Assembly: GCA_934169745.1 (NCBI GenBank)
Contig: CAKPOE010000001.1
Span: 200,856-264,855 of the forward strand
Length of the DNA stretch: 64,000 nt
Origin: an uncultured Clostridia bacterium
GTDB lineage: Bacteria; Bacillota; Clostridia; TANB77; UBA1234
Reading direction: 5' to 3'
The notes beneath the pieces are model-generated. The model worked only from the letters and a program-made list of their open reading frames with translations, was not told where the DNA came from and did not search any database. Positions within the stretch are counted from its first letter, which is position 1. The number at the start of each line of letters is the position of its first letter. This document shows positions 1 through 64,000 of the stretch, one piece after another. Both the position numbers and the translations under genes were made by a program.

Positions 1-117
1 AGAGGACTTCTTGATCAGTTATTAGTTCTTGAGAATCCTTTTACTTGTCCTCATGGAAGACCAACAGCTATAAGAATTACCAAGATGGAAATTGAAAAGA
101 AATTTGGTAGAAGATAA
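1..117 (+). CDS. mutL: DNA mismatch repair protein MutL, C-terminal fragment (5' end outside window)
   Basis: The frame is open from base 1. The translation ...[25 protein letters not shown] matches the conserved MutL C-terminal CPHGRP motif. miaA lies downstream, as in the mutS-mutL-miaA synteny. Confidence 0.8.
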
Positions 118-138
118 TTAAGAATAAAGGAGATTTTA

Positions 139-1047
139 ATGAAGCCAAAAGTAATTGTTATTGTGGGACCGACAGCTTCTGGAAAATCAGATTGCGCGAT
201 TGAATTAGCAAAAAGAATTGATGGTGAAATAGTATCGGCTGATTCTATGCAGATATATAGAGAAATGAATATAGGAACCGCAAAAGTTACAAACGAAGAA
301 ATGTCAGGTGTTAAGCACTATATGATAAATATTGTAAACCCAGATGAAGACTTTAATGTTGCTATGTATAAGAAAATGGCAGAAGAAGCACTAGAGGAAA
401 TTGTTTCAAAAGGTAAGACGCCTATTGTTGTAGGTGGTACAGGTCTTTATATAAACACACTTGTTAATGGTATAGAATTTTCAGAGATTGATAAGGACGA
501 AGAATATAGAAAAGAACTTGAGAATAGAGTGAGTGCCGAAGGCATAGATAGCATATATGAAGAGTTAAAAAGTGTAGACCCAGAGGCAGCAAATATAATT
601 GATAAAAATAATGTGAGAAGGGTTATAAGAGCATTAGAGATTTATAAAGTAACAGGAAAAACCAAAACTGAACTTGATAAAGAATCAATAAAAGAAACTA
701 AATTTGATTTTTTGATGTACGGTATTAAAACAGATAGAGAAGAGTTGTATAATAGAATTAACAAAAGAATTGATTATATGATGGAGCAGGGGCTTGTAAG
801 CGAAGTTGAGGAATTGAATAAAAAGTATAAAATGTCTAAAACAGCTCTTCAAGGTCTTGGTTATAAAGAAGTAATAGAATATATAAATGGAAATTGTAAT
901 TATGATGAAATGATAGAAAAACTAAAAATGGAAACAAGAAGATATGCTAAGAGACAGATAACGTGGTTTAAACGTGATGAGAGAATAACGTGGGTACCAA
1001 AGGAAAAATTGGTAGGCGTGATAATGCAACAAATAAGCTATTCATAA
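139..1047 (+). CDS. miaA: tRNA dimethylallyltransferase
   Basis: 302 aa. N-terminal P-loop VIVGPTASGKS and the DSMQIYREMNIGTAK motif typical of MiaA. RBS AGGAG upstream. Confidence 0.92.
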   Translation: MKPKVIVIVGPTASGKSDCAIELAKRIDGEIVSADSMQIYREMNIGTAKVTNEEMSGVKHYMINIVNPDEDFNVAMYKKMAEEALEEIVSKGKTPIVVGGTGLYINTLVNGIEFSEIDKDEEYRKELENRVSAEGIDSIYEELKSVDPEAANIIDKNNVRRVIRALEIYKVTGKTKTELDKESIKETKFDFLMYGIKTDREELYNRINKRIDYMMEQGLVSEVEELNKKYKMSKTALQGLGYKEVIEYINGNCNYDEMIEKLKMETRRYAKRQITWFKRDERITWVPKEKLVGVIMQQISYS

Positions 1048-1068
1048 AATATATTTTAGGAGTTAAGT

Positions 1069-2340
1069 ATGCAAAAGAAAAGAAATCAATATAAACAAAA
1101 TGTAATTTTTGTTATTTTATCGATTTTAATAATTTTACTTGTAATGTTTCTAATTAGAGTAATTGGACTGCTGAAGAAACCAACACTAACAACGATAGTA
1201 AAGAATGGTGAACTGACGAAATATGAGGAAGTTGTTGGGTACGTGATAAGAGATGAAGAAATTGTTGATACGAGTGCATATAGTGGAATTGTAAATACAA
1301 CAATCTCCGATGGAAATCGTGTTGCAAATGGAGGAACAATTCTTTCTTATGTTTCAAATACTGAGAAAAAATTAGTGAAAAAAATATCTGATTTAGATGC
1401 AAAAATACAAGAAACAATGGATAACCAACAAAATATTTTTGACTATAATAGCGATGTTAAAAATATTGAATCAGAAATAAAAACTAATTTATATGAAGCA
1501 GTAAAAGCAAGGAAAGATGTATATTCTGCTCATGAATACAAAACGACTATAAATCAACTTATTCAGAAGAAGGCTAAGATCGTTGGTGATTTAAGTCCTG
1601 CCGGTTCAAAACTAAAGGAACTTATAGAAGAAAGACTTGGATATGAAAAAGATTTAAATGGTGCTAAGCAGATTTTAAAATCTCCCAAGGCAGGAATGGT
1701 TTCTTATAGGGTGGACGGTTATGAAAATGTTTTGACACCAGATTGTTTATCAAGTTTAACAATAAAAGAATTAGAAAAGTTAAAAGTGAATATGGGTCAA
1801 ATAATTCCTATTGATACTTCAAAAGTGAAGATTATAGATAATTTTTATTGTTACATAGCAATTCCAACAAATTCAAGTGAAGGAAAGTCAGCACAGTTAA
1901 ATGATAAGATAAGATTGAGGTTTGACAATACGAATGATGATTTAGTCTCTGCAACAGTCGAGTATATATCTGATGAAGAAAATACTAGACTCATAATTGT
2001 AAAAATAACTTCTAATGTTGAAGAACTTATAAAATATAGAAAAATAAATCTTGATGTTGTTTGGTGGCGAGATACTGGACTAAAAGTTCCAAATGATGCT
2101 ATAAGGTATACTGACATAAAAAATGAGAAAACGGGAGAGGTCATCAAGAATGTTGCAACTGTTACAATTCAAAAATCATCATATACTGAAAGTGTTTGGG
2201 TAAAAGTAATAAGACAAGCAAATACAGCTTCCATAATAGAAAATTATACAGATGAAGAATTACTAGAAATGGGAGTAAGCGAAGATGTAGTAAATAATAG
2301 GTCAACAATAAAATTGTATAATGATGTTGTTTTAAACTAA
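1069..2340 (+). CDS. hypothetical membrane-anchored coiled-coil protein (HlyD/membrane-fusion-like)
   Basis: 423 aa with an N-terminal TM helix, a long coiled-coil segment and beta-rich C-terminus. No catalytic motif recognised. Confidence 0.4.
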   Translation: MQKKRNQYKQNVIFVILSILIILLVMFLIRVIGLLKKPTLTTIVKNGELTKYEEVVGYVIRDEEIVDTSAYSGIVNTTISDGNRVANGGTILSYVSNTEKKLVKKISDLDAKIQETMDNQQNIFDYNSDVKNIESEIKTNLYEAVKARKDVYSAHEYKTTINQLIQKKAKIVGDLSPAGSKLKELIEERLGYEKDLNGAKQILKSPKAGMVSYRVDGYENVLTPDCLSSLTIKELEKLKVNMGQIIPIDTSKVKIIDNFYCYIAIPTNSSEGKSAQLNDKIRLRFDNTNDDLVSATVEYISDEENTRLIIVKITSNVEELIKYRKINLDVVWWRDTGLKVPNDAIRYTDIKNEKTGEVIKNVATVTIQKSSYTESVWVKVIRQANTASIIENYTDEELLEMGVSEDVVNNRSTIKLYNDVVLN

Positions 2341-2467
2341 TGTTACAGGAATGTTACGAAAATATTAAAAAAAAATTACAACCTTAGTATTTGTTGACTT
2401 TACAGGAAAAAAATATAAAATAGAATTATACAAAAGATGAGAAAGTTATTCAGGGAGGTCTAAATTA

Positions 2468-2920
2468 ATGGGTAATAAATTTGTTAACAAAATCTGGAAT
2501 TTGCTTGGCGTTGAGAATGAGGAAGATGTTGAAGATTACAATGATGGAGAGTTAAATTACGATACAGAAGAAAAAGAATATACAGCACCACTTTCTAATA
2601 AGAAGACTAAAGTTGTAGGAATGCCAGGTGTTCCACAGGTGAAAGTCATTATCTCGCAACCTAACACTTTTGAGCAATCAGAGGAAATATGCGAGCACCT
2701 TAAAGAAAAGAAGTCTGTTATAGTTAATTTAGAATATGTAAATAAAGATGTTGCTAGAAGAATAATTGATTTTATTAGTGGAGCAGTATATGCTTTGGAT
2801 GGAAATATTCAAAAGATTTCTAATTCGATTTTCTTAATAGCACCATTTAATTATGAAATTACAAATGAAGTATTAAAAGAAGATATAAAAAATAAGTTAT
2901 CTGTATCATGGATAAAATAA
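2468..2920 (+). CDS. sepF: cell division protein SepF
   Basis: 150 aa. The conserved SepF/DUF552 core (VVNLEYVNKDVARRIIDFISGAVYALDGNIQKIS) is present and divIVA lies downstream. Confidence 0.85.
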   Translation: MGNKFVNKIWNLLGVENEEDVEDYNDGELNYDTEEKEYTAPLSNKKTKVVGMPGVPQVKVIISQPNTFEQSEEICEHLKEKKSVIVNLEYVNKDVARRIIDFISGAVYALDGNIQKISNSIFLIAPFNYEITNEVLKEDIKNKLSVSWIK

Positions 2921-2937
2921 GGAAGTAGGAGGTTTGT

Positions 2938-3393
2938 ATGATTACTCCTTTAGATATTGAAAACAAAACTTTTAATAAACAGTTAGTAAATGGATATAGT
3001 ACAGAAGAAGTGCATGAGTTTATGACGGCACTACTTAAAGACTATGAAAAAATTTACAAAGAGAATATTGAATATAAAGATAAGATTGCAGTATTAAATC
3101 AAGGAATTCAGCATTATAAATCAATTGAAGATACACTACAAAATGCTTTGATTGTAGCTCAGGGAACGGCAGATTCTGTAAAACAAAATGCGAAAGCAGA
3201 AGCGGATAATATTGTTAAAGAAGCTGAAATAAATGCTATGAAAGCTGTTGACGATATAAATCAAAAGGCTATAGAGAAGCAGATGCAACTTGATGAGGCA
3301 AAGAAACAATTTGATATTTATAAAGCTAAAATGGAATCATTATTAATTTCACAACTTGAAATACTAAAAGAAATAAACAGAGACCAGGGCTAG
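2938..3393 (+). CDS. divIVA: DivIVA-domain cell division protein
   Basis: 151 aa. N-terminal MITPLDIENKTFNKQLVNGYSTEEVHEFM is the canonical DivIVA domain, followed by coiled coil. Confidence 0.8.
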   Translation: MITPLDIENKTFNKQLVNGYSTEEVHEFMTALLKDYEKIYKENIEYKDKIAVLNQGIQHYKSIEDTLQNALIVAQGTADSVKQNAKAEADNIVKEAEINAMKAVDDINQKAIEKQMQLDEAKKQFDIYKAKMESLLISQLEILKEINRDQG

Positions 3394-3450
3394 CACCTGG
3401 TTGATTTTATATAATAGGAAAGTTATGCATATTAGAATTAAGGAGGAAAC

Positions 3451-4221
3451 ATGAAAAAAATATTATTTATAATTTTGAGTATAGTGTTGGCTTTTTCATT
3501 AGTAGCATGTAATACCACAAAAGAGCCAGAAGTTAACCCAAATGATAATCCAAATAAACAGGAGGAAAACGTGAATAATAAATATAAAGATGTTACACAA
3601 AATCCTGTTGTAACAATGACGATGGAAAATGGTGATGTAGTAAAAATAGAGCTTTATCCACAAATAGCACCTCAAACTGTTGAAAATTTTGTTTCATTAG
3701 TTAAAAGTGGTTTCTATGATGGATTAACATTCCATCGTGTAATACCAGGATTTATGGCTCAAGGCGGAGATCCTGAGGGAAACGGAACTGGTGGAGCTAG
3801 CTATGAAATATTTGGTGAATTCAAAGAAAATGGATTTACTAACGAATTATCACACGATGTTGGCGTTATTTCAATGGCAAGAGCACAAGATTACAATTCT
3901 GCAAGTTCTCAATTCTTTATTGTTACCGATGCTCAAGCCAAGAGTAGCTTGGACGGATTATATGCTGGCTTTGGAAAAGTTATAGAAGGAATGGATGCGG
4001 TTTATACGATTGTTAATGCAGATGTAATAAGAAGAGATTATTCTGATGATTTTTATAATGCTTATGTACAAGCGGGACAACAATTAGAAGTTGGAACAGA
4101 TTTGTATGAACAATATATAAAGGAGACAATGGAAATTGACAAACCAGCAACACCACCTGTAATAAAAACAATGACAGTTGAGACGTTTGGCGTTGAGTAT
4201 GATGAGCCAACAAAGTATTAA
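3451..4221 (+). CDS. lipoprotein peptidyl-prolyl cis-trans isomerase (cyclophilin type)
   Basis: Signal peptide with lipobox LVAC. Cyclophilin motif FHRVIPGFMAQGGDPEGNGTGG is present. Confidence 0.85.
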   Translation: MKKILFIILSIVLAFSLVACNTTKEPEVNPNDNPNKQEENVNNKYKDVTQNPVVTMTMENGDVVKIELYPQIAPQTVENFVSLVKSGFYDGLTFHRVIPGFMAQGGDPEGNGTGGASYEIFGEFKENGFTNELSHDVGVISMARAQDYNSASSQFFIVTDAQAKSSLDGLYAGFGKVIEGMDAVYTIVNADVIRRDYSDDFYNAYVQAGQQLEVGTDLYEQYIKETMEIDKPATPPVIKTMTVETFGVEYDEPTKY

Positions 4222-4231
4222 TTTTGAGATT

Positions 4232-4262
4232 GAAAGTGACCAATTATTTGGTCACTTTTTCT
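4232..4262 (+). terminator. rho-independent terminator
   Basis: Hairpin aaagtgacc-aattatttg-ggtcacttt followed by a T-run. Confidence 0.6.
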
Positions 4263-4329
4263 TGACTTTAATTACGAACTAATGTATGCTATTTTATGTG
4301 ACAAAACAAATAATGAGGTGAGTGATAAT

Positions 4330-4929
4330 ATGTATGCATATATAAAAGGAATTTTAGAATTTAAAGGTAATGATTTTGTTGTTATAGATGTTAATGGAGT
4401 GGGATACAAAGTTTTTACACCTTTAAGTACGATTGAAAAGTTAGGAGATTTGGGTAGTGCAGTTAAAGTACATACACATTTACGTGTTAAAGAAGATGAT
4501 ATGAGTTTGTACGGTTTCTATAGTCAGGAAGAACTTAGAATGTTTGAGTTATTGATTGGCGTTAGTGGAATAGGGGCAAAATCGGCAAATACAATTTTGG
4601 CCAATATAAGCCCATCAAAATTTGCTCTTGCGGTTATAACTGATGATGTAAAAGAACTTACTAAACTTCCTGGTATTGGACTGAAATCTGCCCAAAGAAT
4701 GGTATTAGAACTGAAAGATAAATTAAAAACAGAAGAAACAATTGCAGATGAAAATGTGGAAATTGGACCTATTGTTAAATCTGATAACAATGCACAAGAA
4801 GCTATTTCTGCTTTGCAAGTTTTAGGCTATCCTATTAAGGAAGCAACAAAGGCCGTAACAGCTGTGAAGGCTGATGGAATGAATGTAGAAGAAATAATTA
4901 AGAAGGCATTAGTATATTTTACAAAGTAA
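4330..4929 (+). CDS. ruvA: Holliday junction DNA helicase RuvA
   Basis: MYAYIKG... start with RBS GAGGTGAGTGA. The ORF-track start at 4282 lacks an RBS. RuvA domain I/II signature ELLIGVSGIGAKSANTIL is present. Confidence 0.9.
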   Translation: MYAYIKGILEFKGNDFVVIDVNGVGYKVFTPLSTIEKLGDLGSAVKVHTHLRVKEDDMSLYGFYSQEELRMFELLIGVSGIGAKSANTILANISPSKFALAVITDDVKELTKLPGIGLKSAQRMVLELKDKLKTEETIADENVEIGPIVKSDNNAQEAISALQVLGYPIKEATKAVTAVKADGMNVEEIIKKALVYFTK

Positions 4930-4941
4930 GGAGAATGAGGT

Positions 4942-6189
4942 ATGGAACAACCATTGGCATATAGAATGTCGCCAGAGACGTTGGATGAATATGTGGGACA
5001 AGAACATATAATATCAAAAGATAAAATGTTATATAGATTGATTAAGGCGGACAGATTATCGAGCATTATTTTATGGGGACCTCCTGGCTGCGGAAAAACA
5101 TCACTTGCTAGAGTTATTGCAAAGTCTACTAAAAACAAGTTTGAAAAACTTAATGCAGTGGCAGCAGGTGTTGGTGATATAAAAAAGATAGTAGAGGAAG
5201 CTAAAAATTTGTTTATGAATCCATCTGGAAGAGTAGTACTATTTATTGATGAGATTCACAGATTTAATAAATTGCAACAAGATGCACTTCTTCCTTATGT
5301 TGAAGACGGAACAGTTATACTTATAGGAGCAACTACAGAAAATCCGTACTTTTCTGTTAATAAAGCTCTAATTTCACGTTCTACAGTTTTTATGTTGAAA
5401 CCTTTGACAGAAGAAAATGTTTATACAGTATTAAAAAATGCAATTGAAAATAAGGAAAAAGGTTTGGGCAAATATAATCTACGTGTTGAAGATGATGTAC
5501 TAAAATATATTGCTACGCTTTCTGGCGGTGATGTTAGAGTAGCGTTAAATGCCTTAGAGATTGCTGTACTTACGACTGATATGAATGCAAATGGCGAAAT
5601 AGAAATAACAAAAGAAATAGCAATGGAATGTGTACAGAAAAAAATAGCACAGTTTGATAAAAATGGAGACAGTCATTACGATAATATAAGTGCTTTTATA
5701 AAATCTATGCGTGGAGGCGATACGGACGCGGTACTATTTTATTTGGCACGAGCTTTGTATGCTGGAGAAGACCCTATGTTTTTGGCAAGACGTATAGCTA
5801 TTTGTGCTTCAGAAGATGTCGGAATGGCTAACTCAAATGCTTTAGTTGTTGCTAATGCTGCTATGCAAGCGATTCATCAAATAGGAATGCCAGAAGCAAG
5901 AATCTTGCTGGCACATGCAGCAACTTATGTGGCAAGAAGTCCAAAATCAAATGCGGCGTATTTAGGATTGGATAAGGCTCTTCATGATGTCGAGAATATG
6001 GATACAGGACTAATTCCAATGCATATAAGAAATGCTCCTGCTGAAGGAATGTCAAAAGAAGGTTATGGAGTTGGTTATAAGTATCCTCACGATTATCCAA
6101 ATCATGAAGTCGAACAACAATATTTACCAGACAAGATGGTTGGAACAAAATATTATATACCAGATGAAACAGAAGAAAAATTGAAATAA
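4942..6189 (+). CDS. rarA: replication-associated recombination protein A (RarA/MgsA AAA+ ATPase)
   Basis: 415 aa. Walker A ILWGPPGCGKTSLA, arginine finger DEIHRFNK and C-terminal MHIRNAPAEGMSKEGYGVGYKYPHDYP are RarA-specific and not RuvB-like. Confidence 0.88.
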   Translation: MEQPLAYRMSPETLDEYVGQEHIISKDKMLYRLIKADRLSSIILWGPPGCGKTSLARVIAKSTKNKFEKLNAVAAGVGDIKKIVEEAKNLFMNPSGRVVLFIDEIHRFNKLQQDALLPYVEDGTVILIGATTENPYFSVNKALISRSTVFMLKPLTEENVYTVLKNAIENKEKGLGKYNLRVEDDVLKYIATLSGGDVRVALNALEIAVLTTDMNANGEIEITKEIAMECVQKKIAQFDKNGDSHYDNISAFIKSMRGGDTDAVLFYLARALYAGEDPMFLARRIAICASEDVGMANSNALVVANAAMQAIHQIGMPEARILLAHAATYVARSPKSNAAYLGLDKALHDVENMDTGLIPMHIRNAPAEGMSKEGYGVGYKYPHDYPNHEVEQQYLPDKMVGTKYYIPDETEEKLK

Positions 6190-6201
6190 AATTGATTAGA
6201 A

Positions 6202-6588
6202 ATGAATAAAAAGAAAAATACACTTCATAATATATATGAGGTGTATTTTTTGATTTATGCTATTGGTTTAATTGGGGGCTTACTTGGTGGCATGTTTGGT
6301 GCTGGTAGCGGATTAATAATTTTGCCAGCCATGATAAAGTTTTTAAAAGTTGATGAATATAAGGCTAGAGGGACAACTTTAGCTGTTGTACTTATAATTA
6401 CTGTAGCAAGTGCGTTTATGTATTATAAAAATAATTTTTTTGATTTTAGCATTGCGACATATATAATTATAGGAGGAATAATTGGTGGATATTTAGGTGC
6501 AAAAATAATGAGAAAAATATCAAAATTTTGGCTATCAATATTTTTTTATGCATTTATGATTTTTGTAGGATTTAGAATGATATTATAA
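6202..6588 (+). CDS. TauE/SafE (DUF81) family membrane protein, N-terminal half-length unit
   Basis: 128 aa, ~4 TM helices, G-rich motif GGLLGGMFGAGSGLIILP typical of TauE repeat 1. Confidence 0.6.
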   Translation: MNKKKNTLHNIYEVYFLIYAIGLIGGLLGGMFGAGSGLIILPAMIKFLKVDEYKARGTTLAVVLIITVASAFMYYKNNFFDFSIATYIIIGGIIGGYLGAKIMRKISKFWLSIFFYAFMIFVGFRMIL

Positions 6589-6602
6589 AGTGAGAGATAA
6601 TT

Positions 6603-6965
6603 ATGTTTTTGATTTTGACAGGTGTAGTGTCAGGAATAATTTCTGGACTTGGAATGGGTGGAGGTACCATTTTAATAATCATATTAACTAATATTTTGAA
6701 TTATGAACAGCATATAGCTCAAGCTAGTAACATATTATTCTTTATACCAACATCACTTATGGCTATTTGGGTGCATTTTAAGCAAAATGATATTGATAAA
6801 AGTTTGATTTTAAAATTAGCAATTCCTGGCGTTATTGGAGGAATTATTGGTTCATATGTGTCTGGGATTATAGAGGCAAATAATTTAAAAAAATTTTTTG
6901 GAGTTTTTCTGCTAATTGTTGGAACGTATGAAATAATAACAACTGTAAAAAATAGAAGTAGATAG
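6603..6965 (+). CDS. TauE/SafE (DUF81) family membrane protein, C-terminal half-length unit
   Basis: 120 aa, ~4 TM helices, GLGMGGGTILIIIL motif typical of TauE repeat 2. Its own RBS gagag. Different frame from the upstream half. Confidence 0.6.
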   Translation: MFLILTGVVSGIISGLGMGGGTILIIILTNILNYEQHIAQASNILFFIPTSLMAIWVHFKQNDIDKSLILKLAIPGVIGGIIGSYVSGIIEANNLKKFFGVFLLIVGTYEIITTVKNRSR

Positions 6966-7034
6966 TATTAAATATTTTATGAAAAATTGTAGCGGAGCAC
7001 AGTGAGCTCCAGCAATTCAAAGGAGGAAAATAAA

Positions 7035-7178
7035 ATGAAGAATTTAGTTACTGGTATGTTTATTGGAGCATTACTTGGCGGTATGGTTGGAACTGTTGCA
7101 AGTGATGAAATATATGATATGAGTAGAAAGATTGTGAAAAACAGCAAAAAAATGATGAAAAAGCATAATTGGATGTAA
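7035..7178 (+). CDS. small glycine-zipper membrane peptide (47 aa), below ORF-track cutoff
   Basis: MKNLVTGMFIGALLGGMVGTVASDEIYDMSRKIVKNSKKMMKKHNWM*. Strong RBS AGGAGGAAAATAAAATG. GxxxG-type TM helix plus basic tail. Hairpin ggagcacagtgagctcc upstream. Confidence 0.5.
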   Translation: MKNLVTGMFIGALLGGMVGTVASDEIYDMSRKIVKNSKKMMKKHNWM

Positions 7179-7264
7179 TAATTTGTTAATTATGGGCTGC
7201 CTTTGGCAGCAAATACATAAAATAATCATTGATATTTGAAAATATAAATGTTATCATAATATTC

Positions 7265-7795
7265 AAGTGGTGTGCTATTCTAGTTATTGCTATGGATTGC
7301 GAGGGCGGGCCTAAAAATCCGCTGAAAGGGCATATCGATGAAGTTCTTTAGTCTGGCTCGCGACGCCCAGTCGAGGGTCTTTCTAGGGAGTAAGGTTTAA
7401 GGGCGATCTGCAACGGCATGTAGGCGTTGACCCTTCTACCGTGGAGACATATAGTATTTTGTACTATATGATAAACCTGCAAGGCCAATACTATAGTATC
7501 TGGTACACAGCGTAGCCTTCCTTGAGTGGTGGTGGCGAATAGAAATTGAAACCATTACTGCAAAAGAGGATAAACAATCATTTTAGCAATGTCAAGGAAA
7601 ACTTCTAGAGCATTCTTATAAAGAGATGTTTTGAGGATTGAGGTGTGGACTAAGTGGTAATCCAGGCTCTCTAACGGTAACGTGGAGATGCTACTTTTAA
7701 AGGGAAACCACTGAGATGGCGATATCTTAGTAAGTAGTAGGGAAATCCTTCTGGACCTAAGCCGCAAAATTTACTCATTACATTACCACTTATTA
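7265..7795 (+). ncRNA. candidate OLE (ornate large extremophilic) RNA
   Basis: ~530 nt with no credible ORF. GC content is far above the local ~30%, with many nested GC helices (e.g. gcgagggcgggcc, ggctcgcgacgcccagtcgagg). Putative sigma-A promoter TTGATA-17-TATCAT at ~7230-7262. A small 4-TM membrane protein (OapA-like) lies immediately downstream and spoIIIA is nearby, matching the known OLE neighbourhood. RNase P and tmRNA motifs are absent. Confidence 0.45.
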
Positions 7796-7814
7796 ATTTT
7801 AAAGGTGAGTGAAA

Positions 7815-8354
7815 ATGTCAAATAAAAATGAATCGGATAGTCAGCATAAATGGTTAATAAAAATATTTTTTATAACCTTTATACTGTCTTTAATTTTTAA
7901 CTCTTTATCAACAGAGTTTGTAGAAAATTTAAATATTATATGGTCAATATTAATCTTAGTATTAGTAATTTTAACAGGTATAGTATCTGACTTGATTGCA
8001 ACCGCCGTGACTGCTGCGGATGAAACACCATTTCATGCAAAAGCCGCAGACAAAAAGAAAGGAGCTAAACAGTCAGTAAAGCTTGTAAGAAATGCAGATA
8101 AAGTTTCAAACGTATGTGGTGACGTTGTTGGAGATATTTGTGGAATACTTAGTGGAGCAACTAGTGCACTTATTTCTGTTAATATATCAGCTGCATTAGG
8201 CATGAATGATATAACTATTGTTACAATGCTTGTAACTGCCATAGTAACTTCTCTTACCGTTCTTGGAAAAGGATTTGGTAAACACTTGGGAATTACTAGA
8301 GCAGATGAGATTGTAACTATATTGGGTAAAGTGATTTCTATTTTTTCAAAGTAA
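7815..8354 (+). CDS. OapA-like small polytopic membrane protein (OLE-associated protein candidate)
   Basis: ~180 aa, 4 predicted TM helices, conserved acidic patches (DLIATAVTAADETPFHAKAAD, CGDVVGDICG). Positioned directly 3' of the structured RNA. Confidence 0.45.
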   Translation: MSNKNESDSQHKWLIKIFFITFILSLIFNSLSTEFVENLNIIWSILILVLVILTGIVSDLIATAVTAADETPFHAKAADKKKGAKQSVKLVRNADKVSNVCGDVVGDICGILSGATSALISVNISAALGMNDITIVTMLVTAIVTSLTVLGKGFGKHLGITRADEIVTILGKVISIFSK

Positions 8355-8409
8355 TACATAAAATCATCCTTTGTTGTCAATAATAGTAATATAAATTGAC
8401 ATATAAAGG

Positions 8410-9090
8410 GTGATTTTTTTGTATAGAAAAATAATAATTTTTGGTTTGATTTTAATTAATATTTTGGCAGTGTCTTTGATTGCTTTTACGAATCACAATG
8501 AAGTCAAGGAAGTTGTATCAAAATTTGGTTCCAGTGGCAATGAAGTTAAACAAATACAAACTAAATTAAAGAATTGGGGATATTATAGTGGCGATATAGA
8601 TGGAATCTATGGCAGTAGAACAACAAGTGCAGTGAAGAAATTTCAAAAAAGTAATGGACTTACTGTTGATGGAATTGCTGGTACAGCTACATTAAAAGCT
8701 ATGGGTATATCTTCGAGTTCTTCTGCTACAAGTAACAATCAATCAAATTTAAACTTGTTAGCAAGAGCTATTTATGGAGAAGCAAGAGGCGAACCATATG
8801 AGGGAATGGTTGCTGTTGCAGCGGTTATACTAAACAGAGTTAGAAGTTCAAATTTTCCTAGTAGTGTAGCTGGTGTAATATATCAACCAGGAGCGTTTAC
8901 AGCGGTTGATGATGGACAGATAAATTTGAAACCAAATCAAACTGCATATAGAGCGGCACAAGACGCACTAAATGGTTGGGATCCAAGCGGAGGAGCATTA
9001 TACTACTTTAATCCAAATACAGCAACAAATAAATGGATATGGTCACGCCCATTAACAGTAGTAATCGGAAAACATAGATTTTGCAAATAA
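8410..9090 (+). CDS. sleB: spore cortex-lytic enzyme SleB (PG-binding domain + SleB/CwlJ hydrolase domain)
   Basis: N-terminal signal/TM, PG_binding_1 motif (GIYGSRTTSAVKKFQKSNGLTVDGIAG), Hydrolase_2 motif (LLARAIYGEARGEPYEGMVAVAAVILNRV). Start is ambiguous (GTG 8410 or TTG 8419). Confidence 0.85.
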   Translation: MIFLYRKIIIFGLILINILAVSLIAFTNHNEVKEVVSKFGSSGNEVKQIQTKLKNWGYYSGDIDGIYGSRTTSAVKKFQKSNGLTVDGIAGTATLKAMGISSSSSATSNNQSNLNLLARAIYGEARGEPYEGMVAVAAVILNRVRSSNFPSSVAGVIYQPGAFTAVDDGQINLKPNQTAYRAAQDALNGWDPSGGALYYFNPNTATNKWIWSRPLTVVIGKHRFCK

Positions 9091-9229
9091 ATTATTGTAG
9101 GGTCATTAGTGACCCTACAGTTAATGCTTTTTCATATGATAAATCTTTAATTTTCAGTTTTCTTGTCGATGAGTTTTTGTTCTATTTTTGAATATTTTTT
9201 CATATATATGTATTAGAGGTGATTGGAGT

Positions 9230-10139
9230 ATGTATGAAAAAATTTTTTCTGAAATTCTTTCTTTTTTTCCACCTTCTTTAAATGATATTTTGAATGTTGA
9301 CAAATGTATATGGAACTTTGCTGAGGAACTTCGTATAAGAATTGGACAAGCTATTTCTATAAAATTACACGGTAGAGAAGTACGTCTTGACAATATAGTT
9401 AAACGGTAATGATATAATGAGGCTTCTCGAAAATTTTTCTAACAATTCTATTTACTCAGTACAGTCAGAAATTAACAACGGCTTTATTACAATAAAGGGT
9501 GGGCATAGGATTGGTATAGCAGGCACTTGCATTATAGAAAATGGAATTGTTAAGAACATAAAAAATATTTCTAGTTTAAATGTAAGGATTGCTAGAGAAG
9601 TGAAAGGGTGTAGCAATTTTATAATGGATTACATATTAAATGATAATACTTTTTCTAATACAATAATTATTTCGCCGCCAGGGTGTGGTAAAACAACTAT
9701 GCTCAGAGATATGATTAGGTGCCTAAGCGATGGATATAAAGACTTTCAAGGAAAGAATGTTGGTGTTGTTGACGAACGCTCAGAAATTGCAGCAATGTAT
9801 AAAGGAGTGCCACAAAATGATGTTGGAAAAAGAACGGATGTAATGAATAATTGTTTGAAACATATTGGGATAAGCATGCTTGTGAGAAGTATGGGGCCAC
9901 AAGTTATTGCGACTGATGAAGTTGGCGGAGAAAGAGATGAGGAAGCAATATATAATGCAATGTATTCGGGAGTGAAATTTTTGTTTACTGCTCATGGCGA
10001 GAAAATTGAGGATATTTCTAAAAATTTTATAAACGATAAAGTGTTTTCAAATATTATTATTTTAAAAAATAGTAATAAACCAGGTAGTGTAAAAAATATC
10101 TATAGATTGAAGGAGGAAAAATATGTTGCTTGTTATTAA
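9230..10139 (+). pseudogene. spoIIIAA: stage III sporulation protein AA (SpoIIIAA ATPase) interrupted by a +1 frameshift at ~9401
   Basis: The N-terminal part (EELRIRIGQ...REVRLDNIV, frame 2) terminates at 9409. The remainder (from ...NGNDIMRLLENFSNNSIYS..GGHRIGIAG..Walker A PPGCGKTTMLRD, frame 0) begins at 9402. Removing one A from the run gttAAAcgg at 9401-9403 restores a full-length SpoIIIAA colinear with B. subtilis. Confidence 0.8.
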
Positions 10140-10650
10140 ATTTTCAATATTGCTTGGAATATTGTGTGCTTCTACTTTAGTTGGGTATCTTATTTCAAAC
10201 AGATATTCAGGGAGAGTGAAGGAGCTCCAAGATATTATTACATCATTAGAACTATTTGAAACAAAAATAAATTATACGTATGATACAATCCCAGATTGTT
10301 TTAAGGCTATATCAGAATATATAGGCGGTTGTATTGGAAAAATTTTCAAAGAAACAGCTTCATGCTTGGAAAAACAAAATGATGTTTCAACAGGCGATTG
10401 CTTTAAAAATGTACTTGATAATGAACGTGTTCTTCTGAATTTAAATGATACAGATATAGAAATATTAAAAGGTCTCTCGGTTTCGTTAGGACAAATCGAT
10501 TTGGATAGTCAAATAAAAAATATTAGATTGGTTATACATACATTGAACTCACAACTAGAACAAGCAAAAGAAGAAAAATCAAAAAATTTCAAATTATATA
10601 GAAACATGGGAGTGTTAGCAGGTTTGGTTTTAATGATTGTTTTGATTTAG
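10123..10650 (+). CDS. spoIIIAB: stage III sporulation protein AB
   Basis: 175 aa, N-terminal TM, SpoIIIAB-like sequence, conserved operon position. Confidence 0.8.
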   Translation: MLLVIKFSILLGILCASTLVGYLISNRYSGRVKELQDIITSLELFETKINYTYDTIPDCFKAISEYIGGCIGKIFKETASCLEKQNDVSTGDCFKNVLDNERVLLNLNDTDIEILKGLSVSLGQIDLDSQIKNIRLVIHTLNSQLEQAKEEKSKNFKLYRNMGVLAGLVLMIVLI

Positions 10651-10660
10651 GAGGAGAAGT

Positions 10661-10855
10661 ATGGAAGTTCAATTACTTTTCAAAATAGCTGCCATTGGAA
10701 TATTAGTGGCAGTTTTGCATCAAGTACTAGTAAAGGCTGGCAGAGAGGATCAAGCGATGATGACTACTTTGACAGGTCTTGTTATTGTTCTTGCAATGGT
10801 TGTGAAAGAAATCAGTAATCTTTTTAATACTGTAAAGACTTTATTTAATCTTTAA
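10661..10855 (+). CDS. spoIIIAC: stage III sporulation protein AC
   Basis: 64 aa, 2-TM protein, operon position. Confidence 0.8.
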   Translation: MEVQLLFKIAAIGILVAVLHQVLVKAGREDQAMMTTLTGLVIVLAMVVKEISNLFNTVKTLFNL

Positions 10856-10866
10856 AAGGAGTACAT

Positions 10867-11253
10867 ATGGAAATTGTAAAAATAATTGGCGTTGCTTTCA
10901 TAGCAACGTTTATAATTGTTTTATTAAAACAGTACAAGCCTGAATTTGTAATACACGTTTCTATATTGGCGGGAATTATAATATTTGGAATGGTTGTATT
11001 TAAACTATCATCAATAATAGAGCTATTACAATCTCTTTCAAATAAACTTGGCGTAAATTCAAAGTTTTTTATGATACTTATAAAAATTACAGGGATAGCT
11101 TACTTGTCAGAGTTTGCTGTTAATGTCTGCAAAGATTCCGGAGAAACGGCAATAGCCTCTAAGGTTGAAGTGGCTGCTAAAATAATAATAATAGGAATGT
11201 CTATTCCGATAGTTGCAGCATTGTTGGAAACAATAATTAACATTTTGCCATAA
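10867..11253 (+). CDS. spoIIIAD: stage III sporulation protein AD
   Basis: 128 aa, 4-TM protein, operon position. Confidence 0.8.
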   Translation: MEIVKIIGVAFIATFIIVLLKQYKPEFVIHVSILAGIIIFGMVVFKLSSIIELLQSLSNKLGVNSKFFMILIKITGIAYLSEFAVNVCKDSGETAIASKVEVAAKIIIIGMSIPIVAALLETIINILP

Positions 11254-11264
11254 ATTGTGAGGGA

Positions 11265-12383
11265 GTGATATTTATTAAGAAACTTTTTTTAATCACGATA
11301 ATATTCCTTCTCTTATTTAATCAAACTTACGCGGTTGATCTAACAGAGTTTACTTCGGAAATAAAAAAATATAGTAATGAATATTTTCCGGAACTAAGTG
11401 ATGATAATTTGCTAACAGCAATGTCTAGTGCAAGTAATAGTTTGAATACAGAGACTTTTATAAAAAGAATTTTGGGTAGCATAACAAAAGAATTTAGAAA
11501 CAATATTTCACTTATATTTAAAGTTATAGGTATAGCTATTTTGTGTAGTATATTGAAAAACATTCAATCAAACTTAGGGGAGTCAGGAATAAGTGAAATA
11601 GCTTTTTATGTTTGTTACATACTAATTGTGGTTTTAATTATGACATCATTTACTAATATAATAAATGTTTGTAAATCAACTATAGTAAAGCTAAGTGACT
11701 TTATGAAAGTATTGATTCCAGTAGTTATAAGTTTAATGTTAGTTACAGGAAATATAGCAACAGTAGCTGTTGTGGAACCAATATTGTTATCAATGATTTC
11801 AGTAATTACAGCATTACTTTCTAATTTTGTAATACCTGCGATTTTTATATCAACTATTATAAACATTATTAGTAATATGTCAGAACATGTTAATGTAAAA
11901 AAGATTGGCGAAACACTTAGAAAATGTTCGCTTTGGTGTATGGAAATTGCTTTAATAATATTTGTGGGTGTCCTGTCGTTAGAAGGAACGTTATCTGCAA
12001 ATGTTGATGGAATAACGGCAAAAACTGCAAAAGCGGTGGTATCTAGTGCTGTACCTGTTGTTGGAAAACTTTTAGGAGATACAGTAGATAGTGTTATAGG
12101 AGGAATGACGATTACCAAAAATGCTTTGGGAACAGTTGGGGTAATTGTGGTTGTGGCGATTACAATTCTCCCTCTTATAAAAACTCTAATACTAATGTTT
12201 ACCTTCAATGTTGCATCAGCACTAGTGGAGCCGATAGCCGATGGAAGAATTGTAAAGTGTATGTCCGGAATAGGTGACTCTATAAAAATCTTGTTCGCTA
12301 TTATGGCTACGATTACTTTTCTTTTTATTATTGCAATAACACTTATAATTAAAGTTACTAATTTTTCGATTATGTATAGATAA
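11265..12383 (+). CDS. spoIIIAE: stage III sporulation protein AE
   Basis: 372 aa, signal peptide plus polytopic membrane domain, GTG start with RBS GAGGGAG. Confidence 0.8.
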   Translation: MIFIKKLFLITIIFLLLFNQTYAVDLTEFTSEIKKYSNEYFPELSDDNLLTAMSSASNSLNTETFIKRILGSITKEFRNNISLIFKVIGIAILCSILKNIQSNLGESGISEIAFYVCYILIVVLIMTSFTNIINVCKSTIVKLSDFMKVLIPVVISLMLVTGNIATVAVVEPILLSMISVITALLSNFVIPAIFISTIINIISNMSEHVNVKKIGETLRKCSLWCMEIALIIFVGVLSLEGTLSANVDGITAKTAKAVVSSAVPVVGKLLGDTVDSVIGGMTITKNALGTVGVIVVVAITILPLIKTLILMFTFNVASALVEPIADGRIVKCMSGIGDSIKILFAIMATITFLFIIAITLIIKVTNFSIMYR

Positions 12384-12394
12384 AAGGAGGTTCT

Positions 12395-12937
12395 ATGAAT
12401 CAGTTTGCCATGTCACTGGTGTCAAGTGTTGTCGCAATCACCCTTATTGAAATGATACTGCCTAGTAATAAAATAAAAAAATATGTAGTTTTTGTTTCAT
12501 CAATTGTATTGGTAATTGTTGTGATTAATCCGATAACAGCTATTTTAAATAAAAATATAGATATTGAAAGCATTTTAAAAGATAACGAAACATTTATTTT
12601 AAATAGTGAATATAAAAATAAAATGCAATATGCAAAAGAAAAAGATATGCAAGACACATATAATACATTTTTGAAAGATGACATTATTAGTAGAATGAAA
12701 GAAAATGGATATTTAGTGAGAAATATCTCGGTAAAAGTAGATAATAAAACATATGAGGTGACGGAAATGGAATTAGAAATTGAACATGATGATGGAAGTA
12801 TACAAAATGTTGTAATCGATGTTTCAGTTAGCGAGAATGGCAAAACAGAGAATGTAGAAGTTCCTAAAATAAAAGATTTACTCTGTGAAACATATGGCGT
12901 TGAGAAAAGCAATATTATAATAAATAAAATTAGTTAG
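12395..12937 (+). CDS. spoIIIAF: stage III sporulation protein AF
   Basis: 180 aa, 2 N-terminal TM helices plus soluble domain, operon position. Confidence 0.75.
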   Translation: MNQFAMSLVSSVVAITLIEMILPSNKIKKYVVFVSSIVLVIVVINPITAILNKNIDIESILKDNETFILNSEYKNKMQYAKEKDMQDTYNTFLKDDIISRMKENGYLVRNISVKVDNKTYEVTEMELEIEHDDGSIQNVVIDVSVSENGKTENVEVPKIKDLLCETYGVEKSNIIINKIS

Positions 12938-12947
12938 GAGGCTAACT

Positions 12948-13509
12948 ATGAATAAGCTGATAGAAAAATTTGGTTTTGGTAATCAAAAAAGATTAATTGA
13001 AAATATAGTAATATTTATAATACTACTTGTCATACTTATGATAGTGATAAATGGTTTTGGAACAGTTGAGGAAAAAAGTGAAACTATTCCAACAGCCATA
13101 ATTAATGAAAACAAAAAAACAGATGATTTAGAGGAAAAGTTAGAAAAGATACTTAGCATGATTGACGGAGTGCGGAAAAGCAAATGTAATGATATCGTAT
13201 GCTTCTACAATCACAGAAGTTCCACTTTATGATACAAAGGAAAACGTGACAGTTACTGAGGAAAAAGATAAAGAAGGTGGTACAAGGAAAACAGAACAAA
13301 CAAGCAAAGAAAAAAGCGTTATATTTGAGGAAAATAATAATTCAAAATCTCTTGCTATAAAAGAAAAAGAAATGCCTAAAATCGTTGGCGTAATTGTTGT
13401 TGCAGACGGTGCGGGTAACATTAAGGTGAAAGAATGTATAATAAATGCTGTTTCGGCTGTGGTTGATGTACCTTCGCACCGAATACAAGTATTTTCAAAA
13501 CAAAAATAA
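12948..13509 (+). pseudogene. spoIIIAG: stage III sporulation protein AG (SpoIIIAG ring protein) interrupted by a +1 frameshift at ~13176-13179
   Basis: The N-terminal TM part is in frame 0 to ...SMIDGVRK. The C-terminal ring domain (ANVMISYASTITEV...KEGGTRK...GVIVVADGAGNIKVKECIINAVSAVVDVPSHRIQVF) is in frame 1. Deleting one A from ggAAAAg (13176-13179) fuses them into a protein colinear with B. subtilis SpoIIIAG. Confidence 0.8.
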
Positions 13510-13522
13510 TGGAGGTATTTAT

Positions 13523-14092
13523 ATGGGAGGAATTACATTTAAGGTTATAAAGAAAAATCAAATTTTGATTGTAGCAGTTTCGTTAATGCTTGTCGTTGCT
13601 GGATACTTGAACTATCAATATGATCCTAATTCTGTATATGATGTTGAACTAACAGGGATAATTGAAGATCCAGGAGACGCAATATATGTAAGTACTCCAA
13701 ACGTCGAAACCAACATTGATGCTTTAGAAGTTTCAAGCAATTCTGTTGAAGACTATTTTATACAAAGTAAGATAGAAAGAACAAACGCATATGCCGAACA
13801 AGTTGAAATATATGAAAAAATGATTGAAAATCCAAGTGTTGCTGAAGAACAGAAAAATATAGCACAGGAGCAAATAAGAAAAATAAATAGCGAAAGGGAT
13901 GCAATAATAATATCGGAAAATTTGATAAAACTTAAAGGGTATGAAAATATTTTGGTTATGGTAAATGATAATAGCATAAATGTAGTGATACAGGAAAAAG
14001 AATTAACAAGTAAACAAATAGCTCAAATCCAAAATATAGTAATGCATGAATTCGATACAGATGTTGAGAAAATACATATAACAGTAAAATAA
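13523..14092 (+). CDS. spoIIIAH: stage III sporulation protein AH
   Basis: Start MGGITFKV with RBS GGAGG. N-terminal TM. C-terminal ...LIKLKGYENILVMVNDNSINVVIQ... matches SpoIIIAH (YscJ/FliF-like domain). Confidence 0.8.
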   Translation: MGGITFKVIKKNQILIVAVSLMLVVAGYLNYQYDPNSVYDVELTGIIEDPGDAIYVSTPNVETNIDALEVSSNSVEDYFIQSKIERTNAYAEQVEIYEKMIENPSVAEEQKNIAQEQIRKINSERDAIIISENLIKLKGYENILVMVNDNSINVVIQEKELTSKQIAQIQNIVMHEFDTDVEKIHITVK

Positions 14093-14160
14093 GTATTGCT
14101 TTTTGTTTTTAGGTATGATACATATAAGTTGAAAATATATTTATAGGAGGTAGGCTTGCA

Positions 14161-14667
14161 ATGGCTACAAGGCAGGAAGAACGGTATCCTGGTGTAAATC
14201 ATGTAAGTGATTTACGGCGTTTCCTTAGGGGAAAAGTCCGGCACATGAATGAGCTTTTGGCCACTTGTAAGGCTAAAGATGAAAAGAAGGTCAAAAGCTA
14301 CATTTCGATGGTGACCGAGATTTTGGCACTTGACTACTTTAAGAAAGACATCAATGTTTACACGTTGATGAAGTGCCTTAAAGCAGAAACCTTTGACATC
14401 GATGAAACTTCTAATGTTATCAAGGAAGAGATCAAAGAACTTGATAGACAGATAGAAGAAAAGCAAATGGAGCTTTGTGAAGAAGAATACTTAATTCCTG
14501 ACGAGCAAAAAGATTTCTTGGAAGCTCGGAGGCATTCTGTAGCAGCTCTTAGGTTGAAGAGATATCAACTTGATGAATATCTCCATTGCTTGGGAAGAGA
14601 GAAAAATTTGCTTCATAATCTCAAAGGTATCATCTGTAGGCCGGAAGGATTCTTTAGTAAGCTGTAA
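14161..14667 (+). CDS. orphan hypothetical protein with atypical (GC-richer) codon usage
   Basis: 168 aa, highly charged and predicted helical, no recognisable motif. ~40-45% GC versus ~30% for flanking genes. Good RBS TAGGAGGTAG. Confidence 0.5.
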   Translation: MATRQEERYPGVNHVSDLRRFLRGKVRHMNELLATCKAKDEKKVKSYISMVTEILALDYFKKDINVYTLMKCLKAETFDIDETSNVIKEEIKELDRQIEEKQMELCEEEYLIPDEQKDFLEARRHSVAALRLKRYQLDEYLHCLGREKNLLHNLKGIICRPEGFFSKL

Positions 14668-14680
14668 CCTACCATATAAA

Positions 14681-14712
14681 ACTCTAGCGCTAATGTGCTA
14701 GAGTTTTTTTGA
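14681..14712 (+). terminator. rho-independent terminator
   Basis: ctctagcgc-taatgt-gctagag followed by TTTTTTT. Confidence 0.65.
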
Positions 14713-14735
14713 AACAATTACAGCACAGACAAAAG

Positions 14736-14809
14736 AATGAACAACTTTCTGGCAGCCACTTTTTCGTTCAAAAATGAACGATTTTCCGGCAGCCACTTTT
14801 TCGTTCATT
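14736..14809 (+). repeat. tandem direct repeat, 2 x 37 nt (aaTGAACnnyTTTCyGGCAGCCACTTTTTCGTTCAww)
   Basis: Units 14736-14772 and 14773-14809 are ~86% identical. Each unit is bounded by the inverted hexamers tgaacg/cgttca and can fold as a hairpin. Confidence 0.7.
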
Positions 14810-14917
14810 TTTTCATCGGTGTACAATCAGTTACAAGCGTTGTAGGGCGCGGACACTGTACCGCGCCAACTGACTGAAAAAGGCAAATAAATTACTGTAA
14901 GTGCAACAAACTCTGTA

Positions 14918-14948
14918 GGTGTCGCTGAAGGCAGCGACACCTACAAGT
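14918..14948 (+). other. perfect 13-bp GC-rich hairpin (gtaggtgtcgctg-aagg-cagcgacacctac); a second 7-bp GC hairpin lies at 14847-14870
   Basis: Read directly from sequence. Neither hairpin is followed by a U-tract, so they are not classic terminators. Confidence 0.6.
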
Positions 14949-15037
14949 CTTCAACTCTGATTACTATAGGTTGCTGATTTTAATAAAATTAAATTCAAAT
15001 TAAAATTCTCGAATTCCAGCAAAAATGCAAAAAAGGC

Positions 15038-15066
15038 TTGTAATTGCTGCTATACCGTGATATAAT
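15038..15066 (+). promoter_or_regulatory. putative sigma-A promoter of rpsB-tsf (TTGTAA-17-TATAAT)
   Basis: Sequence match and spacing; located ~125 nt upstream of rpsB. Confidence 0.4.
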
Positions 15067-15191
15067 AACGCAGTGTGTAAACACAAATCCACATGCGATT
15101 CTAGTAGAATGCCGTGTGCCTCTAAGTATAGAGGTGGTTTTCTATATTGATGGGTTGCAGAGGAAAAACAAAAAACAAGGAGGAATTTTAA

Positions 15192-15923
15192 ATGTCAGTA
15201 GTTGCTATGAAACAATTATTGGAAGCAGGTGTTCATTTTGGACATCAAACAAGAAGATGGGATCCTAGAATGGCTCCATATATCTTCACACAAAGAAACG
15301 GAATCTATATAATAGATTTACAAAAAACTTGCAAAAAGATCGATGAAGCATATGCAGAATTAAAGAAAATCATCGATGAAGGAAAGACTGTTATCTTTGT
15401 TGGAACAAAGAAACAAGCTCAAGAATGCGTTAAAGAAGAAGCTGAAAGATGTGGTATGTACTACGTAAACGAAAGATGGTTAGGTGGTATGCTTACAAAC
15501 TTCAATACAATGCGTACAAGAGTTAACAGACTTAAACAATTAGAAGCTATGGAAACAGATGGAACATTCGATGTTCTTCCAAAGAAAGAAGTAGCTGAAT
15601 TAAAGAAGGAAAGAGAAAAGTTAGAGAAAAACTTAGGTGGAGTTAAAGAAATGACAGAGCTTCCAGGAGCTATGTTTGTTGTAGATCCTAAGAAGGAAAG
15701 AATTGCTATACTAGAAGCAAAGAAATTAGGAATTCCAGTATTTGGACTAGTTGATACAAACTGTAATCCAGAAGACGTTGATTACGTTATCCCTGGAAAT
15801 GATGATGCTATAAGAGCTATTAAATTGATTATTGAAGCTATGGCAAACGCAGTTATTGAATCAAAACAAGGTGAATCTTTAGAAAAAGCTGAAGCCGAAG
15901 AAGAAGAAACTGTACAAGAATAA
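15192..15923 (+). CDS. rpsB: 30S ribosomal protein S2
   Basis: 243 aa; [25 protein letters not shown] is the universal S2 N-terminus. Confidence 0.95.
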
Positions 15924-15974
15924 GCTATAGAAGAATGTAAATAAAATCCAAAATATTTAAGGGGGAAATATAGT

Positions 15975-16622
15975 ATGATATCTGCAGGACAAGTAAAGGA
16001 ACTTAGAGAAATGACAGGCGCTGGAATGATGGAGTGCAAAAAAGTTCTTGAGGAAACAGACGGAAATATGGAGAAAGCAACTGAACTATTAAGAGAAAGA
16101 GGCGTTGTAAAAGCTGCTAAAAAAGCTGGTAGAATTGCTGCTGAAGGTTTAGTTGATAGTTATATACATGGTGATGGTAGAATTGGAGTTTTAGTAGAAG
16201 TTAATATTGAAACAGACTTTGCTGCTAAAAATCCAGAATTCAGAGAATTCGTAAAAGATGTTGCGATGCAAATTGCTGCTGCAAAACCAGAGTATGTAAA
16301 GAAAGAAGACGTTCCAGAAGATGTTCTTGAAAAAGAAAAAGAAGTAATCAAGGCTCAAGCTATGAATGAAGGCAAGCCAGCTGAAATTGCTGAAAAGATG
16401 GTTGCTGGAAGAATTGAAAAATACTATAAAGAAGTTTGCTTGTTAGAGCAAGAATTCGTTAAGAATCCAGATATTACAATTGGTCAATTGTTAACAGAAA
16501 AAATTGCTAACATTGGTGAAAATATAACAATTAGAAGATTTGTAAGATTTGAAAGAGGAGAAGGTCTTCAAAAGAAAGAAGAAAACTTCGCTGAAGAAGT
16601 AATGAAACAAATGAATGGCTAA
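15975..16622 (+). CDS. tsf: elongation factor Ts
   Basis: 215 aa; [24 protein letters not shown] is the EF-Ts UBA-like N-terminus. Confidence 0.95.
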
Positions 16623-16631
16623 AATAAAATG

Positions 16632-16660
16632 AGCGTCCTGAAGAAGGACGCTTTTTTGTT
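16632..16660 (+). terminator. rho-independent terminator of rpsB-tsf
   Basis: agcgtcc-tgaagaa-ggacgct followed by TTTTTTGTTT. Confidence 0.7.
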
Positions 16661-16745
16661 TAATAGGAAAGTGATAAAAATGCATAAAAATGCATAAATC
16701 GGTACAATATATTCTTGAGCAAATTTATATGTAAGGGGGATGAAT

Positions 16746-16946
16746 ATGAAAGTTTTAAACGCAATTGTTCTTACTCTAATTATAATTGGTGGAATCAATT
16801 GGGGACTAATTGGATTATTTAATTACAATTTAGTTGCTGAGCTTTTTGGTGCTGCTAGTTGGTTTACTAAACTTGTATATATATTAGTAGGAGTATCTGG
16901 TTTATGGGCTATTGCATTTTATGGAAAAAATAAAGATAGAACATAA
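16746..16946 (+). CDS. DUF378-family small membrane protein
   Basis: 2-TM protein with GGINWGLIGLF motif characteristic of DUF378 (YuzA-like). Terminator at 16946-16990. Confidence 0.6.
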   Translation: MKVLNAIVLTLIIIGGINWGLIGLFNYNLVAELFGAASWFTKLVYILVGVSGLWAIAFYGKNKDRT

Positions 16947-17165
16947 GGATTGTTGGGATAAGCGGTCGAGAGACCGCTTTGTTTTTTTGAAAAACAAGAT
17001 AATAAACTTGTTGCATTGCTGTATTTTGCTGAAAAACGGAATGATAATAGAGACAAATGAAATAAATTGTATGGAAATGATTGAAATAAGAAACTATGTA
17101 TGGTTTAATTATTGTAGGTAAGAGAAATGTTCAATGTTAATTTATAAAATAAGGAGGAAGCGTTA

Positions 17166-17816
17166 ATGAAAAATATTAAAACATTATGTTGTGGATTAAC
17201 TGCGGGAATAATTATTGGAGGTTTAACAGTTGCTGGCGCAAATCAAGCAATACAAGTTATGCAAAATGATCAAATCAAAATTAAATTAAATGGCGAAGTG
17301 CAAATATTTAGGGATGAAATAACAGGCGAAATTCAGTATCCGATTACATATCACGACAGAACTTATTTGCCAATGAGAAATGTTGCACAATTATCAGGGT
17401 TAAGTGTTGAATGGGACGAAGAGAATAATACAGCAGAACTAAATAAAAATTTTGACGTAGTACTTACGGAGGACCAATTTGGTGTTAGAGATGTTTTTTA
17501 TTTTAAGGATTATTTATGTACGTTGTATACAGCACCATGGGGGCAAGTTCAATCTGATCTTAATTTGGTTGATTCAAATGGCAGTGTGAAAAAGTTTGGT
17601 GTTTATTATGACGAAGTTAACAGAGAGTTTTTATGCAAAACTGATGGTGATAGACTTTTAGTTACAGAATATAAATATGACGGACAAGATAATTCGCATG
17701 GAGGAATGGCAAAATATCATCGTAGAGATTACGAAATTGTATACAAAAATGGACAGTTAAGTGAAAATACGATAAAAGAGGATTTAACAGATGTAAAATT
17801 TGATGCGTCTACGTAA
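17166..17816 (+). CDS. secreted protein with copper-amine-oxidase N-terminal-like (stalk) domain
   Basis: Signal peptide. RTYLPMRNVAQLSGLSVEWDEENNTAEL matches the Cu_amine_oxidN1 fold motif. Confidence 0.5.
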   Translation: MKNIKTLCCGLTAGIIIGGLTVAGANQAIQVMQNDQIKIKLNGEVQIFRDEITGEIQYPITYHDRTYLPMRNVAQLSGLSVEWDEENNTAELNKNFDVVLTEDQFGVRDVFYFKDYLCTLYTAPWGQVQSDLNLVDSNGSVKKFGVYYDEVNREFLCKTDGDRLLVTEYKYDGQDNSHGGMAKYHRRDYEIVYKNGQLSENTIKEDLTDVKFDAST

Positions 17817-18020
17817 ATTATGATAAGATAACCTGTGGAAAGGGCATAGCCTCGACTGCAGGTTTATTTTTATGGTCATATATTTGCATACTTTTATTGA
17901 AAATGAATACCTTAAAGTGAAGAGATATATGGTTTAACTAAAATTAAAGTGAAATTTTGAAAAAAATGTTTATTTATTGCCTGATTTATGATATATATAT
18001 CAAGAAGGAGGAGGTATTTT

Positions 18021-18728
18021 ATGCCCAAACCAAAATATAAAAGAATATTATTAAAATTGAGTGGAGAAGCTTTAGCAGGAGAAAGAGGTTTCGGAATTGA
18101 TGCTCCAACACTTGGAAAAGTATGCGATAGTATTAAAAAAGTTGCTGACATGGGAGTAGAAATTGCTATTGTAATTGGAGGAGGAAACTTCTGGAGAGGT
18201 CGCAAAGCTGAAGATATGGAGAGAACGACAGCTGATTATATGGGAATGCTTGCTACTATAATGAATGGTCAAGCACTTCAGGATGCACTTGAGTACAGAG
18301 GACTAGATACTAGGCTTCAAACCTCGATAGAAATGAGACAGATAGCAGAACTATACATACGTAGAAAAGCTGTTAGGCATTTGGAGAAAGGCAGAGTTGT
18401 TATCTTTGCAGGAGGAACGGGTAATCCATTTTTCTCGACTGATACTTGTGCTGCACTTAGAGCAACTGAGATAAATGCTGAAATTATCTTATTTGGAAAA
18501 ACAATTGATGGTGTTTATGATTCTGATCCAAAAGAGAACCCAAATGCTAAAAAGTATGATGAAATATCATATACAGAAATTCTTAAAAATAATTTGAAGG
18601 TAATGGATTCGACAGCTGCTTCTTTATGTAGGGATAATCATGTAGAAACTATGATTTTTGCTTTATCTGATTCAGAAAATATTATAAAAGCAGTATGTGG
18701 AGAGCATATAGGTACATTTGTAAAATAA
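18021..18728 (+). CDS. pyrH: UMP kinase
   Basis: Start [18 protein letters not shown] with RBS GGAGGAGG. PyrH motifs [10 protein letters not shown] are present. Confidence 0.93.
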
Positions 18729-18762
18729 TATTATAAATAAATTTTAAAAGGAGAGAAAGTTA

Positions 18763-19308
18763 ATGTATACACAAATCGAAGAAAAAATGAAAAAAACTTT
18801 AAACGTTTTAGATGAACAATTAGCAAGCGTGAGAGCAGGAAGAGCTAATCCAAAAATTTTGGATAAAATATTAGTTGATTATTATGGAGCTCCAACGCCA
18901 ATAAATCAATTGGCAAATATTATGGTTCCTGAAGCAAGGATGATAGCTATTCAACCTTGGGATGCTAGTGTTTTAAAAGAAGTAGAAAAGGCAATCCAAA
19001 AATCTGATATAGGAATAAATCCAAACAATGATGGAAAAATAATTAGACTTGTATTTCCAGAATTGACAGAGGAAAGAAGAAAAGAACTTGTAAAAGATAT
19101 AAAGAAACTTGCAGAGGACAGCAAGGTTGCAATAAGAAGTATTCGTCGTGATGGAATAGAAGAATTTAAAGCAAAGCAAAAAGCAAATGAGATTACAGAA
19201 GATGATTTGCATACAGCTGAAGAACAAATTCAAAAACTTACTGATAAATATACTGGTATGATAGATAATGCGTATAGTGAAAAAGAGAAAGAAATAATGT
19301 CTATATAA
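18763..19308 (+). CDS. frr: ribosome recycling factor
   Basis: 181 aa; [15 protein letters not shown]... is canonical Frr. Confidence 0.93.
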
Positions 19309-19324
19309 GGAGAGTGTATTTCGT

Positions 19325-20032
19325 ATGGAAACAAACATGACTGTTCCACAGCATATTGCAATGATAATGGATGGAAATAGAAGATGGGCAAGAAAAAGAG
19401 GATTACCACCACAATTAGGGCATAATGAAGGTGCGAACACAATGGAAGTAGTGGCTAAGTATTGCGAAAAGATTGGCGTAAAATATATGACAGTCTTTGC
19501 TTTCTCTACAGAAAATTGGAAAAGATCTGAAGAAGAAGTTGACTACTTAATGAAACTTTTAGAGAAGTTTATACGAGACTTTGAGAAAAGGTCAAGTGGC
19601 AGAAACATAAGGATAAAATTAATTGGTGATATTACAAGATTACCAAAAACTCTTCAAGAAGGTATTATAGATATTGAGGAAAAAACAAAGGATAAAACTG
19701 GTTTGACTGTAAATTTGGCTATTAATTATGGCGGAAGAGCCGAGATTACAAATGCAGCTAAAAATATAGCTAAAGATGTTACAGATGGAAAATTGAAGAT
19801 AGAAGATATAGATGACAAACTTGTTGGTACATATATGTATACTGGTGAAATGCCAGATCCAGATTTGGTAATAAGAACTGGTGGTGAAGAACGTTTAAGT
19901 GGGTTCTTACCATGGCAATCCGTATATTCAGAATTTTACTTTACAGAATGTCTATGGCCAGATTTTAAAGAAAAAGAATTAGATAAAGCGATTGTAGAAT
20001 ATAATAGTAGAAAAAGAAACTTTGGAAAATAA
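19325..20032 (+). CDS. uppS: isoprenyl transferase (undecaprenyl-diphosphate synthase)
   Basis: HIAMIMDGNRRWA and AFSTENWKR motifs. Confidence 0.92.
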   Translation: METNMTVPQHIAMIMDGNRRWARKRGLPPQLGHNEGANTMEVVAKYCEKIGVKYMTVFAFSTENWKRSEEEVDYLMKLLEKFIRDFEKRSSGRNIRIKLIGDITRLPKTLQEGIIDIEEKTKDKTGLTVNLAINYGGRAEITNAAKNIAKDVTDGKLKIEDIDDKLVGTYMYTGEMPDPDLVIRTGGEERLSGFLPWQSVYSEFYFTECLWPDFKEKELDKAIVEYNSRKRNFGK

Positions 20033-20045
20033 TTGGAGGTAAGTA

Positions 20046-20846
20046 ATGCTGAAAAGAATTGTGTCAATGATTGTAGGAATTATTATACTAGCTATAGTCA
20101 TGCTTTCAAATAATACTTTTGTATTTAGTCTTGCTGTTACTATTGTGTCTATGATTGGAATTTATGAATTTTACACTGCATTAAAGAAGAAAGGCTTTCA
20201 TCCAGTTGAATGGGTGGGATATCTAGCAACAGCGTTGCTTCTTGCAATTCAGTATATATCAATAGATTCATTGAGGCTTTCATTGACAATGGCAGTACCA
20301 ATATTATTATTGATGACTTTTTTAGTGTCAATAATAAGAAAATTGAAAGTAAATGTTTCTGACATAGCAATAACTATCTTTGGAATAATGTATGTTACTT
20401 ATCTATTTGCTTTCTTGATTTTTACAAGAGAGATGAATAAAGGTGTGTATTATATTTGGTTCATCCTTGGCGGAGCATGGATGACAGATATATTTGCATA
20501 TTTGGTGGGCATAACGATTGGAAAGCACAAGATTTCTGAAATAAGCCCTAAAAAATCAATTGAGGGTTGCATAGGTGGTATAGTTGGTTGCGTATTATTC
20601 TTTGTAGGATATACATATTATTTAAATACTCTTGGATTTGAATTGAATTACATTTTAATGGGAATAATAGGTATTGTGACAAGTGTAATATCGCAAATTG
20701 GAGATTTCGCTGCATCGTCAATAAAGAGATATTGCGAAATAAAAGATTTTGGAAACATTATGCCAGGACACGGTGGTATTTTGGATAGGTTTGATTCAAT
20801 AATATTGATTGCACCATTTATTTATATGTTTTTTAGCATTTTATAA
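20046..20846 (+). CDS. cdsA: phosphatidate cytidylyltransferase
   Basis: 266 aa polytopic membrane protein with C-terminal CdsA signature (SSIKRYCEIKDFGNIMPGHGGILDRFDS). Confidence 0.9.
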   Translation: MLKRIVSMIVGIIILAIVMLSNNTFVFSLAVTIVSMIGIYEFYTALKKKGFHPVEWVGYLATALLLAIQYISIDSLRLSLTMAVPILLLMTFLVSIIRKLKVNVSDIAITIFGIMYVTYLFAFLIFTREMNKGVYYIWFILGGAWMTDIFAYLVGITIGKHKISEISPKKSIEGCIGGIVGCVLFFVGYTYYLNTLGFELNYILMGIIGIVTSVISQIGDFAASSIKRYCEIKDFGNIMPGHGGILDRFDSIILIAPFIYMFFSIL

Positions 20847-20856
20847 GGAGAATAAG

Positions 20857-22104
20857 ATGACGTGGTTGATAGGAATTATTAAAATAATTGTTTTACTTGG
20901 AACATTAGTAACTATACATGAGTTGGGACACTTTTTAGTTGCTAAGGCTTGCAAAGTAAAAGTCCACAAATTTGCAATTGGATTTGGACCAAAAATTTTT
21001 ACAAAACAAAAAGGAGAAACGGAATATACTCTTAGAGTAATTCCGTTTGGCGGTTTTGTGCAATTAGAAGGTGAGGATGAAAGAAGCGAAGATGAGAGGG
21101 CATTTAATAAAAAACCAGTATGGCAGAGAATATTAATAATAATAGCAGGAGCTACAGTTAATATAATATTTGCACTCGTTTTATATTATTTAGTATGTGT
21201 GTCAACTAACGTGTATATTTCATCAATATTAAAAGATGTTGATAATACAAGTGTGGCATATCAACAGGGTTTTAGAAGTGGAGATGAAATTGTTAGCATT
21301 AATGGTAGGCGAACCAAAACTCAAAATCATGTTGTAAATGAGATTAGCAGAAACACATCTGATGAAATGACATTTGTTATAAGAAGAAACAATGAATTAG
21401 AAACTTTGAATGTTACAATTCCAAATACAGAAATTGGAGTTGCAGGAATGGGTTTTGATAAGGATGCTAATATTGTTTATGTTCAAGTAGGAGGAAGTGC
21501 TGAGACTGCTGGAATAGAAGTAGGAGACAAATTGATTTCTATAGATGGTAAAGAAGGACTTGGAATAACAGACTATGTGAATATGATAAAAGAAGCACCA
21601 AATAAAGAGTTGGACATAAAAGTTATTAGAGAAAATGAAGAATTAAGCTATGAAATAACACCATCATCAAAAGTTGTTAGAATTTTTGATGTTAGTTATA
21701 CAGTATTATCTAAACTTAATTTTTTCGACAATTCTTATTATGCAATTGACGAAACAGGATATTATTTTAATGAGACAATTAGGGCTTTTGGGATGCTTAT
21801 AGCTGGAAAAACAAAGGATGCGGAAGTTATGGGACCTGTAGGAATTGCCGGACAAATCACGAAAACGCAAGGATGGGTAGATTTCTTCTATTTAATGTCG
21901 GCAATTAGTTTGAGTTTAGGAATTTTCAATTTGTTACCGGTGCCAGCTTTAGATGGTGGAAAATTATTGTTTTTAATAATCGAAGGAGTTAGAGGAAAGC
22001 CGTTGGAACAAAAGACAGAAATATCTTGGCAATTAGCTGGTTTTGTTATAATAATTGGCTTGGCCATATTTGTAACGATAAAGGATGTAATAAATTTATT
22101 TTAG
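20857..22104 (+). CDS. rseP: RIP metalloprotease RseP (site-2 protease)
   Basis: HELGHFLVAKA zinc motif near the N-terminus, PDZ domain and C-terminal LDGG motif. ATG with RBS AAGGAGAA. Confidence 0.9.
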   Translation: MTWLIGIIKIIVLLGTLVTIHELGHFLVAKACKVKVHKFAIGFGPKIFTKQKGETEYTLRVIPFGGFVQLEGEDERSEDERAFNKKPVWQRILIIIAGATVNIIFALVLYYLVCVSTNVYISSILKDVDNTSVAYQQGFRSGDEIVSINGRRTKTQNHVVNEISRNTSDEMTFVIRRNNELETLNVTIPNTEIGVAGMGFDKDANIVYVQVGGSAETAGIEVGDKLISIDGKEGLGITDYVNMIKEAPNKELDIKVIRENEELSYEITPSSKVVRIFDVSYTVLSKLNFFDNSYYAIDETGYYFNETIRAFGMLIAGKTKDAEVMGPVGIAGQITKTQGWVDFFYLMSAISLSLGIFNLLPVPALDGGKLLFLIIEGVRGKPLEQKTEISWQLAGFVIIIGLAIFVTIKDVINLF

Positions 22105-22120
22105 TATGGGAGTTGAAAGT

Positions 22121-23237
22121 ATGATAGAGCTTGATGAGGCGAAGCAAAAGATGAAAGAGATGGAGAAAAAACTTATAGAATTGGGTGAATCTCTTTGACA
22201 TTGATAAAAAAGAGCAAAAATTAAAAGAATTAGAAGAAATGACAAACCATACAGAATTTTGGAATGATCAAGAAAATAGTAAAAAAGTGTTACAGGAAAT
22301 TAAAGTTTTAAAAGATAAACTTTTGAGCTATAATTCTGTGAGGAAAGAAATGGATGATACGAATGTATTGATAGAACTTGGAGAAGAGGAAAATGATGAG
22401 ACTATCATTCCAGAAGTAAAGCATTCTGTAAAAGAATTATCAAAGAATTTAGAAAAAATAGAAATTGATAATTTATTATCTAACAGACATGATAATAGTA
22501 ATGCAATTATAACAATTCATCCAGGAGCCGGTGGCACAGAGTCACAAGATTGGGCGCAAATGTTATATAGAATGTATTCTATGTGGGCTGAAAAGAATCA
22601 TTATAAGATTGAAGAATTGGATTATTTAGATGGGGATGTAGCTGGAATAAAAAGTGTTACATTTAGTGTGTCAGGAAGAAATGCGTATGGCTATTTGAAA
22701 GGCGAGAGCGGGGTACATAGACTTGTAAGAATTTCACCTTTTGATGCAGGTGGCCGAAGACATACTTCATTTGCATCTGTGGAGGTTATACCTGAAATAG
22801 ATGATGATGTCCAAGTTGATATTGATCCTAACGATTTGAGAATAGATACGTATCGTTCTAGCGGTGCGGGTGGACAACACATCAATAAGACGGAATCAGC
22901 AATAAGAATTACGCATATTCCTACTAACATTGTCGTATCATGCCAAACTCAACGCTCGCAAATTCAAAATAGGGAAACGGCCATGAAAATGCTTATATCT
23001 AAGCTTATGGAATTAAAAGAGAAAGAGAATAAAGAGAAGATTGAAGATTTAAAAGGTGTTCAAAGAGAAATAGCATGGGGAAGCCAGATTAGATCTTATG
23101 TATTTTGTCCATATACTCTTGTGAAAGATCACAGAACTAACTTTGAAACAGGCAATGTTCAGGCAGTTATGGATGGAGAGCTAAATGATTTTATAGATGC
23201 ATATTTGAAAATGAATATTAAAAAAGCGGAAAACTAA
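22121..23237 (+). CDS. prfB: peptide chain release factor 2, with programmed +1 ribosomal frameshift
   Basis: Frame 0 ORF MIELDEAKQKMKEMEKKLIELGESL ends at the canonical shift site CTT TGA C (22193-22199), with an SD-like GGGTGA 5 nt upstream. The +1 frame continues as DIDKKEQ... through the GGQ motif (SSGAGGQHINKT) to 23237. Confidence 0.9.
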
Positions 23238-23255
23238 CTGTTTTCCGCTTTATAA
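23220..23255 (+). terminator. rho-independent terminator of prfB
   Basis: aaagcggaaaac-taact-gttttccgcttt followed by a T-rich tail. Confidence 0.65.
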
Positions 23256-23573
23256 AAAGTAAAATACACACACTAAACCAACTAGTATGTGTACTTTACT
23301 TCGATGACTCTACCATATAAGCTCCTTCAATATATTTTTCTAACTTCGATACACATATAACCTTTCATGCTTCACAGGAATCTTCTCCTCAGCTTACTTA
23401 GTTAAACACCTCAATATGTGTGGAACATCTTCCATCACTATTGGATATAAATATCTAGTTAGATTGTATTTATTATAGCAGAGTTAACATAAAAAGTCAA
23501 GAGATTTAAAAAAATTAATATAAAGTATTGCAAAAGAAAATCTAATATGCTACACTTAATGAGTATCGAAAAT

Positions 23574-23647
23574 AGGGGTGTAGTTCATCGGTAGAATAAG
23601 AGTCTCCAAAACTCCAGAGGAGGGTTCGATTCCTTCCACCCCTGCCA
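23574..23647 (+). tRNA. tRNA-Trp (anticodon CCA)
   Basis: AGGGGTGTAGTTCATCGGTAGAAT...CTCCAAA...GGGTTCGATTCCTTCCACCCCTGCCA. Cloverleaf folds with a 7-bp acceptor, TPsiC arm GGTTCGATTCC and encoded CCA. It closely resembles Firmicute tRNA-Trp. Terminator hairpin at 23650-23682. Confidence 0.85.
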
Positions 23648-23781
23648 TAGTCTTATCACATGCGTGATAGGACTTTTTTTATGCACTTTCATATGGTGTT
23701 CGTATTGACTATTTTGCACTTTAGGTGTAAAATATAGCAGTAAAAAGCAAGTGGAAACACTTAAAGGAGGAAATTTTATAT

Positions 23782-24183
23782 ATGCCAGTGCAAGTAGGCG
23801 AAATTGTAGAAGGAAAAGTAACAGATATAATGGACTATGGAGTTTTTGTTAAACTAGCAGATAACAAAAGTGGCTTGGTTCATATATCAGAAGTATCGAG
23901 AGAGTATGTACAAGACATACATACTGTACTAAATGTCGGAGATACAGTAAAAGTAAAAGTTTTAGCAATTGATGAAAAAGGAAAAATATCGCTTTCAATA
24001 AAAAAGGCTCTTCCTAGAGAGGAAAGACGCCCAAGACAAAATAATGATTTTCAACCGAAAAAACCATCTGAGCCATTAACATTAGATGATATGCTTTCTA
24101 AATTTATGAAAGATAGCGATGAAAGACAGTTGGACTTAAAAAGAAATATAGAAGGAAAAAGAGGTTCTTCTAGAAAGAGATAA
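23782..24183 (+). CDS. S1 RNA-binding domain protein (YabR/GSP13-like)
   Basis: EIVEGKVTDIMDYGVFVKLADNKSGLVHISEV... is an S1 domain with a basic C-terminal tail. Confidence 0.75.
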   Translation: MPVQVGEIVEGKVTDIMDYGVFVKLADNKSGLVHISEVSREYVQDIHTVLNVGDTVKVKVLAIDEKGKISLSIKKALPREERRPRQNNDFQPKKPSEPLTLDDMLSKFMKDSDERQLDLKRNIEGKRGSSRKR

Positions 24184-24412
24184 ATACGTAAAATTGAAAT
24201 AAACACTGTAGGGTGGCATCATCCATAGTGACCTCTACGGTGTTTATTTATAAGTTTTTGCAAGTTGGTGCAACACACAGTGTCCGCGTATTATAAAAAT
24301 TTGTGACAAAAGTAGTGGAAAATCTTTGATTTATAGCTTTGTTGAGTGTCTAGTATTTTTATTCTGTTTTAAAATTACCCATTAAATTTGAATAATAAAG
24401 GAGAGATTTTTT

Positions 24413-25708
24413 TTGGATGAATTAAATCAGTTGTCACTTGTTGAACTTAAGCAATTGGCAAAGCAAAAAGAAATTAAAAATCATTCTAAAATGAACAAAA
24501 ATGAACTTATTGATGCCATTTTAGAATTGTATAAAGAAAATGATAAAGGCTCTGAAAAAACTAAAGGAGAAGCTGAAATATTGCCAAATAATAAGGATGA
24601 TTTCTATGTTGAAGGCGTTTTGGAGGTTTTATCAGACGGATACGGCTTTATTAGAGGCGATAATTATCTTTCAACGCCAAAAGATATATATGTTTCACCG
24701 GTTCAAATACGAAGATTTAGGTTAGATACAGGTGATAAATTAAAAGGTATTGGAAGAATGGCAAAAGAGGGCGAAAAGTTTCCTGCTCTAATATATGTTA
24801 ATTCGGTAAATGGTGATAGTCCAGAGGTAGCAATGAAGAGAAAAAGCTTCGATGACTTGACACCTATATTTCCAAATAAGAGAATGCATTTGGAGTCTAA
24901 TCCATCAGAGTATTCAATGAGACTTTTAGACTTGATTGCACCAATTGGTTTTGGACAAAGAGGAATGATTGTTGCTGCACCAAAAGTTGGTAAAACTACC
25001 ATGTTAAAGCAACTTGCTAACAGTATTACATCAAACCATCCTAATGTTGAATTAATCGTTTTGTTGATTGATGAACGACCTGAGGAAGTAACTGATATGA
25101 AGCGTTCAATTAGAGGGGATGTCATTTATTCTACTTTTGACGAACTACCAGAACATCATACAAAAGTTGCAGAAATCGTGCTAGAGAGAGCAAAGAGACT
25201 TGCAGAACATAAAAAAGATGTAGTAATATTATTAGACAGCATAACCAGACTTGCTAGAGCATATAACTTAACAATACCATCATCTGGTAGAACTTTATCT
25301 GGTGGATTTGACCCAGCAGCATTACATAAGCCAAAAAGATTCTTTGGAGCAGCAAGAAATATCGAGGAAGGTGGAAGTATAACAATTCTGGCTACTGCGC
25401 TAGTTGAAACAGGAAGTAGAATGGATGAAGTTATATTTGAAGAGTTCAAAGGTACTGGTAATATGGAAGTTTACCTAGATAGAAAACTTTCAGAGAAGAG
25501 AATATTCCCAGCGATTGATTTAAATAAATCTGGAACAAGAAGGGAAGATTTACTTCTTACACCTAAAGAACTGGAAGCAGTTACAAAAATTAGAAAAGCA
25601 TTTAGTGATGTTAATACATCAAGTGTAACAGATATGCTAATAAAACAAATAACGTCAACTAAAACAAATCAAGAATTTGTTGACAAAATACTTAAAATGA
25701 GCCTATAG
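24413..25708 (+). CDS. rho: transcription termination factor Rho
   Basis: 431 aa with N-terminal Rho_N domain, CSD-like RNA-binding domain and RecA-like ATPase (AAPKVGKTTML). Confidence 0.93.
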   Translation: MDELNQLSLVELKQLAKQKEIKNHSKMNKNELIDAILELYKENDKGSEKTKGEAEILPNNKDDFYVEGVLEVLSDGYGFIRGDNYLSTPKDIYVSPVQIRRFRLDTGDKLKGIGRMAKEGEKFPALIYVNSVNGDSPEVAMKRKSFDDLTPIFPNKRMHLESNPSEYSMRLLDLIAPIGFGQRGMIVAAPKVGKTTMLKQLANSITSNHPNVELIVLLIDERPEEVTDMKRSIRGDVIYSTFDELPEHHTKVAEIVLERAKRLAEHKKDVVILLDSITRLARAYNLTIPSSGRTLSGGFDPAALHKPKRFFGAARNIEEGGSITILATALVETGSRMDEVIFEEFKGTGNMEVYLDRKLSEKRIFPAIDLNKSGTRREDLLLTPKELEAVTKIRKAFSDVNTSSVTDMLIKQITSTKTNQEFVDKILKMSL

Positions 25709-25775
25709 GTATTGAAAAATAATGTATTATGTTATAAAATACCAAGGTAACGAAAAAATGGAAGGGGTTTTAAAA

Positions 25776-26333
25776 ATGATAAGTGCAGGAGATTTTAGAA
25801 ATGGAGTTACATTTGACTTGGATGGTCAAGTGTTTAGAGTTGTAGAATTTCAACATGTTAAACCAGGAAAAGGAGCTGCATTCGTTAGAACAAAGTTAAA
25901 GAATGTTATTACAGGTGCTGTTTTGGAAAGAACATTTAATCCTACTGAAAAAGTGCAAGAAGCACAAATTGATAGAAAAGAAATGCAATATCTTTATAAT
26001 GATGGAGATACATATTATTTTATGGATAATGAGACATATGAGCAATTACCACTTAGCAAAGATGAATTAGGCGATACATTAAATTATTTACTAGATAATA
26101 TGAATATTAAAGTACTTTCATATAAAGGTAAAGTATTTGGTGTTGAACCTCCAATGTTTGTTGAATTGGAAGTTACATACACAGAACCAGGTTTTAAGGG
26201 TGATACATCAACAGGTGCAAGCAAACCAGCTACTCTAGAAACAGGATATCAAGTAAATGTTCCTTTATTTGTTGAAATCGGAAATAAAGTTCGTATTGAT
26301 ACACGTACAGGCGAATATATGGAAAGAGTATAA
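25776..26333 (+). CDS. efp: elongation factor P
   Basis: 185 aa; [41 protein letters not shown] includes the KPGKG loop. The ORF-track start at 25722 lacks an RBS. Confidence 0.93.
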
Positions 26334-26345
26334 AGGAGGACATAT

Positions 26346-26783
26346 ATGTCAGAATTAAAAGATAAGTTAACAGAGCAAGTAACTAAGATAAGTGAAGCGG
26401 TTTCTGATGAAAAAGAAAAAGCAAATGTACTTAGTGCTGTAAAAGATATGGTTCAAACTTTTACTGAACACGTTATTGTTCTAAGTGAAAAACAAATAGA
26501 ACTAGAGAAGAGAGTAGAAGAAGTGTTTGATGTATTATCATCAATAGAAGAAGAAATGATATCTAGCTTTGGAGAAGACTTACAAGGAGAATGTCCATAC
26601 TGCGGAGAAACAATACCACTTATATTACCAAATGAGGATGCAGAGGAAATCGAATGTCCTAAATGTCATAATATGATTGAATTAGAAATGATGTTGGATG
26701 AACATGATGGCTGTTGTGGATGCGATTGTGATGATTGCCATCACGATTGCTGCGATGATGAAGACAAGAACGACAAAGAATAA
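26346..26783 (+). CDS. hypothetical zinc-ribbon protein with Cys/His/Asp-rich C-terminal tail
   Basis: CPYCGE...CPKCH zinc ribbon followed by DGCCGCDCDDCHHDCCDDEDKNDKE. Confidence 0.5.
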   Translation: MSELKDKLTEQVTKISEAVSDEKEKANVLSAVKDMVQTFTEHVIVLSEKQIELEKRVEEVFDVLSSIEEEMISSFGEDLQGECPYCGETIPLILPNEDAEEIECPKCHNMIELEMMLDEHDGCCGCDCDDCHHDCCDDEDKNDKE

Positions 26784-26793
26784 AGTGTAAATG

Positions 26794-26822
26794 AAAAGAG
26801 ATTACTTATAAAGTAATCTCTT
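26794..26822. terminator. bidirectional terminator between the convergent 26346 gene and glmM
   Basis: aaagagattactt-ataa-agtaatctcttt flanked by A- and T-runs. Confidence 0.65.
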
Positions 26823-26858
26823 TTCATATGTGTTAGTAAAAGGTAGATGTTTATGTAA

Positions 26859-28211
26859 TTATAGTTTTCCTAATTCTTTTTCTATTACTTCAACGACTTT
26901 GTTTGCCACTTCGTTCATAAGTTCTTCGTTAAAACATTCTACCATGACTCTTATTTTTGGCTCAGTTCCTGACGGTCTTACAATTATTCGCCCAGAATCT
27001 ATTAATTTTTCTTTTGCTCTATCAATAATTTCTTTTACTTTTTCATTAGTATAAAATTGTACTTTCCCTTCTTGGCTAACGGTTACATTTATTGAAACTT
27101 GGGGATATTTTTTCATAATGTTTGCAAGTTCTGAAATTTTTTTCTTTGTTCTTTTTATAAGGCTTAACACTTGAATGGCAGTTAGTTCTCCATCACCAGT
27201 TGTAGCATAATCTCTAAATATGATGTGTCCGGATTGTTCGCCACCTAAGTTATATTCTTCCAAAAGCATTTCTTCAAGTACATATCTATCTCCAACTTTA
27301 GTTGCAATAAAGTTTATATCATTTGCTTCACAAAATTTTACAAAGCCTAGGTTTGTGAGAATTGTGCCGATTACAGTGGATTTCGAGAGCTTTCCTCTTT
27401 CTTTCATATCTGCAGCACACATCGCAATTATTTGGTCGCCGTCAATAATGTTTCCATTTTCATCAACACATAAACATCTATCAGCGTCACCGTCAAATGC
27501 AATTCCTATATCCATTTTATTTTCTTTTACATATTTGATTAGATTTTCTAAGTGCGTTGAGCCACAGTTATCATTTATATTAATTCCGTTTGGTTCATCA
27601 TAAAGAATAGAAGCTTCGGCACCTAATTGTTCCATTAGTGATTTGGCAGTGTAACTTGCTGAACCATTTGCACAGTCGATTGCTATTTTTATTCCGTTCA
27701 ACGAGTATGGCACAGTACTTTTTAAGTGTTCAATGTAATATTTTATTGCAGTATTTACGTATGTAACATTGCCAACGCTTACTCCTTCAACAGTTTTAAT
27801 TTCTTTTATATTTTCTATTATACTTTCGATTTCATCTTCTAAGACATCGGGGAGTTTGTATCCATCTCCACTAAATATTTTTATTCCATTATATTCGAAT
27901 GAATTGTGTGAAGCTGAAATCATTATTCCAGCGTCGGCTTTGTATTTTTCTATTAAATAAGCAACTGCTGGAGTGGGAACTACTCCCAAAATTAAAACGT
28001 CGGCACCAACACTACAAAGGCCAGCTGTAATTGCAGAGGATAGCATTTCGGATGAAATACGTGTGTCCATTCCGATGACAAAGAGTGGCTTTCTTCTGGC
28101 TTTGCTAGAAAGTACCATAGCAGCAGCTCTTCCGAGTTTTAGTGCAAGTTCACATGATAATGAAGAGTTTGCTATTCCTCTTATACCATCCGTTCCAAAT
28201 AATCTTCCCAT
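26859..28211 (-). CDS. glmM: phosphoglucosamine mutase
   Basis: 450 aa; GTDGIRG N-terminus and active-site Ser loop ISASHNSFEYNGIK. Confidence 0.9.
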   Translation of the reverse strand: MGRLFGTDGIRGIANSSLSCELALKLGRAAAMVLSSKARRKPLFVIGMDTRISSEMLSSAITAGLCSVGADVLILGVVPTPAVAYLIEKYKADAGIMISASHNSFEYNGIKIFSGDGYKLPDVLEDEIESIIENIKEIKTVEGVSVGNVTYVNTAIKYYIEHLKSTVPYSLNGIKIAIDCANGSASYTAKSLMEQLGAEASILYDEPNGININDNCGSTHLENLIKYVKENKMDIGIAFDGDADRCLCVDENGNIIDGDQIIAMCAADMKERGKLSKSTVIGTILTNLGFVKFCEANDINFIATKVGDRYVLEEMLLEEYNLGGEQSGHIIFRDYATTGDGELTAIQVLSLIKRTKKKISELANIMKKYPQVSINVTVSQEGKVQFYTNEKVKEIIDRAKEKLIDSGRIIVRPSGTEPKIRVMVECFNEELMNEVANKVVEVIEKELGKL

Positions 28212-28212
28212 T

Positions 28213-28911
28213 TTATACCTCCTGATTTCTTTTTTCTATAATATTGTTTTCGTTTTTGAAAATGCAATTTGGTGGAATTACACCTCTTACTCTGGATATG
28301 GGGTATATATTGGTTCCTTTGCCAATAACACACCCAGGACAAAGGACACTGTTACAGCCAATTTCAACATTGTCACCAATAAAAGCTCCCACTTTTTTAA
28401 TTCCGGTTTCAATCTTCGTATTAAAGTTTTTTATTGTCACCAATGTTTTATCACTTTTAACATTGCTTGTAATTGCACCTGCACCCATGTGTGCCTTGAA
28501 CCCTAAAATAGAATCTCCAACATAATTATAATGAGGAACTTGAACGTTATCAAATAAGATTACATTTTTTAATTCTGTTGAGTTTCCAATAACGCAGTTT
28601 TTGCCAATTATTGCATTTCCGCGAATAAAGGCACAATGCCTGATTTCAGCATTATGATCGATTATACAAGGTCCATTGATATATGCACTTGTAGATATTG
28701 TTGCACTTTTTGAAATCCAAACATTTTCTTTGGGTTGATAATATTCTTCGAGAGACAAAGTGTTTCCAAATTCTAAAATAAATTCTTTGATTTTTGGCAA
28801 TGCTTGCCAAGGATACTCTAAATCCTTAAAAATATCTTTAGCTATTGTCTTATTCAAATCATATAACGCATTAACCTTGACGTTTTCCATGGTTAACTCC
28901 TTTCTACTCAA
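28213..28911 (-). CDS. left-handed beta-helix (hexapeptide-repeat) acyltransferase, GlmU C-terminal-domain-like
   Basis: 232 aa. Repeated [LIV]-G-x-x-x-x hexapeptides (IGKNCVIGNSTELKNVILFDNVQV...IGDNVEIGCNSVLCPGCVIGKGTNI). Sits between glmS and glmM with overlapping or abutting stops. Confidence 0.6.
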   Translation of the reverse strand: MSRKELTMENVKVNALYDLNKTIAKDIFKDLEYPWQALPKIKEFILEFGNTLSLEEYYQPKENVWISKSATISTSAYINGPCIIDHNAEIRHCAFIRGNAIIGKNCVIGNSTELKNVILFDNVQVPHYNYVGDSILGFKAHMGAGAITSNVKSDKTLVTIKNFNTKIETGIKKVGAFIGDNVEIGCNSVLCPGCVIGKGTNIYPISRVRGVIPPNCIFKNENNIIEKRNQEV

Positions 28912-30719
28912 CAGTAACAGACTTGGCTAAGTTTCTAGGTTTATCGACGTCTAATCCCTTAATAACAGTTACATGATAAGCAATTAATTGTAGTGGGATC
29001 ATGCTTATAAGTGGGGCAAATAACTCATTTACACTAGGGAGTTTTATTATTTCATCTGTGATGTCTAATGGAAAATCTTTTAGTGTCGTAAGTGCTAAGA
29101 CGTTCGCACCTCTTGCTTTTATTTCTTTTATATTGTTAATGGATTTGTCTAAAAGATTTCTTTGCGTGCAAATTGCAATTGATGGAGTTGTTTCCTCGAT
29201 TAAAGCTATTGTCCCATGTTTTAATTCACCGAATTGTATGGCTGATGAGTGAATGTAGGAAATTTCTTTTAGTTTCAAGCAGCCTTCTAATGCAATATAA
29301 TAATCCAATCCTCTTCCTAAGTAGAATACATCTTTTGAAGTGTATATCTTTGATGCGTATTTTATGTATTCGGCGTCATTTCCTAAAACTTCTTGCATTT
29401 TGTTTGGAAGTTCAATTATTTCATTTATAAGTTCGGACAATATTTTAATATCATAAGAGTTATGTATTTGTGCAAGATAGATTGCAAACAAATCAAGAAG
29501 TGTAACTTGTGCAATGTATGCTTTGGTTGAAGCAACTGCAATTTCTGTTCCTGCCTTTGTGTAAAGGACATTATCGCTTAACCTATCAATAGTACTATCT
29601 TTAACATTAACTATTGAAATATGCTTCCTTTTCATTTCCTTTATTAGTTCTAGACAGGCTATCGTATCTGCTGTTTCACCAGATTGACTTATAAATAATA
29701 CTAAATCATCTTTATCTATTAAAGTCTCTTTATATCTAAATTCAGATGCAACTTCAACATTTACTGGAATCTTTGCTAACGTTTCAATTACATATTTTCC
29801 GTTTAATCCAGCATGCATTGCAGTACCACAGGCGATAATGTGAATATGTTTGATGCCTTTTAATTCTTCCTCTCTTAAATTTAAATTAAAGTTTAATTTT
29901 CTACCTTTAACATACTGAGTCAAAGTTTTCTTAACAGCGATTGGATTTTCATTTATTTCTTTAAGCATAAAATGTGCATACCCATTCTTTTCACTATCTG
30001 AATCTATAAGTTCAATATTTTTTATTTTTCCAACAGTTTCTTCTAGGTTATTATTATAAAACTTTACTGTATCTTTAGTTATAACAGCAAACTCGCCATT
30101 TTCTAGTATGTTTACACCGTTCGTGTATTTTAGAATGGCAGAAAAATCAGATGCAATGAAATTTTCATTTTCACCTAAACCAATTATTAGGGGGCTGTTT
30201 TTCTTTGTTGCTACAAGTTCGTTTGGATTTCCGCTTGAACATAACAACTAAAGCAAAGCTTCCACTTAACATATCTGTGGCTTTTTTGACTGCTTTTAAA
30301 AGATTTCCATCATAAAACATTGATATTAGGTTTGGAATGATTTCAGTATCAGTTTCTGAATAAAATTTGTAACCTTTTTCTTTTAGTAGTTCTCTTAAAT
30401 TTATGTAATTTTCAATTATACCATTATGGACGACTACAATTTTTTTGCTATTATCTAAATGTGGGTGAGCGTTTTCTATTGTGACCTTTCCGTGAGTTGC
30501 CCATCTAGTATGACCAATTCCAATATTTGGATTTTCGGTACATATTATTTCTGACACCAAACTATCTATTCTATTAGTAGATTTAAAAAGATTTAAATTA
30601 TTGCCACTTAAAGTTGCAATTCCACACGAATCATAACCTCTGTATTCAAGTTTTTTTAATCCTGAAAGCAGAACGCTATTTGCATTCCTTTTTCCAACAT
30701 AACCAACAATGCCACACAT
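28904..30719 (-). pseudogene. glmS: glutamine--fructose-6-phosphate aminotransferase GlmS, interrupted by a frameshift at ~30235-30250
   Basis: The N-terminal glutaminase domain (MCGIVGYVGK...LSGSFALVVM) reads in one frame until 30171. The remainder (NPNELVATKKNSPLIIGLGENENFIASD... two SIS domains to ...SVTVE*) is in the +1 frame from ~30247. The two ORFs overlap by 77 nt. A 1-nt indel near aagcgg restores a ~605-aa GlmS. Confidence 0.8.
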
Positions 30720-30915
30720 AAAAGTGCCTCCTTTTCTTTAAAATGGCTGATACAGGTAATTAATATATAATACCTTTAAATATAATTAAGTGTTACAAAT
30801 TTAAGAGTGGATAATTCTACATTTTTTGTGTTATCAAGGATATTTATAGTTTTTCGCTTTATTTTGCCACTGAAATATGCTATAATATAATGGATTGTAA
30901 AGTTTTAATTAGGAG

Positions 30916-33900
30916 ATGGATATGGAAACGTTTGCTAAAGTATTACCTAAGATGAAGAAGTTTGAAGAGTATATTAATGATGTGAAAAAGTCAAATTTTC
31001 CAATTAGCTTGGCAGGTCTTACTGATAGTCAGAAGGCTCATTTCGTGTATGCTACAAAATTTTATACCAATAGACCAGTTCTTCTTGTTACATATAATGA
31101 TATAGAATTAAAGAAAATGAAAAATAATCTTTCTTTTTTTGATGATGAAGAAATTCTTACTTTTCCTAAAAAAGAGGTTATTTATTATGATATAGATACA
31201 ATGAATAAAGATGTCAGCATGGAAAGACTTAATGTGTATGCTAAATTATATAATTCGGATGAGAGATTAATTTTAACAACAGTAGAGGCATTAATGCAAA
31301 AAACAGTTCCCAAAACAGAGATGTTTTCAAAAGTCACTCATCTTGAGGTTGGAGCTAGTATTTCATTAGAGAAAGTGAAAGAAAATCTAATTGCATTGGG
31401 ATATGAAAGATGTGATATGGTTGAAGGAAAAGGTCAATTTGCAGTAAGGGGTGGAATAATTGATATATTTCCACTTACGGTTGAACATCCAGTAAGAGTT
31501 GAATTTTGGGGAGACGAAATAGATTCAATTCGTTTATTTGATGAAAACTCACAAAGGTCAATAGAACCAATAAAGCAAATAAGTATTTTTCCTGTTGAAG
31601 AATTCTTGATTGATAGTTCTAGATTGGAAGAGATAGGTGATAGGATTTTAAAGGATAATCCAGAAAGAGCAGAAGATGTAGAAGTAATAAAACATGGAAA
31701 TTATTTATCGAAATTAGATAGATTTTTCTCGTATTTTTATGACAAAACAGCTACGTTGTTTGACTATATTTCTTCAGACACAATAATATTTATAGATGAA
31801 CCTGCTAGAATAAAATCTAAGTGTCAAGCTATTGAATTTGAAAACAAGGAGATAATTGAACAATTTTTAGAGAAAAACAAATATGTTCCTGGATACATTG
31901 AAAAGATGTCTTCTTTTGTTCAGATAATAACTGAATTAGAAGAAAAGAATGTTATCTATCTTGAAAGAATGGATACAAATACGCATGCAAAGAGAAACGG
32001 ATACAGTTTTAACTGTAGGGAGGTGAACTTTTTTCGTGGTTCACTGGATATATTTGTTCAGGAAATACAAAAAGAGTATGAATCAAAAAAGAAAATTATA
32101 ATATTAGCTGGAAGTAATTCAAAGGCTAGAAGTATTGCAACTATGCTTTTGGATAATAATATAAATGCAGAATTTGTAGAAAAAGAAAAGGTTGATTTAG
32201 AAATAGAGAATGGACCAATTATTGTTACATCAGGGAATCTTTCAGAGGGCTTTGAGTATTTTGAACTTAACTTGATTGTTGCTGCAGGAGAAACAGATGT
32301 TATAAAAGAGAAAAAGCGTTCATATAAGCCAACTGCTTTCAATGAAGGGCAAAAAGTTGTTTTTGCAGATTTAAAACCTGGCGATTATGTGGTTCATTCA
32401 ACTCATGGTATTGGACAATATATTGGCATTCATACATTGGTTGTAGACGAAAAGAAAAAAGATTATATAAAAATAAAGTATAAAGATGATGATATTTTAT
32501 ATATACCAACCAATCAATTAGAAAGTATAAGAAAATATATCGGAAGCGGAGATGCAGCACCAAAACTAAATAGGCTTGGAAGCAAAGAGTTTGCTAAAAC
32601 AAAAGCTAAAGTAAAAGAATCTTTAAAAGATATAGCCAAAGGATTAATAGAATTATATGCAAATAGGCAAAAACAAGTTGGATATCAATTTTCTAAAGAT
32701 ACAGTATGGCAAACACAATTTGAGGAGAATTTTCCTTATCAAGAGACTGATGACCAATTGCGCTGTATCGAAGAAGTAAAGCAAGATATGGAAAGTACAA
32801 AACCTATGGATAGACTACTTTGTGGAGATGTTGGATATGGCAAAACAGAAGTGGCAATAAGAGCGGCATTTAAGGCTGTTATGGATGGAAAACAAGTTGC
32901 ATACTTGGTGCCAACTACTGTTTTAGCAGAACAACAATATAAAACTTTTGCAGAAAGAATGAAGAACTATCCAGTTAGAGTGGAGGTATTAAATAGATTT
33001 AAGACAAAGAAAGAGCAAGAAAAGATATTAGAAAAACTAAAAAATGGAGAAATTGATATTATTGTTGGAACACATAGAATAGTGCAAAAAGATATGAAGT
33101 TTAAAGACCTCGGATTACTGATAATAGATGAGGAACATAGATTTGGTGTTGAACATAAAGAGCTGATTAAGAAAATGAAAAGCAATGTTGATGTTCTTAC
33201 AATGACCGCAACACCAATACCTAGAACACTTCATATGTCGATTGTTGGAATAAGAGATATGAGCGTTATTTATGAGCCACCTCAAAATAGAAGGCCGGTT
33301 CAAACATACGTGTTGGAATATGATGAAGAAGTTATTAGAGAGGCAATATTGAAGGAATTAGAAAGAGAAGGACAGGTATTCTATTTGTTTAACAGAGTAG
33401 AAGGAATAGAGAGAAAGGCTAGTGAATTACAAAGATTAGTGCCCGAAGCAAGAGTTGCTTTTGCACATGGAAAAATGACTGGTAGGGAACTTGAAAATAT
33501 GATGAAAGATTTTGTTGATAAAAAGATTGATGTCTTGCTTTGTACAACAATTCTTGAATCTGGAATTGATATTCCTAACGCCAACACTATAATAATAGAA
33601 GATGCTGACAGACTTGGATTGGCACAATTATATCAGATAAGGGGACGTGTTGGTAGAAGTGACAGAGCAGCTTATGCATATATAACATATAGAAAAAACA
33701 AGTTGCTTGGTGAAGCTTCTGAAAAAAGATTAAAAGCAATAAAAGAATTTACAGAGTTTGGTTCTGGATTTAAAATAGCGTTAAGAGACTTGGAAATAAG
33801 AGGTGCTGGTAATATACTTGGACCAGAGCAACATGGACATATGGAAGCGGTAGGATATGAAATGTATTGCAAGCTTTTAGAGGAATCTGTTAAAGAAATA

Positions 33901-34368
33901 CAAGGCGAAGAGGTTAAAGAAGAATTTGAAACTCAAATTGACTTGCGAGTATCTGCGTACATACCAGATACATACATCTCTAATACAAGTCAAAAGATAG
34001 AAGTATATCAAGACATTGCAAACATTAGTGAAGAAGAACAAATTTCGGAAATTGTAGATGAGTTAATTGATAGATATGGCGAGATGCCAAATGAAGTTGT
34101 TAATCTTTTGGAGGTCGCTAGAATAAAGACGTATGCTAAAAAACTTTTTGTTACTGCGATAAAACAGAAGGGTGATAAAGTTGTTATAAATATGAAAAAT
34201 AGCGAATGTTTATCAGGGGAAACAGTGCAGTTGTTGCTTGATGAATATAAAAATAGACTATTTTTCTCTGCTGGAGCTTTACCATATATAACATTAAAGT
34301 TGCAAAGTGATAAAGAAAGTGATATATTAAAAGAAGTCTTGAAAATATTAAAAATCATGAAAGGATGA
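30916..34368 (+). CDS. mfd: transcription-repair coupling factor Mfd
   Basis: 1150 aa with UvrB-homology N-terminal domains, RecG-like superfamily-2 helicase (GDVGYGKTEVA, DEEHRFG) and TRG motif. Confidence 0.93.
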   Translation: MDMETFAKVLPKMKKFEEYINDVKKSNFPISLAGLTDSQKAHFVYATKFYTNRPVLLVTYNDIELKKMKNNLSFFDDEEILTFPKKEVIYYDIDTMNKDVSMERLNVYAKLYNSDERLILTTVEALMQKTVPKTEMFSKVTHLEVGASISLEKVKENLIALGYERCDMVEGKGQFAVRGGIIDIFPLTVEHPVRVEFWGDEIDSIRLFDENSQRSIEPIKQISIFPVEEFLIDSSRLEEIGDRILKDNPERAEDVEVIKHGNYLSKLDRFFSYFYDKTATLFDYISSDTIIFIDEPARIKSKCQAIEFENKEIIEQFLEKNKYVPGYIEKMSSFVQIITELEEKNVIYLERMDTNTHAKRNGYSFNCREVNFFRGSLDIFVQEIQKEYESKKKIIILAGSNSKARSIATMLLDNNINAEFVEKEKVDLEIENGPIIVTSGNLSEGFEYFELNLIVAAGETDVIKEKKRSYKPTAFNEGQKVVFADLKPGDYVVHSTHGIGQYIGIHTLVVDEKKKDYIKIKYKDDDILYIPTNQLESIRKYIGSGDAAPKLNRLGSKEFAKTKAKVKESLKDIAKGLIELYANRQKQVGYQFSKDTVWQTQFEENFPYQETDDQLRCIEEVKQDMESTKPMDRLLCGDVGYGKTEVAIRAAFKAVMDGKQVAYLVPTTVLAEQQYKTFAERMKNYPVRVEVLNRFKTKKEQEKILEKLKNGEIDIIVGTHRIVQKDMKFKDLGLLIIDEEHRFGVEHKELIKKMKSNVDVLTMTATPIPRTLHMSIVGIRDMSVIYEPPQNRRPVQTYVLEYDEEVIREAILKELEREGQVFYLFNRVEGIERKASELQRLVPEARVAFAHGKMTGRELENMMKDFVDKKIDVLLCTTILESGIDIPNANTIIIEDADRLGLAQLYQIRGRVGRSDRAAYAYITYRKNKLLGEASEKRLKAIKEFTEFGSGFKIALRDLEIRGAGNILGPEQHGHMEAVGYEMYCKLLEESVKEIQGEEVKEEFETQIDLRVSAYIPDTYISNTSQKIEVYQDIANISEEEQISEIVDELIDRYGEMPNEVVNLLEVARIKTYAKKLFVTAIKQKGDKVVINMKNSECLSGETVQLLLDEYKNRLFFSAGALPYITLKLQSDKESDILKEVLKILKIMKG

Positions 34369-34375
34369 AAAGAAA

Positions 34376-35377
34376 ATGGATAAAACAATGAAAATAGTAA
34401 TAACAGTTTTGGTAGTGGTGCTTCTTGTATTGATTGGAGCAGCATTTATTGCGGATTCGAAAGACAATTATATTATAAAAATAAATGATGTTGGTTACGC
34501 CAAAGAAGGATTTGAAGATTATTATAGAATAAGATATTTTGAGGAAGAGGAAGCAAATAAAGAAGCAAGCGATGAAGAGAAAAAAGACTTGGACCCAGAG
34601 CAAATAAAAGAAGATGCTTTTACAGAATATACAAATGCCTTACTTGTAAATCAAATAGCAGCTCAAAAAGGCTATAAACCATCTGCAAGTATCACTACAA
34701 CAATTGAAGCAAAATATGATGCGGAAGATTTTAATAGGGATAGACTTACAGAGTTAGGAATAACAAGAGAAAAATATATTGAAACTGAAAAAACTATTGA
34801 AATGGCCAATGATTTTTATAATAATTTAGACGAATATTATACAATTAGTGATGATACGTTTAATGAATATTTAGAGCAAGCTAAAGATGATATGAAGTCT
34901 TATGATTTCAGAATGATGCAATTTGCTTTTGAAAAAGATGAAGAAACTGGTGAAACAAATAAAGATGAAGTTATAGAAAAAGCAAAAGGAATACTAGAAA
35001 GAGTAAAAAACGGAGAAGACTTTGAAACATTAGCTAAAGAAAATGCAACAACCAGACTTACAATATCAGGTAGCGAATTAAAGCAATATAACGGAGAACT
35101 TGAAAGTGTTGATAAGCCATATTTATCTGGTTATTTAGGAAATGAAGATTTATATAATGCCCTATTGAAATTGAATGCGGGTGAGTATACAGATGTTATA
35201 TCAAACGACAGCAATGCTTCTTTCATAAGACTTGAAGCAGTGAATGATGGTGTAAAAGATGAGACAAAAGAGGCAATAAGAAAAGAATTAGGAAAATATG
35301 AAGGTCAACTTGAAATATACAATTCTACACCATCAGTAATTACAAATAAAAGATTATTAAAAGAAGTAACATTATAA
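34376..35377 (+). CDS. peptidyl-prolyl isomerase (PrsA/SurA-like parvulin foldase), membrane-anchored
   Basis: N-terminal TM, SurA_N-like region, parvulin motif GEDFETLAKENAT...GEYTDVIS. Confidence 0.7.
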   Translation: MDKTMKIVITVLVVVLLVLIGAAFIADSKDNYIIKINDVGYAKEGFEDYYRIRYFEEEEANKEASDEEKKDLDPEQIKEDAFTEYTNALLVNQIAAQKGYKPSASITTTIEAKYDAEDFNRDRLTELGITREKYIETEKTIEMANDFYNNLDEYYTISDDTFNEYLEQAKDDMKSYDFRMMQFAFEKDEETGETNKDEVIEKAKGILERVKNGEDFETLAKENATTRLTISGSELKQYNGELESVDKPYLSGYLGNEDLYNALLKLNAGEYTDVISNDSNASFIRLEAVNDGVKDETKEAIRKELGKYEGQLEIYNSTPSVITNKRLLKEVTL

Positions 35378-35441
35378 CTGAATTTTGGGTCGCTGTGTAA
35401 CAGTGACCCTATTCGTATTTATATAGTATAAGGAGAAGTTT

Positions 35442-36200
35442 ATGATAACAAGCAAAGATAACGAACTTATAAAACATATTAAATCTTTAAACCAAAAGAA
35501 ATATCGAGATGAGTATAATGAGTATTTTATAGAAGGAATTAAGTCTGTTACTGAAGCTATTCTTGAGGACACTTCTATTGAACAAATAGTAATATGCGAA
35601 GAATTACTTCAAAAGCAAGTTGATACAAAAAATTATCCTGTCGAATTTGTATCTAGTAAGGTATTTGAAAGCATTACAGATACAAAGTCTCCACAAGGGA
35701 TACTTGCTGTGTTGAAAAAAGGAAACATTGTTCCTGCTCAATCGAATGTGATTTTTGCATTAGATGATGTTCAAGATCCTGGTAACGTCGGAACTATAAT
35801 AAGAACTCTTGACTGTGCAGGAATAAAGAGCTTAATGGTGTCTAATGGTACAGCAGATGTTTATAATCCAAAAGTAGTACGAAGTACAATGGGAGCAATA
35901 TACAGAATACATATAGATGAGTGCGAAGATTTGCTAGAAAAGCTTAAGAAAATGCAAAGTGAGGGATATAGGATAATAGTAACCACTCTAGACACAGAAA
36001 ACTATTATGAGAAGTTAGACTTTAAAGAGAAATGTGTAATCGTAATAGGTAACGAATCTAAAGGAATAAAAAAAGAAATTCAAGAATTGGCTGATATTAA
36101 AGTGAAAATTCCGCTTTTAGGAAAAACAGAAAGTCTAAATGCAGGAGTTGCAGCCAGCATTATAGCCTATGAATACGTAAGAAAACTATTGTCTTTATAA
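35442..36200 (+). CDS. TrmH/SpoU-family RNA 2'-O-methyltransferase
   Basis: SPOUT motifs ALDDVQDPGNVGTIIRT, VIGNESKGI and SLNAGVAASI. Confidence 0.8.
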   Translation: MITSKDNELIKHIKSLNQKKYRDEYNEYFIEGIKSVTEAILEDTSIEQIVICEELLQKQVDTKNYPVEFVSSKVFESITDTKSPQGILAVLKKGNIVPAQSNVIFALDDVQDPGNVGTIIRTLDCAGIKSLMVSNGTADVYNPKVVRSTMGAIYRIHIDECEDLLEKLKKMQSEGYRIIVTTLDTENYYEKLDFKEKCVIVIGNESKGIKKEIQELADIKVKIPLLGKTESLNAGVAASIIAYEYVRKLLSL

Positions 36201-36252
36201 GCTAAAACATATATAATTTATGTATGTTAAATAGTACGAAGGAGAAATGTGT

Positions 36253-37008
36253 ATGAATAGGATTAGAGGATTAAAAAAGATAAAATCTGTTGAGGAATAT
36301 AATAGATTAAAAGATGAGTTGAAAGCAGAAGTAGACGAATATGTTGCTTTGAGCGTAGATAGCAATGCTATGAATGCAATAAAAAACGAATTTGAAAAAG
36401 TGATAGATTCCTTAGATAAAAATACTCCTGATGAAGAAAAAATATCTATATTAAAAAAGGCTAATATGTTGGAAGCTAAATATAACGGCTTAAAAGATGG
36501 AACATATTTGCCTGCATTAAAAAGAAATATTACTGCCAATCTTATTCGTATAGAGCAATATGAAGCTGAAATGGAGAAAGTAAGTCTTGGAAGTGTCATT
36601 GTTGGTCTTTTGAAGAATGATGAACAAGCGAAAAATTATATCCGAAGAAGATTTATGGTGTCTATTGCTAATAGAGATGGAGTTGCTCCAGCTGCCGTTG
36701 ATTTAACTCTTGAAGATCCTAGGAAGATAATGAAATATATTATAGAGAGTAAAAGATATAATTTTGTTGGAATAAAAGCTGATGATTTGGCTCTTATTCC
36801 AGTTGAGCAATCAGCAAATCCAAGGGCTGTTGAGACAAGTATGGAGTTGAGTGTTAGAACAGACGAATTTATAAAAGAAAATGGCAATCAGAAAACAAGT
36901 GTGAATAATGATAAAGTCGCTATCAAACATGAACATAAGATTAGCAGTGAAAGAAGTAATCACAATAGATCACATGACAAAGAAAATAACTCAAAGGAGA
37001 TAGAATGA
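36253..37008 (+). CDS. hypothetical protein, translationally coupled to lspA
   Basis: ~251 aa, no recognised motif. Its stop overlaps the lspA start (ATGA at 37005). Confidence 0.45.
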   Translation: MNRIRGLKKIKSVEEYNRLKDELKAEVDEYVALSVDSNAMNAIKNEFEKVIDSLDKNTPDEEKISILKKANMLEAKYNGLKDGTYLPALKRNITANLIRIEQYEAEMEKVSLGSVIVGLLKNDEQAKNYIRRRFMVSIANRDGVAPAAVDLTLEDPRKIMKYIIESKRYNFVGIKADDLALIPVEQSANPRAVETSMELSVRTDEFIKENGNQKTSVNNDKVAIKHEHKISSERSNHNRSHDKENNSKEIE

Positions 37009-37439
37009 TATTAACTATTGTATTAGTCATTATAGATCAATTATCAAAGATTTTGATTTCTAAAGGTGATGTACAAATAACTTTGATAAAAAACTTACTA
37101 AATATTACATATGTTGAAAATAGAGGAATGGTATTTGGTGTTGCTCAAGGAAGCGTATATATTGTGGGTGCTATTTCGTTTGTTGTCTGTGTTGCACTTA
37201 TTGCATATGTCGTTAAACTAAAAAGAGATGGACAGAAAGTAGAAAAATCAATATATATGATACTTGCTGGTGGAATTGGAAATATGATAGATAGACTTTT
37301 TAGGGGCTATGTGATAGATTTTATTGATACACCATTCATTGCAACATTTAATTTAGCAGATAGCTTTGTTGTTATAGGTGTAATACTTCTAGGTATAACT
37401 TATATATATCGCGAGATTAAAAACGGTGTAAAGCCATAA
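37005..37439 (+). CDS. lspA: lipoprotein signal peptidase II
   Basis: 144 aa, 4 TM, motifs VENRGMVFGV, GGIGNMIDR and FNLADS. Confidence 0.9.
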   Translation: MILTIVLVIIDQLSKILISKGDVQITLIKNLLNITYVENRGMVFGVAQGSVYIVGAISFVVCVALIAYVVKLKRDGQKVEKSIYMILAGGIGNMIDRLFRGYVIDFIDTPFIATFNLADSFVVIGVILLGITYIYREIKNGVKP

Positions 37440-37461
37440 TATTTGTTAAAGGAGTAGAAAT

Positions 37462-38373
37462 TTGAAAGAAGAGTTTGTTGTTGCTGCCGAAGATGTTGGC
37501 ATGCGTATAGATGCTTATGTTGCCACAAAATGTGAAAAGATATCAAGAAGTTTGGCACAGAATTTAATAAAAGAAGAAAAGATATTAGTAGATGGAAATG
37601 TTCCAAAGCTATCATTAAAATTGAAAGAAGGACAAAAAGTTGATATCAATTTAGAACGTGAAGTAGACGATACAATAAAACCAGAAGATATTCCTTTAGA
37701 TATAATTTATGAGGATGATGATATAATTGTTGTTAACAAACCTAAAAATATGGTGGTACACCCTGCTGCGGGAAACCGAACAGGAACATTGGTAAATGCT
37801 GTATTAGGAAAGCACGAACTTTCCAATTTGAATGGAGATATAAGGCCTGGAATTGTGCATAGACTGGATAAAGATACAACAGGAATTTTGGTTATTGCAA
37901 AAAACAATTATGCTCATCAAAAAATCGCGAAAGAAATTCAATATAGAAAGACAAAGAAAGAATATGTCGCATTAGTTAGTGGACTAATTAAAGAAAACAG
38001 TGGTGTGATAAATATGCCAATTGGTAGACATCCAACTGACAGAAAAAAGATGGCTGTAGTAAAAACAGGTAAAGATGCAATAACGGAATTTGAGGTTTTA
38101 AAGAGATATAAAGAAAATTATACGTTAGTAAAAATAAATTTAAAAACAGGAAGAACACATCAAATAAGAGTTCATTTCTCACACATAGGCTTTCCTATTG
38201 TTGGAGATACTGTGTATTCATCTGGTAAAAATCCATTTGGCGTTACAAGTCAAATGCTTCATGCACATAGATTGTGCTTTACTCATCCAACAAAAAATGA
38301 ATGGATGGAATTTGAGGCACCATTACCGAAGTATTTTGAAGATATACTAAAAAATTTGAATGAGATAAATTAA
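37462..38373 (+). CDS. rluD: RluA-family 23S rRNA pseudouridine synthase (RluD-like)
   Basis: S4 domain N-terminus, catalytic HRLDKDTTGILVIAKN; lspA-rluD synteny. Confidence 0.85.
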   Translation: MKEEFVVAAEDVGMRIDAYVATKCEKISRSLAQNLIKEEKILVDGNVPKLSLKLKEGQKVDINLEREVDDTIKPEDIPLDIIYEDDDIIVVNKPKNMVVHPAAGNRTGTLVNAVLGKHELSNLNGDIRPGIVHRLDKDTTGILVIAKNNYAHQKIAKEIQYRKTKKEYVALVSGLIKENSGVINMPIGRHPTDRKKMAVVKTGKDAITEFEVLKRYKENYTLVKINLKTGRTHQIRVHFSHIGFPIVGDTVYSSGKNPFGVTSQMLHAHRLCFTHPTKNEWMEFEAPLPKYFEDILKNLNEIN

Positions 38374-38394
38374 GATTTTACAAAGGAGAAAAAC

Positions 38395-39801
38395 ATGAAA
38401 ATTTTATATGCCGCCTCTGAGGTGGTTCCTTACGCTAAGTCTGGAGGACTTGCTGATGTTGCTGGGACCTTACCAAAAGAACTTTTAAAATTAGGACATG
38501 ATATTTCTGTGGTTATGCCAAAATACAGAGAAATAAAACAAGAACTTGAATATGTAACTGACTTTCCTATTCAAATGCATAACAAAATAGAAAATTGTAT
38601 TATCAAGAAGCATATACAAAAAGTAAATGATAAAGAATTAATTACATATTTTGTGGATAGTGCGTATTACTTTGATAGAGATGGAATGTATTGTCACAGT
38701 GATGAAGCTGAAAGATTTGCTTTTTTCGACAAGGCTGTATGTAAGCTCACAGAAATATTAAATCCTGAGATACTTCATTTAAACGATTGGCAATGTGGAC
38801 CGATTGCTCCACTTATAAAAGAAAAAATGAATAGAAAAGATATAAAAATTATATTTACAATTCATAATTTGGAGTATAATGGTAAGTTTAATAGAGGAAA
38901 TATATATCATTTCGGATTTACTGATGAAGAATTTACACCAAACAAGTTTGAATTCTATGGGGATTTCAGTTTTATGAAATGTGGAATAATGTACGCGGAT
39001 ATAGTTTCTACTGTAAGCAAAACGTATGCAGAAGAAATTCAAACAGAAAAATTTGGATTTGGTTATGATGGGCTTTTGAGAGAGAAATCTAGAGAAGGTA
39101 AGCTATTTGGAATTGTTAACGGTATAGATTATGAAGCGTATAACCCTGAGACAGATGTTGAACTTGTTAAAAATTATAATGTTAAAACAATAAAAAATAA
39201 AGCAACCAATAAAAAGGCACTTCAAAATGAGTTGGGGCTGCCAATGAAAAATGTGCCAATGTTTTCGGTTATTACGAGAGTGGTTCATCATAAGGGAATT
39301 GACATCTTAATAGAAAGTTTGAACCAAGTTTTGAAACAAGATGTACAATTGGTGATGCTAGGACTTGGCGAAGAGCATTATTTAAACAGGTTTGAATATT
39401 TAAAGGAAAAATATCCGGATAAAGTTTCTGTTAATGAAGAATTCAATCCAGAACTTGCAAAAAGAATATATGCATCAAGTGATATATTCTTAATGCCTTC
39501 GATTTTCGAACCATGTGGTTTATCACAATTGATTAGTTTTAGGTATGGAACAGTTCCAATAGCCAGAAGCACGGGTGGACTTAAAGATACAGTAATCGGA
39601 TACTTGGGAAATAAAGAAGAAGGAAATGGTTTTACCTTTTGGCGTGACAGACCAGAAGATTTTACTGAGGTTATTAAAAAGGCATTAGAAGTATATAATG
39701 ATAGTAAAGATGAATGGAATAAAATAAAAACGAATGCTATGAATGAGGATCATTCATGGAATAGACAAGCTAGAGAATACGAAGAATTATATAATAGGTA
39801 A
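38395..39801 (+). CDS. glgA: glycogen synthase (ADP-glucose type)
   Basis: MKILYAASEVVPYAKSGGLADVAGTLPKEL is the GlgA KxGGL N-terminus. GT-B fold, 468 aa. Terminator at 39801-39832. Confidence 0.9.
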   Translation: MKILYAASEVVPYAKSGGLADVAGTLPKELLKLGHDISVVMPKYREIKQELEYVTDFPIQMHNKIENCIIKKHIQKVNDKELITYFVDSAYYFDRDGMYCHSDEAERFAFFDKAVCKLTEILNPEILHLNDWQCGPIAPLIKEKMNRKDIKIIFTIHNLEYNGKFNRGNIYHFGFTDEEFTPNKFEFYGDFSFMKCGIMYADIVSTVSKTYAEEIQTEKFGFGYDGLLREKSREGKLFGIVNGIDYEAYNPETDVELVKNYNVKTIKNKATNKKALQNELGLPMKNVPMFSVITRVVHHKGIDILIESLNQVLKQDVQLVMLGLGEEHYLNRFEYLKEKYPDKVSVNEEFNPELAKRIYASSDIFLMPSIFEPCGLSQLISFRYGTVPIARSTGGLKDTVIGYLGNKEEGNGFTFWRDRPEDFTEVIKKALEVYNDSKDEWNKIKTNAMNEDHSWNRQAREYEELYNR

Positions 39802-39960
39802 GTTTGAGAAAAATATTATAATTCTTCTCAAACTTACGATCTATATTAACCATAAACCTAGCTAGAAGCTTATGGAAGATTAATATCTAAGATATAGTAT
39901 GTTCCTAGTTACTATTATGTGAAAATTTTAGAAAAAAATACAAATATGTTGGGGGAATTT

Positions 39961-40686
39961 ATGGAAGATATTAGACTTCAAAAATATATGGCTGAATGTG
40001 GTGTGGCTTCAAGAAGAAAGTGTGAAGAATATATAACTAATGGAAAGGTGAAAATAAACGGCAAAACTGTATGTGAACTTGGAACAAAAGTAAATCCTGA
40101 GATTGATATTGTTGAGGTTGACGGCAAAAAGATAGGCGAAGAAAGAAAAGTATACATTCTTTTAAATAAGCCCGTGGGATATGTTACAACTGTATCGGAT
40201 GAACAAGGAAGAAAAACTGTTATGGAGCTTTTGAAAAACGTTAATGAAAAAGTTGTACCTGTTGGAAGACTAGATATGTACACTTCAGGTCTTTTACTAC
40301 TTTCAAATGATGGTGAATTCATATATAAAGTCACTCATCCAAAACATGAAACGACAAAGACATATATTGTTAAAACAAGAGGTGTGCCGGCAGAAAAAGA
40401 CTTGGAAAAAATGAGAAATGGTTTGAAAATAGAAGATTATATTACTTCACCAGCAAAAGTTGAACTATTGCTAAAAGATAATGTAAATAATGTTGCACGT
40501 ATTATGGTGCAAATTCATGAAGGAAGAAATAGGCAAGTAAGGAAAATGTGTGAGGCTGTTGGACTATCTGTAATTGCTCTAAAACGTGAAGGCATAGGAA
40601 AACTTACTTGCAAGGGTGTAGAGAAAGGTGAATGGAGGTACTTAACTGATGAAGAGGTTAAGGAAATAATGGAGAATGAGTATTAA
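39961..40686 (+). CDS. rluB: RsuA/RluB-family pseudouridine synthase
   Basis: S4 domain (RLQKYMAECGVASRRK), catalytic GRLDMYTSGLLLLSNDG. ATG with RBS GGGGGAA. Confidence 0.85.
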   Translation: MEDIRLQKYMAECGVASRRKCEEYITNGKVKINGKTVCELGTKVNPEIDIVEVDGKKIGEERKVYILLNKPVGYVTTVSDEQGRKTVMELLKNVNEKVVPVGRLDMYTSGLLLLSNDGEFIYKVTHPKHETTKTYIVKTRGVPAEKDLEKMRNGLKIEDYITSPAKVELLLKDNVNNVARIMVQIHEGRNRQVRKMCEAVGLSVIALKREGIGKLTCKGVEKGEWRYLTDEEVKEIMENEY

Positions 40687-41453
40687 TATTCATTTCTAAA
40701 AGTACATTTTTTGCAAAGTTCTTCAACAGCAATACGATTCTTAAATCCGTTAATTATTTTAACGGATTTTTCATTTGTGATTATATCTTTTAATTCTTCT
40801 GTAAATATATTTCCTAGAGCAATATCTCCATCATTATCTAAACAGCATGGAGTTACAGTTCCGTCAACAAGTATAGCCAATTGAGAAATTAATCCATAGC
40901 AGTATTTGTTTTCTTGGTTAGCATTTGAAGACAAAGTCGGCCATTCAAACTTATTTTTTTGAGAAAGAAATATATTCTTTGATAGAGTAAAGTTTTCATT
41001 ACTAGAAATCTTTGTATCAAATTCATTTTCAAGTGCTTGCTTTGTTTCTGCATTTTCGTCTATATTCCAAATTCTAAAACATACAATGCAATCAGTTATT
41101 TGTTTTGCAACCTTAATTATCTCTATGCTATTTGTTGCATGAAGAGATATATTTATTTGGCGTAAATATTTTGTTACATTGAGATGTTCTGACAATAGTG
41201 TTGCATTTGTTGTAAGATTTATGAAAAATCCATTATCATAAGCGTATTTAACAAATGTATCAAATTCAGGATGCAAAAGAGGCTCACCTTTAACATGTAA
41301 ATATATGTACTTTGTGTATGGTTTTATTTGAGAAAGAATAAATTTAAATTCATCAAAAGACATGAATTTATTTTCTCTGTGGTGTGGCAAACAAAAATCG
41401 CAGCTCAAATTGCAAATATTGGTTATTTCTATATAAACTCTCTTAAATCTCAT
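40683..41453 (-). CDS. radical SAM protein with C-terminal SPASM/twitch-like Cys cluster (function unknown)
   Basis: 256 aa from MRFKRVYIEITNICNLSCDFC (CxxxCxxC). Contains GEPLLHP and a C-terminal C-x17-CC-x36-CKKC pattern. RBS GGAGG. Its stop overlaps the rluB stop (tattaata). Confidence 0.75.
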   Translation of the reverse strand: MRFKRVYIEITNICNLSCDFCLPHHRENKFMSFDEFKFILSQIKPYTKYIYLHVKGEPLLHPEFDTFVKYAYDNGFFINLTTNATLLSEHLNVTKYLRQINISLHATNSIEIIKVAKQITDCIVCFRIWNIDENAETKQALENEFDTKISSNENFTLSKNIFLSQKNKFEWPTLSSNANQENKYCYGLISQLAILVDGTVTPCCLDNDGDIALGNIFTEELKDIITNEKSVKIINGFKNRIAVEELCKKCTFRNEY

Positions 41454-41474
41454 ACAAACTCCTCCATATCGCGT

Positions 41475-41503
41475 ATTATAACACACTTTAGCAAGTTTTT
41501 CAA
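41475..41503 (-). promoter_or_regulatory. sigma-A-type promoter of the radical SAM gene (TTGAAA-17-TATAAT), embedded in the 40-nt shared element
   Basis: Minus-strand reading: TTGAAAAACTTGCTAAAGTGTGTTATAAT, then GGAGG-ATG ~25 nt downstream. Confidence 0.55.
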
Positions 41504-41520
41504 AAATAGTTGACATTTTT
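41481..41520. repeat. 40-nt exact repeat, copy 1 (ACACACTTTAGCAAGTTTTTCAAAAATAGTTGACATTTTT)
   Basis: Identical to 46116-46155. It contains TTGACAT on the plus strand and TTGAAA(-35)+spacer on the minus strand. Confidence 0.9.
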
Positions 41521-41595
41521 ACGGTGCTACACAGGTCTAAATATGTGTTAAAATTAGTCATTACAAGAAAAATATGTAAGAGTTTACAAAAAATG

Positions 41596-41624
41596 TTGAC
41601 ATGCTCGCAATGACATTGTATAAT
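41596..41624 (+). promoter_or_regulatory. perfect consensus sigma-A promoter TTGACA-17-TATAAT for the PRTase/NADAR/PHP operon
   Basis: TTGACAtgctcgcaaTGACATtgTATAAT; the spacer carries a second TGACAT direct repeat. Confidence 0.6.
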
Positions 41625-41706
41625 TACATATAGTTGAAGAAGCATAGCCTAATTCTATTTGGAGTGGAAAAGACTTTTATGGTGGTTTTATAGTAAGGAG
41701 ATAAAA

Positions 41707-42894
41707 ATGGAAAAATTAAATTTAAACGAATTTGATTTTATGGGAATATTTTTATTGAGAGATGTTAATGGTATAGAAGATTTAGTAGAAAGAGTTGATC
41801 AAGATCTGTATTTGTCTAGAAATTATGACTATTACAAGCAAATGACATATACTGAACACTCTGAAAAACGTGAAAATTTGAAAAAGCGACTCAATGGTAA
41901 TTTTGATAAAAAGAATTTTGTTATCCTTGAAAACATGTTAAATTCATCTGCAAAGGTTTTCTATAATGAATTTCAAAGAAAGATTGTATTACCTAATGAG
42001 GAAAACCATATGAAAGAAGCACAGGAATGTATGGAAGAGGATGTTCAAAATATTGTAAGATTTTTTAATGGAACTTCAATATGTGTTTCTAAAGAATCAT
42101 TGCCAGTTGGTGAATTAAAAACGACGGATCGCGCAATTGAAATGGATAATAAGGCTTTGCTATATATTTATACAAGAGTGCTGAATTTTTCAAGAAAGAG
42201 GCATATTTTAACTCCTGGCTTGGGCTCAGTATACATAGGACCATTTTTTAAAGCCATGCATAATGTTGATTATACTAATGTTTTATTAAGTTTATATATT
42301 GTTGACAATATAAAATGTACAGAATATCGAGAACGAAAATTAAAAGAAATTACGTCAAATGATTTATATTTACGAGCAAATGAACCGATTTTGATATTAG
42401 ATGATAACATGGGAACTGGTGCGACAATGAAACTTTTGACTGAAAAAATTTTGTCTGATGGAGGGCAATCGGTGTGTGGCGCGATTCAGTATAATTGGCA
42501 CAATTATCACAAGGTTGAAATAGGAGAAAAGCATATAGAAAGGTTTAATGTGGAAATGATTGATTTATTAACACCGTTTGATTATCCAGGACACAAATTG
42601 ATAAAGCAATCTGTAATACAATTGAATAGATCGGGAAAAGATTATATCAATTATTTACAGTTGGTTGGGTATAGAAAAAGTGATATGAGTGACTTTCAGG
42701 TTTTGATTAAAAATGCTGAAGAAAACGCAAAAATGTGTGGCATAGATTTGTATGGAAGTGGCTATTATGGTATAATACCAAAAAAGTCTTCTGTGATTTT
42801 GTGCAAAGCATTAAGAAATGAAATCAATAGGATAAGTCGACAAAACAATGTAAAGAAACACAAAGATTTTGAAGAAGGGGAGGAAAGAGAATGA
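41707..42894 (+). CDS. large protein with type-I phosphoribosyltransferase (PRTase) domain plus unknown N- and C-terminal regions
   Basis: 395 aa from MEKLNLNEF (RBS TAAGGAG). PRPP-binding motif EPILILDDNMGTGATMKLL is preceded by ILTPGLGSVYIGPFFKA (PRTase core). ~180 aa of N-terminal sequence is unassigned. Confidence 0.65.
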   Translation: MEKLNLNEFDFMGIFLLRDVNGIEDLVERVDQDLYLSRNYDYYKQMTYTEHSEKRENLKKRLNGNFDKKNFVILENMLNSSAKVFYNEFQRKIVLPNEENHMKEAQECMEEDVQNIVRFFNGTSICVSKESLPVGELKTTDRAIEMDNKALLYIYTRVLNFSRKRHILTPGLGSVYIGPFFKAMHNVDYTNVLLSLYIVDNIKCTEYRERKLKEITSNDLYLRANEPILILDDNMGTGATMKLLTEKILSDGGQSVCGAIQYNWHNYHKVEIGEKHIERFNVEMIDLLTPFDYPGHKLIKQSVIQLNRSGKDYINYLQLVGYRKSDMSDFQVLIKNAEENAKMCGIDLYGSGYYGIIPKKSSVILCKALRNEINRISRQNNVKKHKDFEEGEERE

Positions 42895-43514
42895 ATTTAA
42901 CAATAAAAAAAGAACTGGAAGAATACAAAAAATTTAAAGAAAATTTTATATTTGTACAAAAGGAAATTGTGCAGAAAGGTGAAGATTTGTATTGTGATGA
43001 TGCTTTGGTATTATTGCATAATGCGGAAAAACCAGAGGGTAGTTCGGAAAAATGGATTAATGTTGGATATAAGCTAAAAGGTGCATTTTCTAAAGTGCTT
43101 TCCAACTTATTTCCATATGAATTCTGCTTTAGAGGAAAAAAACTTAATAGTATAGAATCTTTTTTTCAAGGAATTAAATTTAGAGATATTAACATGCAAG
43201 ATTATGTTTTAAAATATAGTGGATTAGACTCAAATAATATTAAAATTGCAAGTGATTTTGATTGGAAAAAAGAAGGAATTATTTATTGGCAAGGAACGGC
43301 AATAAAGCGAAACAGCAAGGAATATGAAGATTTAATTGATGAGTTGTATATATCAGCAATTCAGAATCCATTGTATCGAAACGCACTAAAAAATTGTGAC
43401 AAAGATATTATTCACTCGATTGGAGAAACAGAAAAGTCGGAAACTGTTTTTACAAGGTATGAATTTGAGCATCAACTAAATTGTTTAAAGTCTTTTATAC
43501 AAAAGAAAGATTAA
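42891..43514 (+). CDS. NADAR/YbiA-like (DUF1768) N-glycosidase-family protein
   Basis: 207 aa. LSNLFPYEFCFRGKKLNSIESFFQGIKF matches the NADAR core (FSNF..F...G..Y.S.EhyfQa.KF). The start overlaps the upstream stop (ATGA). Confidence 0.55.
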   Translation: MNLTIKKELEEYKKFKENFIFVQKEIVQKGEDLYCDDALVLLHNAEKPEGSSEKWINVGYKLKGAFSKVLSNLFPYEFCFRGKKLNSIESFFQGIKFRDINMQDYVLKYSGLDSNNIKIASDFDWKKEGIIYWQGTAIKRNSKEYEDLIDELYISAIQNPLYRNALKNCDKDIIHSIGETEKSETVFTRYEFEHQLNCLKSFIQKKD

Positions 43515-43579
43515 AAATTTTCTCCTACTTTTATACATATGATGAAGTTAAATATGAATAAAATCTTGGAGGTAAAATA

Positions 43580-44236
43580 ATGAGAAAAAAAGAATATGGA
43601 ACATTTATATTAAAGCCGGATATATTTGAACCAGAAAACTTGGAAGAACTGGCTAAGTTGCTGAAAGTATACGATTTGCCAGTAAAAGGAACTTTTATTA
43701 TTGATAATTATTATGAATTTAGTCTTTCTTATAGAAAATATGATTTAAAGATACGATATGGAGACAATAGGCAAGAATACGAGAGAAATCTAAAAAGAAA
43801 TATGGTTGCGATAAACGCATATAATATGGAGTATAAAGGACCTGCAAATCGAGGCGTTATACTGTTTGTGTGTAATCAATTCGAAAATGATGATATATTT
43901 TATGACAATATGTTTAAATTAAAAACAGAACTGAGAGATAGAATCGAAAAGAGGCGAGGGTATGTTACATTCCTTTATATGGGACAAGACCCATGGTTTA
44001 CTTTTAGAGATAAAAAAGAACGACTTTCTCAATTGAGAACGCATGAAAATAAAACTGTTGATATAGCTTTTATAAATGCAATACATCTAGAAGATAGAGA
44101 TTTGTTTGAAATGGATGCTTGTAGTAAATTTGTGTATGAAAGTGGAATAATGAGTAGGGAAAATGTTATTTATTTAGAACAGTTAAAGGATAATTATGTA
44201 CTTCGATTACCTAGTTTTAGTGAGAAGGAGGTTTAA
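43580..44236 (+). CDS. hypothetical protein (weak NDK-like N-terminus)
   Basis: 218 aa. YGTFILKPDIF resembles the NDK ERTFIMIKPDG start and there is a His in ...INAIHLEDRD. Otherwise unassigned. Confidence 0.35.
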   Translation: MRKKEYGTFILKPDIFEPENLEELAKLLKVYDLPVKGTFIIDNYYEFSLSYRKYDLKIRYGDNRQEYERNLKRNMVAINAYNMEYKGPANRGVILFVCNQFENDDIFYDNMFKLKTELRDRIEKRRGYVTFLYMGQDPWFTFRDKKERLSQLRTHENKTVDIAFINAIHLEDRDLFEMDACSKFVYESGIMSRENVIYLEQLKDNYVLRLPSFSEKEV

Positions 44237-44238
44237 AC

Positions 44239-45108
44239 ATGTATGATTTTCATATTCACTCAAGTTGGTCTGATGGAGTTTTGAGTGAAGTAGAAATACT
44301 AGAAAAAATAAAGGAGAAAAACATCAAGTATTTTTCGCTTACAGATCATGATAATATTGAAGGATCGAAAAGAATTTTGGGTTACAAAGATTTTTTAAAT
44401 AAATATGGAATACAATTTATAATTGGTGTTGAATTGACGTCGAATTACAAGAATAGGAGAACCCATTTATTAGCATATGGCTTTGATAAAGATAGCGTGT
44501 TCATGCAAGATTTGTTGGAAAAACTAAAAGAAAAAAGTTGGGAACATACTTTGTATAGAATGGAGTATTTAAAAAATAATTTTGACATTACATTGAGTGA
44601 TTCTTCTTATGAATATATGAAGGGAAAAGCTATTATAAAAAAACCAATAATAGCAGAATGTATGAAGAATGAAGGGCTTGTTGCATCAAAAGGAGAAGCC
44701 ATTAGAGAATATATAAACAAAGTACCAGAAAAGGATTTCTCTGTTACACCAAAAGAAATTGCTGAAAGCGTACATAAAGCAGGTGGAAAAGTTTTTTTGG
44801 CACATCCATTTGGCGAAGCTTGCGATGAAATATTTGAAAATGATGAATTTGAAAAATACATTGATGGTTTGATAAAAGAAGGTATTGATGGAATGGAGTG
44901 TTATTATTCTGCATATAACAATGCTCAAATAGATTACCTGCTAAGTATTGCAAAAGAAAGAAGTATTTTGATATCAGGTGGAAGCGATTATCACGGGACA
45001 AAATACAGAATTGGAGAAATAGGAAAAATTACTTTGGAAGATTATGAATTAGAAAAAAGCGATTTGACAATATTGAATTTGTTTAAAAATAATAAGGGGT
45101 TAATGTAA
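44239..45108 (+). CDS. PHP-domain metal-dependent phosphoesterase (TrpH/YciV-like), paralog 1
   Basis: MYDFHIHSSWSDG, LTDHD, AHPF and GGSDYHG motifs. Confidence 0.8.
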   Translation: MYDFHIHSSWSDGVLSEVEILEKIKEKNIKYFSLTDHDNIEGSKRILGYKDFLNKYGIQFIIGVELTSNYKNRRTHLLAYGFDKDSVFMQDLLEKLKEKSWEHTLYRMEYLKNNFDITLSDSSYEYMKGKAIIKKPIIAECMKNEGLVASKGEAIREYINKVPEKDFSVTPKEIAESVHKAGGKVFLAHPFGEACDEIFENDEFEKYIDGLIKEGIDGMECYYSAYNNAQIDYLLSIAKERSILISGGSDYHGTKYRIGEIGKITLEDYELEKSDLTILNLFKNNKGLM

Positions 45109-45135
45109 ATATACAAAAAAATTTGATGAGAAGCA

Positions 45136-45175
45136 AAATATGGCACTAGTTTTTTATAACTGGTGCCATATTTTT
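45136..45175. terminator. bidirectional terminator between the convergent PHP paralogs
   Basis: aaaatatggcac-tagttttttataact-ggtgccatatttt. Confidence 0.65.
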
Positions 45176-46026
45176 TAAAAGATTGATAAAATAGAAAGCT
45201 GACTTGAATCTATGGGTGTATGATCCAAAGATGTTTGACCAATAGTGCCATATTTGTTTGGATTGCCGTGGCAATCACTACCAGCTGAAATGAGTAAATT
45301 ATATTTTTTTGCCAAATTTAATAAAAATCTAATTTTCTTGTTATCATAGGCGGAATAATAGCATTCCATACCATCAATACCAAGTTTCACTAAAGAATAT
45401 ATGTATGGTTCTATAGTTGAAATATTAAATATTTCATCACTGCTTTCACCAAAAGGATGTGCAAGAAAAACTTTTCCTTTAGCAGCGTGCACTAGATTTA
45501 TTGCTGTTTTTGAATCAAGATAAAAATTTTCTTTAGGAATTTTATTTATATACTCTTTAATTGCTTCGCCTTTTGATGTAACAAAACCCTCATTTTTCAT
45601 GCATTCAGCAATGTTTGGCTTTGTTACACTGTCCCTGCCTTTTAAATATTCTATAGATTCATTACTTAAAGAAATGTTAAAGATTTCTTTAAGCTTTTGA
45701 ATTCTATATAAAGACTCATTCCATTTGTTTGCCTTTAACATCTTTAAAAGAGTAATCATATTTTTATTTTCATAGTCAAAACCGTATGCTAATAGGTGCG
45801 TTTTAAAGCCGTCCATTGAAGTACTGAGTTCAGCACCAATGATAAATTTGATTTTATTTTTCGTTAAAAAATTCTGATACTTGGTTAGGATTTCTTTGGA
45901 GCCAGTTATTGTATCATGGTCAGTTAGAGAAAAATATTTTACATTATTTTGTACAACCTTTTCTAACAGTTCATTGATGTCATAAGCACCATCAGAATAT
46001 TTTGAATGCATATGAAAATCATACAT
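45175..46026 (-). CDS. PHP-domain metal-dependent phosphoesterase (TrpH/YciV-like), paralog 2
   Basis: 284 aa from MYDFHMHSKYSDG (RBS GGAGGTG). Colinear with paralog 1 and roughly half identical to it (LTDHD, AHPFGE, SAGSDCHG). Confidence 0.8.
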   Translation of the reverse strand: MYDFHMHSKYSDGAYDINELLEKVVQNNVKYFSLTDHDTITGSKEILTKYQNFLTKNKIKFIIGAELSTSMDGFKTHLLAYGFDYENKNMITLLKMLKANKWNESLYRIQKLKEIFNISLSNESIEYLKGRDSVTKPNIAECMKNEGFVTSKGEAIKEYINKIPKENFYLDSKTAINLVHAAKGKVFLAHPFGESSDEIFNISTIEPYIYSLVKLGIDGMECYYSAYDNKKIRFLLNLAKKYNLLISAGSDCHGNPNKYGTIGQTSLDHTPIDSSQLSILSIF

Positions 46027-46115
46027 TGATTTACACCTCCGTATGACTCTTATTTTAATACATAAAGAGATTTGTGTCAAATTATTAGGATGTTGCCTGT
46101 TGTTATATTTGTACG

Positions 46116-46155
46116 ACACACTTTAGCAAGTTTTTCAAAAATAGTTGACATTTTT
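46116..46155. repeat. 40-nt exact repeat, copy 2
   Basis: Identical to 41481-41520. Here the plus-strand TTGACA (46145-46150) pairs with TATAAT (46169-46174, 18-nt spacer) to drive the valS T-box leader. The minus-strand TTGCTA-16-TATAAC (or TTGAAA) points at PHP paralog 2. Confidence 0.9.
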
Positions 46156-46185
46156 TGGACTTTGGTAGTATAATAGACACATATT

Positions 46186-46424
46186 GTAAAGACGTTGAGC
46201 AAGAGGAGTAGATTTTTGAGGCTTGATAGAGAGGAAAAGTCGTTGGCTGAAAGCTTTTCTTAAGTTAGAAAATTGAACGTAGCTTGTGAGTCTCAATACT
46301 GAACTAAGAGTAAGTGTTGACGTATGCATGCGTTAAATGTGCTAAGGCAATGATTTTAAATCATTGTAAATTAAGGTGGTACCACGACAGACTCGTCCTT
46401 TGGATTGATGTCTGTCTTTTTTAT
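46186..46424 (+). promoter_or_regulatory. T-box riboswitch leader (valine specifier GUC) with terminator
   Basis: AGAGAGG box, specifier region gaaaaGUCg, T-box sequence aattaaGGTGGTACCacg (46369-46386), terminator gacagac...gtctgtc+TTTTTT (46386-46424). Sits upstream of valS. Confidence 0.8.
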
Positions 46425-46443
46425 ACGACAAGGAAGTGATGGG

Positions 46444-46620
46444 ATGTTTTTGAAAATATTAGGTGCGGTGATGGCACTCGTCGGACTTATCTTTGTTTTT
46501 GACGCAAGAAGAATTATTAAAAAGAGTTTTCCAACTGCAGAAGAGAATAATACAGTTTTAGGCTGTAAAATATTTGGAGCATTAGTGGCAACTATTGGTG
46601 GAATTTTGATGATAATATAG
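46444..46620 (+). CDS. small 2-TM membrane protein between the T-box and valS
   Basis: 58 aa MFLKILGAVMALVGLIFVFDARRIIKK...GALVATIGGILMII; RBS GGAAGTGATGGG. Confidence 0.5.
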   Translation: MFLKILGAVMALVGLIFVFDARRIIKKSFPTAEENNTVLGCKIFGALVATIGGILMII

Positions 46621-46638
46621 AAGGGGAGATGTATATAA

Positions 46639-49260
46639 ATGAACTTATTAGCAAAAAATTATGAACCTAAAGATTTTGAGGACAGAATTTATAAGAATTG
46701 GTGTGAAAAAAGATATTTTGAGGCTAATCCAAGAAGCGAAAAGCCTAAATTTAGTATTGTTATGCCACCACCAAACATAACTGGCGTACTTCACATGGGA
46801 CATGGAATGGATAACACATTACAGGATATAATCGTTAGATATAAGAGAATGCAGGGGTTTGAAACATTATGGGTTCCTGGAATAGATCACGCAAGTATCG
46901 CAACAGAGGCAAAGATTGTTGAACAGATGAAAAAAGAAGGCATTACTAAAGAGCAGATTGGTAGAGAAGAGTTCTTGAAACGTGCTTGGGCTTGGAAAGA
47001 AAAGTATGGAAATACAATATTAACCCAGCTTAGAAAAATGGGTGTTTCATGTGATTGGTCTAGAGTTAGTTTCACAATGGATGAGAATTTGACAAGGGCT
47101 GTAAAGAAGGTATTTGTTGACCTATATAATAAAGGACTAATATATAAAGGCGAAAGAATGATTAACTGGTGTCCAACTTGTAAGACTTCTATTTCTGATG
47201 CAGAAGTTGAATACGAGGAAGAAGCTGGACATTTGTGGCATATAAGATATGTAACTCCAGATGGAAAAGATGAGATAATAGTTGCTACAACAAGACCTGA
47301 GACAATGCTTGGAGATACAGCTATTGCAGTACATCCAGATGATGAAAGATATACACATTTAGTTGGAAAAACAGTAATACTTCCAATTATGAATAAAGAA
47401 ATTCCTGTAGTTGCAGACACATATGTTGAAAAAGATTTTGGTACAGGTGCTGTTAAAATTACACCAGCACATGATCCTAATGACTTCGAGGTAGGACTAA
47501 GACATAATTTAGAAGTTATAAAAGTATTTACTGAAGATGGAAAGATGAATAGTTTGGTACCTAAGTATGAGGGTATGGATAGATTTGAGGCAAGAAAAGC
47601 TATAGTAGAAGATTTGGAAAAACTAGGCGTTCTTGTAAAAACGGAAAACTATACTCACAATGTAGGAAAATGTTATCGCTGTCATCAAACAGTAGAACCA
47701 GCCGTTTCTAAGCAATGGTTTGTAAAAATGGAGCCATTGGCTAAACCAGCAAATGAAGCAGTAAGAAATGGTGAAACAAAATTTGTTCCTGAGAGATTCG
47801 ATAAGATATATTTCTCTTGGATGGATAACGTAAAAGATTGGTGTATTTCTAGACAGCTTTGGTGGGGACACAGGATTCCTGCATATTATTGTGATGCTTG
47901 TGGAGATGTAATTGTTAGTGAACGCGATGAGACAACGTGCCCAAAATGTGGAGGAGCCTTACGACAAGATCCAGACACTTTAGATACTTGGTTTAGTTCT
48001 GCATTGTGGCCATTTGCAACATTGGGTTGGCCGAATGAAACTGAAGAACTTAAAAAGTTTTTCCCAACAGATGTTTTGGTAACAGGTTATGATATTATAT
48101 TTTTCTGGGTTGCAAGAATGATATTCTCAAGTATAGAGAATATGGGAGAAGTACCATTTAAAGATGTATTAATTCATGGGCTAGTAAGAGATGCACAGGG
48201 AAGAAAAATGTCAAAATCATTGGGAAATGGTGTAGATCCATTAGAAGTAATAGATAAATATGGTGCGGATTCTTTCAGATTTGCATTGGTACATGGAACA
48301 TCTGCAGGAAATGATATGCGTTATTCCGATGAAAAAATAGAAGCAGGAAGAAACTTTGCAAACAAACTTTGGAATGCTTCAAGATTTGTACTTATGAATT
48401 TAGGCGAGGAGAAACTTGAAGATGTTAAACCAGAGTATACAATCGAAGACAAATGGATTATTTCAAAAGCTAACAAAGCAATTAAAGAAGTGACAGAGGC
48501 GATGGACAAATATGATTTCGGAATTGCACTTCAAAAAATAATGGAATTTACAAGAGATGAATTTTGTGATTGGTATATAGAAATGGTAAAACCAAGATTG
48601 TATGATATGACGAATGAAACAAGACCAACAGCGTTAATTGTATTAAATGGAATATTAACAGTTGCTTTGAGATTGTTACATCCATTTATGCCATTTATAA
48701 CAGAAGAAATATATACAAAATTAATTACTGAGTCTGAGAGCATAATGATTGCAGAGTGGCCTAAATACACGGAATTGGCTAACTTTGAATTAGAAGAAAA
48801 TGAAATCGAAACAGTAAAAGAAATAATCAAGGGTGTAAGAAATTTAAGAGTAAATATGAATGTTGCACCATCGAAAAAGGCAAGTATGATTTTTGTTACT
48901 GAAAAGAAGGATGTAATTGAGGCAGGAAGAAGCTTCATAGAGAAATTGGCCGGAGCAGAAAATATTACAATTCAAGATAATAAAAATGGAATACCAGAAA
49001 ATGCGGTATCTCTTGCTGTGCCAGGTATAGAAATATACATACCATTTAATGAATTAGTTGATATTGGTGCTGAACTAGAAAGATTAGAAAAAGAAAAACT
49101 AACATACGAAAATGAGATTAAGAGAGTAGAAAAAATGTTATCAAATGAAGGCTTTATTTCTAAAGCTCCTGCAGCTAAAATAGAAGAGGAAAAGAATAAA
49201 AAAGCGAAATACGAAGAATTACTTGCAAAAACAGAAGAAAGAATTAACAATCTAAAGTAG
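46639..49260 (+). CDS. valS: valine--tRNA ligase
   Basis: 873 aa; HMGH and KMSKS motifs, C-terminal coiled coil. Terminator at 49265-49296. Confidence 0.95.
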   Translation: MNLLAKNYEPKDFEDRIYKNWCEKRYFEANPRSEKPKFSIVMPPPNITGVLHMGHGMDNTLQDIIVRYKRMQGFETLWVPGIDHASIATEAKIVEQMKKEGITKEQIGREEFLKRAWAWKEKYGNTILTQLRKMGVSCDWSRVSFTMDENLTRAVKKVFVDLYNKGLIYKGERMINWCPTCKTSISDAEVEYEEEAGHLWHIRYVTPDGKDEIIVATTRPETMLGDTAIAVHPDDERYTHLVGKTVILPIMNKEIPVVADTYVEKDFGTGAVKITPAHDPNDFEVGLRHNLEVIKVFTEDGKMNSLVPKYEGMDRFEARKAIVEDLEKLGVLVKTENYTHNVGKCYRCHQTVEPAVSKQWFVKMEPLAKPANEAVRNGETKFVPERFDKIYFSWMDNVKDWCISRQLWWGHRIPAYYCDACGDVIVSERDETTCPKCGGALRQDPDTLDTWFSSALWPFATLGWPNETEELKKFFPTDVLVTGYDIIFFWVARMIFSSIENMGEVPFKDVLIHGLVRDAQGRKMSKSLGNGVDPLEVIDKYGADSFRFALVHGTSAGNDMRYSDEKIEAGRNFANKLWNASRFVLMNLGEEKLEDVKPEYTIEDKWIISKANKAIKEVTEAMDKYDFGIALQKIMEFTRDEFCDWYIEMVKPRLYDMTNETRPTALIVLNGILTVALRLLHPFMPFITEEIYTKLITESESIMIAEWPKYTELANFELEENEIETVKEIIKGVRNLRVNMNVAPSKKASMIFVTEKKDVIEAGRSFIEKLAGAENITIQDNKNGIPENAVSLAVPGIEIYIPFNELVDIGAELERLEKEKLTYENEIKRVEKMLSNEGFISKAPAAKIEEEKNKKAKYEELLAKTEERINNLK

Positions 49261-49411
49261 AAGAAAAGGGTTACCTATAGAAGGTAACCCTTTTTTGGTT
49301 AATAGTTTTATACCATAGAAAAATTATTACTCTTTTCATGTTTCGGCATTTTTTTTGATTATAAAATTGTATAATTTTTGTATAAGATTATACAAAGGAG
49401 GAAATAATAAT

Positions 49412-49732
49412 ATGATGTGCGAGTACGATAAAGAGAAAAAGACACTACACATAAAATACGATGGCGAAATAGACCATCATACATGTGACAAGATTAAAAT
49501 TGAATCAGATTATGAAATTCAAAAGTTTAGTCCTAAAAAAGTTGTATTTGATTTTGAAAAAGTAAATTTTATGGATAGTTCAGGAATAGGAATGTTGATA
49601 GGAAGATACAAGCAAATACTTAGAGTTGGTGGAAAAGCGGAAATGATGAATGTGAATTATGACGTAAAACGTATATTTGAAATGTCAGGAATATTTAAGA
49701 TAATACCATTAATAGAAAGGGTAGGTGCTTAA
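49412..49732 (+). CDS. spoIIAA: anti-sigma-F factor antagonist SpoIIAA (STAS domain)
   Basis: ...[16 protein letters not shown]... contains the phosphorylatable Ser. spoIIAB and sigF lie downstream. Confidence 0.85.
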
Positions 49733-50159
49733 TATGGAAAATGAAATGAAATTAGAAATAAAAAGTAAATCAAGTAATGAAGCTTTTGCTAGAATTGTTG
49801 TTGCGGCGTTTGCGTCACAATTAGATCCAACAGTGGAAGAATTGGCGGATATAAAAACTGCTGTTTCAGAGGCTGTAACCAATTGCATAATTCATGGTTA
49901 TGATGGTAAAGATGGAATTATACATATTAATTGTCAATTAAAAGAAAAAGAAATTGAAATAGAAATCATAGATTTTGGAAAAGGAATTGAAAATGTAGAA
50001 ATTGCAAAACAGCCGTTGTATACTTCTAAGCCTGATTTAGACAGAAGCGGTATGGGATTTACAATAATGGAAAGTTTTATGGATGAAGTAAAAATTGAAT
50101 CGATTGTTGGAGTTGGTACAAAAGTAAAGATGAGAAAGAAGATTAAGGAGGTAGCATGA
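49725..50159 (+). CDS. spoIIAB: anti-sigma-F factor SpoIIAB (GHKL kinase)
   Basis: 144 aa; N-box [11 protein letters not shown]-box DFGKGI...GMGFTIM. Confidence 0.9.
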
Positions 50160-50848
50160 ATGAATTGATATGGCAAGCACAGAGTGGAGACAAACGCGCC
50201 ATGTCAGAAATAATAGATGATAATATAGGATTAGTATGGAACATTGTTAAAAGATTTAATAATAGGGGATACGAATTGGAAGATTTGTTTCAAATCGGAT
50301 GTATTGGCTTTGTGAAAGCAGTGCAACGATTTAATACAGATTATGAAACTAAACTCTCTACTTATGCTGTTCCTATGATAATAGGAGAAATAAAAAGATT
50401 TATAAGAGATAATGGACCAGTGAAAGTAAGCCGTTCATTAAAAGAACTTGCTTGTAAGGTAAGGCAATTACAAGATGATGAAGAGAAAAACGGAAGAGAA
50501 GAACTATCAATAGAAGAACTGTCAAACAAGTTAAATGTTTCAAAAGAAGACATTGTAATAGCTTTAGATTCTACCTCGTATGTAGAGTCTTTAGATAGAA
50601 AGATTTACGATGATGAAACAACAATCGGTGAAAGAGTAATATACGAAGATAATGAATATAAAGATTTGCTTAACAAAATAACTATAGAGAAGATGTTGGA
50701 AATGTTAAATGAAAAAGAGAAAAGAGTTATATTGTATAGATATTTTAAAGAAAAGACACAAACAGAAATATCAAATATACTTGGAATATCGCAAGTTCAA
50801 GTTTCAAGAATAGAAAAGAAAGCACTTGAAAAGATGAGGGCAACATAA
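50156..50848 (+). CDS. sigF: RNA polymerase sporulation sigma factor SigF
   Basis: 230 aa sigma-70 group 3 protein with region 2 ([18 protein letters not shown]) and region 4 HTH. Terminator at 50886-50919. Confidence 0.9.
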
Positions 50849-50980
50849 GTGAACCTAAAGCATAACGAAACATATTATAATATTAAGCAGAAAATCAAAG
50901 ATTTTCTGCTTTTTTTTGTTGCACAATTTCTAATTTTCATATATCATATGCATATTGATACATGAAAGGTGGAACTATTT

Positions 50981-51694
50981 ATGAATGATGAAATAAGAAA
51001 AGAAAAAACTAGAAAGATAGTTGGAACGTTTGTGTTAATTAGCTTTATTGTTCCGATTGTTTTCTTGATATATAGAATTGTAGTATCTTCTAATGAACTT
51101 CCTACAGAAATTTATACTAGAACTAGGTCTGATTATGTACTTATGCTAGTCCAATGCATACTTGGCGTTTTTGCGCTTATGCTTCCAACCTTTGTTTCAA
51201 GAAAGTATAAAGTACAGATTCCGACTAATATGTATATGTTGTATGTCGTATTTTTATATGGAGCTATCTTCCTTGGAGAAGTTCGAAACTTTTATTATAA
51301 TGTTCCACATTGGGATACAATATTACATACTTTTAGCGGAGCGATGATTGGTGCGCTTGGCTTTTCATTTGTTTCACTTATGAATAAAGAAGAAAATATT
51401 CCTTTAAATTTAACACCTTTTTTCGTTGCTTTCTTTGCATTTTGTTTTGCTGTTACGTTGGGAGTAATATGGGAAATTTACGAATTTACTTTTGATGGAA
51501 TTCTTGGACTTAATATGCAAAAATTTGCGTTAGAAGATGGCACGGGATTAATTGGAAGAGCAGCATTATCTGATACGATGAAAGATTTAGTAGTAGATGC
51601 GATTGGTGCTTTTGTGATGTCTGTGATTGGATATATATCATTGAAATATAAAAAAGGTTGGGTTGAAAAATTACTTATAAAAAAAGAAGAATAA
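50981..51694 (+). CDS. polytopic membrane protein of unknown function
   Basis: ~237 aa, 6-7 TM, conserved HWDTILHTFSG. Flanked by near-identical terminators at 50886-50919 and 51706-51742. Confidence 0.5.
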   Translation: MNDEIRKEKTRKIVGTFVLISFIVPIVFLIYRIVVSSNELPTEIYTRTRSDYVLMLVQCILGVFALMLPTFVSRKYKVQIPTNMYMLYVVFLYGAIFLGEVRNFYYNVPHWDTILHTFSGAMIGALGFSFVSLMNKEENIPLNLTPFFVAFFAFCFAVTLGVIWEIYEFTFDGILGLNMQKFALEDGTGLIGRAALSDTMKDLVVDAIGAFVMSVIGYISLKYKKGWVEKLLIKKEE

Positions 51695-51800
51695 ATTACA
51701 AGTCGAAAGACAGAAAATCTAAGATTTTCTGTCTTTCTTTTGTTCTAAAGTAGACAAGGTCTGCATATATAATATAGTAAAGCAAAGGAGGAGGTTTAAT

Positions 51801-52088
51801 ATGGTTGAAGAAAAAAAAATGATAAAAATGCAAAATGTTATTTTGGAAAATCGTAATAAATTAAATATTTCTGGAGTTTTGGATGTTTTGAATTTTGATG
51901 AGCAAATAATCACTATTGATACAGAGCTTGGAATATTAATTATTAAAGGCTCAAATTTACGACTTAACAAATTTAATTTGGAAAGTACAGATTTGAACGT
52001 TGAAGGAAATATTGTGTCGTTAGTTTATAATGATAAATCTGCAAACAAAAAGAATGGAGAAAGTTTATTAACCAAAATCTTTAAATAA
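51801..52088 (+). CDS. yabP: sporulation protein YabP
   Basis: 95 aa; ...NISGVLDVLNFDEQIITIDTELGILIIKGSNL... is the YabP family. Confidence 0.8.
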   Translation: MVEEKKMIKMQNVILENRNKLNISGVLDVLNFDEQIITIDTELGILIIKGSNLRLNKFNLESTDLNVEGNIVSLVYNDKSANKKNGESLLTKIFK

Positions 52089-52099
52089 GGAGGCACAAT

Positions 52100-52495
52100 A
52101 TGATAGAAAATCAAGTAACAGTTTTTTTGTGGACAATAATGATTGGAGCGATCCTTGGATTTGTTTTTGATTTTTTTCGAATTTTGCGTAGGAAAGGTAA
52201 TACTAAAGATATAATGGTATACCTACAAGATGTAGTGTTTTGGCTCATTGTTACAATAGTAATTATAGTTAGTACATTTTTGATAAATGATGGTGAACTA
52301 AGAGGATATATGCTTTTTGGATATATACTTGGAGCTGTGTTTTATATACTACTATTTAGTAATTTCATTAGAAAGACATTTTCTTTTTTATTCGACAGCA
52401 TTGAAAAAATATTTAAGGTTATAGTAGGAAAAGTATCGAATGTTGTAAAGAAAATAAAATTTACGAACAAAAATAACAAAAAATTGGAAAATTAG
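52100..52495 (+). CDS. yabQ: spore cortex biosynthesis protein YabQ
   Basis: 131 aa, 3-4 TM, follows yabP. Confidence 0.75.
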   Translation: MIENQVTVFLWTIMIGAILGFVFDFFRILRRKGNTKDIMVYLQDVVFWLIVTIVIIVSTFLINDGELRGYMLFGYILGAVFYILLFSNFIRKTFSFLFDSIEKIFKVIVGKVSNVVKKIKFTNKNNKKLEN

Positions 52496-52574
52496 GCAGG
52501 ATTTTATTGCTTTTTGAGGAAATATAATATAGTATGGAATTGGAAGTTACTTATGATAAAAATGGGAGATACTT

Positions 52575-52853
52575 ATGAAGAGTGTTATATTAAAATTAGG
52601 TAAGACACTTATATATACGGCGGTATTTATGTATGTCGCTGCTATTTTAATAAATCAACAAATGAAACTTATGGATTTAAGGAGTAGTGCGGCTCAATAC
52701 AATAAACAAATTCAAGAAGAAAAGCTTAGAAGTGAGCAACTGGCAAAATTAAGAGGAGAAATTTCGTCGCCTGAATATATAGAAGAAGTTGCACGAGAAA
52801 AATTAGGACTTGTAATGCCATATGAAATAGTTTTTGTTGATGCAAGTTTATAG
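52575..52853 (+). CDS. divIC: septum formation initiator DivIC/FtsL-family
   Basis: 92 aa with N-terminal TM, coiled coil and C-terminal ...EEVAREKLGLVMPYEIVF. Confidence 0.75.
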   Translation: MKSVILKLGKTLIYTAVFMYVAAILINQQMKLMDLRSSAAQYNKQIQEEKLRSEQLAKLRGEISSPEYIEEVAREKLGLVMPYEIVFVDASL

Positions 52854-52903
52854 TGAATAAATTTCTAGATTATAGAAATAATATATACAAAGGAGAGATA
52901 AAC

Positions 52904-53227
52904 ATGAAAGCAAAAAAAGAACAAAATTTAGAACTTAAATATACAGGTTCTTTAGACGGTGCAAAAACTATTTATTTGCATTATGGAATAGGGGATAATT
53001 GGGACGGAATTTCAGAATGTAAGATGAGAAAATTGAAGAGCTGTTATAAGACTGAGGTTACTATTCCTGCGGGTGCAGAATTGAAGTTCTGCTTTAGAGA
53101 TACAGAAGGAAATTGGGACAATAACTATGGTAATGATTATTCATATGCAGAGGTAACAGGAGAAACACCAATGAATATTTATTCATCAGTAGAGGTTAAT
53201 CCATACACACCAAAGATAATAAAATAA
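52904..53227 (+). CDS. small protein with CBM25/26-like carbohydrate-binding motif
   Basis: ...GNWDNNYGNDYSY... with RBS AAGGAGAG. Confidence 0.4.
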   Translation: MKAKKEQNLELKYTGSLDGAKTIYLHYGIGDNWDGISECKMRKLKSCYKTEVTIPAGAELKFCFRDTEGNWDNNYGNDYSYAEVTGETPMNIYSSVEVNPYTPKIIK

Positions 53228-53430
53228 AATTCGGGAGCTGTCGTAGAGACGGCTCTTTTTGCATTTTGTTATATATTGTGTATAACATAGGTATAATAAA
53301 AATTCAAAAACACATACAATGGATGAGATGAAAGAGGAGTTGGGGGTGTAAATGAAGTATAGAGTTCTATTTACAGATAATTAAAACCCTACAGCCGTTT
53401 GAAACTGTAGGGTTTGTAATTTGTATAAAT

Positions 53431-53832
53431 TTATCTCTTTGAGAATTGTGGTGCTTTTCTTGCTTTCTTCAATCCTGGTTTCTTTCTTTCCTTCATTCTT
53501 GGATCTCTTGTAAGGAAACCAGCAGCTTTTAAAGCAGCTTTGTTTTCTTCGTTAGCTTCAACCAAAGCTCTAGCTAAACCATGTCTGATAGCTCCAGCTT
53601 GACCAGATAATCCACCACCAGTAACTTTAACGATAACATCAAATTTTCCATCATTACCAGTAACAGTAAGAGGTTGTTTTGCAATTACTCTTAAAACGTC
53701 TGTTGGTAGGTATTCTTCCATATCTTGACCATTTATTGTCATTTTTCCTTTTCCTGGCATAATTCTAACTCTAGCAATAGAGCATTTTCTTCTACCAGTA
53801 CCATTAATTACATTTGAATCTTTTTTAGGCAT
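53431..53832 (-). CDS. rpsI: 30S ribosomal protein S9
   Basis: 133 aa ending ...[12 protein letters not shown]. Terminator at 53385-53420 (minus strand). Confidence 0.95.
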
Positions 53833-53845
53833 TTATTTCTCCTCC

Positions 53846-54271
53846 TTAAAAGTTGTATACTTCTGGTTTTTGAGCTGCATTCTCGTGCTCGCTACCTGCA
53901 TATACTCTTAGTTTTGTTAACATTTTTCTACCTAAGCTGTTCTTTGGAAGCATTCCTTTTACAGCAAGCATTAACATTTCAGTAGAAGGCATATCTTTTG
54001 CTTTGATTTCTTTCATATTACCGATGTAACCTGTGTGTCTTCTATAAACTTTGTCTTCCATTTTATTTCCTGTTAGAACCATTTTATCAGTATTGATAAC
54101 AATTACGTGATCACCAACATCTAGGTGAGTAGTGTAAGTTGGTTTGTGTTTTCCTTTTAATAATTTAGCAACTTCTGATGCAAGTCTTCCTAAAACTTTA
54201 CCGTCTGCATCAATAATGTACCATTTGCTTTCAATTTCGCTAGCTTTAACGCTATGTGTAGTATTATTCAT
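53846..54271 (-). CDS. rplM: 50S ribosomal protein L13
   Basis: 141 aa; [32 protein letters not shown]... is L13. Confidence 0.95.
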
Positions 54272-54360
54272 GGTAATACTTAAACCTCCATTTCAATATA
54301 TATTTCTATGTTTGATATTGAAACCTTCCGGGCTAGCTCCAACATCATGCTTCATCATTC
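54272..54360 (-). promoter_or_regulatory. L13 leader region with promoter (TTGACT-17-TAGAAT on minus strand)
   Basis: Minus strand ~54330-54395 has -35/-10 boxes. The structured 5'UTR gcatgatgttggagctagcccggaaggtttc is consistent with the Firmicute L13 leader. Confidence 0.4.
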
Positions 54361-54403
54361 TAATATAATTTGGAAAAAAAGTCAATATTTTTGATAAATT
54401 TTA

Positions 54404-54598
54404 TTGACAAATGGAGAAAAACATATTATACTTGTGTAAGTTCAAGAAGAAGTCATCCACTTCTCACCGTGCCATACATATGAGCACCGGTTAAATATAT
54501 TCATTTTAAGTAGTGATTTATATTTCGTGGAATGACTTGAGCTTGCTCAAGTTTTTTTGTTTATATAAAACAAAATCATTTATATTAGTTTGGAGGGG
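54404..54598 (+). promoter_or_regulatory. infC-rpmI-rplT promoter (TTGACA-17-TATACT, 54404-54432) and L20-binding leader
   Basis: Consensus-like promoter followed by a ~170-nt structured UTR with GC helices (ccacttctcaccgtgcc, gagcaccggt). A terminator-like hairpin cttgagcttgctcaag+TTTTTTT at 54537-54560 is consistent with L20-mediated attenuation. Confidence 0.5.
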
Positions 54599-54604
54599 AT
54601 TTCT

Positions 54605-55117
54605 ATAAAGCAGGAATTAAGAATTAATGACGAAATCAGTGCAAAAGAAGTGAAGTTGATTGACGAATCTGGAGCACAACTTGGAGTTATGTCTTTAGAT
54701 GAAGCTTTGAAAATCGCAGAGGAAAAAGAATTAGATTTAGTTGAAGTTGCACCAGGAACAGAACCTACAGTTTGTAAAATCATGAATTATGGTAAATACA
54801 AATATGAACAGGCGAGAAAAGAAAAAGAAGCAAAGAAAAAACAAAAGGTTGTTGATGTTAAGGAAATTCGTTTGTCTTCTACAATTGATACGCATGATTT
54901 TGAATTTAAAGCTAAGAATGCAAGGAAATTCTTGGAAGATGGCGATAAGGTGAAAGCAACAATTAAATTTAAAGGAAGAGAAGTAAACAATACTTCTTTT
55001 GGAGCAAATGTATTAAATAAGTTTGCTGAAACCTTGTCAGACGTTGGAACAGTAGATAAGGCACCTAAACTAGAAGGTAAAAGTATGATTCTACTAATAA
55101 ATCCAAAAAATAGTTAA
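54605..55117 (+). CDS. infC: translation initiation factor IF-3 with a non-AUG (AUA/AUU) start
   Basis: GGAGGGG RBS 6 nt before ATA. The ORF-track TTG at 54590 overlaps the RBS. The ...INDEISAKEVKLIDESGAQLGVMSLDEALKIAEEKELDLVEV... region is IF3. Confidence 0.85.
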   Translation: MKQELRINDEISAKEVKLIDESGAQLGVMSLDEALKIAEEKELDLVEVAPGTEPTVCKIMNYGKYKYEQARKEKEAKKKQKVVDVKEIRLSSTIDTHDFEFKAKNARKFLEDGDKVKATIKFKGREVNNTSFGANVLNKFAETLSDVGTVDKAPKLEGKSMILLINPKNS

Positions 55118-55138
55118 AAATAGAAGGGAGTTTTAATT

Positions 55139-55339
55139 ATGCCTAAAATGAAAACACACAGAGCTACTGCTAAAAGAGTTAAATTTACAGGTACAGGAAA
55201 AATCAAAAGAAACAGAATGAATAAAAGACATTTATTAAATGTTAAGACAAGCAAGAGAAAAGCAAGACTAAGAAAACCAACAACAGTAGATAAGACAATG
55301 GAAGCTACTGTTAAGAGAATGTTACCATACGGAAACTAA
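55139..55339 (+). CDS. rpmI: 50S ribosomal protein L35
   Basis: 66 aa MPKMKTHRATAKR... Confidence 0.95.
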   Translation: MPKMKTHRATAKRVKFTGTGKIKRNRMNKRHLLNVKTSKRKARLRKPTTVDKTMEATVKRMLPYGN

Positions 55340-55366
55340 TTGAAAAGAAAGAAAGGAGAATAGAAA

Positions 55367-55714
55367 ATGGCAAGAGTAAAGACTGCAAAAATAACAAGAA
55401 AAAAACATAAAAAAGTTTTGAAAATGGCTAAAGGCTATTATGGAGCAAAAAGCATTAGATTTAGAATGGCTAAACAAGCTGTTATGAAATCTGGACAATA
55501 TGCTTTTGTTGGAAGAAAATTAAAGAAGAGAGATTTTAGAAGATTATGGATTGCTAGAATTAATGCTGCTGCAAGAGCTAATGGAACAAACTATAGTTCA
55601 CTTGTAAACGGATTAAAGAAAGCTCAAATTAATATTAATAGAAAGATGCTTGCAGAAATGGCTGTAAATGACCCAGTTGCATTTACAGAATTAGTAAAAG
55701 CTGCAACTAAATAA
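55367..55714 (+). CDS. rplT: 50S ribosomal protein L20
   Basis: 115 aa [19 protein letters not shown]...; terminator hairpin at 55725-55768. Confidence 0.95.
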
Positions 55715-55769
55715 GTTCTATATTACCTCTTGTCCTCATAAGATTAAATGATGGACAGGAGGTATTTTT

Positions 55770-56708
55770 ATGCGAAAAATTGCGGGCGCTATGATTTTGT
55801 ATATGTTAATTTGTTTCATGATACCAAACATTTTTGTGAGAAAACAAGAAACGAAAATTTATAACGTAAATAAAATCCGACTATTAAAAACAGAGACAAA
55901 TGAAGTTGAGGAGATAGATTTTGAGAACTATTTAAAGGGTGTCTTGATTGGAGAAGTTCCTGCAAGCTATAATATGGAAGCATTAAAGGCACAGGCTGTT
56001 GTTGCCAGAACGTATGCAATGTATAAATTGAAATATAGCAAGGGAGCACATGAAAATGCGGATATGTGCGATAATCCGTCACACTGTCAGGCATATAAGA
56101 CAAAAGAATATGCGTATTCTGTTTGGAAAGATAATGAAAAAGATGAAAATTGGAACAAAATTGAAAAGGCTGTAAATGAAACAAGTGGTGAAGTTATTAC
56201 ATATAATAATCAGTTAATAAATGCTTTTTTTCATGCTCATAGTGGAGGTAAAACAGAAGATGCAAGATATATTTGGGGGCAAGAAATTATTCCTTACTTA
56301 AAAAGTGTGGATGGCTGTGAAAGTTATGCGTTTGAAGATACTAAAACTTTTTCCAAAGATGAATTTAAAAAAATACTAAAAGAGAAGTATCAAGAGTTTG
56401 ATGAGAACATAGAAAGTATAAATGTTCAAGATCATACAATTAGTAATAGAGTATTTCATATTAAAATAGGAAATCTTGTGCTACTTGGAACAGATGTTAG
56501 AAACATATTTGGACTTCGTTCAAGTAAATTTGAAATTATTAATGATGATAATAATATAATATTTAAAACTGTTGGATATGGTCATGGTGTCGGAATGAGC
56601 CAAGAAGGTGCTAATCGAATGGCCACAAATGGAAAGAATTATAGAGAAATTATACAACATTATTATACAGGAGTAGAAATTGTAAAGATATACGGAGATG
56701 ATGTATAA
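55770..56708 (+). CDS. spoIID: stage II sporulation protein D (lytic transglycosylase)
   Basis: 312 aa, N-terminal TM, SpoIID family (MEALKAQAVVARTYAM..., HSGGKTEDA). Confidence 0.85.
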   Translation: MRKIAGAMILYMLICFMIPNIFVRKQETKIYNVNKIRLLKTETNEVEEIDFENYLKGVLIGEVPASYNMEALKAQAVVARTYAMYKLKYSKGAHENADMCDNPSHCQAYKTKEYAYSVWKDNEKDENWNKIEKAVNETSGEVITYNNQLINAFFHAHSGGKTEDARYIWGQEIIPYLKSVDGCESYAFEDTKTFSKDEFKKILKEKYQEFDENIESINVQDHTISNRVFHIKIGNLVLLGTDVRNIFGLRSSKFEIINDDNNIIFKTVGYGHGVGMSQEGANRMATNGKNYREIIQHYYTGVEIVKIYGDDV

Positions 56709-56765
56709 CATCGGCAAATCTTGGTAACAATACCACTAACATTAATTTGAGGGGTGGTATTGTTT

Positions 56766-57527
56766 ATGATTAGAAGAAGACAAAGATTGAACTTTTTTCA
56801 AAAATATAAGAAATACATTTATATAGGTAGTGGAGCTATAGCGCTAGGAGTGTTTTCTTTTGCTACTACTATTTTTGTTTTAAGAGGAAGAAGTGCAAAA
56901 GTTCCTGAAGTAAATCCAAATGTTGTTAATGAATATGTGTATAAAACAAATGAGTCTTCTATAAGATTAAATCCTGAAGCAACAAAAAGAACAGAGAATA
57001 CGGATGTTAAGATTGCTGAAGCTGAAAATAAAAATGTAGAAAAAGAAAAAACAAATCAGACCAAAACGGAAAATAAAACTAAGCCTACTCCTGTCGTTGA
57101 AGTAGCAGCAAAACCAGTAAAGAAAGAATTAAATTTTATAAAGCCACTAGAGGGAGAAATTATTCAAGAATTTGCAAAAGATAAACTTGTGTATTCTAAA
57201 ACATTGGAGGAATGGACAACTCATAGCGGAATTGATATAAGAGGAGACGAGGCAGCTCCTGTAAAAGCAAGTGAATCGGGAAAAGTAAAAGACAAAAAGG
57301 TAGATCCAAGGTATGGCAATACTATAATAATAGAGCATGATGATGGATACAAAACTATTTATAGTAATTTATCAACACTAGAATTAGTGCAAGTAAATCA
57401 AGAAGTAAAGCAAGGAGAGATAATTTCTGGAGTTGGAGCAGGTTATGGCTTTGAAAGTGAGGATGGACCACACATTCATTTTGAAATACAAAAAGGCGGA
57501 AAACCAGTAGATTTTAATAGTTTGTAA
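56766..57527 (+). CDS. M23/LytM-domain membrane protein (SpoIIQ-like)
   Basis: N-terminal TM, low-complexity linker, intact LytM motifs HSGIDIR and HIHFEI. Position after spoIID matches clostridial spoIIQ. Terminator at 57540-57577. Confidence 0.6.
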   Translation: MIRRRQRLNFFQKYKKYIYIGSGAIALGVFSFATTIFVLRGRSAKVPEVNPNVVNEYVYKTNESSIRLNPEATKRTENTDVKIAEAENKNVEKEKTNQTKTENKTKPTPVVEVAAKPVKKELNFIKPLEGEIIQEFAKDKLVYSKTLEEWTTHSGIDIRGDEAAPVKASESGKVKDKKVDPRYGNTIIIEHDDGYKTIYSNLSTLELVQVNQEVKQGEIISGVGAGYGFESEDGPHIHFEIQKGGKPVDFNSL

Positions 57528-57617
57528 AATTTAAATAAGTAAGGGTCGCCAAGATTAAAGTGGCGACCCTTACAAGATAATATTAAAATGAATTCTTGAT
57601 ATTTAGCTTAAAAAATA

Positions 57618-59000
57618 TTAGAAATCACAGTTTCCAGGTGTTCTTGGGAATGGTATTACATCTCTAATGTTTTCTACACCAGTTAAGTATATTAGCAATC
57701 TTTCAAATCCCATGCCAAATCCCGAATGTACACAGCTTCCATATTTTCTTAAATTTAGATACCAGTCCAATTCTTCTGTATGCATTCCTAATTCGTGCAT
57801 ACGACTTAACAACTTATCATAATTTTCTTCTCTTTGGCTTCCGCCCATAAGTTCACCAGCACCCGGAACCTCTAAGTCAACAGCGGCAACTGTTTTACCA
57901 TCTGGATTTTGTTTCATATAAAATGCCTTTATATCCTTTGGCCATGTTGTGATAAATACAGGTCCACCAAAGTGTTCTGTAATATATTTTTCATGTTCTT
58001 TGGCGATATCTTCACCATATTCGGGTTTGAATTCCCAATCAACTTTTGCTTCTTTAAGAATTGTTATAACGTCTTCATGAGATATGCGAGTGAACTTGCT
58101 GTCAAGAAGTTTTTGAAGTTTTTCTATCAATCCAGGGGCAACGAACTTATTTAAAAATTCCATTTCTTCTGGGCATTTTTCCAAGACATCTTTTACAATA
58201 TATTTAAGCATATCTTCTTCGATATCCATTAATTCATCTAAATCGCAAAAGGCAATTTCAGGCTCAATCATCCAAAATTCAGATGCATGAGTTTTTGTGT
58301 TTGAGTTTTCGGCTCTAAATGAAGGACCAAAAGTGTAGACTTTTCCATATGCTAATGCGTATGCTTCAGCTTCTAGTTGTCCAGTTACTGTAAGACCAAC
58401 ATGTTTCCCAAAGAAGTCTCTGTCATAGTCCACTTTTCCGCTTTGTGCCACTTTATCTAAGTCAAGAGTGGTAACTTGGAACATTTCACCGGCACCCTCA
58501 CCATCATTAGCGGTAATTAGTGGTGCATGGAAATATATGTATCCTTTTGATTGAAAATAGTTGTGTATAGCTATTGCTGCAACACTTCTAATTCTAAAAA
58601 CAGCATTAAATAAATTTGTTCTAGGCCTTAAATAAGCTTGTTCTCTTAGAAACTCTACAGTATGTCCTTTCTTTTGTAGAGGATAATCATTTGGTGATAA
58701 ACATTCAATTGTTATATTTGTAGCTTTTATTTCAAAAGGTTGTTTTGCTTCTGGTGTGGCTAAAACTGTACCAGTAACCTTAACTGAAGAGCTTATTGAC
58801 AATTTTGTTATATCTTCAAAGTTTGATAATGTATTATCAAACACGATTTGAGCATTCTTGAAAAAGCTTCCGTCATTTAATTCGATAAACCCGAAAGTTT
58901 TAGAGTCTCTCATTGTTCTAACCCAACCTGCAAGGTTAACTTCTTTTTTGTCATAATCATTAATGTTTTTAAATAATTCACGAATAGTAGTTTTTTGCAT
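57618..59000 (-). CDS. asnS: asparagine--tRNA ligase
   Basis: 460 aa from [12 protein letters not shown]...; class IIb motifs ([19 protein letters not shown]). The ORF-track start at 59042 lacks an RBS. Confidence 0.93.
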
Positions 59001-59126
59001 AATATGCACCTCCCAAACAAATATGCAAGTATTATACTGCAATATTAGCTAGAATTCAATAGTTTACTTGATTTTAACCTAAATTTGGTGTATAATCGAT
59101 ACAGTTTTTGAGGGGAGGAATAACCA

Positions 59127-59414
59127 ATGAATATAACAACTGACGATATTAAACATATTGCTACATTAAGTATGTTAAATATTTCGGATTCTGAGATAGA
59201 AGAATATACAAAAAATATGCAAGAAATTGTTGAATTTGCAACACAAATAAATGAGGTAAATACAGATGAGACAAGTGCTCAAGAGTTTATTTCTAGTAAA
59301 GTTAATGTCTTTAGAAAAGATGAAGTAAAAGAATCTTTTGATAGGGATCTATTACTTAAAAATGCGCCAAGTAGTAATGGTGAAGCATATTCTTTGCCTA
59401 GTATGATGGAATAG
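59127..59414 (+). CDS. gatC: Asp/Glu-tRNA(Asn/Gln) amidotransferase subunit C
   Basis: 95 aa; promoter TTGATT-17-TATAAT at 59070-59098. Confidence 0.9.
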   Translation: MNITTDDIKHIATLSMLNISDSEIEEYTKNMQEIVEFATQINEVNTDETSAQEFISSKVNVFRKDEVKESFDRDLLLKNAPSSNGEAYSLPSMME

Positions 59415-59426
59415 GAGGCTTTTGGA

Positions 59427-60878
59427 ATGGATAATATTTGTGAAATGACAGCTCATGAAATAAGAGAAAAATATGAAAATAAAGAATTAAAAGTTATAGA
59501 TGTTGTAAAAGCTTTTTTGGAAGAAATAAGAAAAGATGATGAAAAAATAGGTGCATATATTACACTTTGCGAAGAAGAAGCTTTAAAAGAAGCTGAGAAT
59601 GTACAAGCTATGTATGATAATGGGGAAAAGATGGGGCCTTTAGCAGGAATACCAATAGCGGTAAAGGACAATATTTGTACTAATGGCGTAAAGACGACGT
59701 GTGCTTCTAAAATGTTAGAAAATTTTGTTTCACCTTATGATGCAACTGTTATAACAAAATTAAAAAGAGAGCATGCAATAATACTTGGAAAATTGAATAT
59801 GGATGAATTCGCAATGGGTGGCTCTACAGAGAATTCGGCATTTTTCAAGACTAAAAACCCATGCAATTTAAACAAAGTACCAGGTGGTTCTTCTGGTGGT
59901 AGTGCAGCTAGTGTTAAAGCTGGTTTAGCACCAATATCACTAGGCAGTGACACTGGTGGTTCTATAAGACAGCCAGCTTCATACTGCGGAGTTGTTGGCT
60001 TAAAACCTACATATGGTTTAGTTTCAAGGTATGGTTTGGTTGCATTTGCATCATCACTTGATCAAATCGGGCCGATGAGTAAAGATGTTAGAGATAATGC
60101 TGTTTTGTTGAGTGTAATTTCTGGGCACGATGAAATGGATTCAACATCTAGTGATGTTGAAGCAAAGGACTATACTACAGCCTTAATAAATGATGTAAAG
60201 GGCTTGAAAGTTGGCGTGCCAAAAGAATATTTTGCAGAAGGAATAAATAAAGAAGTAAAACAAAGCGTGCAAGAAGCGATAGAAAAGTATAAAGAACTTG
60301 GAGCTATTGTTGAAGAAATTTCTTTACCAATTACTAAGTATGCGCTTCCAACGTACTATATACTTGCATGTGCTGAAGCAAGTTCAAATTTGGGAAGATT
60401 TGACGGAATAAGATATGGCTATCGCACGAAAAACTATAGCAATTTAAAAGATATATATCGTAATAGTCGTACAGAAGGTTTTGGAAAAGAAGTAAAAAGA
60501 AGAATAATGTTGGGTACTTATGTGCTTTCTGCTGGCTATTATGATGCATATTACAAAAAAGCTTTAAAAGTTAGGAGCCTAATTAAAAAGAGCTTTGATG
60601 AAGCGTTTGAAAAATATGATGTTATAATTACTCCGACTGCTCCAACAGTTGCATTTGATATTGGTTCAAAAATAAGTGATCCTCTAGAAATGTACTTAAT
60701 GGACTTATACACTGTGCCGATAAACATTGCTGGTGTACCTGCAATTTCAATTCCATGTGGAAAAGATAGTGAAGGAATGCCTATTGGAATGCAGATAATT
60801 GCAAAACATTTCAACGAAGAAATGTTATATAGATTTGCATACACATATGAACAAAATTCAAAGCAGGATACAAAATAG
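59427..60878 (+). CDS. gatA: Asp/Glu-tRNA(Asn/Gln) amidotransferase subunit A
   Basis: 483 aa amidase signature (GGSSGGSAA). Confidence 0.93.
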
Positions 60879-60893
60879 AAAGGGGTCTTATAC

Positions 60894-62324
60894 ATGGAAT
60901 ATGAGGTTGTCATAGGAATAGAGGTTCATGCGGAACTTTCTACTAAAACCAAAATATATTGTGGCTGTTCAACAGAATTTGGCGGAAGCCCAAACACACA
61001 TTGTTGTCCAGTATGCACAGGTATGCCTGGCGCAATACCTGTACTTAATGAAAAGGTTGTCGAGTATGCTGTAAAAGCAGGATTGGCAATGAATTGTGAC
61101 ATAGCACATTATAGCAAACAAGATAGAAAAAATTATTTTTATCCTGATACACCAAGAGCATACCAAATATCACAATATGATTTGCCTTTATGTGAGCATG
61201 GAAATGTTGATATTAAATTAGAAAACTATAACAAAAATATAGGAATTACAAGAATACATATTGAAGATGATGCAGGAAAATTGGTTCATGACCCATACAC
61301 TGGCGGAACTTTGGTTGATTTAAATAGAGCTGGAGTTCCACTAATAGAAATTGTTTCTGAACCAGATATTCGTTCGAGTGCAGAGGCTGTAGCGTATGTT
61401 GAAAAGTTGAAAGGAATTCTTGAGTATATAGGAGTATCTGACTGCAAATTGCAAGAAGGTTCTTTAAGAGCAGATGTTAACTTATCATTAAGACCAGTAG
61501 GGCAAGAAAAGTTTGGAACAAGGACGGAAACAAAGAACTTGAATTCATTTAGAGCAATATCAAGAGCAATTGAATTTGAAATTGAAAGACAAAAAGAGGT
61601 GCTAGAAGCTGGCGAAAAAGTTATTCAAGAGACAAGAAGATGGGACGATGAAAAAGGTGAAGGCTTTGCAATGCGTTCAAAAGAAGAAGCACAAGATTAT
61701 AGATATTTCCCTGAACCAGACCTAATGCCAATTAGTTTATCAGATGAATATATTGAAAATATAAGAAATACGTTGCCAGAGCTTCCAGAAAGCAGGAGAG
61801 CAAGGTATATAAACGAGTTAGGACTACCAGAATATGATGCTGGAATTATAACTTCATCTAAAGCACTTTCTGACTTTTTTGAAAAGGCTGGTAAAGAATG
61901 TGGTAACTATAAGGCTGTAAGTAACTGGATTATGAGCGATATAATAAGGGCTTCAAGAGAATATGAATTTGAGTATGATAGTATGCCTTTTACACCTGAA
62001 ATGTTTGCTAATCTTATTAAATTAATTGATAAAGGAACAATTAGCGGTTCTATAGCTAAAAAGGTTTTTGAAGAAATGATACAATCAAGAAAGGAACCAC
62101 AAGAAATTGTAGAAGAAAAGGGATTAATGCAAGTTTCAGATGAGTCGGCGATAAAGGAAGTTGTTGATAAAATAATTTCTGCAAATCCGCAATCGATTGC
62201 TGACTACAAAGCAGGTAAAGATAGAGCTTTAGGATTTTTAGTTGGTCAATGTATGAAAGAAATGAAAGGAAAAGGAAATCCACAAATATTAAACAAATTA
62301 ATTTTAGAAGAGTTGAATAAGTAA
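60894..62324 (+). CDS. gatB: Asp/Glu-tRNA(Asn/Gln) amidotransferase subunit B
   Basis: 476 aa, GatB N-terminal and YqeY-like C-terminal domains. Confidence 0.93.
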   Translation: MEYEVVIGIEVHAELSTKTKIYCGCSTEFGGSPNTHCCPVCTGMPGAIPVLNEKVVEYAVKAGLAMNCDIAHYSKQDRKNYFYPDTPRAYQISQYDLPLCEHGNVDIKLENYNKNIGITRIHIEDDAGKLVHDPYTGGTLVDLNRAGVPLIEIVSEPDIRSSAEAVAYVEKLKGILEYIGVSDCKLQEGSLRADVNLSLRPVGQEKFGTRTETKNLNSFRAISRAIEFEIERQKEVLEAGEKVIQETRRWDDEKGEGFAMRSKEEAQDYRYFPEPDLMPISLSDEYIENIRNTLPELPESRRARYINELGLPEYDAGIITSSKALSDFFEKAGKECGNYKAVSNWIMSDIIRASREYEFEYDSMPFTPEMFANLIKLIDKGTISGSIAKKVFEEMIQSRKEPQEIVEEKGLMQVSDESAIKEVVDKIISANPQSIADYKAGKDRALGFLVGQCMKEMKGKGNPQILNKLILEELNK

Positions 62325-62453
62325 TATATGTATATCCGTAAGAAATGAGGTTCTTGCGGATATTTTAATGAGAATATGAGTAGGAAAAAGATTGAAAAAT
62401 ATGGAATAATATGATAAAATATATGTATAGTATAGTTGATAGGAGTGATATGT

Positions 62454-62900
62454 ATGGATAGTATGATTGACTCTCTTAGAAAGGCTCTAGAAATGGGCCT
62501 AGAAAAAACGGGCTATACAGCTCAAGAAAAAAGACGTATACTTGATAGATGGATAGAGGAGCTTAAGGATGCAAAGAACCTTGATGAGTTAGCAGATATA
62601 TATAGTAAATGTGCCAAAGGAATTGAAAAAAATGTGAATGATGATATGGAACTTGATGATGTAAGAGCAGTAGCTAAAGAATTAAATAATCTAAATGAAG
62701 AAATGAATGAACTCGATCAGAACGCAGCGAATAGGTTGAATGCAATAAAAACAGATGATCAGAGCGAGTTAAAAGAAGGATATATAGATGATAAGAGTCC
62801 ATTTAGTTTAGACGATTCTACCACATCAAAAGAGGAAGGCAAAGAAGTTAAAAAGAAGCACACAAAAGTAGAAAGATCACCTTTTGAAATGGATAGATAA
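62454..62900 (+). CDS. hypothetical acidic coiled-coil protein
   Basis: ~148 aa from MDSMIDSLRKAL (RBS GGAGTGA), no known motif. Terminator at 62911-62948. Confidence 0.4.
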   Translation: MDSMIDSLRKALEMGLEKTGYTAQEKRRILDRWIEELKDAKNLDELADIYSKCAKGIEKNVNDDMELDDVRAVAKELNNLNEEMNELDQNAANRLNAIKTDDQSELKEGYIDDKSPFSLDDSTTSKEEGKEVKKKHTKVERSPFEMDR

Positions 62901-62970
62901 TTTTTCTATTGCAAAATAATAAAAATACGGTATAATGTATATTGTACCGTATTTTTTAGGTATAAATTGT

Positions 62971-63046
<76 letters not shown>

Positions 63047-63301
63047 ATAACGAATCTGTTCGAACTTTTATAAAACAGATTGATACAAAAATCATTCAGA
63101 AATGGATGATTTTTTTGTTGCCAAAAATATCATCCAAAATAAAAATGGCTTTTTAGCCAAGTAGGGAAGGATGGCGTTTGTAATGAAGGTAATTAAGCAA
63201 GAAATTGTATTTGATGTATCAAGAAAAATTAAAACTACTGAAGAATTGCAGAAAACGAATAAGAGTAGAAATGATAAAATTAGATAGGAGGTCAAAATAT
63301 T

Positions 63302-63595
63302 GTGATAAATGAACAAACAAATAAAATGATTGATGTTATAAGAACTATGAGTGAAAAAGACAAGCTAAGACTAGCAATATGCTTAGCTGATAGCAGTATG
63401 TCAAGCATTAGCTATGACAAAAAAGAAATGCTAAAGATTGCAGATACTAGATTGCGAGAAATTGATGAAGAATATAGGACAACGATTGTAAATATGGCGA
63501 AGTATGGTACAATTCTTCTCACAATTGCTATGATAATAGAATTGCCATTAGAAGAACAAAATCAAATTGAAATGTATTTATGCAATAAAATGTAA
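63302..63595 (+). CDS. hypothetical small protein
   Basis: 97 aa, GTG start 9 nt after GGAGGT, no recognisable motif. Confidence 0.35.
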   Translation: MINEQTNKMIDVIRTMSEKDKLRLAICLADSSMSSISYDKKEMLKIADTRLREIDEEYRTTIVNMAKYGTILLTIAMIIELPLEEQNQIEMYLCNKM

Positions 63596-63599
63596 AAGA

Positions 63600-63633
63600 A
63601 AAACTCTCCACCTGTGCAGGCGGAGAGAAAAAC
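63600..63633. terminator. bidirectional terminator
   Basis: ctctccacc-tgtgc-aggcggagag flanked by A/T runs, between convergent genes. Confidence 0.55.
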
Positions 63634-64000
63634 TCAAGGTTTTATTTCTTTCCAGTTCCATCTAGAAGTTCTATTGACACTGTAACGTATAGTGCCGTTG
63701 TTCTCCAAAATGGTGATTGCCTTTTCTGGAAAGTAATACGCCCTATAGTCATAGTCCACAGCTTCCATACACGCCCCTAAAATGCGATCTGCTCCATAGT
63801 CGGTATTAAGTATTACCCGACCATTATGCTGAAATTCTTCCACTATTTTATTTTTCAGCATCTTTGCAAATCGTTTCTTTTCATCTAGAGTTGATTTTTT
63901 AGGAACAACGTACTCGCGGTTAACCGGAGACTTACCGTAAAATTCTGCATAATCCTCTTCACAGAATAGTAGTCCCATCCACCATGCTGCAATGTACCTA
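63634..64000 (-). CDS. hypothetical protein, 3' portion (open to window edge)
   Basis: The frame stays open upstream of the annotated Met to the window end; no motif recognised. Confidence 0.35.
   Translation of the reverse strand, partial: RYIAAWWMGLLFCEEDYAEFYGKSPVNREYVVPKKSTLDEKKRFAKMLKNKIVEEFQHNGRVILNTDYGADRILGACMEAVDYDYRAYYFPEKAITILENNGTIRYSVNRTSRWNWKEIKP

What the first reader, a model, noticed from the sequence alone, without database searches (positions are those of the whole stretch)
7190..8354. Large GC-rich structured non-coding region upstream of a 4-TM membrane protein: candidate OLE RNA/OapA pair
About 530 nt (7265-7795) has no credible ORF. It is markedly more GC-rich than its surroundings, is densely populated with complementary GC segments, and is preceded by a sigma-A-like promoter (TTGATA-17-TATCAT). 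The next gene encodes a ~180-aa polytopic membrane protein with conserved Asp-rich patches. OLE RNA (~600 nt) is restricted to anaerobic/extremophilic Firmicutes and is always followed by oapA; the locus lies near spoIIIA as in other Firmicutes. No RNase P (GGAAAGUCC/ACAGAA...GGCUUA) or tmRNA (tag ORF, ...CUCCACCA 3' end) signatures are present. If it is not OLE, it is an unusually large novel structured RNA.
Basis: partly seen in the sequence, partly recalled or inferred. Interest (0 to 1): 0.7.

Follow-up and report, generated by a model that had tools for sequence, protein, structure and literature searches.

The report
Compact OLE RNA with its OapA partner
The GC-rich non-coding stretch is a genuine OLE RNA, a known large membrane-associated bacterial RNA, followed by the gene for its membrane-protein partner OapA; it is a shortened form typical of uncultured gut Clostridia, so this is a correct re-identification and not a discovery.

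Summary
Window 7265-7791 (+) is an OLE RNA: Rfam RF01071 scores 426.6 bits against a gathering score of 50, E 6e-122, with the full model matched. No other RNA family scores here, even at E<=10. The next gene (7815-8354) is oapA. It is 37% identical (E 9e-28) to a published OapA, has an invariant DxxxD motif and four long hydrophobic helices, and its predicted fold matches only CorB/CorC CNNM transmembrane domains. Homologues have OLE immediately upstream in 46 of 47 testable genomes. In 14 sequences of the same clade, 69 of 155 base pairs show compensatory changes. A TG-extended sigma-A promoter ends 7 nt before helix P1, and a similar one sits at that position in most clade members. What is particular is size. 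The 527-nt RNA has a short P7 and a truncated P9 that lacks the GGCC kissing loop, one of the dimer contacts seen by cryo-EM. The protein-site motifs I checked (OapA palindromes, k-turn strands, OapB P13) are kept. This resembles the published "variant 1" of uncultured gut Clostridia. The family is known, so interest is low. Mechanism is inferred from Halalkalibacterium halodurans and Clostridium work.

The parts
7229..7257 (+). Sigma-A-type promoter of ole-oapA. The -35 is TTGATA (7229-7234), the spacer is 17 nt, and the TG-extended -10 is TGtTATCAT (7249-7257). The predicted transcription start is about 7263-7266, at the first base of P1.
   Evidence: 10 of 12 consensus matches, TG present; a comparable -35/TG-extended -10 pair ending 5-11 nt before P1 in most of the 14 clade members. 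Promoter function itself is inferred and was not shown.
7265..7791 (+). OLE RNA, from the 5' strand of P1 to the 3' strand of P1: 527 nt, 43% G+C. The Rfam match, which includes flanks, is 7251-7805.
   Evidence: RF01071, 426.6 bits, E 6e-122, model 1-616. (the only significant family). (covariation). (z -2.82). (99.1% identical in conspecific assemblies, against about 97% for the region).
7265..7299 (+). 5' strands of P1 (7265-7271), P2 (7279-7283, UCUAG), P3 (7287-7292) and P3.1 (7295-7299). Their partners are 7785-7791, 7605-7609, 7584-7589 and 7575-7579. P3 plus P3.1 gives 11 bp, the stem proposed in the literature to cross the membrane.
   Evidence: all pairs canonical; helices 1, 3 and 4 have 3, 4 and 3 pairs with changes on both sides; P2 is invariant. 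These helices are not in the Rfam model, so this evidence is independent of the model. The membrane-crossing role is the published hypothesis (PMC12265935).
7304..7323 (+). P4 hairpin with the A-rich loop CCUAAAAA (7310-7317). This loop forms dimer bridge B1 (A-A pairs) in the cryo-EM structures.
   Evidence: alignment. (the CUAAAAAUC core of the loop region is invariant in 14 sequences). helix 5 (3 compensatory pairs). Role taken from PMC12286853 and PMC12265935.
7334..7339 (+). Palindrome AUCGAU in the P4a region. The second palindrome, UCUAGA (7604-7609), lies at P2. These are the regions where OapA binding was mapped in H. halodurans.
   Evidence: Sequence. Invariant in the clade. Binding-site assignment from PMC12265935, which cites Block et al. 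2011. Binding was not tested here.
7344..7447 (+). P5/P5.1 (7344-7390, loop GCCCA at 7365-7369), P6/P6.1 (7394-7440, loop ACGGCA at 7412-7417) and J6/7 CCGUGGAGA (7439-7447). The L5.1 GCC and L6.1 GGC are complementary (kissing-loop bridge). J4a/5 GAUGAAG plus J6/7 are the k-turn strands bound by OapC.
   Evidence: Roles from PMC9723947, PMC12286853 and PMC12265935.
7448..7470 (+). P7, reduced to a perfect 9-bp hairpin with a UUUUG loop. The segment between the flanking junction motifs is 25 nt, the shortest in the set.
   Evidence: The same segment is 76-109 nt in most high-scoring OLEs and 47-48 nt in L034 and C. acetobutylicum (my count of the sequence). helix 9: 7 of 9 pairs compensatory.
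7477..7510 (+). P8 hairpin. The segment between the junction motifs is 32 nt, about the same as in full-length OLEs.
   Evidence: helix 10. The differences from the conspecific assemblies at 7493-7494 fall in its loop.
7519..7570 (+). Truncated P9. The basal stems and the conserved GGCGAAUA/UUGAAACC internal loop are kept. The distal P9.2-P9.3 arm and its palindromic GGCC kissing loop (dimer bridge B3) are absent. The segment is 40 nt, against 84-85 nt.
   Evidence: 50 model positions replaced by 4 nt. (every one of the 22 high-scoring OLEs measured has the 84-85-nt P9 with CUGGCCGG at its tip; none of the 14 clade members does). Role of the loop from PMC12286853.
7594..7784 (+). Domain 2: the P10 hairpin (7594-7604) and the P11-P15 region. 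P12.2 is 7661-7666 with 7750-7755. P13 is 7668-7688, with bulged A7673 and the GNRA loop GUAA at 7677-7680, which together make the OapB site. P14 is 7689-7696 with 7732-7739. P14.1 is 7710-7731 with a GCGA loop.
   Evidence: helices 16, 19 and 20 (9, 7 and 7 compensatory pairs). The P13 and P14.1 segment lengths are the same as in full-length OLEs. OapB-site definition from PMC7936274.
7801..7809 (+). Ribosome-binding site AAAGGUGAG of oapA, 10 nt after the 3' end of OLE. No terminator lies between OLE and oapA.
   Evidence: Sequence. (no terminator-like site in 6800-8700).
7815..8354 (+). oapA, 179 aa from ATG 7815 (an in-frame GTG at 7809 would give 181 aa). Long hydrophobic helices are predicted at about residues 4-38, 41-67, 94-128 and 134-161. 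A basic segment spans K76-K96. The DxxxD motif is D103/D107.
   Evidence: plus the synteny.

Best explanation
This is an ole-oapA transcription unit.

A sigma-A promoter (7229-7257) starts transcription at the first base of helix P1. It produces a 527-nt OLE RNA (7265-7791) on the same transcript as oapA (7815-8354). Whether the RNA is later cut free is unknown.

The RNA folds into the family's multi-helix architecture. Domain 1 is P3-P9 and domain 2 is P1-P2 plus P10-P15. The OapA protein is a four-helix membrane protein distantly related to the transmembrane domain of CNNM/CorB/MpfA Mg2+ transporters. It binds the RNA at the palindromic P2 and P4a regions and tethers it to the cell membrane.

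By analogy with Halalkalibacterium halodurans, the resulting ribonucleoprotein helps the cell adapt to stress. The most likely way is by modulating OapA-dependent divalent-cation handling. The known stresses are excess Mg2+, cold, short-chain alcohols and poor carbon sources.

This copy is a naturally reduced form. P7 is a 9-bp hairpin, and P9 lacks the distal arm with the palindromic kissing loop. If the RNA dimerizes, it must rely on the retained P4 A-rich loop and the complementary P5.1 and P6.1 loops.

Shown here: family membership of the RNA and of the protein, the conserved structure, the conserved gene pairing, the recurring promoter position, and the missing P9 arm.

Inferred from the literature: RNA-protein binding, membrane localization, dimerization and stress function.
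For: RNA:
- RF01071 scores 426.6 bits, E 6e-122, full length, and is the only family with a meaningful score.
- In alignment A1 (window plus 13 relatives), 90.5% of cells pair, against 38-48% when partners are slid. 69 of 155 pairs change on both sides. 0 of 500 shuffles reach the observed values. This includes P1, P3 and P3.1, which the Rfam model does not contain.
- In two independent conspecific assemblies OLE is 99.1% identical, while the surrounding 3.5 kb is 96.7-97.3% identical. The three stem substitutions all preserve pairing, and the rest fall in the P8 loop.

Protein:
- BLASTP to the OapA sequence in Supplementary Table 4 of PMC12286853 gives 37% identity over 163 aa, E 9e-28, with DxxxD aligned. 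It is the only match to that OapA in the window.
- D103 and D107 are invariant in 50 homologues.
- The AlphaFold2 model has mean pLDDT 81. Its six best PDB matches are all CorB/CorC CNNM transmembrane domains at probability 0.98-1.00, and every other match is 0.18 or lower.
- Pfam CNNM gives 30.9 bits against a cut-off of 28.4. This is the weak CNNM similarity reported for OapA (PMC11332333).

Pairing:
- OLE lies directly 5' of the oapA homologue on the same strand in 46 of 47 loci that have upstream DNA.

Transcription:
- The promoter position recurs across the clade.
- No terminator lies between OLE and oapA.

Function (literature): PMC12265935, PMC11332333, PMC9723947, PMC7936274, PMC10898510 and PMC12286853.
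Against: - There are no expression data for this organism. The transcription start, co-transcription, processing and abundance are all inferred.
- The biochemical function of OLE is unknown even in the model organism.
- The stress phenotypes come from an alkaliphilic Bacillus-like species, whereas the nearest relatives here are uncultured gut and rumen Clostridia MAGs.
- The loss of the P9 kissing loop, and of any conserved P7 loop, means the dimer geometry seen in C. acetobutylicum may not apply here.
- OapB, OapC and bS21 genes are not in the 64-kb window, so the protein complement of the particle is unknown.
- The Foldseek E-values for the CNNM matches are weak (0.026-0.66), even though the probabilities are high and the matches are specific.
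Confidence: 0.95

Rival explanations
1. The structured RNA acts mainly in cis, as a very long 5' leader (riboswitch-like or attenuator-like) that controls oapA translation or transcription, and not as a free-standing RNA component of a particle.
For: - The dedicated promoter sits right at P1.
- No terminator follows OLE.
- Only 23 nt separate the 3' strand of P1 from the oapA ATG, and the RBS begins 10 nt after P1.
- L002 has a GC-rich hairpin, and L011 a GC-rich hairpin followed by a U-run, between OLE and oapA. These could attenuate read-through.
Against: - In H. halodurans, OLE accumulates as one of the most abundant RNAs, binds OapA protein and localizes to the membrane (PMC12265935).
- About 25 conserved helices and the retained OapB, OapC-k-turn and OapA-site motifs are far more than a leader needs.
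- The two readings do not exclude each other.
Confidence: 0.1
2. The locus is a decaying relic: a non-functional, shrinking OLE in a reduced genome, kept only by linkage to oapA.
For: - It is the shortest OLE in the set.
- It lacks the P9 arm that is conserved in every full-length OLE examined.
- The literature reports rare defective ole genes and links the short variants to reduced gut genomes (PMC11332333).
- Two neighbouring sporulation genes carry frameshifts.
Against: - Compensatory changes maintain the helices across the clade, including the shortened P7 (7 of 9 pairs).
- OLE is more conserved than the flanking coding DNA between strains, and its stem substitutions preserve pairing.
- The OapA ORF is intact with invariant key residues.
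- The promoter position recurs across the clade.
- The defective ole genes reported in the literature occur in organisms that lack oapA (PMC11332333).
Confidence: 0.03
3. The region belongs to another class of large RNA (RNase P RNA, tmRNA, a group II intron remnant) or encodes small proteins.
For: Only its size, its GC excess and the presence of mechanical ORFs of 40-70 aa.
Against: - No such family reaches the gathering score in the window, or even E<=10 in 7000-8500.
- The pattern of substitution is that of base-paired RNA.
Confidence: 0.01

Closest known systems
OLE RNA, full-length form (Rfam RF01071; H. halodurans, C. acetobutylicum, C. botulinum)
   Same: - The whole-model match covers P4-P6, P8 and P10-P15.
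- The A-rich L4 loop is kept.
- The complementary L5.1 and L6.1 loops are kept.
- The k-turn strands are kept.
- The AUCGAU and UCUAGA palindromes are kept.
- The P13 GNRA loop with its 1-nt bulge, and the P14.1 GCGA loop, are kept.
- P1, P2, P3 and P3.1 close the structure.
- oapA lies immediately downstream.

   Different: - It is 527 nt, against 577 nt in C. acetobutylicum and about 610-680 nt for the matches in other genomes.
- The P7 segment is 25 nt, against 47-109 nt.
- The P9 segment is 40 nt, against 84-85 nt, and lacks the P9.2-P9.3 arm and the GGCC kissing loop, which is dimer bridge B3.
- It has a dedicated promoter at P1. In H. halodurans the RNA lies inside a long polycistronic transcript (PMC12265935).
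OLE 'variant 1' of Fernando and Breaker 2024 (commonest in the TANB77 clade of uncultured gut Clostridia)
   Same: - P7 and P9 are shorter.
- The Rfam score lies in an intermediate cluster, between the full-length OLEs and a P7/P8-less form.
- The nearest relatives are uncultured human-gut and ruminant Clostridia MAGs.
- Most highly conserved nucleotides are retained.
   Different: - P8 is not shorter (32 nt against 26-32 nt).
- The OapB site at the tip of P13, which variant 1 'often' lacks, is intact here.
- The published class is defined by bit-score cut-offs (310-390) on the authors' own model, and I could not run that model. GTDB placement in TANB77 could not be checked either.
OapA (H. 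halodurans BH2780 / WP_010898928.1 and orthologues)
   Same: - 37% identity, E 9e-28, to a published OapA.
- About 180 aa with four long hydrophobic helices.
- DxxxD at 103/107, against D100/D104 in H. halodurans.
- A basic segment between the second and third helices.
- A weak CNNM Pfam hit and a CorB-like predicted fold.
- The gene follows ole.

   Different: None of significance was found. RNA binding, dimerization and any transport activity were not tested.
MpfA/CorB/CorC (CNNM-family Mg2+ transporters)
   Same: The transmembrane-domain fold. The six best PDB matches are 7M1T, 7M1U, 7CFF and 7CFG chains, with TM-score 0.49-0.59 normalised to the query.
   Different: - It has no CBS-pair or CorC/HlyC domains.
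- It has four transmembrane helices instead of three.
- It has DxxxD.
- The Pfam CNNM score is only just above the cut-off.
- The literature proposes that OLE RNA stands in for the missing cytoplasmic domains (PMC12265935). That is a hypothesis.

Membership tests
OLE RNA (RF01071) | Scores above the curated covariance-model threshold over the full model | tested here: met
   426.6 bits against a gathering score of 50, E 6e-122, model positions 1-616, not truncated.
OLE RNA (RF01071) | Conserved multi-helix secondary structure supported by covariation | tested here: met
   155 pairs in 21 helices. 90.5% of cells are paired, against 38-48% in slid controls. 69 pairs change on both sides, and 0 of 500 shuffles reach the observed values. 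Caveat: the structure was projected from the Rfam alignment of the window sequence, which favours the unslid register. The counts of compensatory pairs are less affected by this.
OLE RNA (RF01071) | Blocks of highly conserved nucleotides (L4 CUAAAAAU, AUCGAUGAAG, GACGCCCAGUC, CCGUGGAGA, AAACCUG, GUAGCC, UGCAAAAGAGG, ACUAAGUGGUAAUC, GGGAAAUCCU, GGACCUAAGCC) | tested here: met
   All are present in the window and nearly invariant in the clade.
OLE RNA (RF01071) | oapA gene immediately downstream | tested here: met
   oapA starts 23 nt after P1. The same arrangement is found in 46 of 47 related loci.
OLE RNA (RF01071) | Host is an anaerobic or extremophilic member of the Bacillota | tested here: met
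   Sporulation genes (sleB, spoIIIAA-AH) are in the window. The nearest relatives are Clostridia MAGs from human gut and ruminants. The organism itself is unnamed.
OLE RNA (RF01071) | Abundant, stable transcript of about 600 nt that localizes to the membrane | not testable with these tools
   Needs RNA-seq or a Northern blot, plus localization experiments.
OLE RNA (RF01071) | All four dimerization centres of the cryo-EM structures: L4 A-A, two L5.1-L6.1 kissing contacts, and the palindromic L9.3 kissing loop | tested here: not met
   The L4, L5.1 and L6.1 motifs are present. L9.3 and the arm that carries it are absent in the window and in all 13 clade relatives, while CUGGCCGG is present at the P9 tip in every full-length OLE examined. 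This is a feature of the solved full-length representatives, not of the Rfam family definition, so it qualifies the sub-type and not family membership.
OLE 'variant 1' (Fernando and Breaker 2024) | Shorter P7, P8 and P9 than full-length OLE | tested here: inconclusive
   P7 (25 nt) and P9 (40 nt) are clearly shorter. P8 (32 nt) is not.
OLE 'variant 1' (Fernando and Breaker 2024) | Infernal bit score of 310-390 with the authors' model (Lyon et al. 2022 alignment) | not testable with these tools
   That model is not available here. With the Rfam model, the window's clade forms a separate middle cluster at 372-429 bits. The full-length OLEs score 506-555 bits, and L033 scores 245 bits.
OLE 'variant 1' (Fernando and Breaker 2024) | OapB-binding nucleotides at the tip of P13 are often missing | tested here: not met
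   P13 has the GUAA tetraloop and the single bulged A, and its segment length is the same as in full-length OLEs. The paper says 'often', so this does not exclude the class.
OapA | Sequence similarity to a characterised or named OapA | tested here: met
   37% identity over 163 aa, E 9e-28, to the OapA sequence in Supplementary Table 4 of PMC12286853. That sequence was machine-read from a PDF and may lack a few residues.
OapA | DxxxD motif (D100/D104 in H. halodurans; mutated in PM1) | tested here: met
   The motif is DVVGD at residues 103-107. Both Asp residues are invariant in 50 homologues, and the motif aligns with DVIGD of the named OapA.
OapA | About 20-kDa protein with four transmembrane helices and a basic cluster on the cytoplasmic face | tested here: met
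   Hydropathy shows four hydrophobic segments. The AlphaFold2 model has long helices at 4-38, 41-67, 94-128 and 134-161. The basic residues are K76, K80-82, K85, K89, R92 and K96. Topology was not determined.
OapA | Distant CNNM-like fold, without CBS or CorC domains | tested here: met
   Pfam CNNM gives 30.9 bits against a cut-off of 28.4. The six best Foldseek PDB matches are all CorB/CorC, at probability 0.98-1.00. The protein is only 179 aa long.
OapA | Binds OLE RNA cooperatively and brings it to the membrane | not testable with these tools
   Needs binding assays and imaging, as in Block et al. 2011 (cited in PMC12265935).

The most novel reading that the evidence does not exclude
This clade's 527-nt OLE may be a natural near-minimal version of the RNA. 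It keeps the checked motifs of the mapped protein sites (OapA palindromes, OapC k-turn strands, OapB P13) and the proposed membrane-spanning P3/P3.1 stem. It has lost the P9 'arch' with its palindromic kissing loop, and it has no conserved P7 loop. If so, the fourth dimerization centre seen by cryo-EM is dispensable for function. In that case the particle either dimerizes through L4 and L5.1/L6.1 alone or works as a monomer. The RNA would also be made as a primary transcript that starts exactly at P1, from its own promoter. That would make this clade a convenient minimal construct for structural and functional work.
Probability: 0.35. Interest if true: 0.35.

Novelty: already known. Interest (0 to 1): 0.15.

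Why it matters
OLE is one of the largest and most conserved bacterial non-coding RNAs whose biochemical function is still unknown. Recent work proposes that it spans the membrane as a dimer. This window adds no new kind of element, because standard Rfam annotation finds it and shortened gut-Clostridia variants have already been described.

Its modest value is as a well-documented example of a compact form. All the protein-binding motifs I checked and the P3/P3.1 stem are kept. The P9 arm that provides one dimer contact is missing in a whole clade, and the remaining structure shows continued selection. That bears on which parts of the cryo-EM architecture are essential.

Tried and rejected
1. 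An exact look-up of the window's 181-aa OapA in the public assemblies found nothing. The 98%-identical P0001 did give conspecific contigs.

2. A sequence search of OapA against PDB chains gave only a chance hit, to CoaBC at E 0.62. The fold comparison was needed instead.

3. NCBIfam has no model that hits OapA.

4. I tried to tie the relatives to the published 'variant 1'/TANB77 lists through the paper's supplement. The held supplement contains only figure legends and no accession numbers. The published cut-offs refer to a different covariance model.

5. PMC10898510 contains no mention of PM1 or DxxxD. The D100A/D104A definition came from PMC9723947.

6. My first motif-anchor script failed for many full-length OLEs, because it searched anchors strictly in sequence. 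It was redone with independent anchors.

7. I looked for a palindromic tetranucleotide in the terminal loop of the truncated P9. AAUU or UGCA occurs in three clade members (L002, L003, L013) and not in the window's predicted loop, so no conserved replacement kissing loop exists.

8. A search for OapC and bS21 homologues in the window found none. A 64-kb window cannot show that they are absent from the genome.

9. Rival RNA families were rejected: the permissive scan lists only chance-level eukaryotic miRNA and snoRNA models.

I used MAFFT alignment plus pair counting instead.
Full report
OBSERVATION. The region was read directly. Between the stop of a 47-aa ORF (7178) and the start of the next gene (7815) there is no credible coding sequence. 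Only mechanical ORFs of 40, 46 and 70 aa overlap it. G+C is 43.0% for 7266-7793 and 41.6% for 7251-7805, against 31.6% for the flanks and 31.9% for the window. No intrinsic terminator is predicted anywhere in 6800-8700.

WHAT THE RNA IS. A scan of the whole window against all 4,227 Rfam families gives one hit in this region: OLE (RF01071) at 7251-7805 on the + strand. It scores 426.6 bits against a gathering score of 50, E 6e-122, with model positions 1-616 and no truncation. A permissive scan of 7000-8500 (E up to 10) lists nothing else except chance-level eukaryotic miRNA and snoRNA models far below their thresholds. There is no RNase P, tmRNA or group II intron signal. The MFE of 7265-7791 is -160.6 kcal/mol, with z = -2.82 against dinucleotide shuffles.

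INDEPENDENT SUPPORT FROM RELATIVES. Homologues of the downstream protein were located in 48 species-representative genomes. OLE lies directly upstream on the same strand in 46 of them. Of the other two, L014 has no upstream DNA. L035 sits at a contig end and has only 216 nt of repetitive, non-OLE sequence upstream.

I aligned the window's OLE with the 13 from the closest relatives (alignment A1). I projected the Rfam consensus structure onto it, re-paired the P7 hairpin locally, and added helices P1, P2, P3 and P3.1, which the Rfam model leaves unpaired. On this structure 90.5% of cells form standard pairs, against 38-48% when the partners are slid by 1-3 columns. 69 of 155 pairs change on both sides, and none of 500 shuffles reaches any of the observed measures. 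P1 has 3 compensatory pairs, P3 has 4 and P3.1 has 3, so the covariation extends to helices outside the model that found the hit.

Two independent conspecific assemblies (L049, L050) carry an OLE that is 99.1% identical, while the surrounding 2.4-3.5 kb is 96.7-97.3% identical. Three of the five differences are in stems and all three preserve pairing (A-U to G-U twice, C-G to U-G once). The other two are in the P8 loop.

WHAT THE PROTEIN IS. The ORF most likely starts at ATG 7815 (179 aa), because the RBS AAAGGUGAG sits at 7801-7809. An in-frame GTG at 7809 would give 181 aa. Pfam reports only a marginal CNNM/DUF21 hit (30.9 bits against a cut-off of 28.4), and NCBIfam reports nothing. That is the behaviour published for OapA, which clusters as the next-best match to PF01595 after MpfA (PMC11332333).

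The published defining features were then tested:
- The DxxxD motif (D100/D104 in H. halodurans, the residues mutated in PM1; PMC9723947) is present as D103-V-V-G-D107. Both Asp residues are invariant in 50 homologues.
- There are four hydrophobic segments, with a basic cluster (K76-K96) between the second and third.
- An AlphaFold2 model built from the 50-sequence alignment has mean pLDDT 81 and pTM 0.67, with long helices at 4-38, 41-67, 94-128 and 134-161.
- BLASTP against the OapA sequence given in Supplementary Table 4 of PMC12286853 gives 37% identity over 163 residues, E 9e-28. CGDVVGDICG aligns with CNDVIGDISG, and PFHAKAADKKKGAKQ aligns with PFHAMASERLKGAKQ. That OapA matches nowhere else in the window.

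A sequence search of PDB gave nothing, so no OapA structure is detectable by sequence.

ANATOMY, AND WHAT IS PARTICULAR ABOUT THIS COPY. Using the conserved junction motifs as anchors (CCGUGGAGA, AAACCUG, GUAGCCU, UGCAAAAGAGG), I measured the variable arms in every OLE collected.
- The window has P7 25 nt, P8 32 nt and P9 40 nt.
- Its 13 clade relatives have P7 26-50 nt, P8 33-43 nt and P9 40-51 nt. L007 carries an unrelated 106-nt insert in P9. The P7 anchors failed for L011 and L012; one search gives 33-34 nt for them.
- The high-scoring OLEs have P7 76-109 nt (47 in L034), P8 26-32 nt and P9 84-85 nt.
- By my count of the machine-read supplement sequence, C. acetobutylicum has about 48, 26 and 84 nt.

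Every full-length P9 carries CUGGCCGG at its tip, and the MFE fold puts GGCC in the terminal loop in 20 of 22 cases. This is the palindromic L9.3 kissing loop that forms dimer bridge B3 in the cryo-EM structure and covaries among palindromes (PMC12286853). In the window, the covariance model skips 50 model positions there and inserts 4 nt. Neither the window nor any clade relative has the arm or a conserved palindromic loop. The basal P9 stems and the conserved internal loop (GGCGAAUA/UUGAAACC) remain.

The other elements I checked are in place:
- the A-rich P4 loop (7310-7317; bridge B1)
- the complementary P5.1 loop GCCCA (7365-7369) and P6.1 loop ACGGCA (7412-7417)
- the k-turn strands GAUGAAG and CCGUGGAGA (OapC site; PMC9723947, PMC12286853)
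- the palindromes AUCGAU (7334-7339) and UCUAGA (7604-7609), in the regions where OapA binding was mapped (PMC12265935)
- P13 with the GNRA loop GUAA (7677-7680) and bulged A7673, the OapB site (PMC7936274)
- P14.1 with a GCGA loop
- an 11-bp P3 plus P3.1, the stem proposed to cross the membrane (PMC12265935)

The P13 and P14.1 segment lengths are the same as in full-length OLEs.

Rfam scores fall into three clusters. L033 scores 245 bits at 490 nt. The window's clade scores 372-429 bits. The rest score 506-555 bits. This mirrors the three classes of Fernando and Breaker 2024, in which 'variant 1' has shorter P7, P8 and P9 and is commonest in TANB77, a clade of uncultured gut Clostridia (PMC11332333). 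The nearest relatives here are uncultured Clostridia MAGs from human gut, Hadza, roe deer and sheep.

I therefore regard this copy as variant-1-like, but I cannot file it formally, for three reasons. The published class is defined by bit scores from a different model. P8 is not shortened. The OapB site, which variant 1 often lacks, is intact.

TRANSCRIPTION. The -10 hexamer ends 7 nt before the first base of P1 (7265). In most of the 14 clade members, the best -35/-10 match in the 70 nt upstream is a TTGAxx or TTGxxx -35, a 16-18-nt spacer and a TG-extended -10 that ends 5-11 nt before P1. In an AT-rich genome single promoter-like matches are common; the scan found 11 against 8.6 expected. The recurring position is what gives this one weight.

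With no terminator and 23 nt between P1 and the oapA ATG, ole and oapA are most likely one transcription unit whose first nucleotide is the 5' end of the RNA. L002 has a GC-rich hairpin, and L011 a GC-rich hairpin followed by a U-run, between ole and oapA. The window has neither. In H. halodurans, by contrast, ole lies inside a long polycistronic transcript (PMC12265935). All of this is inference from sequence.

HOW IT MOST LIKELY WORKS. The steps shown here are family membership of both partners, their conserved pairing, the conserved structure and the retained binding-site motifs.

The rest is taken from the literature on H. halodurans and two Clostridium species:
- OapA binds OLE and is needed for its membrane localization.
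- Loss of the RNA or the protein causes sensitivity to cold, short-chain alcohols, Mg2+ above 2 mM and poor carbon sources.
- OapA resembles the transmembrane domain of MpfA/CorB Mg2+ transporters, and ole anticorrelates with mpfA.
- The RNA forms a homodimer in vitro. A current model has P3/P3.1 crossing the bilayer.
(PMC12265935, PMC11332333, PMC10898510, PMC12286853)

My best account is that this locus makes a membrane-tethered OLE-OapA particle that tunes divalent-cation handling and stress adaptation. In this clade it would do so with a dimer interface limited to the P4 and P5.1/P6.1 contacts. The biochemical activity of OLE is unknown in any organism.

RIVALS.
- A purely cis-acting leader of oapA is compatible with the promoter and the lack of a terminator. 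It does not explain the about 25 conserved helices or the retained protein-site motifs.
- A decaying relic is contradicted by the compensatory changes, the higher conservation than in flanking genes, the intact oapA and the recurring promoter position.
- Other RNA families and small proteins are excluded.

CONTEXT.
- Upstream lie rarA/mgsA (4942-6189), two half-size TauE/SafE genes (6202-6588, 6603-6965) and a 47-aa membrane protein (7035-7178).
- Downstream lie sleB (8410-9090) and spoIIIAA-AH (9188-14092), followed by rpsB, tsf, pyrH and frr.
- The order ole-oapA-sleB-spoIIIA is conserved in L002-L008, and sleB follows oapA in L001, L009 and L014 as well.
- Sporulation and cell-wall genes are among the published gene associations of ole (PMC12265935).

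VERDICT. The element is a known RNA family with its known partner, in a reduced form that broadly matches a published variant. Novelty: already known. Interest: low (0.15). The one point of some value is that a whole clade under evident purifying selection lacks the P9.3 kissing-loop arm.

Noticed in passing
window 9188-10139: spoIIIAA is split by a frameshift near 9395-9417: ORF 9188-9409 and ORF 9417-10139 are in different frames. Relatives L002-L006 have both parts in one frame. The same split (59 aa plus 240 aa) is called in an independent conspecific assembly (L049), so it is probably not a one-off sequencing error.
   Followed up: partly
window 12948-13509: spoIIIAG also appears frameshifted: ORFs 12948-13232 and 13162-13509 overlap in different frames. 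Removing one base near 13165-13180 (GGAGTGCGGAAAAGC) restores a typical SpoIIIAG sequence. That makes two frameshifts within one 4-kb sporulation operon, while long ORFs elsewhere (1150 aa, 873 aa) are intact. This may indicate decay of sporulation, or local sequence errors.
   Followed up: partly
window 6202-6965: Two adjacent half-size TauE/SafE-family genes. The first (128 aa) matches the C-terminal half of PF01925 and the second (120 aa) matches the N-terminal half. The pair is conserved in L002, L049 and L050, so it may be a split or heterodimeric transporter.
   Followed up: no
window 7035-7178: A 47-aa ORF with a Gly-rich hydrophobic N-terminus and a Lys-rich tail lies just upstream of the OLE promoter. 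It has no Pfam family. It is conserved only in the nearest relatives (78% in L002; also called in L049 and L050). The hairpin GCUGCC-UUU-GGCAGC (7197-7211) follows it, without a U-run.
   Followed up: no
window 46186-46403: A T-box leader (RF00230, 128.7 bits) lies upstream of an 873-aa ORF (46639-49260), presumably an aminoacyl-tRNA synthetase.
   Followed up: no
window 23574-23644 and 62971-63043: Two tRNA genes on the + strand (Rfam tRNA, 57.4 and 75.7 bits).
   Followed up: no
L002 2909-2992 and L011 2880-2983: In these relatives the ole-oapA spacer is longer (82 and 102 nt). L002 has a GC-rich hairpin there, and L011 has one followed by a U-run. These could be partial terminators that set the OLE:oapA ratio. 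The window has no such element.
   Followed up: no
L035 1-216: A Ruminiclostridium MAG has an oapA homologue (41% identity) at a contig end. The 216 nt upstream are not OLE-like and contain repeated UCUAG motifs. It is the only exception among the 47 loci with upstream DNA, and may be an assembly artefact.
   Followed up: partly
L033 2438-2927: A MAG labelled Muribaculaceae (a Bacteroidota family) carries a 490-nt OLE scoring only 245 bits next to an oapA homologue. This looks like the published P7/P8-less 'variant 2', and the taxonomic label probably reflects mis-binning.
   Followed up: no
L007 2308-2943: One clade member has a 106-nt P9 segment. The AU-rich insert is unrelated to the canonical P9.2-P9.3 arm and lacks the GGCC loop, so this arm appears to be evolutionarily plastic.
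   Followed up: no

Follow-up and report, generated by a model that had tools for sequence, protein, structure and literature searches.

Rare codons can control development, as in the bldA/TTA system of Streptomyces. The Gre/DksA-type secondary-channel factors and the FliJ/SctO stalk proteins are coiled-coil hairpin factors similar in size to the protein described here. REPs carry a GTAG head, occur as many dispersed, sequence-conserved copies per genome and have an associated RAYT transposase. In type III toxin–antitoxin (TA) systems, the toxin processes a repeat RNA, which then binds to it in the form of a pseudoknot. Known type III loci have repeats of 31–62 nt in 1.9–5.6 copies and a toxin of 168 aa on average (PMC3401426). 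They are ordered as repeat array, terminator and toxin gene, the reverse order, with the repeats after the toxin gene, being known from one locus (PMC3401426).

The region studied here lies between spoIIIAH and rpsB in a window of 64,000 nucleotides (the whole stretch of DNA that was analyzed) from an uncultured Clostridia bacterium. An earlier note on this DNA saw a GC-rich island with an orphan gene, and offered a type III TA-like module, a mobile-element remnant or a small-RNA locus as explanations. The region is neither a TA RNA module nor a recent foreign insertion. It contains gene X, a small, fast-evolving conserved gene that a few AT-rich Clostridia have beside their spoIIIA sporulation genes. 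The reading we favor, with a probability of roughly 0.5, is that of an ordinary chromosomal transcription unit with an unusually hairpin-rich spacer, rather than a foreign island, in which the X message would be under selection and the repeat would have arisen by slippage.

General Features of the Locus

The features of the region are listed in Table 1. As far as can be read from the sequence, the X unit would have its own sigma-A-type promoter, an RBS and a strong intrinsic terminator. A regex scan detected TTGnnn-16/17-TGnTAnnnT 30–42 nt 5' of the ATG in the window, in L012, L014 and L016, and in both paralogues of L011; the X promoter-like site was absent from the list of a stricter promoter scan. 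Homologues of X are likewise preceded by GGAGG/AGGAG sites. The rpsB promoter (10/12 matches plus the TG) was the top promoter-like site of the region in the promoter scan.

Table 1. Positions of the features of the X–rpsB region, counted from the first nucleotide of the window
Feature	Position	Strand	Sequence elements or basis
Putative sigma-A-type promoter of X	14096..14124	+	TTGCTT, 17 nt, TGa TACATA (extended -10); regex consensus match
RBS GGAGG of X	14146..14150	+	Direct sequence reading
Gene X, 168 aa	14161..14667	+	ORF; homologues; motifs; high GC3; CGG-rich
Intrinsic terminator T1 of X	14678..14710	+	Inverted repeat; MFE and centroid structure
Tandem repeat 2 × 37 nt, folding as 80-nt three-tier hairpin, then U6	14733..14812	+	
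Hairpin A: TGTAGG, 7-bp GC stem, CAGTT/AACTG closing	14841..14875	+	
Hairpin B: perfect 14-bp palindrome, 4-nt loop	14914..14945	.	
rpsB promoter TTGTAA, 17 nt, TG-TATAAT	15038..15066	+	Right-hand limit of structured spacer

GC content reached 0.355–0.405 in the region (200-nt windows), compared with a mean of 0.319 for the whole window. The rise described in the earlier note is real, but its extent is about 38–40%, and 45% was not reached in any 200-nt window. The spacer between X and the rpsB promoter (14668–15040) was far more structured than its shuffles, with z = -8.0 on the + strand and -9.1 on the - strand, which bears out the structure suspected there.

Gene X and Its Predicted Product

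The 168-aa ORF is present where the earlier note had placed it, and it is no orphan, since distant relatives have this gene at the corresponding site. The family is rare and unannotated, with about 33 clusters among 1.84 billion representatives. Its cluster representatives (6 close and 33 distant) were 91–208 aa in length, with full-length members of about 155–208 aa, and had the motifs EER[FY]PG, IPDE and LKGIIxRPxGFF in common. The AF2 model (pLDDT 86.5) was all-helical, with helices at 15–34, 41–55, 66–109 and 114–159. Searches of Pfam, NCBIfam, PADLOC, PHROGs and PDB gave no match beyond coiled-coil noise, and the best PDB matches in Foldseek/PDB profile searches were generic coiled coils (E > 0.3), in agreement with the earlier description of a helical protein without recognizable family. 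No confirmed loci were obtained when the back-translated motifs were searched against GTDB species genomes, JGI metagenomes and IMG/VR.

X is predicted to be a cytoplasmic all-helical protein, in which a small N-terminal helical bundle would bear an antiparallel coiled-coil hairpin of ~45 residues, tipped by the acidic IPDE and followed by the invariant C-terminal peptide LKGIIxRPxGFF. Our guess for its role is that of an adaptor or regulator with this C-terminal motif as its docking site for a partner, and only the gene neighborhood suggests a link to sporulation.

Synteny and Descent of X

Gene X was found directly 3' of spoIIIAH in 9 of 15 related contigs, and just 5' of rpmE in most others. 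The order spoIIIAA..AH, X occurred in L001–L005, L008, L014 and L016–L019, and the order X, rpmE in L006, L013 (promoter only), L014 and L016, while in L011 X lies apart from spoIIIA, in the order rho, X, X', rpmE. Synteny (spoIIIAH, X, then rpmE or rpsB) extended to relatives with about 25–35% identity. The adjacency of spoIIIA and X is kept in four lineages, and in the window there is no terminator between spoIIIAH and X, so that X may be a ninth cistron of the operon; X does have its own promoter-like site, however, and in L011 it lies between rho and rpmE. Every spoIIIA-bearing relative recovered had X at the same site, which is not the presence/absence pattern that the earlier note had proposed as a sign of insertion. 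The literature yielded no paper tying spoIIIAH to rpmE or to gene X.

The identities of SpoIIIAE, SpoIIIAH and X were 97, 96 and 87% between L002 and L004, 73, 80 and 52% between the window and L001, and 54, 53 and 35% between the window and L014. Because the identity of X tracks that of its neighbors, we infer that the gene is vertically inherited and fast-evolving. Within a small group of AT-rich Clostridia it would have been passed down behind the last gene of the spoIIIA operon, just 5' of rpmE, or at both places, evolving about twice as fast as its neighbors. Tracking breaks between L014 and L016, where SpoIIIAH is 74% and L31 94% identical and X only 31%.

This drop far below the neighbors would fit the view that X and the structured repeats are a horizontally acquired cassette or mobile-element remnant, inserted after spoIIIAH with foreign codon usage; so would the ~95-nt direct repeat whose copies flank X in L014, with a Phd/ParE pair adjoining, and a GC3 and CGG usage like those of a genome of about 42–45% GC. 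Such a cassette is nonetheless quite unlikely, as the position of X is unchanged even between lineages that share no more than about 50% identity in SpoIIIAE, X identity otherwise tracks that of the neighbors, and the anomaly persists long after amelioration should have erased the signal. Moreover, no integrase, transposase, recombinase or tRNA target is present, positions 14100–15040 and hairpin B showed no similarity to phages and plasmids, no relatives were found in IMG/VR, and the repeat and hairpin B are each single-copy in the 64 kb. The island or mobile remnant of the earlier note is therefore not upheld. An integron cassette, where attC cores RYYYAAC and GTTRRRY would flank an imperfect palindrome behind an ORF lacking a promoter, with an integrase close by, was also considered and rejected, as GTTCAAA and GTTCATT do not fit GTTRRRY, an AAC/GTT core is absent from the L006 arms (CATCAC/GTGATG), and X has a promoter-like site of its own.

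Codon Usage and Structure of the X Message

The GC3 of X was 0.42, the highest of the 66 ORFs of at least 100 aa in the window (mean of the others 0.215; z = 6.3), confirming the atypical codon usage noted earlier. Across the family, X genes had GC3 values of 0.26–0.53 and their neighbors 0.10–0.23, with normal GC12. The codon CGG made up 36 of 123 Arg codons in 11 X genes, compared with 0 of 127 in the neighbors and 3 of 688 in the other ORFs of the window. It was used at 4 of 13 Arg codons in the window X, and the conserved Arg of EER[FY]PG was CGG in five lineages. Folding z against synonymous shuffles was negative in all nine X genes tested, reaching -4.7 in the window X; several members showed only weak values (-0.5 to -1.7), and the control gene tsf reached -2.5. 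An antisense gene as the source of the high GC3 was rejected, as the codon-aligned antisense frame was open only in L006 and contained 2–12 stops in the other eight genes.

The GC enrichment of X thus appears almost wholly synonymous and persistent in every lineage, with 2–4 CGG per gene. This persistence, the CGG copies and an mRNA structure above that of shuffles lead us to infer that selection acts on the X message itself, and that foreign origin would not explain its composition. The selection may be for slow, tRNA-Arg(CCG)-dependent translation and/or for a stable, structured mRNA.

Carried further, X might be a developmental or stress regulator gated by CGG, that is by tRNA-Arg(CCG) availability, and by a GC-rich, structured, hairpin-protected mRNA, with the 37-nt units forming part of a stabilizing or regulatory 3' end; we hold this to be rather unlikely. 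By analogy, and with the same doubt, such a gate at the spoIIIA locus would be the mirror, in an AT-rich genome, of the Streptomyces bldA/TTA switch. No report of CGG-codon control in sporulation was found in the literature.

Terminator T1 and the Tandem Repeat

The terminator that the earlier note placed after the ORF is canonical. T1 begins 11 nt after the stop codon and has a stem of 11–13 bp, AAAACUCUAGC(GC)/(GU)GCUAGAGUUUU (14678–14707), then U7 (T-run at 14704–14710), as expected of intrinsic terminators. The tandem direct repeat of 37 nt was found at 14733–14806 and confirmed by TRF (14736–14807, 1.9 copies, 91% match), with a score of 123 that was the highest among 56 arrays in the window. 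Each unit consists of an arm TGAAC(A/G), a 21-nt C-rich spacer and an arm CGTTCA, consistent with the framing by inverted hexamers reported earlier. No further copies within 3 mismatches were found in the 64 kb, where 0 were expected. The repeat hairpin (14732–14813) folded at -30.3 kcal/mol (z = -5.4) with large internal loops, and the unit junction formed a 7-bp hairpin followed by AUUUU. The units do not resemble T1 of the window.

The repeat varies between strains. L007, a 98%-identical strain, has perfect units, and the short-read contigs L007 and L008 end within the array. In L006, where an X of 39% identity is found at another locus, three units of the same geometry are copies of the terminator's 3' arm and T-run, unit 1 being the terminator's own 3' half; exactly about 2 × 37 nt are missing from L013 at the same site upstream of rpmE. 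The window and L006 are identical in geometry (37-nt period, 27-nt arm offset, AAAA linker), the C-rich spacer keeps one orientation with respect to X in both, and compensatory changes affect 4 of 6 arm pairs between these two independent lineages. No repeats were found behind the X homologues of L001, L011 (two genes), L013, L014 and L016, and a covariance model of the 41-nt unit (R1) detected no units behind other X genes. R1 also had a weak match (24.8 bits) at 63099–63140 of the window, a terminator with an extra arm behind tRNA-Thr. A degenerate two-unit DNA pattern had 0 matches in 185,579 species genomes and in viral contigs, and its sole match in JGI metagenomes (L010) was rejected as a chance match within a GC-rich coding region.

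The most likely origin of the 2 × 37-nt repeat is a hairpin module close to the terminator that was duplicated by strand slippage. If active at all, the repeat would work in the sense direction of X, providing a second, back-up terminator or protecting the 3' end. The same geometry in two lineages with X only 39% identical hints at a selected function beyond slippage debris, and there may be some link between the 3' end of X and the repeat, given that a unit of this geometry recurs behind the L006 homologue at another locus. Two further ideas on the units were rejected. Spo0A boxes, cre, CodY boxes, parS, ram sites, attC cores and tRNA anticodon loops did not fit them when consensus sequences were compared by eye, and the repeat loops had only 5–6 nt complementary to the X start region or T1, with no covariation with L006.

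In favor of the type III TA proposal, the locus falls within the published ranges with its 37 nt, 1.9 copies and 168 aa, and one known locus also has repeats 3' of the toxin (PMC3401426). The repeats would then be transcribed and cut into units that bind or neutralize X, and a unit of the same geometry behind the distant L006 homologue would agree with this. Yet X is predicted to be an all-helical coiled coil with no ToxN/AbiQ/CptN/TenpN signal in Pfam, NCBIfam, PADLOC and Foldseek/PDB, as the earlier note had itself judged of ToxN, and it sits in a syntenic, housekeeping-style locus rather than on a plasmid or in a defense island. The repeats follow a strong terminator and have no convincing promoter of their own, and they are absent in five independent X lineages. 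Since a toxin gene deprived of its antitoxin could not persist, their absence behind most homologues is where the proposal fails, and we regard it as extremely unlikely.

Unlikely, too, is a small RNA or structured 3'-UTR, in which the repeat hairpin and hairpins A and B would act as a functional RNA (e.g., a C-rich-loop protein sponge or regulator) with its own transcript or by read-through. It would account for the extreme folding z of the spacer, the conserved orientation of the C-rich spacer, the compensatory arm pairs between the window and L006, and the lack of coding potential, the spacer containing only ORFs of 46 and 42 aa with no RBS or family and not conserved in L006. That covariation comes, however, from only two independent lineages, most X loci do not have the element, and the two-unit pattern was not found in the species genomes and JGI metagenomes. 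The sole promoter-like site is weak (TTGAAA-18-AAGAAT), and a transcript from it would start inside unit 1. Rfam gave nothing at gathering thresholds for the whole window and, for 14000–15300, only chance-level matches at E up to 10.

The arms can also be viewed as DNA, namely as an operator array of 18-bp palindromes 37 bp apart (TCGTTCA-AAAA-TGAACGA in the window, TCATCAC-AAAA-GTGATGA in L006) that binds a dimeric protein, possibly X, with half-site and protein having co-evolved. The palindromes are perfect, and their half-sites differ between lineages with the geometry kept, as in co-evolving operator–repressor pairs. But the window has a single complete palindrome, at the unit junction, X has no recognizable DNA-binding domain, and the sites are missing from most X loci. 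Where present, they lie 3' of X, ~226 bp before the -35 of rpsB in the window vs ~25 bp before that of rpmE. We consider an operator array very unlikely.

Hairpins A and B and the Proposed Insulation of rpsB

The stem of hairpin A, GGCGCGG/CCGCGCC at 14847–14868, is the 7-bp GC hairpin without U-tract of the earlier note. The second hairpin reported there is perfect as described, but has 14 bp at 14914–14945 instead of 13 bp at 14918–14948; its arms are TGTAGGTGTCGCTG/CAGCGACACCTACA (14914–14927/14932–14945). The U-tract is absent on the + strand in both, and hairpin B scored as terminator-like on the - strand. Both share the 5' flank ACAAnCnnTGTAGG, and no other copies of hairpin B were found in the 64 kb. 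Five or six TGTAGG-headed palindromes with unrelated stems occur in the 64 kb, and the other TGTAGG-type GC palindromes of the window lie 6–16 nt after stop codons, i.e., in the position of terminators. Enrichment of TGTAGGK was marginal (15 vs 8.0 ± 3.1).

Four terminator-type hairpins in series (T1, the repeat hairpin, A and B) stand between X and the strong rpsB promoter. The best reading is that these hairpins are slippage-born, of terminator type, and insulate rpsB. T1 already looks efficient, and the need for a back-up terminator is not obvious.

Significance of the Locus

An unannotated small protein family lies at the end of the spoIIIA operon, and in every lineage its synonymous sites resist AT pressure and concentrate CGG. 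We know of no earlier description of this composition signature. Should control by codon gating or mRNA stability lie behind it, gene regulation in these little-studied Clostridia could be approached through it in a simple, testable way; should its cause be gene conversion or transfer that happened repeatedly, X would be a case study in composition. The repeats call for caution, as terminator-proximal slippage may mimic antitoxin arrays.

Comparison with Known Systems

The locus shares with ToxIN, CptIN and TenpIN repeats of ~37 nt in ~2 copies beside a gene of ~170 aa, with an intrinsic terminator between them (PMC3401426). It differs in that X is predicted to form an alpha-helical coiled coil in place of a ToxN/Kid-like endoribonuclease, in that the repeats are 3' of the gene and missing from most homologues, and in that the locus is a conserved chromosomal site, outside any defense or plasmid context. 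Compared with intrinsic, tandem or fail-safe terminators and 3' stabilizing hairpins, T1 is canonical, the repeat is a long hairpin followed by U6, and similar GC palindromes of the window lie right after stop codons. However, on the strand that carries X the U-tract is absent from A and B, the fold of the repeat is interrupted by large internal loops, and four such elements before one promoter are unusual.

As in REP/BIME elements, GC-rich palindromes of 25–35 nt are found after genes in an AT-rich genome, several of them starting with (T)GTAGG, reminiscent of the GTAG head. Their stems, in contrast, are not conserved between copies in the window, no RAYT transposase was noticed, and the 37-nt unit is confined to a single locus within the 64 kb. 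X also resembles Gre/DksA and FliJ/SctO in its size of about 150–170 aa, its long antiparallel coiled-coil finger and its conserved acidic tip (IPDE), a likeness that is architectural only, with no similarity in sequence or by Foldseek. The X case differs from bldA/TTA in being known as a sequence pattern alone, and in that overall GC3 is raised too, CGG not being the sole anomaly. Common to both is that a codon hardly used otherwise accumulates in a single small, conserved gene next to a developmental operon, here that of sporulation: CGG accounts for 0.4% of Arg codons elsewhere and 29% in X, where one of them has a conserved place close to the 5' end.

A conserved gene between spoIIIAH and rpsB

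The 168-aa ORF following spoIIIAH (gene X), which the earlier note had described as an orphan, was present and has relatives. Six came from a word-indexed search across 5.8 billion proteins, the closest at 98% identity from another strain, three of 174 aa at 50–52% and one of 168 aa at 39%. In a full HMMER profile search, 33 of 1.84 billion representatives matched at E < 0.001. None of the 33 is annotated; those of full length have about 155–208 aa, and the members have in common an N-terminal EER[FY]PG, IPDE, and an almost invariant C-terminal LKGIIxRPxGFF. The absence of a recognisable family was borne out, with profile searches against Pfam, NCBIfam, PADLOC, PHROGs and PDB giving only sub-threshold coiled-coil noise. 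The AlphaFold2 model was confident and all-helical (pLDDT 86.5), with three short N-terminal helices bearing two helices of ~45 residues (66–109 and 114–159) in an antiparallel hairpin, at the tip of which IPDE caps the second long helix. Foldseek comparison of the model with PDB retrieved only generic coiled coils (E > 0.3). As a lead, the architecture recalls Gre/DksA and FliJ, which are coiled-coil finger proteins. X is a real gene, belonging to an unannotated and narrowly distributed protein family.

Judged from its sequence, X seems to form a transcription unit by itself. A putative promoter (TTGnnn–16–17 nt–TGnTAnnnT) lies 30–42 nt before the start codon in the window, in three loci of relatives (L012, L014 and L016) and at both X genes of a fourth (L011); the window site was absent from the list of a stricter promoter scan. 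The window unit further includes GGAGG as ribosome-binding site, and T1, a strong and canonical intrinsic terminator, which agrees with the terminator of the earlier note. There is no terminator between spoIIIAH and X in the window, so transcriptional read-through from spoIIIA is also possible.

Features located in the window
Feature	Position	Strand	Remarks
OLE (ornate large extremophilic) RNA	7251-7805	+	full length; 426.6 bits, E = 6e-122
spoIIIAG, split	12948-13509	+	overlapping ORFs, 94 aa and 115 aa
Putative sigma-A-type promoter of X, extended -10	14096-14124	+	consensus match
X ORF	14161-14667	+	168 aa
T1, intrinsic terminator	stem 14678-14707, T-run 14704-14710	+	eleven bases after X stop codon
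Tandem repeat, 37-nt unit x 2	14733-14806	+	89-91% identity between units
Hairpin A	14847-14868		7-bp GC stem
Hairpin B	14914-14945		perfect palindrome, 14 bp
TGTAGGG/GTAAGGG-headed GC-rich palindromes	9096-9119, 24207-24240, 53384-53415, 57539-57573		6-16 nt after stop codons
rpsB 5' leader	15073-15191	+	several hairpins; terminator-like stem and U-run at 15117-15136
T-box leader	46186-46403	+	128.7 bits
tRNA-Thr(CGU) region	62971-63978		
Weak match to unit covariance model	63099-63140		one such hit in the window
114-aa ORF	63634-63978	-	GC3 0.365

Genomic context and descent

X lies directly 3' of spoIIIAH in the 50–52% relatives (L001–L005) and in L008, which was assembled independently from the species of the window. 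Two far more distant members (L014 and L016–L019), whose X proteins are 26–28% identical locally in the multiple alignment and 35% in global pairwise alignment, show the order spoIIIAA..AH, X, rpmE, DUF1385, prmC, whiA. X is just upstream of rpmE or its promoter in L006 and L013, and the window has spoIIIAH, X, rpsB. As X adjoins spoIIIAH and/or rpmE across loci, the gene orders point to a probable ancestral arrangement spoIIIAH-X-rpmE, afterwards broken on differing sides. The identity of X tracks that of its neighbours and X evolves faster, with SpoIIIAE/SpoIIIAH/X identities of 97/96/87, 93/93/77, 73/80/52 and 54/53/35 in pairs of growing distance. One pair, L014–L016, was discordant (SpoIIIAH 74%, L31 94%, X 31%), which may reflect the sorting of old paralogues.

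That the region is an acquired cassette or a mobile-element remnant, the latter among the possibilities named in the earlier note, is improbable: since X occupies this position in relatives too, the region is no insertion, the identity of X follows its neighbours, and no similarity was found in phage or plasmid records or in IMG/VR. The refuting condition set by that note, relatives with this region in native composition, is answered in part: gene and position recur in them, but in none is the composition native. X is very probably a conserved chromosomal gene, and neither a toxin-antitoxin system nor an island.

Two loci had additional features. L011 (2024–3314) carries, with rho on one side and rpmE on the other, two tandem X paralogues of 189 and 197 aa; GC hairpins that lack U-tracts (GGAGCAC...GTGCTCC and GGCGAA...TTCGCC) come after the second. 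In L014, a direct repeat of ~95 nt with ~88% identity, containing the hairpin GCGTGAGATTTTC...GAAAACTCACG, stands on both sides of X (3975–4085 and 4880–4980), and an inserted Phd/ParE toxin-antitoxin pair separates X from rpmE (5100–5643).

Composition and codon usage

The GC rise is real, but lower than the 40–45% first claimed, at 0.355–0.405 in 200-nt windows versus a window mean of 0.319. Codon usage in X is indeed atypical, its GC3 of 0.42 exceeding that of every other ORF among the 66 with 100 aa or more (mean of the others 0.215, sd ~0.03, z = 6.3), with normal GC at codon positions 1 and 2. Elsewhere, GC3 of X was 0.35–0.41 in L001/2/4, 0.42 in L012 and L014, 0.29 in L016, 0.48 in L006, 0.53 in L013, and 0.26 and 0.41 in the L011 paralogues; every neighbouring gene had 0.10–0.23. 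The rare codon CGG made up 36 of 123 Arg codons across eleven X genes (2–4 in each), 0 of 127 in neighbouring genes at four loci, and 3 of 688 in the other window ORFs, and it encodes the conserved Arg of EER[FY]PG in the window, L001/2/4, L006 and L012. The composition anomaly is a robust trait of the X family. X mRNA folded better than synonymous-codon shuffles in 9/9 genes (z −0.5 to −4.7, window −4.7), an effect that is weak in several members, and one control gene, tsf, reaches −2.5.

An antisense gene was rejected as the cause, the codon-aligned antisense frame having 2–12 stops in eight of nine genes. In L006 (70–576) this frame is open over all 169 codons, probably as a by-product of avoiding TTA, CTA and TCA codons.

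Because X members are syntenic yet 24–52% identical, mutation pressure should have erased a foreign signature long ago, so that, by our inference, the X message is under continuing selection or subject to a lasting bias, for example gene conversion. A codon- or mRNA-gated regulator behind the signature is distinctly unlikely; the CGG pattern recalls, as a lead, bldA/TTA control, the rare-codon control in Streptomyces.

The tandem repeat

With a TRF score of 123, the 37-nt array ranked first among the 56 tandem arrays of the window, and no further unit copy within 3 mismatches occurred in 64 kb. Both the direct repeat and the inverted hexamers framing each unit had been recognized correctly, the arms reading TGAAC(A/G) and CGTTCA. 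In register, a C-rich spacer of 21 nt (ATTTTCCGGCAGCCACTTTTT) separates the two complementary 6-nt arms of each unit, and AAAA links the units. Complementary arms and this linker make the junction an 18-bp palindrome (TCGTTCA-AAAA-TGAACGA), and an array of palindromic operators is quite improbable. GGCAGCC is self-complementary except for its central A, which lets the two units pair with each other in one three-tier hairpin of 80 nt (14732–14813; −30.3 kcal/mol, z = −5.4) with U6 at its end. An independent sRNA or structured 3' UTR is unlikely.

From strain to strain the array is not stable. In the 98%-identical strain L007 the units are perfect and the left flank differs, and the short-read contigs L007 and L008 both terminate within the array. 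L006, whose X is 39% identical and stands at another locus, has three units behind this gene, with the same 37-nt period, 27-nt arm-to-arm offset and AAAA linker, a similar spacer, and different arms (GTGATG/CATCAC). Between these two independent lineages only, 4/6 arm pairs show compensatory double changes, and 94% of cells are paired versus 17–56% with the partner slid. The 3' half of the X terminator itself makes up the first L006 unit, and L013, with the same rpmE promoter region, is without ~2 × 37 nt at the array spot; from its sequence, the L006 array plainly reads as a module of terminator 3' arm, T-run and next hairpin arm that was duplicated in tandem. The unit covariance model found none behind X in L001, L011, L012, L013, L014 or L016, and a degenerate two-unit pattern gave no genuine match in 185,579 species genomes, in JGI metagenomes or in IMG/VR.

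Hairpins in the spacer to rpsB

The spacer (14668–15040) is far more stably folded than its dinucleotide shuffles, with z = −8.0 on one strand and −9.1 on the other. Hairpin A was found; hairpin B is a perfect palindrome as claimed, longer and differently placed than the 13 bp at 14918–14948 first given. Both start with TGTAGG and have a common 5' flank, ACAAnCnnTGTAGG. The four similarly headed palindromes are in terminator position, lying just beyond stop codons and in some cases between convergent genes; several are without clear U-tracts, and their stems are unrelated to one another. The TGTAGG-type motif was marginally enriched (15 versus 8.0 ± 3.1 expected; 4/100 shuffles reach 15). We read hairpins A and B as putative terminator-type palindromes that serve no gene at present and may be relics of the rearrangement that put rpsB beside X; with the like palindromes, they could form a loose REP-like class in the 64 kb of genome at hand. 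The rpsB leader had no Rfam match, and its stem could be an S2-responsive attenuator.

Other features of the window

The OLE RNA lies ~3.5 kb upstream of the located spoIIIA genes (spoIIIAE start 11265). spoIIIAG is split by a 1-nt frameshift near GVxK/ANVMISY, also in L008 (3942–4503), and is a single ORF of 186–191 aa in L001 and L016. Being present in two independent assemblies, the split is probably real, and raises the question whether the window species still sporulates. Downstream of tRNA-Thr(CGU) stands a terminator that has its 5' arm in an additional copy, which is the covariance-model match, and beyond it the only GC3 outlier in the window besides X, the 114-aa ORF; the region may be an island edge at a tRNA gene. 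A T-box leader was also found.

Interpretation and comparison with known systems

In the best-supported reading, to which we give a probability of about 0.5 as a whole, X would be a monocistronic gene whose product is a cytoplasmic coiled-coil adaptor or regulator and whose message is under unusual synonymous-site constraint. Four terminator-type hairpins would fill the spacer between X and rpsB, one of them born by slipped-strand duplication of a terminator-proximal module. The repeat hairpin, if active at all, would serve in the X-sense direction as a back-up terminator or 3'-end protector, a role proposed tentatively. What this reading chiefly fails to explain is why the repeat geometry should be identical in two distantly related lineages.

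A type III-like RNA-protein module, the headline interpretation of an otherwise mostly right observation, is not supported and is very improbable: repeat length and copy number fit the published criteria, but toxin fold, gene order and co-occurrence with homologues all fail (PMC3401426). The likeness to type III toxin-antitoxin loci is numerical only. What is left over is an unannotated narrow family with a robust unexplained codon signature, together with ordinary-looking terminator-derived repeats; the known kinds to which these belong are the conserved hypothetical gene and the terminator-derived repeat.

What the first reader, a model, noticed from the sequence alone, without database searches (positions are those of the whole stretch)
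40683..46160. Compact accessory island of nucleotide/ADP-ribose-processing enzymes between rluB and the valS T-box: radical SAM, PRTase-domain fusion, NADAR, NDK-like and two PHP phosphoesterases
Six genes sit in an otherwise housekeeping stretch between rluB and valS. They are: a 256-aa radical SAM protein with a SPASM/twitch-like Cys tail (minus strand); a 395-aa protein built around a type-I phosphoribosyltransferase core (ILILDDNMGTGAT) with large unassigned N- and C-terminal extensions; a NADAR/YbiA-like domain protein (LSNLFPYEFCFRGKKLNSIESFFQGIKF), which is translationally coupled (ATGA overlap); a 218-aa protein whose N-terminus (GTFILKPD) weakly resembles nucleoside-diphosphate kinase; and two paralogous TrpH-like PHP phosphoesterases arranged tail to tail. 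NADAR domains are N-glycosidases on ADP-ribose-type substrates and have been linked to reversal of DNA ADP-ribosylation. PRTases and PHP enzymes make and trim phosphoribosyl/nucleotide phosphoesters, and a radical SAM enzyme could modify the base or sugar, as in viperin-like or 7-deazapurine-type chemistry. I do not recognise this combination as a described pathway. It could be a small-nucleoside biosynthetic pathway, an NAD/ADP-ribose-based defence or counter-defence module, or a nucleotide-repair system.
Basis: partly seen in the sequence, partly recalled or inferred. Interest (0 to 1): 0.85.

Follow-up and report, generated by a model that had tools for sequence, protein, structure and literature searches.

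The report
Conserved phosphoribosyltransferase–NADAR gene pair, not a six-gene island
The six genes are real, but only two of them form a unit conserved across many gut Firmicutes: a novel phosphoribosyltransferase-fold protein and a phage-T4-gp30.3-type NADAR N-glycosidase, an uncharacterised "make and break" enzyme pair that resembles a recently validated anti-phage system only in architecture.

Summary
All six ORFs exist as described, and five of the six domain calls hold. These are radical SAM+SPASM, a type-I PRT core, NADAR (specifically the gp30.3/AdfN clade with the catalytic His) and two TrpH-like PHP paralogs. The NDK-like call stays weak.

The six genes are not one conserved unit.
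- **Core pair.** In 33 species-level genomes of gut Clostridia and Bacilli, the PRT-like and gp30.3-type NADAR genes are adjacent in 31, 0–40 bp apart, in either order.
- **Radical SAM gene.** It is a neighbour only in the window's own species.
- **p218 and the PHP genes.** The 218-aa protein occurs only in the window's clade. Elsewhere it is fused to a PHP domain, which ties it to PHP1.
- **Other lineages.** The pair sits next to other nucleotide phosphoesterases: YjjX NTPase, NPP and PHP.

Best reading: a dispensable operon in which a PRPP-dependent transferase makes an N-ribosyl-phosphate compound, and the NADAR and phosphoesterases remove it.

A toxin–antidote or anti-phage role remains a serious rival. 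The precedent would be E. coli DS-32 (PRTase+NADAR), whose PRTase is not homologous to this one.

Interest is moderate. The pair is a new variant of a known kind.

The parts
41596..41624 (+). Promoter-like site (TTGACA-17-TATAAT, 12/12 matches) upstream of the PRT-like gene. An AGGAGA ribosome-binding site lies at 41697-41702.
   Evidence: This is a consensus match only, and such sites are not enriched over shuffled sequence.
41707..42894 (+). PRT-like protein, 395 aa. It has an N-terminal helical domain (about residues 1-160), a type-I phosphoribosyltransferase core with the invariant PRPP loop ILILDDNMGTGAT (D232, D233), and a C-terminal helical region. It is core component 1 of the conserved pair.
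   Evidence: Adjacent to the NADAR gene in 31 of 33 genomes.
42891..43514 (+). gp30.3/AdfN-type NADAR N-glycosidase, 207 aa, with an N-terminal extension of about 65 aa. SNLF71-74, E89, FQ92-93, K96 and H175 are invariant. It is translationally coupled to the PRT-like gene through an ATGA overlap. It is core component 2.
   Evidence: PMC11125620; PMC11257639.
43580..44236 (+). p218, a clade-restricted protein with a ferredoxin-like N-terminal half and invariant KPD and N-x-I-H-L-E motifs. It may be a divergent NDK-like phosphotransfer protein. Other organisms carry it fused to a PHP domain.
44239..45108 (+). PHP1, a TrpH/YciV-like PHP phosphoesterase of 289 aa. It starts 2 bp after the p218 stop codon and is the last gene of the plus-strand operon.
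45136..45173 (.). Inverted repeat (AAATATGGCAC ... GTGCCATATTT) flanked by A and T runs, between the convergent PHP genes. It is probably a bidirectional terminator.
   Evidence: Read directly. The scan did not report it.
45175..46026 (-). PHP2, a paralog of PHP1 (54% identity, 283 aa). It is transcribed convergently and has its own promoter-like site at 46080-46052.
   Evidence: Conserved with the block in L035, L044 and L045.
40683..41453 (-). Radical SAM/SPASM protein, 256 aa, with CxxxCxxC at C14/C18/C21. It is a divergent neighbour and I judge that it is NOT part of the conserved module.
   Evidence: It is present only in the 97% relative L036 and absent from this position in L035, L044, L045 and L046. 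No rSAM homolog was found in any of the 33 loci.

Best explanation
The core is a two-gene "write/erase" module.

**The two enzymes.**
- The PRT-like enzyme uses PRPP to attach ribose-5-phosphate to a purine-like acceptor through an N-glycosidic bond. This is inferred from the invariant PRPP loop and a core that resembles xanthine/guanine PRTases.
- The co-translated gp30.3/AdfN-type NADAR hydrolyses that kind of N-ribosyl bond. N-glycosidase activity has been shown for relatives and is inferred here.

**Substrate and accessory genes.** The substrate is most likely a small-molecule nucleotide. Nucleotide phosphoesterases travel with the pair and would trim the phosphates of the same compound.
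- In the window's clade these are the NDK-like p218 plus two TrpH-type PHP enzymes.
- In other lineages they are YjjX ITP/XTPase, an NPP-type phosphodiesterase or a PHP.

**Status of the module.** It is dispensable. It behaves as if the PRT product must be kept in check: the erasers act as safeguards, which is toxin/antidote-like logic at the metabolite level.

**Transcription units.** The plus-strand genes PRT, NADAR, p218 and PHP1 form one operon, and PHP2 is a separate convergent unit. The radical SAM gene is an unrelated neighbour.
For: **Shown.**
- The pair is adjacent in 31 of 33 genomes. In 28 loci the gap is between -40 and +40 bp.
- Pairwise identities of the two proteins correlate at r=0.91.
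- The PRPP loop is invariant, as are 42 columns of the alignment.
- The PRT fold is supported.
- The NADAR belongs to PF08010, and its catalytic His175 aligns with the His of phage gp30.3.
- Recurrent neighbours are YjjX/PF01931 in 14 loci, NPP/PF01663 in 5 (directly adjacent in L008 and L034), PHP in 8 and guaA in 4.
- p218-PHP fusions exist (P0114, P0115).
- The five-gene block keeps together while its genomic position changes.
- The context is housekeeping, with no PADLOC hit.
- The pair is not carried by phages.

**From the literature.**
- NADARs are N-glycosidases, both on small molecules (YbiA in riboflavin metabolism) and on guanine-ADP-ribose (PMC9503650, PMC11125620).

**Inferred.**
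- The actual substrates and the direction of flux.
Against: - There is no biochemistry for any member of this PRT family. The window protein itself misses the Pfam threshold.
- The large conserved helical domains of the PRT-like protein would suit a macromolecular substrate.
- The only known activity of gp30.3-type NADARs is removal of ADP-ribose from guanine in DNA (PMC11257639).
- The pair is rare: 33 of about 185,000 species.
- The PRT gene is disrupted or deleted in at least five lineages in which the NADAR gene stays intact (L022, L024/L030, L048, L052/53). The reverse was never seen. A macromolecule-targeting toxin-antitoxin pair would also predict this asymmetry.
- Neighbour associations were not tested against a formal background model.
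Confidence: 0.42

Rival explanations
1. A toxin-antitoxin or anti-phage defence pair that targets macromolecules. The PRT-like protein would phosphoribosylate guanine or another base in DNA or RNA using PRPP, and the gp30.3-type NADAR would be the antitoxin that removes the adduct. This would be a PRPP-based analogue of DarT1-NADAR, YarT-YbiA and E. coli DS-32. It could also be the bacterial source of the phage AdfN gene.
For: - DS-32 (PRTase + NADAR) is validated as anti-phage (bioRxiv 2025.01.08.631726; PMC13092281 supplement).
- NADARs act as antitoxins in DarT1 and YarT operons (PMC11125620).
- AdfN-type NADARs are reported to be closest to the DarT1-linked ones (PMC11257639).
- The two genes form a tightly overlapping operon.
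- The PRT gene is repeatedly frameshifted or deleted while the NADAR gene stays intact.
- Relatives carry a divergent XRE-type HTH gene, and the block has moved between genomes.
Against: - The PRT-like protein has no detectable homology to DS-32A (hhalign E=0.37).
- There are no PADLOC hits.
- The neighbours are core housekeeping genes and nucleotide phosphoesterases, not defence islands.
- The NADAR is strongly conserved (median 56% identity) and the distribution looks largely vertical.
- The asymmetry in gene decay is not significant once gene length is allowed for (about p=0.1).
Confidence: 0.3
2. Ordinary purine salvage or nucleotide-pool balancing. The NADAR would act as an NMP or nucleoside N-ribohydrolase, in the manner of Amn or PpnN. 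The PRT-like protein would be a specialised xanthine/hypoxanthine/guanine PRTase that re-captures the released base. No toxicity logic is involved.
For: - The best structural matches of the PRT core are purine PRTases 1vdm and 7kl6.
- guaA and YjjX (ITP/XTPase) are recurrent neighbours.
- The pair sits in a stable, housekeeping context in prevalent gut species.
Against: - The pair is rare and dispensable, and it decays repeatedly.
- The roughly 250 extra conserved residues of the PRT-like protein have no counterpart in salvage PRTases.
- No salvage role is known for gp30.3-type NADARs.
Confidence: 0.15
3. One reading: all six genes, the radical SAM enzyme included, form one pathway that builds or repairs a modified nucleoside.
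For: - The six genes are physically close.
- A different radical SAM gene lies in an operon with a HIT-like gene and the pair in three Bacilli/Tenericutes genomes.
Against: - The window's rSAM is next to the block only in the 97% relative.
- It is absent from that position in L035, L044, L045 and L046.
- It has its own promoter-like site on the opposite strand.
- It shares only the generic radical SAM core with the Bacilli gene (31% identity over 86 aa).
- None of the 33 loci contains a homolog of it.
Confidence: 0.05
4. Chance juxtaposition of unrelated, separately conserved housekeeping genes.
For: - PHP/TrpH and radical SAM proteins are common families.
- There is no GC anomaly.
Against: - The pair is adjacent in 31 of 33 genomes.
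- p218 is found fused to PHP in other organisms.
- The five-gene block moves as a unit.
Confidence: 0.03

Closest known systems
DS-32 ('NADR') of E. coli: PRTase WP_000097610.1 + NADAR WP_032260665.1, a validated anti-phage system (DefensePredictor, PMC13092281)
   Same: It is a two-gene operon with a PRT-fold protein first and a NADAR protein second, and the stop and start overlap. Its mechanism is unknown, and its authors suggested toxin-antitoxin partner swapping.
   Different: DS-32A resembles retron type III PRTases and shows no detectable similarity to this family (hhalign E=0.37). DS-32B is a PF08719 NADAR that its authors compare structurally with the DarTG antitoxin; it matches only the hallmark motif here (E=0.009). 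The host and genomic context differ, and no defence test exists for the pair found here.
T4 gp30.3 = AdfN, the phage anti-DarT1 NADAR (PMC11257639, PMC11125620)
   Same: Both belong to Pfam family PF08010 (E 5e-29). They are 28-34% identical, and the clade-defining His in the last strand is conserved (H175).
   Different: AdfN is an orphan phage gene. The protein here is chromosomal and bacterial, carries about 65 extra N-terminal residues, and essentially always sits next to a PRT-fold partner.
DarT1-NADAR and YarT-YbiA toxin-antitoxin systems
   Same: In both, a NADAR hydrolase is encoded next to a transferase that creates an N-glycosidic ribosyl adduct.
   Different: The partner here has a type-I PRT fold and presumably uses PRPP. 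It is not an ART-fold enzyme that uses NAD+, and no DarT or ART domain was found.
YbiA/COG3236 N-glycosidase (riboflavin-intermediate damage control); the E. coli ybiA locus also holds ybiB
   Same: It has the NADAR fold and acts on small ribosyl-phosphate compounds. The hallmark SNF...E..FQ..KF motif aligns (hhalign E=0.0019).
   Different: YbiA has a catalytic Glu where this protein has His. There is no linkage to rib genes here. YbiB has a different (TrpD-like) fold according to PMC11125620.
Small type-I purine PRTases (P. horikoshii 1vdm, H. pylori XGHPRT 7kl6)
   Different: Identity is only 8-12%. This protein carries about 160 N-terminal and 100 C-terminal helical residues that contain many invariant polar positions. 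No full-length structural match exists in the PDB.
TrpH/YciV PHP phosphoesterases (RNase AM; 3',5'-nucleoside bisphosphate phosphatase)
   Same: PHP1 and PHP2 have the PHP domain and the HxH motif, and they align full-length to those NCBIfam models.
   Different: Their scores (99-105 bits) are far below the equivalog cut-offs (375-400). The gene is duplicated and linked to p218.
Ter-associated PRTase + phosphoesterase + ATP-grasp 'nucleoside-like metabolite' modules (summarised in PMC7824862)
   Same: PRTase and phosphoesterase genes occur together. Twelve of 33 family members weakly hit PF15609 PRTase_2. p218 relatives are fused or linked to ATP-grasp proteins.
   Different: There are no Ter genes here, and the phosphoesterase is PHP rather than HAD. 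NADAR is not part of Ter modules.

Membership tests
Radical SAM / SPASM | CxxxCxxC cluster motif, and Pfam PF04055 and PF13186 scores above the gathering thresholds | tested here: met
   C14-x3-C18-x2-C21 is present in the sequence. Scores are 42.5 bits against 29.5 and 50 bits against 21.5.
Prokaryotic viperin (pVip) | Full-length match to the viperin models (NCBIfam NF038283, cut-off 180 bits) | tested here: not met
   The score is 38.9 bits. The PADLOC pVip match covers only residues 6-111, the generic radical SAM core.
Type I phosphoribosyltransferase | PRPP-binding loop: four hydrophobic residues, two acidic residues, then x-x-[ST]-G-x-[ST] | tested here: met
   ILILDDNMGTGAT is present. 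D232, D233, N234, G236, T237, G238 and T240 are invariant in 33 sequences.
Type I phosphoribosyltransferase | Pfam PF00156 score above the gathering threshold | tested here: inconclusive
   The window protein scores 13 bits against 26.3. At E<=0.01, 25 of 33 family members match, with a best E of 6e-10.
Type I phosphoribosyltransferase | PRT core fold | tested here: met
Type I phosphoribosyltransferase | PRPP-dependent transferase activity | not testable with these tools
   This needs an enzyme assay.
NADAR superfamily, gp30.3/AdfN clade | Match to Pfam PF08010 and homology to phage gp30.3 proteins | tested here: met
   The score is 101 bits against a cut-off of 36. It matches PHROG 652 and 780 T4-like phage records at 30-35% identity.
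NADAR superfamily, gp30.3/AdfN clade | His replaces the catalytic Glu/Asp in the last strand (PMC11125620, PMC11257639) | tested here: met
   H175 is invariant in 23 sequences. It aligns with the His of the ECD7 and QD01 gp30.3 proteins.
NADAR superfamily, gp30.3/AdfN clade | Orphan phage-encoded gene | tested here: not met
   The gene is chromosomal in gut Firmicutes and always has a partner. The single IMG/VR locus is the host flank next to a prophage integrase.
NADAR superfamily, gp30.3/AdfN clade | Guanine-ADP-ribose glycohydrolase activity | not testable with these tools
   This needs an assay on ADP-ribosylated DNA.
DarT1-NADAR / YarT-YbiA toxin-antitoxin systems | Adjacent ART-fold ADP-ribosyltransferase toxin | tested here: not met
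   The partner has a PRT fold, and neither Pfam nor PADLOC finds an ART or DarT domain.
DS-32 (PRTase+NADAR defence) | Two-gene operon with a PRT-fold gene followed by a NADAR gene | tested here: met
DS-32 (PRTase+NADAR defence) | Homology of both proteins to DS-32A and DS-32B | tested here: not met
   hhalign gives E=0.37 for A1 against DS-32A, which is no alignment of the PRT core. A3 against DS-32B gives E=0.009, over the motif only.
DS-32 (PRTase+NADAR defence) | Protection against phage | not testable with these tools
   This needs a phage challenge experiment.
Nucleoside diphosphate kinase (for p218) | Significant match to NDK models or structures, plus the catalytic N-x-x-H motif and the KPD lysine | tested here: inconclusive
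TrpH/YciV PHP phosphoesterase | PHP domain above the Pfam cut-off | tested here: met
   Scores are 39.8 and 53.5 bits against 26.4. The HxH motif is at residues 5-7.
RNase AM / 3',5'-bisphosphate nucleotidase equivalogs | NCBIfam equivalog cut-offs (375 and 400 bits) | tested here: not met
   The best scores are 104.9 and 98.9 bits.
Known defence systems (PADLOC-DB v2) | Any component matching a defence-system model | tested here: not met
   The only matches are the generic radical SAM match to pVip and a weak PHP1 hit to a PADLOC transmembrane model (E 0.014); the PRT-like protein, the NADAR, p218 and PHP2 match nothing.

The most novel reading that the evidence does not exclude
The PRT-like protein is the cognate bacterial partner of the gp30.3/AdfN NADAR clade, which has so far been known only as an orphan phage gene. 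In this reading it is a PRPP-dependent phosphoribosyltransferase toxin or effector. It would modify guanine or another base in nucleic acids, or generate a poisonous nucleotide, and the NADAR would reverse the modification. That would define a new toxin-antitoxin or defence family based on phosphoribosylation rather than ADP-ribosylation. It would also identify the bacterial reservoir from which T4-like phages acquired AdfN.
Probability: 0.25. Interest if true: 0.85.

Novelty: new variant of a known kind. Interest (0 to 1): 0.55.

Why it matters
**Link to the phage NADAR literature.** NADAR enzymes have recently been recognised as erasers of nucleic-acid ADP-ribosylation. The gp30.3/AdfN clade was described as a phage-specific "orphan antitoxin".

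**What is new here.** This locus shows a chromosomal bacterial branch of that clade. It is locked to a partner gene whose fold implies PRPP chemistry rather than NAD+ chemistry. The partner's architecture has no solved full-length counterpart.

**What follows if it is a toxin-antidote or defence pair.**
- It would extend the DarT/DarG logic to phosphoribosylation.
- It would suggest a mechanism for systems such as E. coli DS-32.
- It would explain where phage AdfN came from.

**What follows if it is metabolic.** It would define a new nucleotide damage-control or salvage route in abundant, uncultured gut Firmicutes.

**Testability.** Either way, the two genes are small, widely sampled and directly testable.

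Tried and rejected
- **Homology to DS-32.** The sequences were taken from the PMC13092281 supplement. The PRT proteins are unrelated and the NADARs share only the hallmark motif.
- **Phage origin of the pair.** tblastn of the PRT-like protein against 50,697 phage records found nothing. IMG/VR gave one locus, which is the host flank beside a prophage integrase.
- **Radical SAM gene as a component.** No homolog was found in any of the 33 loci. It is only generically similar to the radical SAM gene of the Bacilli operon.
- **Viperin or QueE-type assignment of the radical SAM protein.** The scores are far below the cut-offs.
- **p218 homologs in other loci that carry the pair.** None were found.
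- **YjjX, NPP, HIT-like or Bacilli-type rSAM homologs elsewhere in the 64-kb window.** None were found.
- **PDB sequence search with the NADAR-like protein.** It returned only spurious hits.
- **AFDB50 fold search.** The library was unavailable, so no AlphaFold-database neighbours were obtained.
- **Fold search with the p218 model.** The model has pLDDT 50. The search gave only generic ferredoxin-like hits with some NDKs, and I treat it as inconclusive.
- **Compositional evidence for horizontal transfer.** There is none.
- **Literature search for a described PRTase+NADAR pair in Firmicutes.** The only PRTase+NADAR gene pair that surfaced was DS-32, in E. coli. A search for "PRTase-CE" found nothing.

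Full report
**1. What is in the sequence**

The region 40683-46160 holds six ORFs exactly as described:
- a radical SAM gene at 40683-41453 (-), 256 aa from the start that gene callers use in relatives;
- a PRT-like gene at 41707-42894 (+), 395 aa, with AGGAGA 5 nt upstream of the ATG;
- a NADAR-like gene at 42891-43514 (+), joined to the PRT-like gene by an ATGA overlap;
- p218 at 43580-44236 (+);
- PHP1 at 44239-45108 (+);
- PHP2 at 45175-46026 (-).

The flanks are an rluB-like gene (S4 + PseudoU_synth_2) and a T-box leader at 46186-46403 (128.7 bits) ahead of valS. GC content is 27-32%, the same as the surroundings.

Promoter-like sites with 11-12 of 12 matches precede the PRT-like gene (41596-41624, +), the radical SAM gene (41503-41475, -) and PHP2 (46080-46052, -). 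An 11-bp perfect inverted repeat with flanking A and T runs separates the two convergent PHP genes.

This points to three transcription units: the radical SAM gene alone, the PRT-NADAR-p218-PHP1 operon, and PHP2 alone.

**2. Domain calls**

*Radical SAM protein.* Radical_SAM (42.5 bits) and SPASM (50 bits) both pass their Pfam thresholds. No specific NCBIfam equivalog comes close. Viperin scores 38.9 bits against a cut-off of 180, and the PADLOC pVip match covers only the generic N-terminal half.

*PRT-like protein.*
- The window protein scores only 13 bits on PF00156.
- It belongs to a well-conserved family of about 100 unnamed metagenomic proteins. Forty-two alignment columns are invariant, including DDNxGTGxT.
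- Twenty-five of 33 members hit PF00156, with a best E of 6e-10.
- An AlphaFold model built from this alignment is confident (pLDDT 89.7, pTM 0.90).
- Against predicted viral structures, the best hits are nearly all PRTases, though weak.

*NADAR-like protein.*
- It matches PF08010 Phage_30_3 at E 5e-29 and PHROG 652.
- It also matches 780 T4-like phage genomes at 30-35% identity.
- The literature defines gp30.3 proteins as the phage NADAR subfamily, in which a His replaces the catalytic Glu/Asp (PMC11125620).
- T4 gp30.3 has been renamed AdfN. It is a counter-defence enzyme that removes DarT1-made ADP-ribose from guanine (PMC11257639).
- In the window protein, H175 is invariant and aligns with the His of phage gp30.3.
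- The SN[LF]...E..FQ..KF motif aligns with E. coli YbiA (hhalign E 0.0019).

*PHP1 and PHP2.* Both are TrpH-like PHP proteins. They are 54% identical to each other and fall far below the RNase AM and pAp-phosphatase equivalog cut-offs.

*p218.*
- It has no Pfam, NCBIfam, PHROG or PADLOC hit.
- A profile search of 1.84 billion representative proteins finds only 28 relatives.
- The invariant residues include K12-P13-D14 and N166-x-x-H169-L-E, which resemble the NDK KPD and NxxH motifs.
- The three best PDB profile hits are NDKs, but they are not significant (E 0.45-1.6).
- hhalign against E. coli Ndk gives E 0.021 over 32 residues.
- The NDK idea is therefore plausible but unproven.

**3. Which genes belong together**

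*The conserved pair.*
- A scan of one genome per species (185,579 species) with the PRT-family alignment found 33 loci. All are uncultured gut Clostridia, Bacilli or "Tenericutes" MAGs.
- BLAST of the window proteins against the ORFs of those loci shows a gp30.3-type gene immediately next to the PRT-like gene in 31 of 33.
- The two exceptions are a 1.8-kb contig and L003. In L003 the PRT gene is broken and the NADAR gene is gone.
- In 28 loci with intact genes, the intergenic distance is between -40 and +40 bp, and both gene orders occur.
- Pairwise identities of the two proteins correlate at r=0.91.
- The NADAR is the more conserved partner (median identity 56% against 39%).

*The other window genes.*
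- No locus contains a homolog of the window's radical SAM protein.
- p218 is found only in the close relatives.

*The five-gene block in the window's clade (PRT identity 65% or more).*
- PRT, NADAR, p218, PHP and the convergent PHP are kept together.
- The block lies in three different places:
  - between rluB/rSAM and valS in the window and L036;
  - after a DHHW gene and a divergent XRE-type HTH gene in L044-L046;
  - upstream of lspA-rluD-glgA, behind CYTH-like and MazG-like genes, in L035.
- Relatives carry an extra ORF of 174-215 aa between the two PHP genes. The window lacks it.

*Decay of the block.*
- In L003 the PRT gene is split, and the NADAR and p218 genes are missing.
- In L052/L053 only the NADAR gene is intact. 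The PRT and p218 genes are absent and both PHP genes are fragments.

*p218 and PHP.* Two distant p218 relatives (P0114, P0115) are fused to a PHP domain that is 30-33% identical to PHP1 and PHP2. This explains the 2-bp spacing between p218 and PHP1 and ties those two genes together functionally. Other p218 relatives are fused to an ATP-grasp-like domain, or sit between ATP-grasp and Nudix genes.

**4. Context of the pair in other lineages**

Clustering the neighbouring ORFs and scanning them against Pfam gave these recurrent neighbours:
- a YjjX-type ITP/XTPase (PF01931) directly beside the pair in 14 loci, whose PRT proteins are as little as 41% identical to one another;
- an NPP-type phosphodiesterase (PF01663) in 5 loci, directly adjacent in L008 and L034;
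- a TrpH-like PHP within 8 kb in 8 loci;
- guaA in 4 loci.

Three Bacilli/Tenericutes genomes carry a four-gene operon. It consists of a radical SAM gene (448 aa), a HIT-like gene, a 790-aa protein whose C-terminal half is the PRT-like module, and the NADAR gene. That radical SAM protein shares only the generic core with the window's.

In very prevalent gut species, the pair lies among core genes such as ffh-rpsP-trmD and rimP-nusA-infB.

The pair is not carried by phages. tblastn of the PRT-like protein against phage genomes is empty. The single IMG/VR locus is the flank next to a prophage integrase and repressor.

Several genomes carry frameshifted PRT genes while the NADAR gene is intact:
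- L024 and L030, at an A7 tract;
- L048;
- L022.

The reverse case, an intact PRT gene with a lost NADAR gene, was not seen.

**5. How it most likely works**

What is shown:
- an obligate, co-translated pair;
- a PRT fold with an intact PRPP loop;
- a NADAR with the AdfN-type catalytic constellation;
- recurrent nucleotide phosphoesterase neighbours.

What is established for relatives:
- type-I PRTases form N-glycosidic bonds from PRPP;
- NADARs hydrolyse N-ribosyl bonds, both in small molecules (YbiA) and on guanine in DNA (PMC9503650, PMC11125620).

What I infer: the PRT-like protein makes an N-ribosyl-5-phosphate compound on a purine-like acceptor, the NADAR reverses it, and the phosphoesterases handle the phosphates of the same compound (YjjX, NPP or PHP elsewhere; p218 plus the two PHPs here). 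I favour a small-molecule substrate with safeguard logic (confidence 0.42).

Rivals:
- A DNA- or RNA-directed toxin-antitoxin or defence pair is the main rival (0.30). The precedents are strong: DarT1-NADAR, YarT-YbiA and, above all, E. coli DS-32, a validated PRTase+NADAR anti-phage system. The asymmetric loss of the PRT gene also fits. However, DS-32A is not homologous to this PRT family, PADLOC is silent, and the neighbourhoods are housekeeping rather than defence islands.
- Plain purine salvage is possible (0.15), but it fits poorly with the rarity, the dispensability and the large extra domains.
- The six-gene pathway including the radical SAM enzyme (0.05) is essentially excluded.
- Pure chance adjacency (0.03) is essentially excluded for the pair and for p218-PHP.

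**6. Novelty and verdict**

In the literature I could search, the only described PRTase+NADAR combination is DS-32. gp30.3-type NADARs are treated there as phage-specific orphans.

A chromosomal Firmicute branch of that clade, locked to a PRT-fold partner with a novel architecture, is therefore a new variant of a known kind. It is not a categorically new system, and it is not the six-gene pathway first proposed.

Interest is moderate (0.55). It would rise sharply if the PRT-like protein proved to be a PRPP-dependent toxin that the NADAR reverses.

Noticed in passing
L029:4689-9784, L031:4692-9775, L032:4702-9741: Three Bacilli/Tenericutes MAGs carry a conserved four-gene operon. It consists of a radical SAM gene (448 aa, CDFRCREC motif, 77-81% identical among the three), a HIT-like gene (about 245 aa, lacking the HxHxH motif), a 790-aa protein made of an unknown N-terminal half of about 400 aa plus the PRT-like module, and a gp30.3-type NADAR gene. 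The flanking genes differ between the three genomes.
   Followed up: partly
P0114, P0115, P0123 (proteins): Distant relatives of p218 occur as fusions. In two cases p218 is followed by a TrpH-like PHP domain. In one case an ATP-grasp-like N-terminal half of about 290 aa is followed by p218.
   Followed up: partly
L039:651-5863 (also L040, L041): A p218-like gene sits in a cluster of AAA_28 kinase-like, aminotransferase, DcsG_N (ATP-grasp), a 273-aa unknown, p218-like and NUDIX genes. This is a separate nucleotide-centred gene cluster of unknown function.
   Followed up: no
L035:385-9792: In the 70%-identical relative, the block is preceded by a run of genes that suggest nucleotide or sugar modification. 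They are a radical SAM gene, two DegT aminotransferases, a PHP gene, a GT28-like gene, a Nuc_deoxyrib_tr-like gene, a class-I aaRS-like gene, and ASCH-like, MazG-like and CYTH-like genes. Several of these Pfam hits are weak.
   Followed up: no
L024:5868-5876; L030:8001-9254; L048:5626-6889; L022:8034-9484: The PRT-like gene is frameshifted in several genomes while the adjacent NADAR gene is intact. In L024 and L030 the shift lies at an A7 tract that would read through as A8. This could be real inactivation, phase variation or assembly error.
   Followed up: partly
L052:7001-9534, L053:1828-4361: This is a decayed version of the block. The NADAR gene is intact (78% identical to the window's), but the PRT and p218 genes are absent and both PHP genes are reduced to fragments of 52-141 aa.
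   Followed up: partly
window 46405-46620: A 71-aa ORF with two hydrophobic segments lies between the valS T-box (46186-46403) and valS (46639). A 58-aa gene is called at the same place in L036. It may be a small membrane protein co-transcribed under T-box control, or it may be a spurious ORF.
   Followed up: no
window 45108-45175 against L036:6958-7491, L044:5079-5726, L045:5646-6170: Relatives have an extra ORF of 174-215 aa, with no Pfam family, between PHP1 and PHP2. The window has only a 66-bp spacer containing a hairpin, so that gene is missing here.
   Followed up: partly
window 40683-40686: The stop codons of rluB (+) and the radical SAM gene (-) overlap by 4 bp, so the two genes converge with no intergenic terminator. 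The terminator-like hairpin at 40743-40769 lies inside the 3' end of the radical SAM gene.
   Followed up: no
L043:1-5296: The only IMG/VR contig that carries the pair starts with the NADAR and PRT genes. A serine recombinase, a CI-like repressor and phage genes follow directly. In that genome the pair therefore sits at a prophage integration boundary.
   Followed up: partly
L003:6883-7881: In the relative whose PRT gene is broken, the upstream gene is a spore photoproduct lyase (PF20903, E 3e-73). This is a radical SAM DNA-repair enzyme unrelated to the window's radical SAM gene.
   Followed up: no
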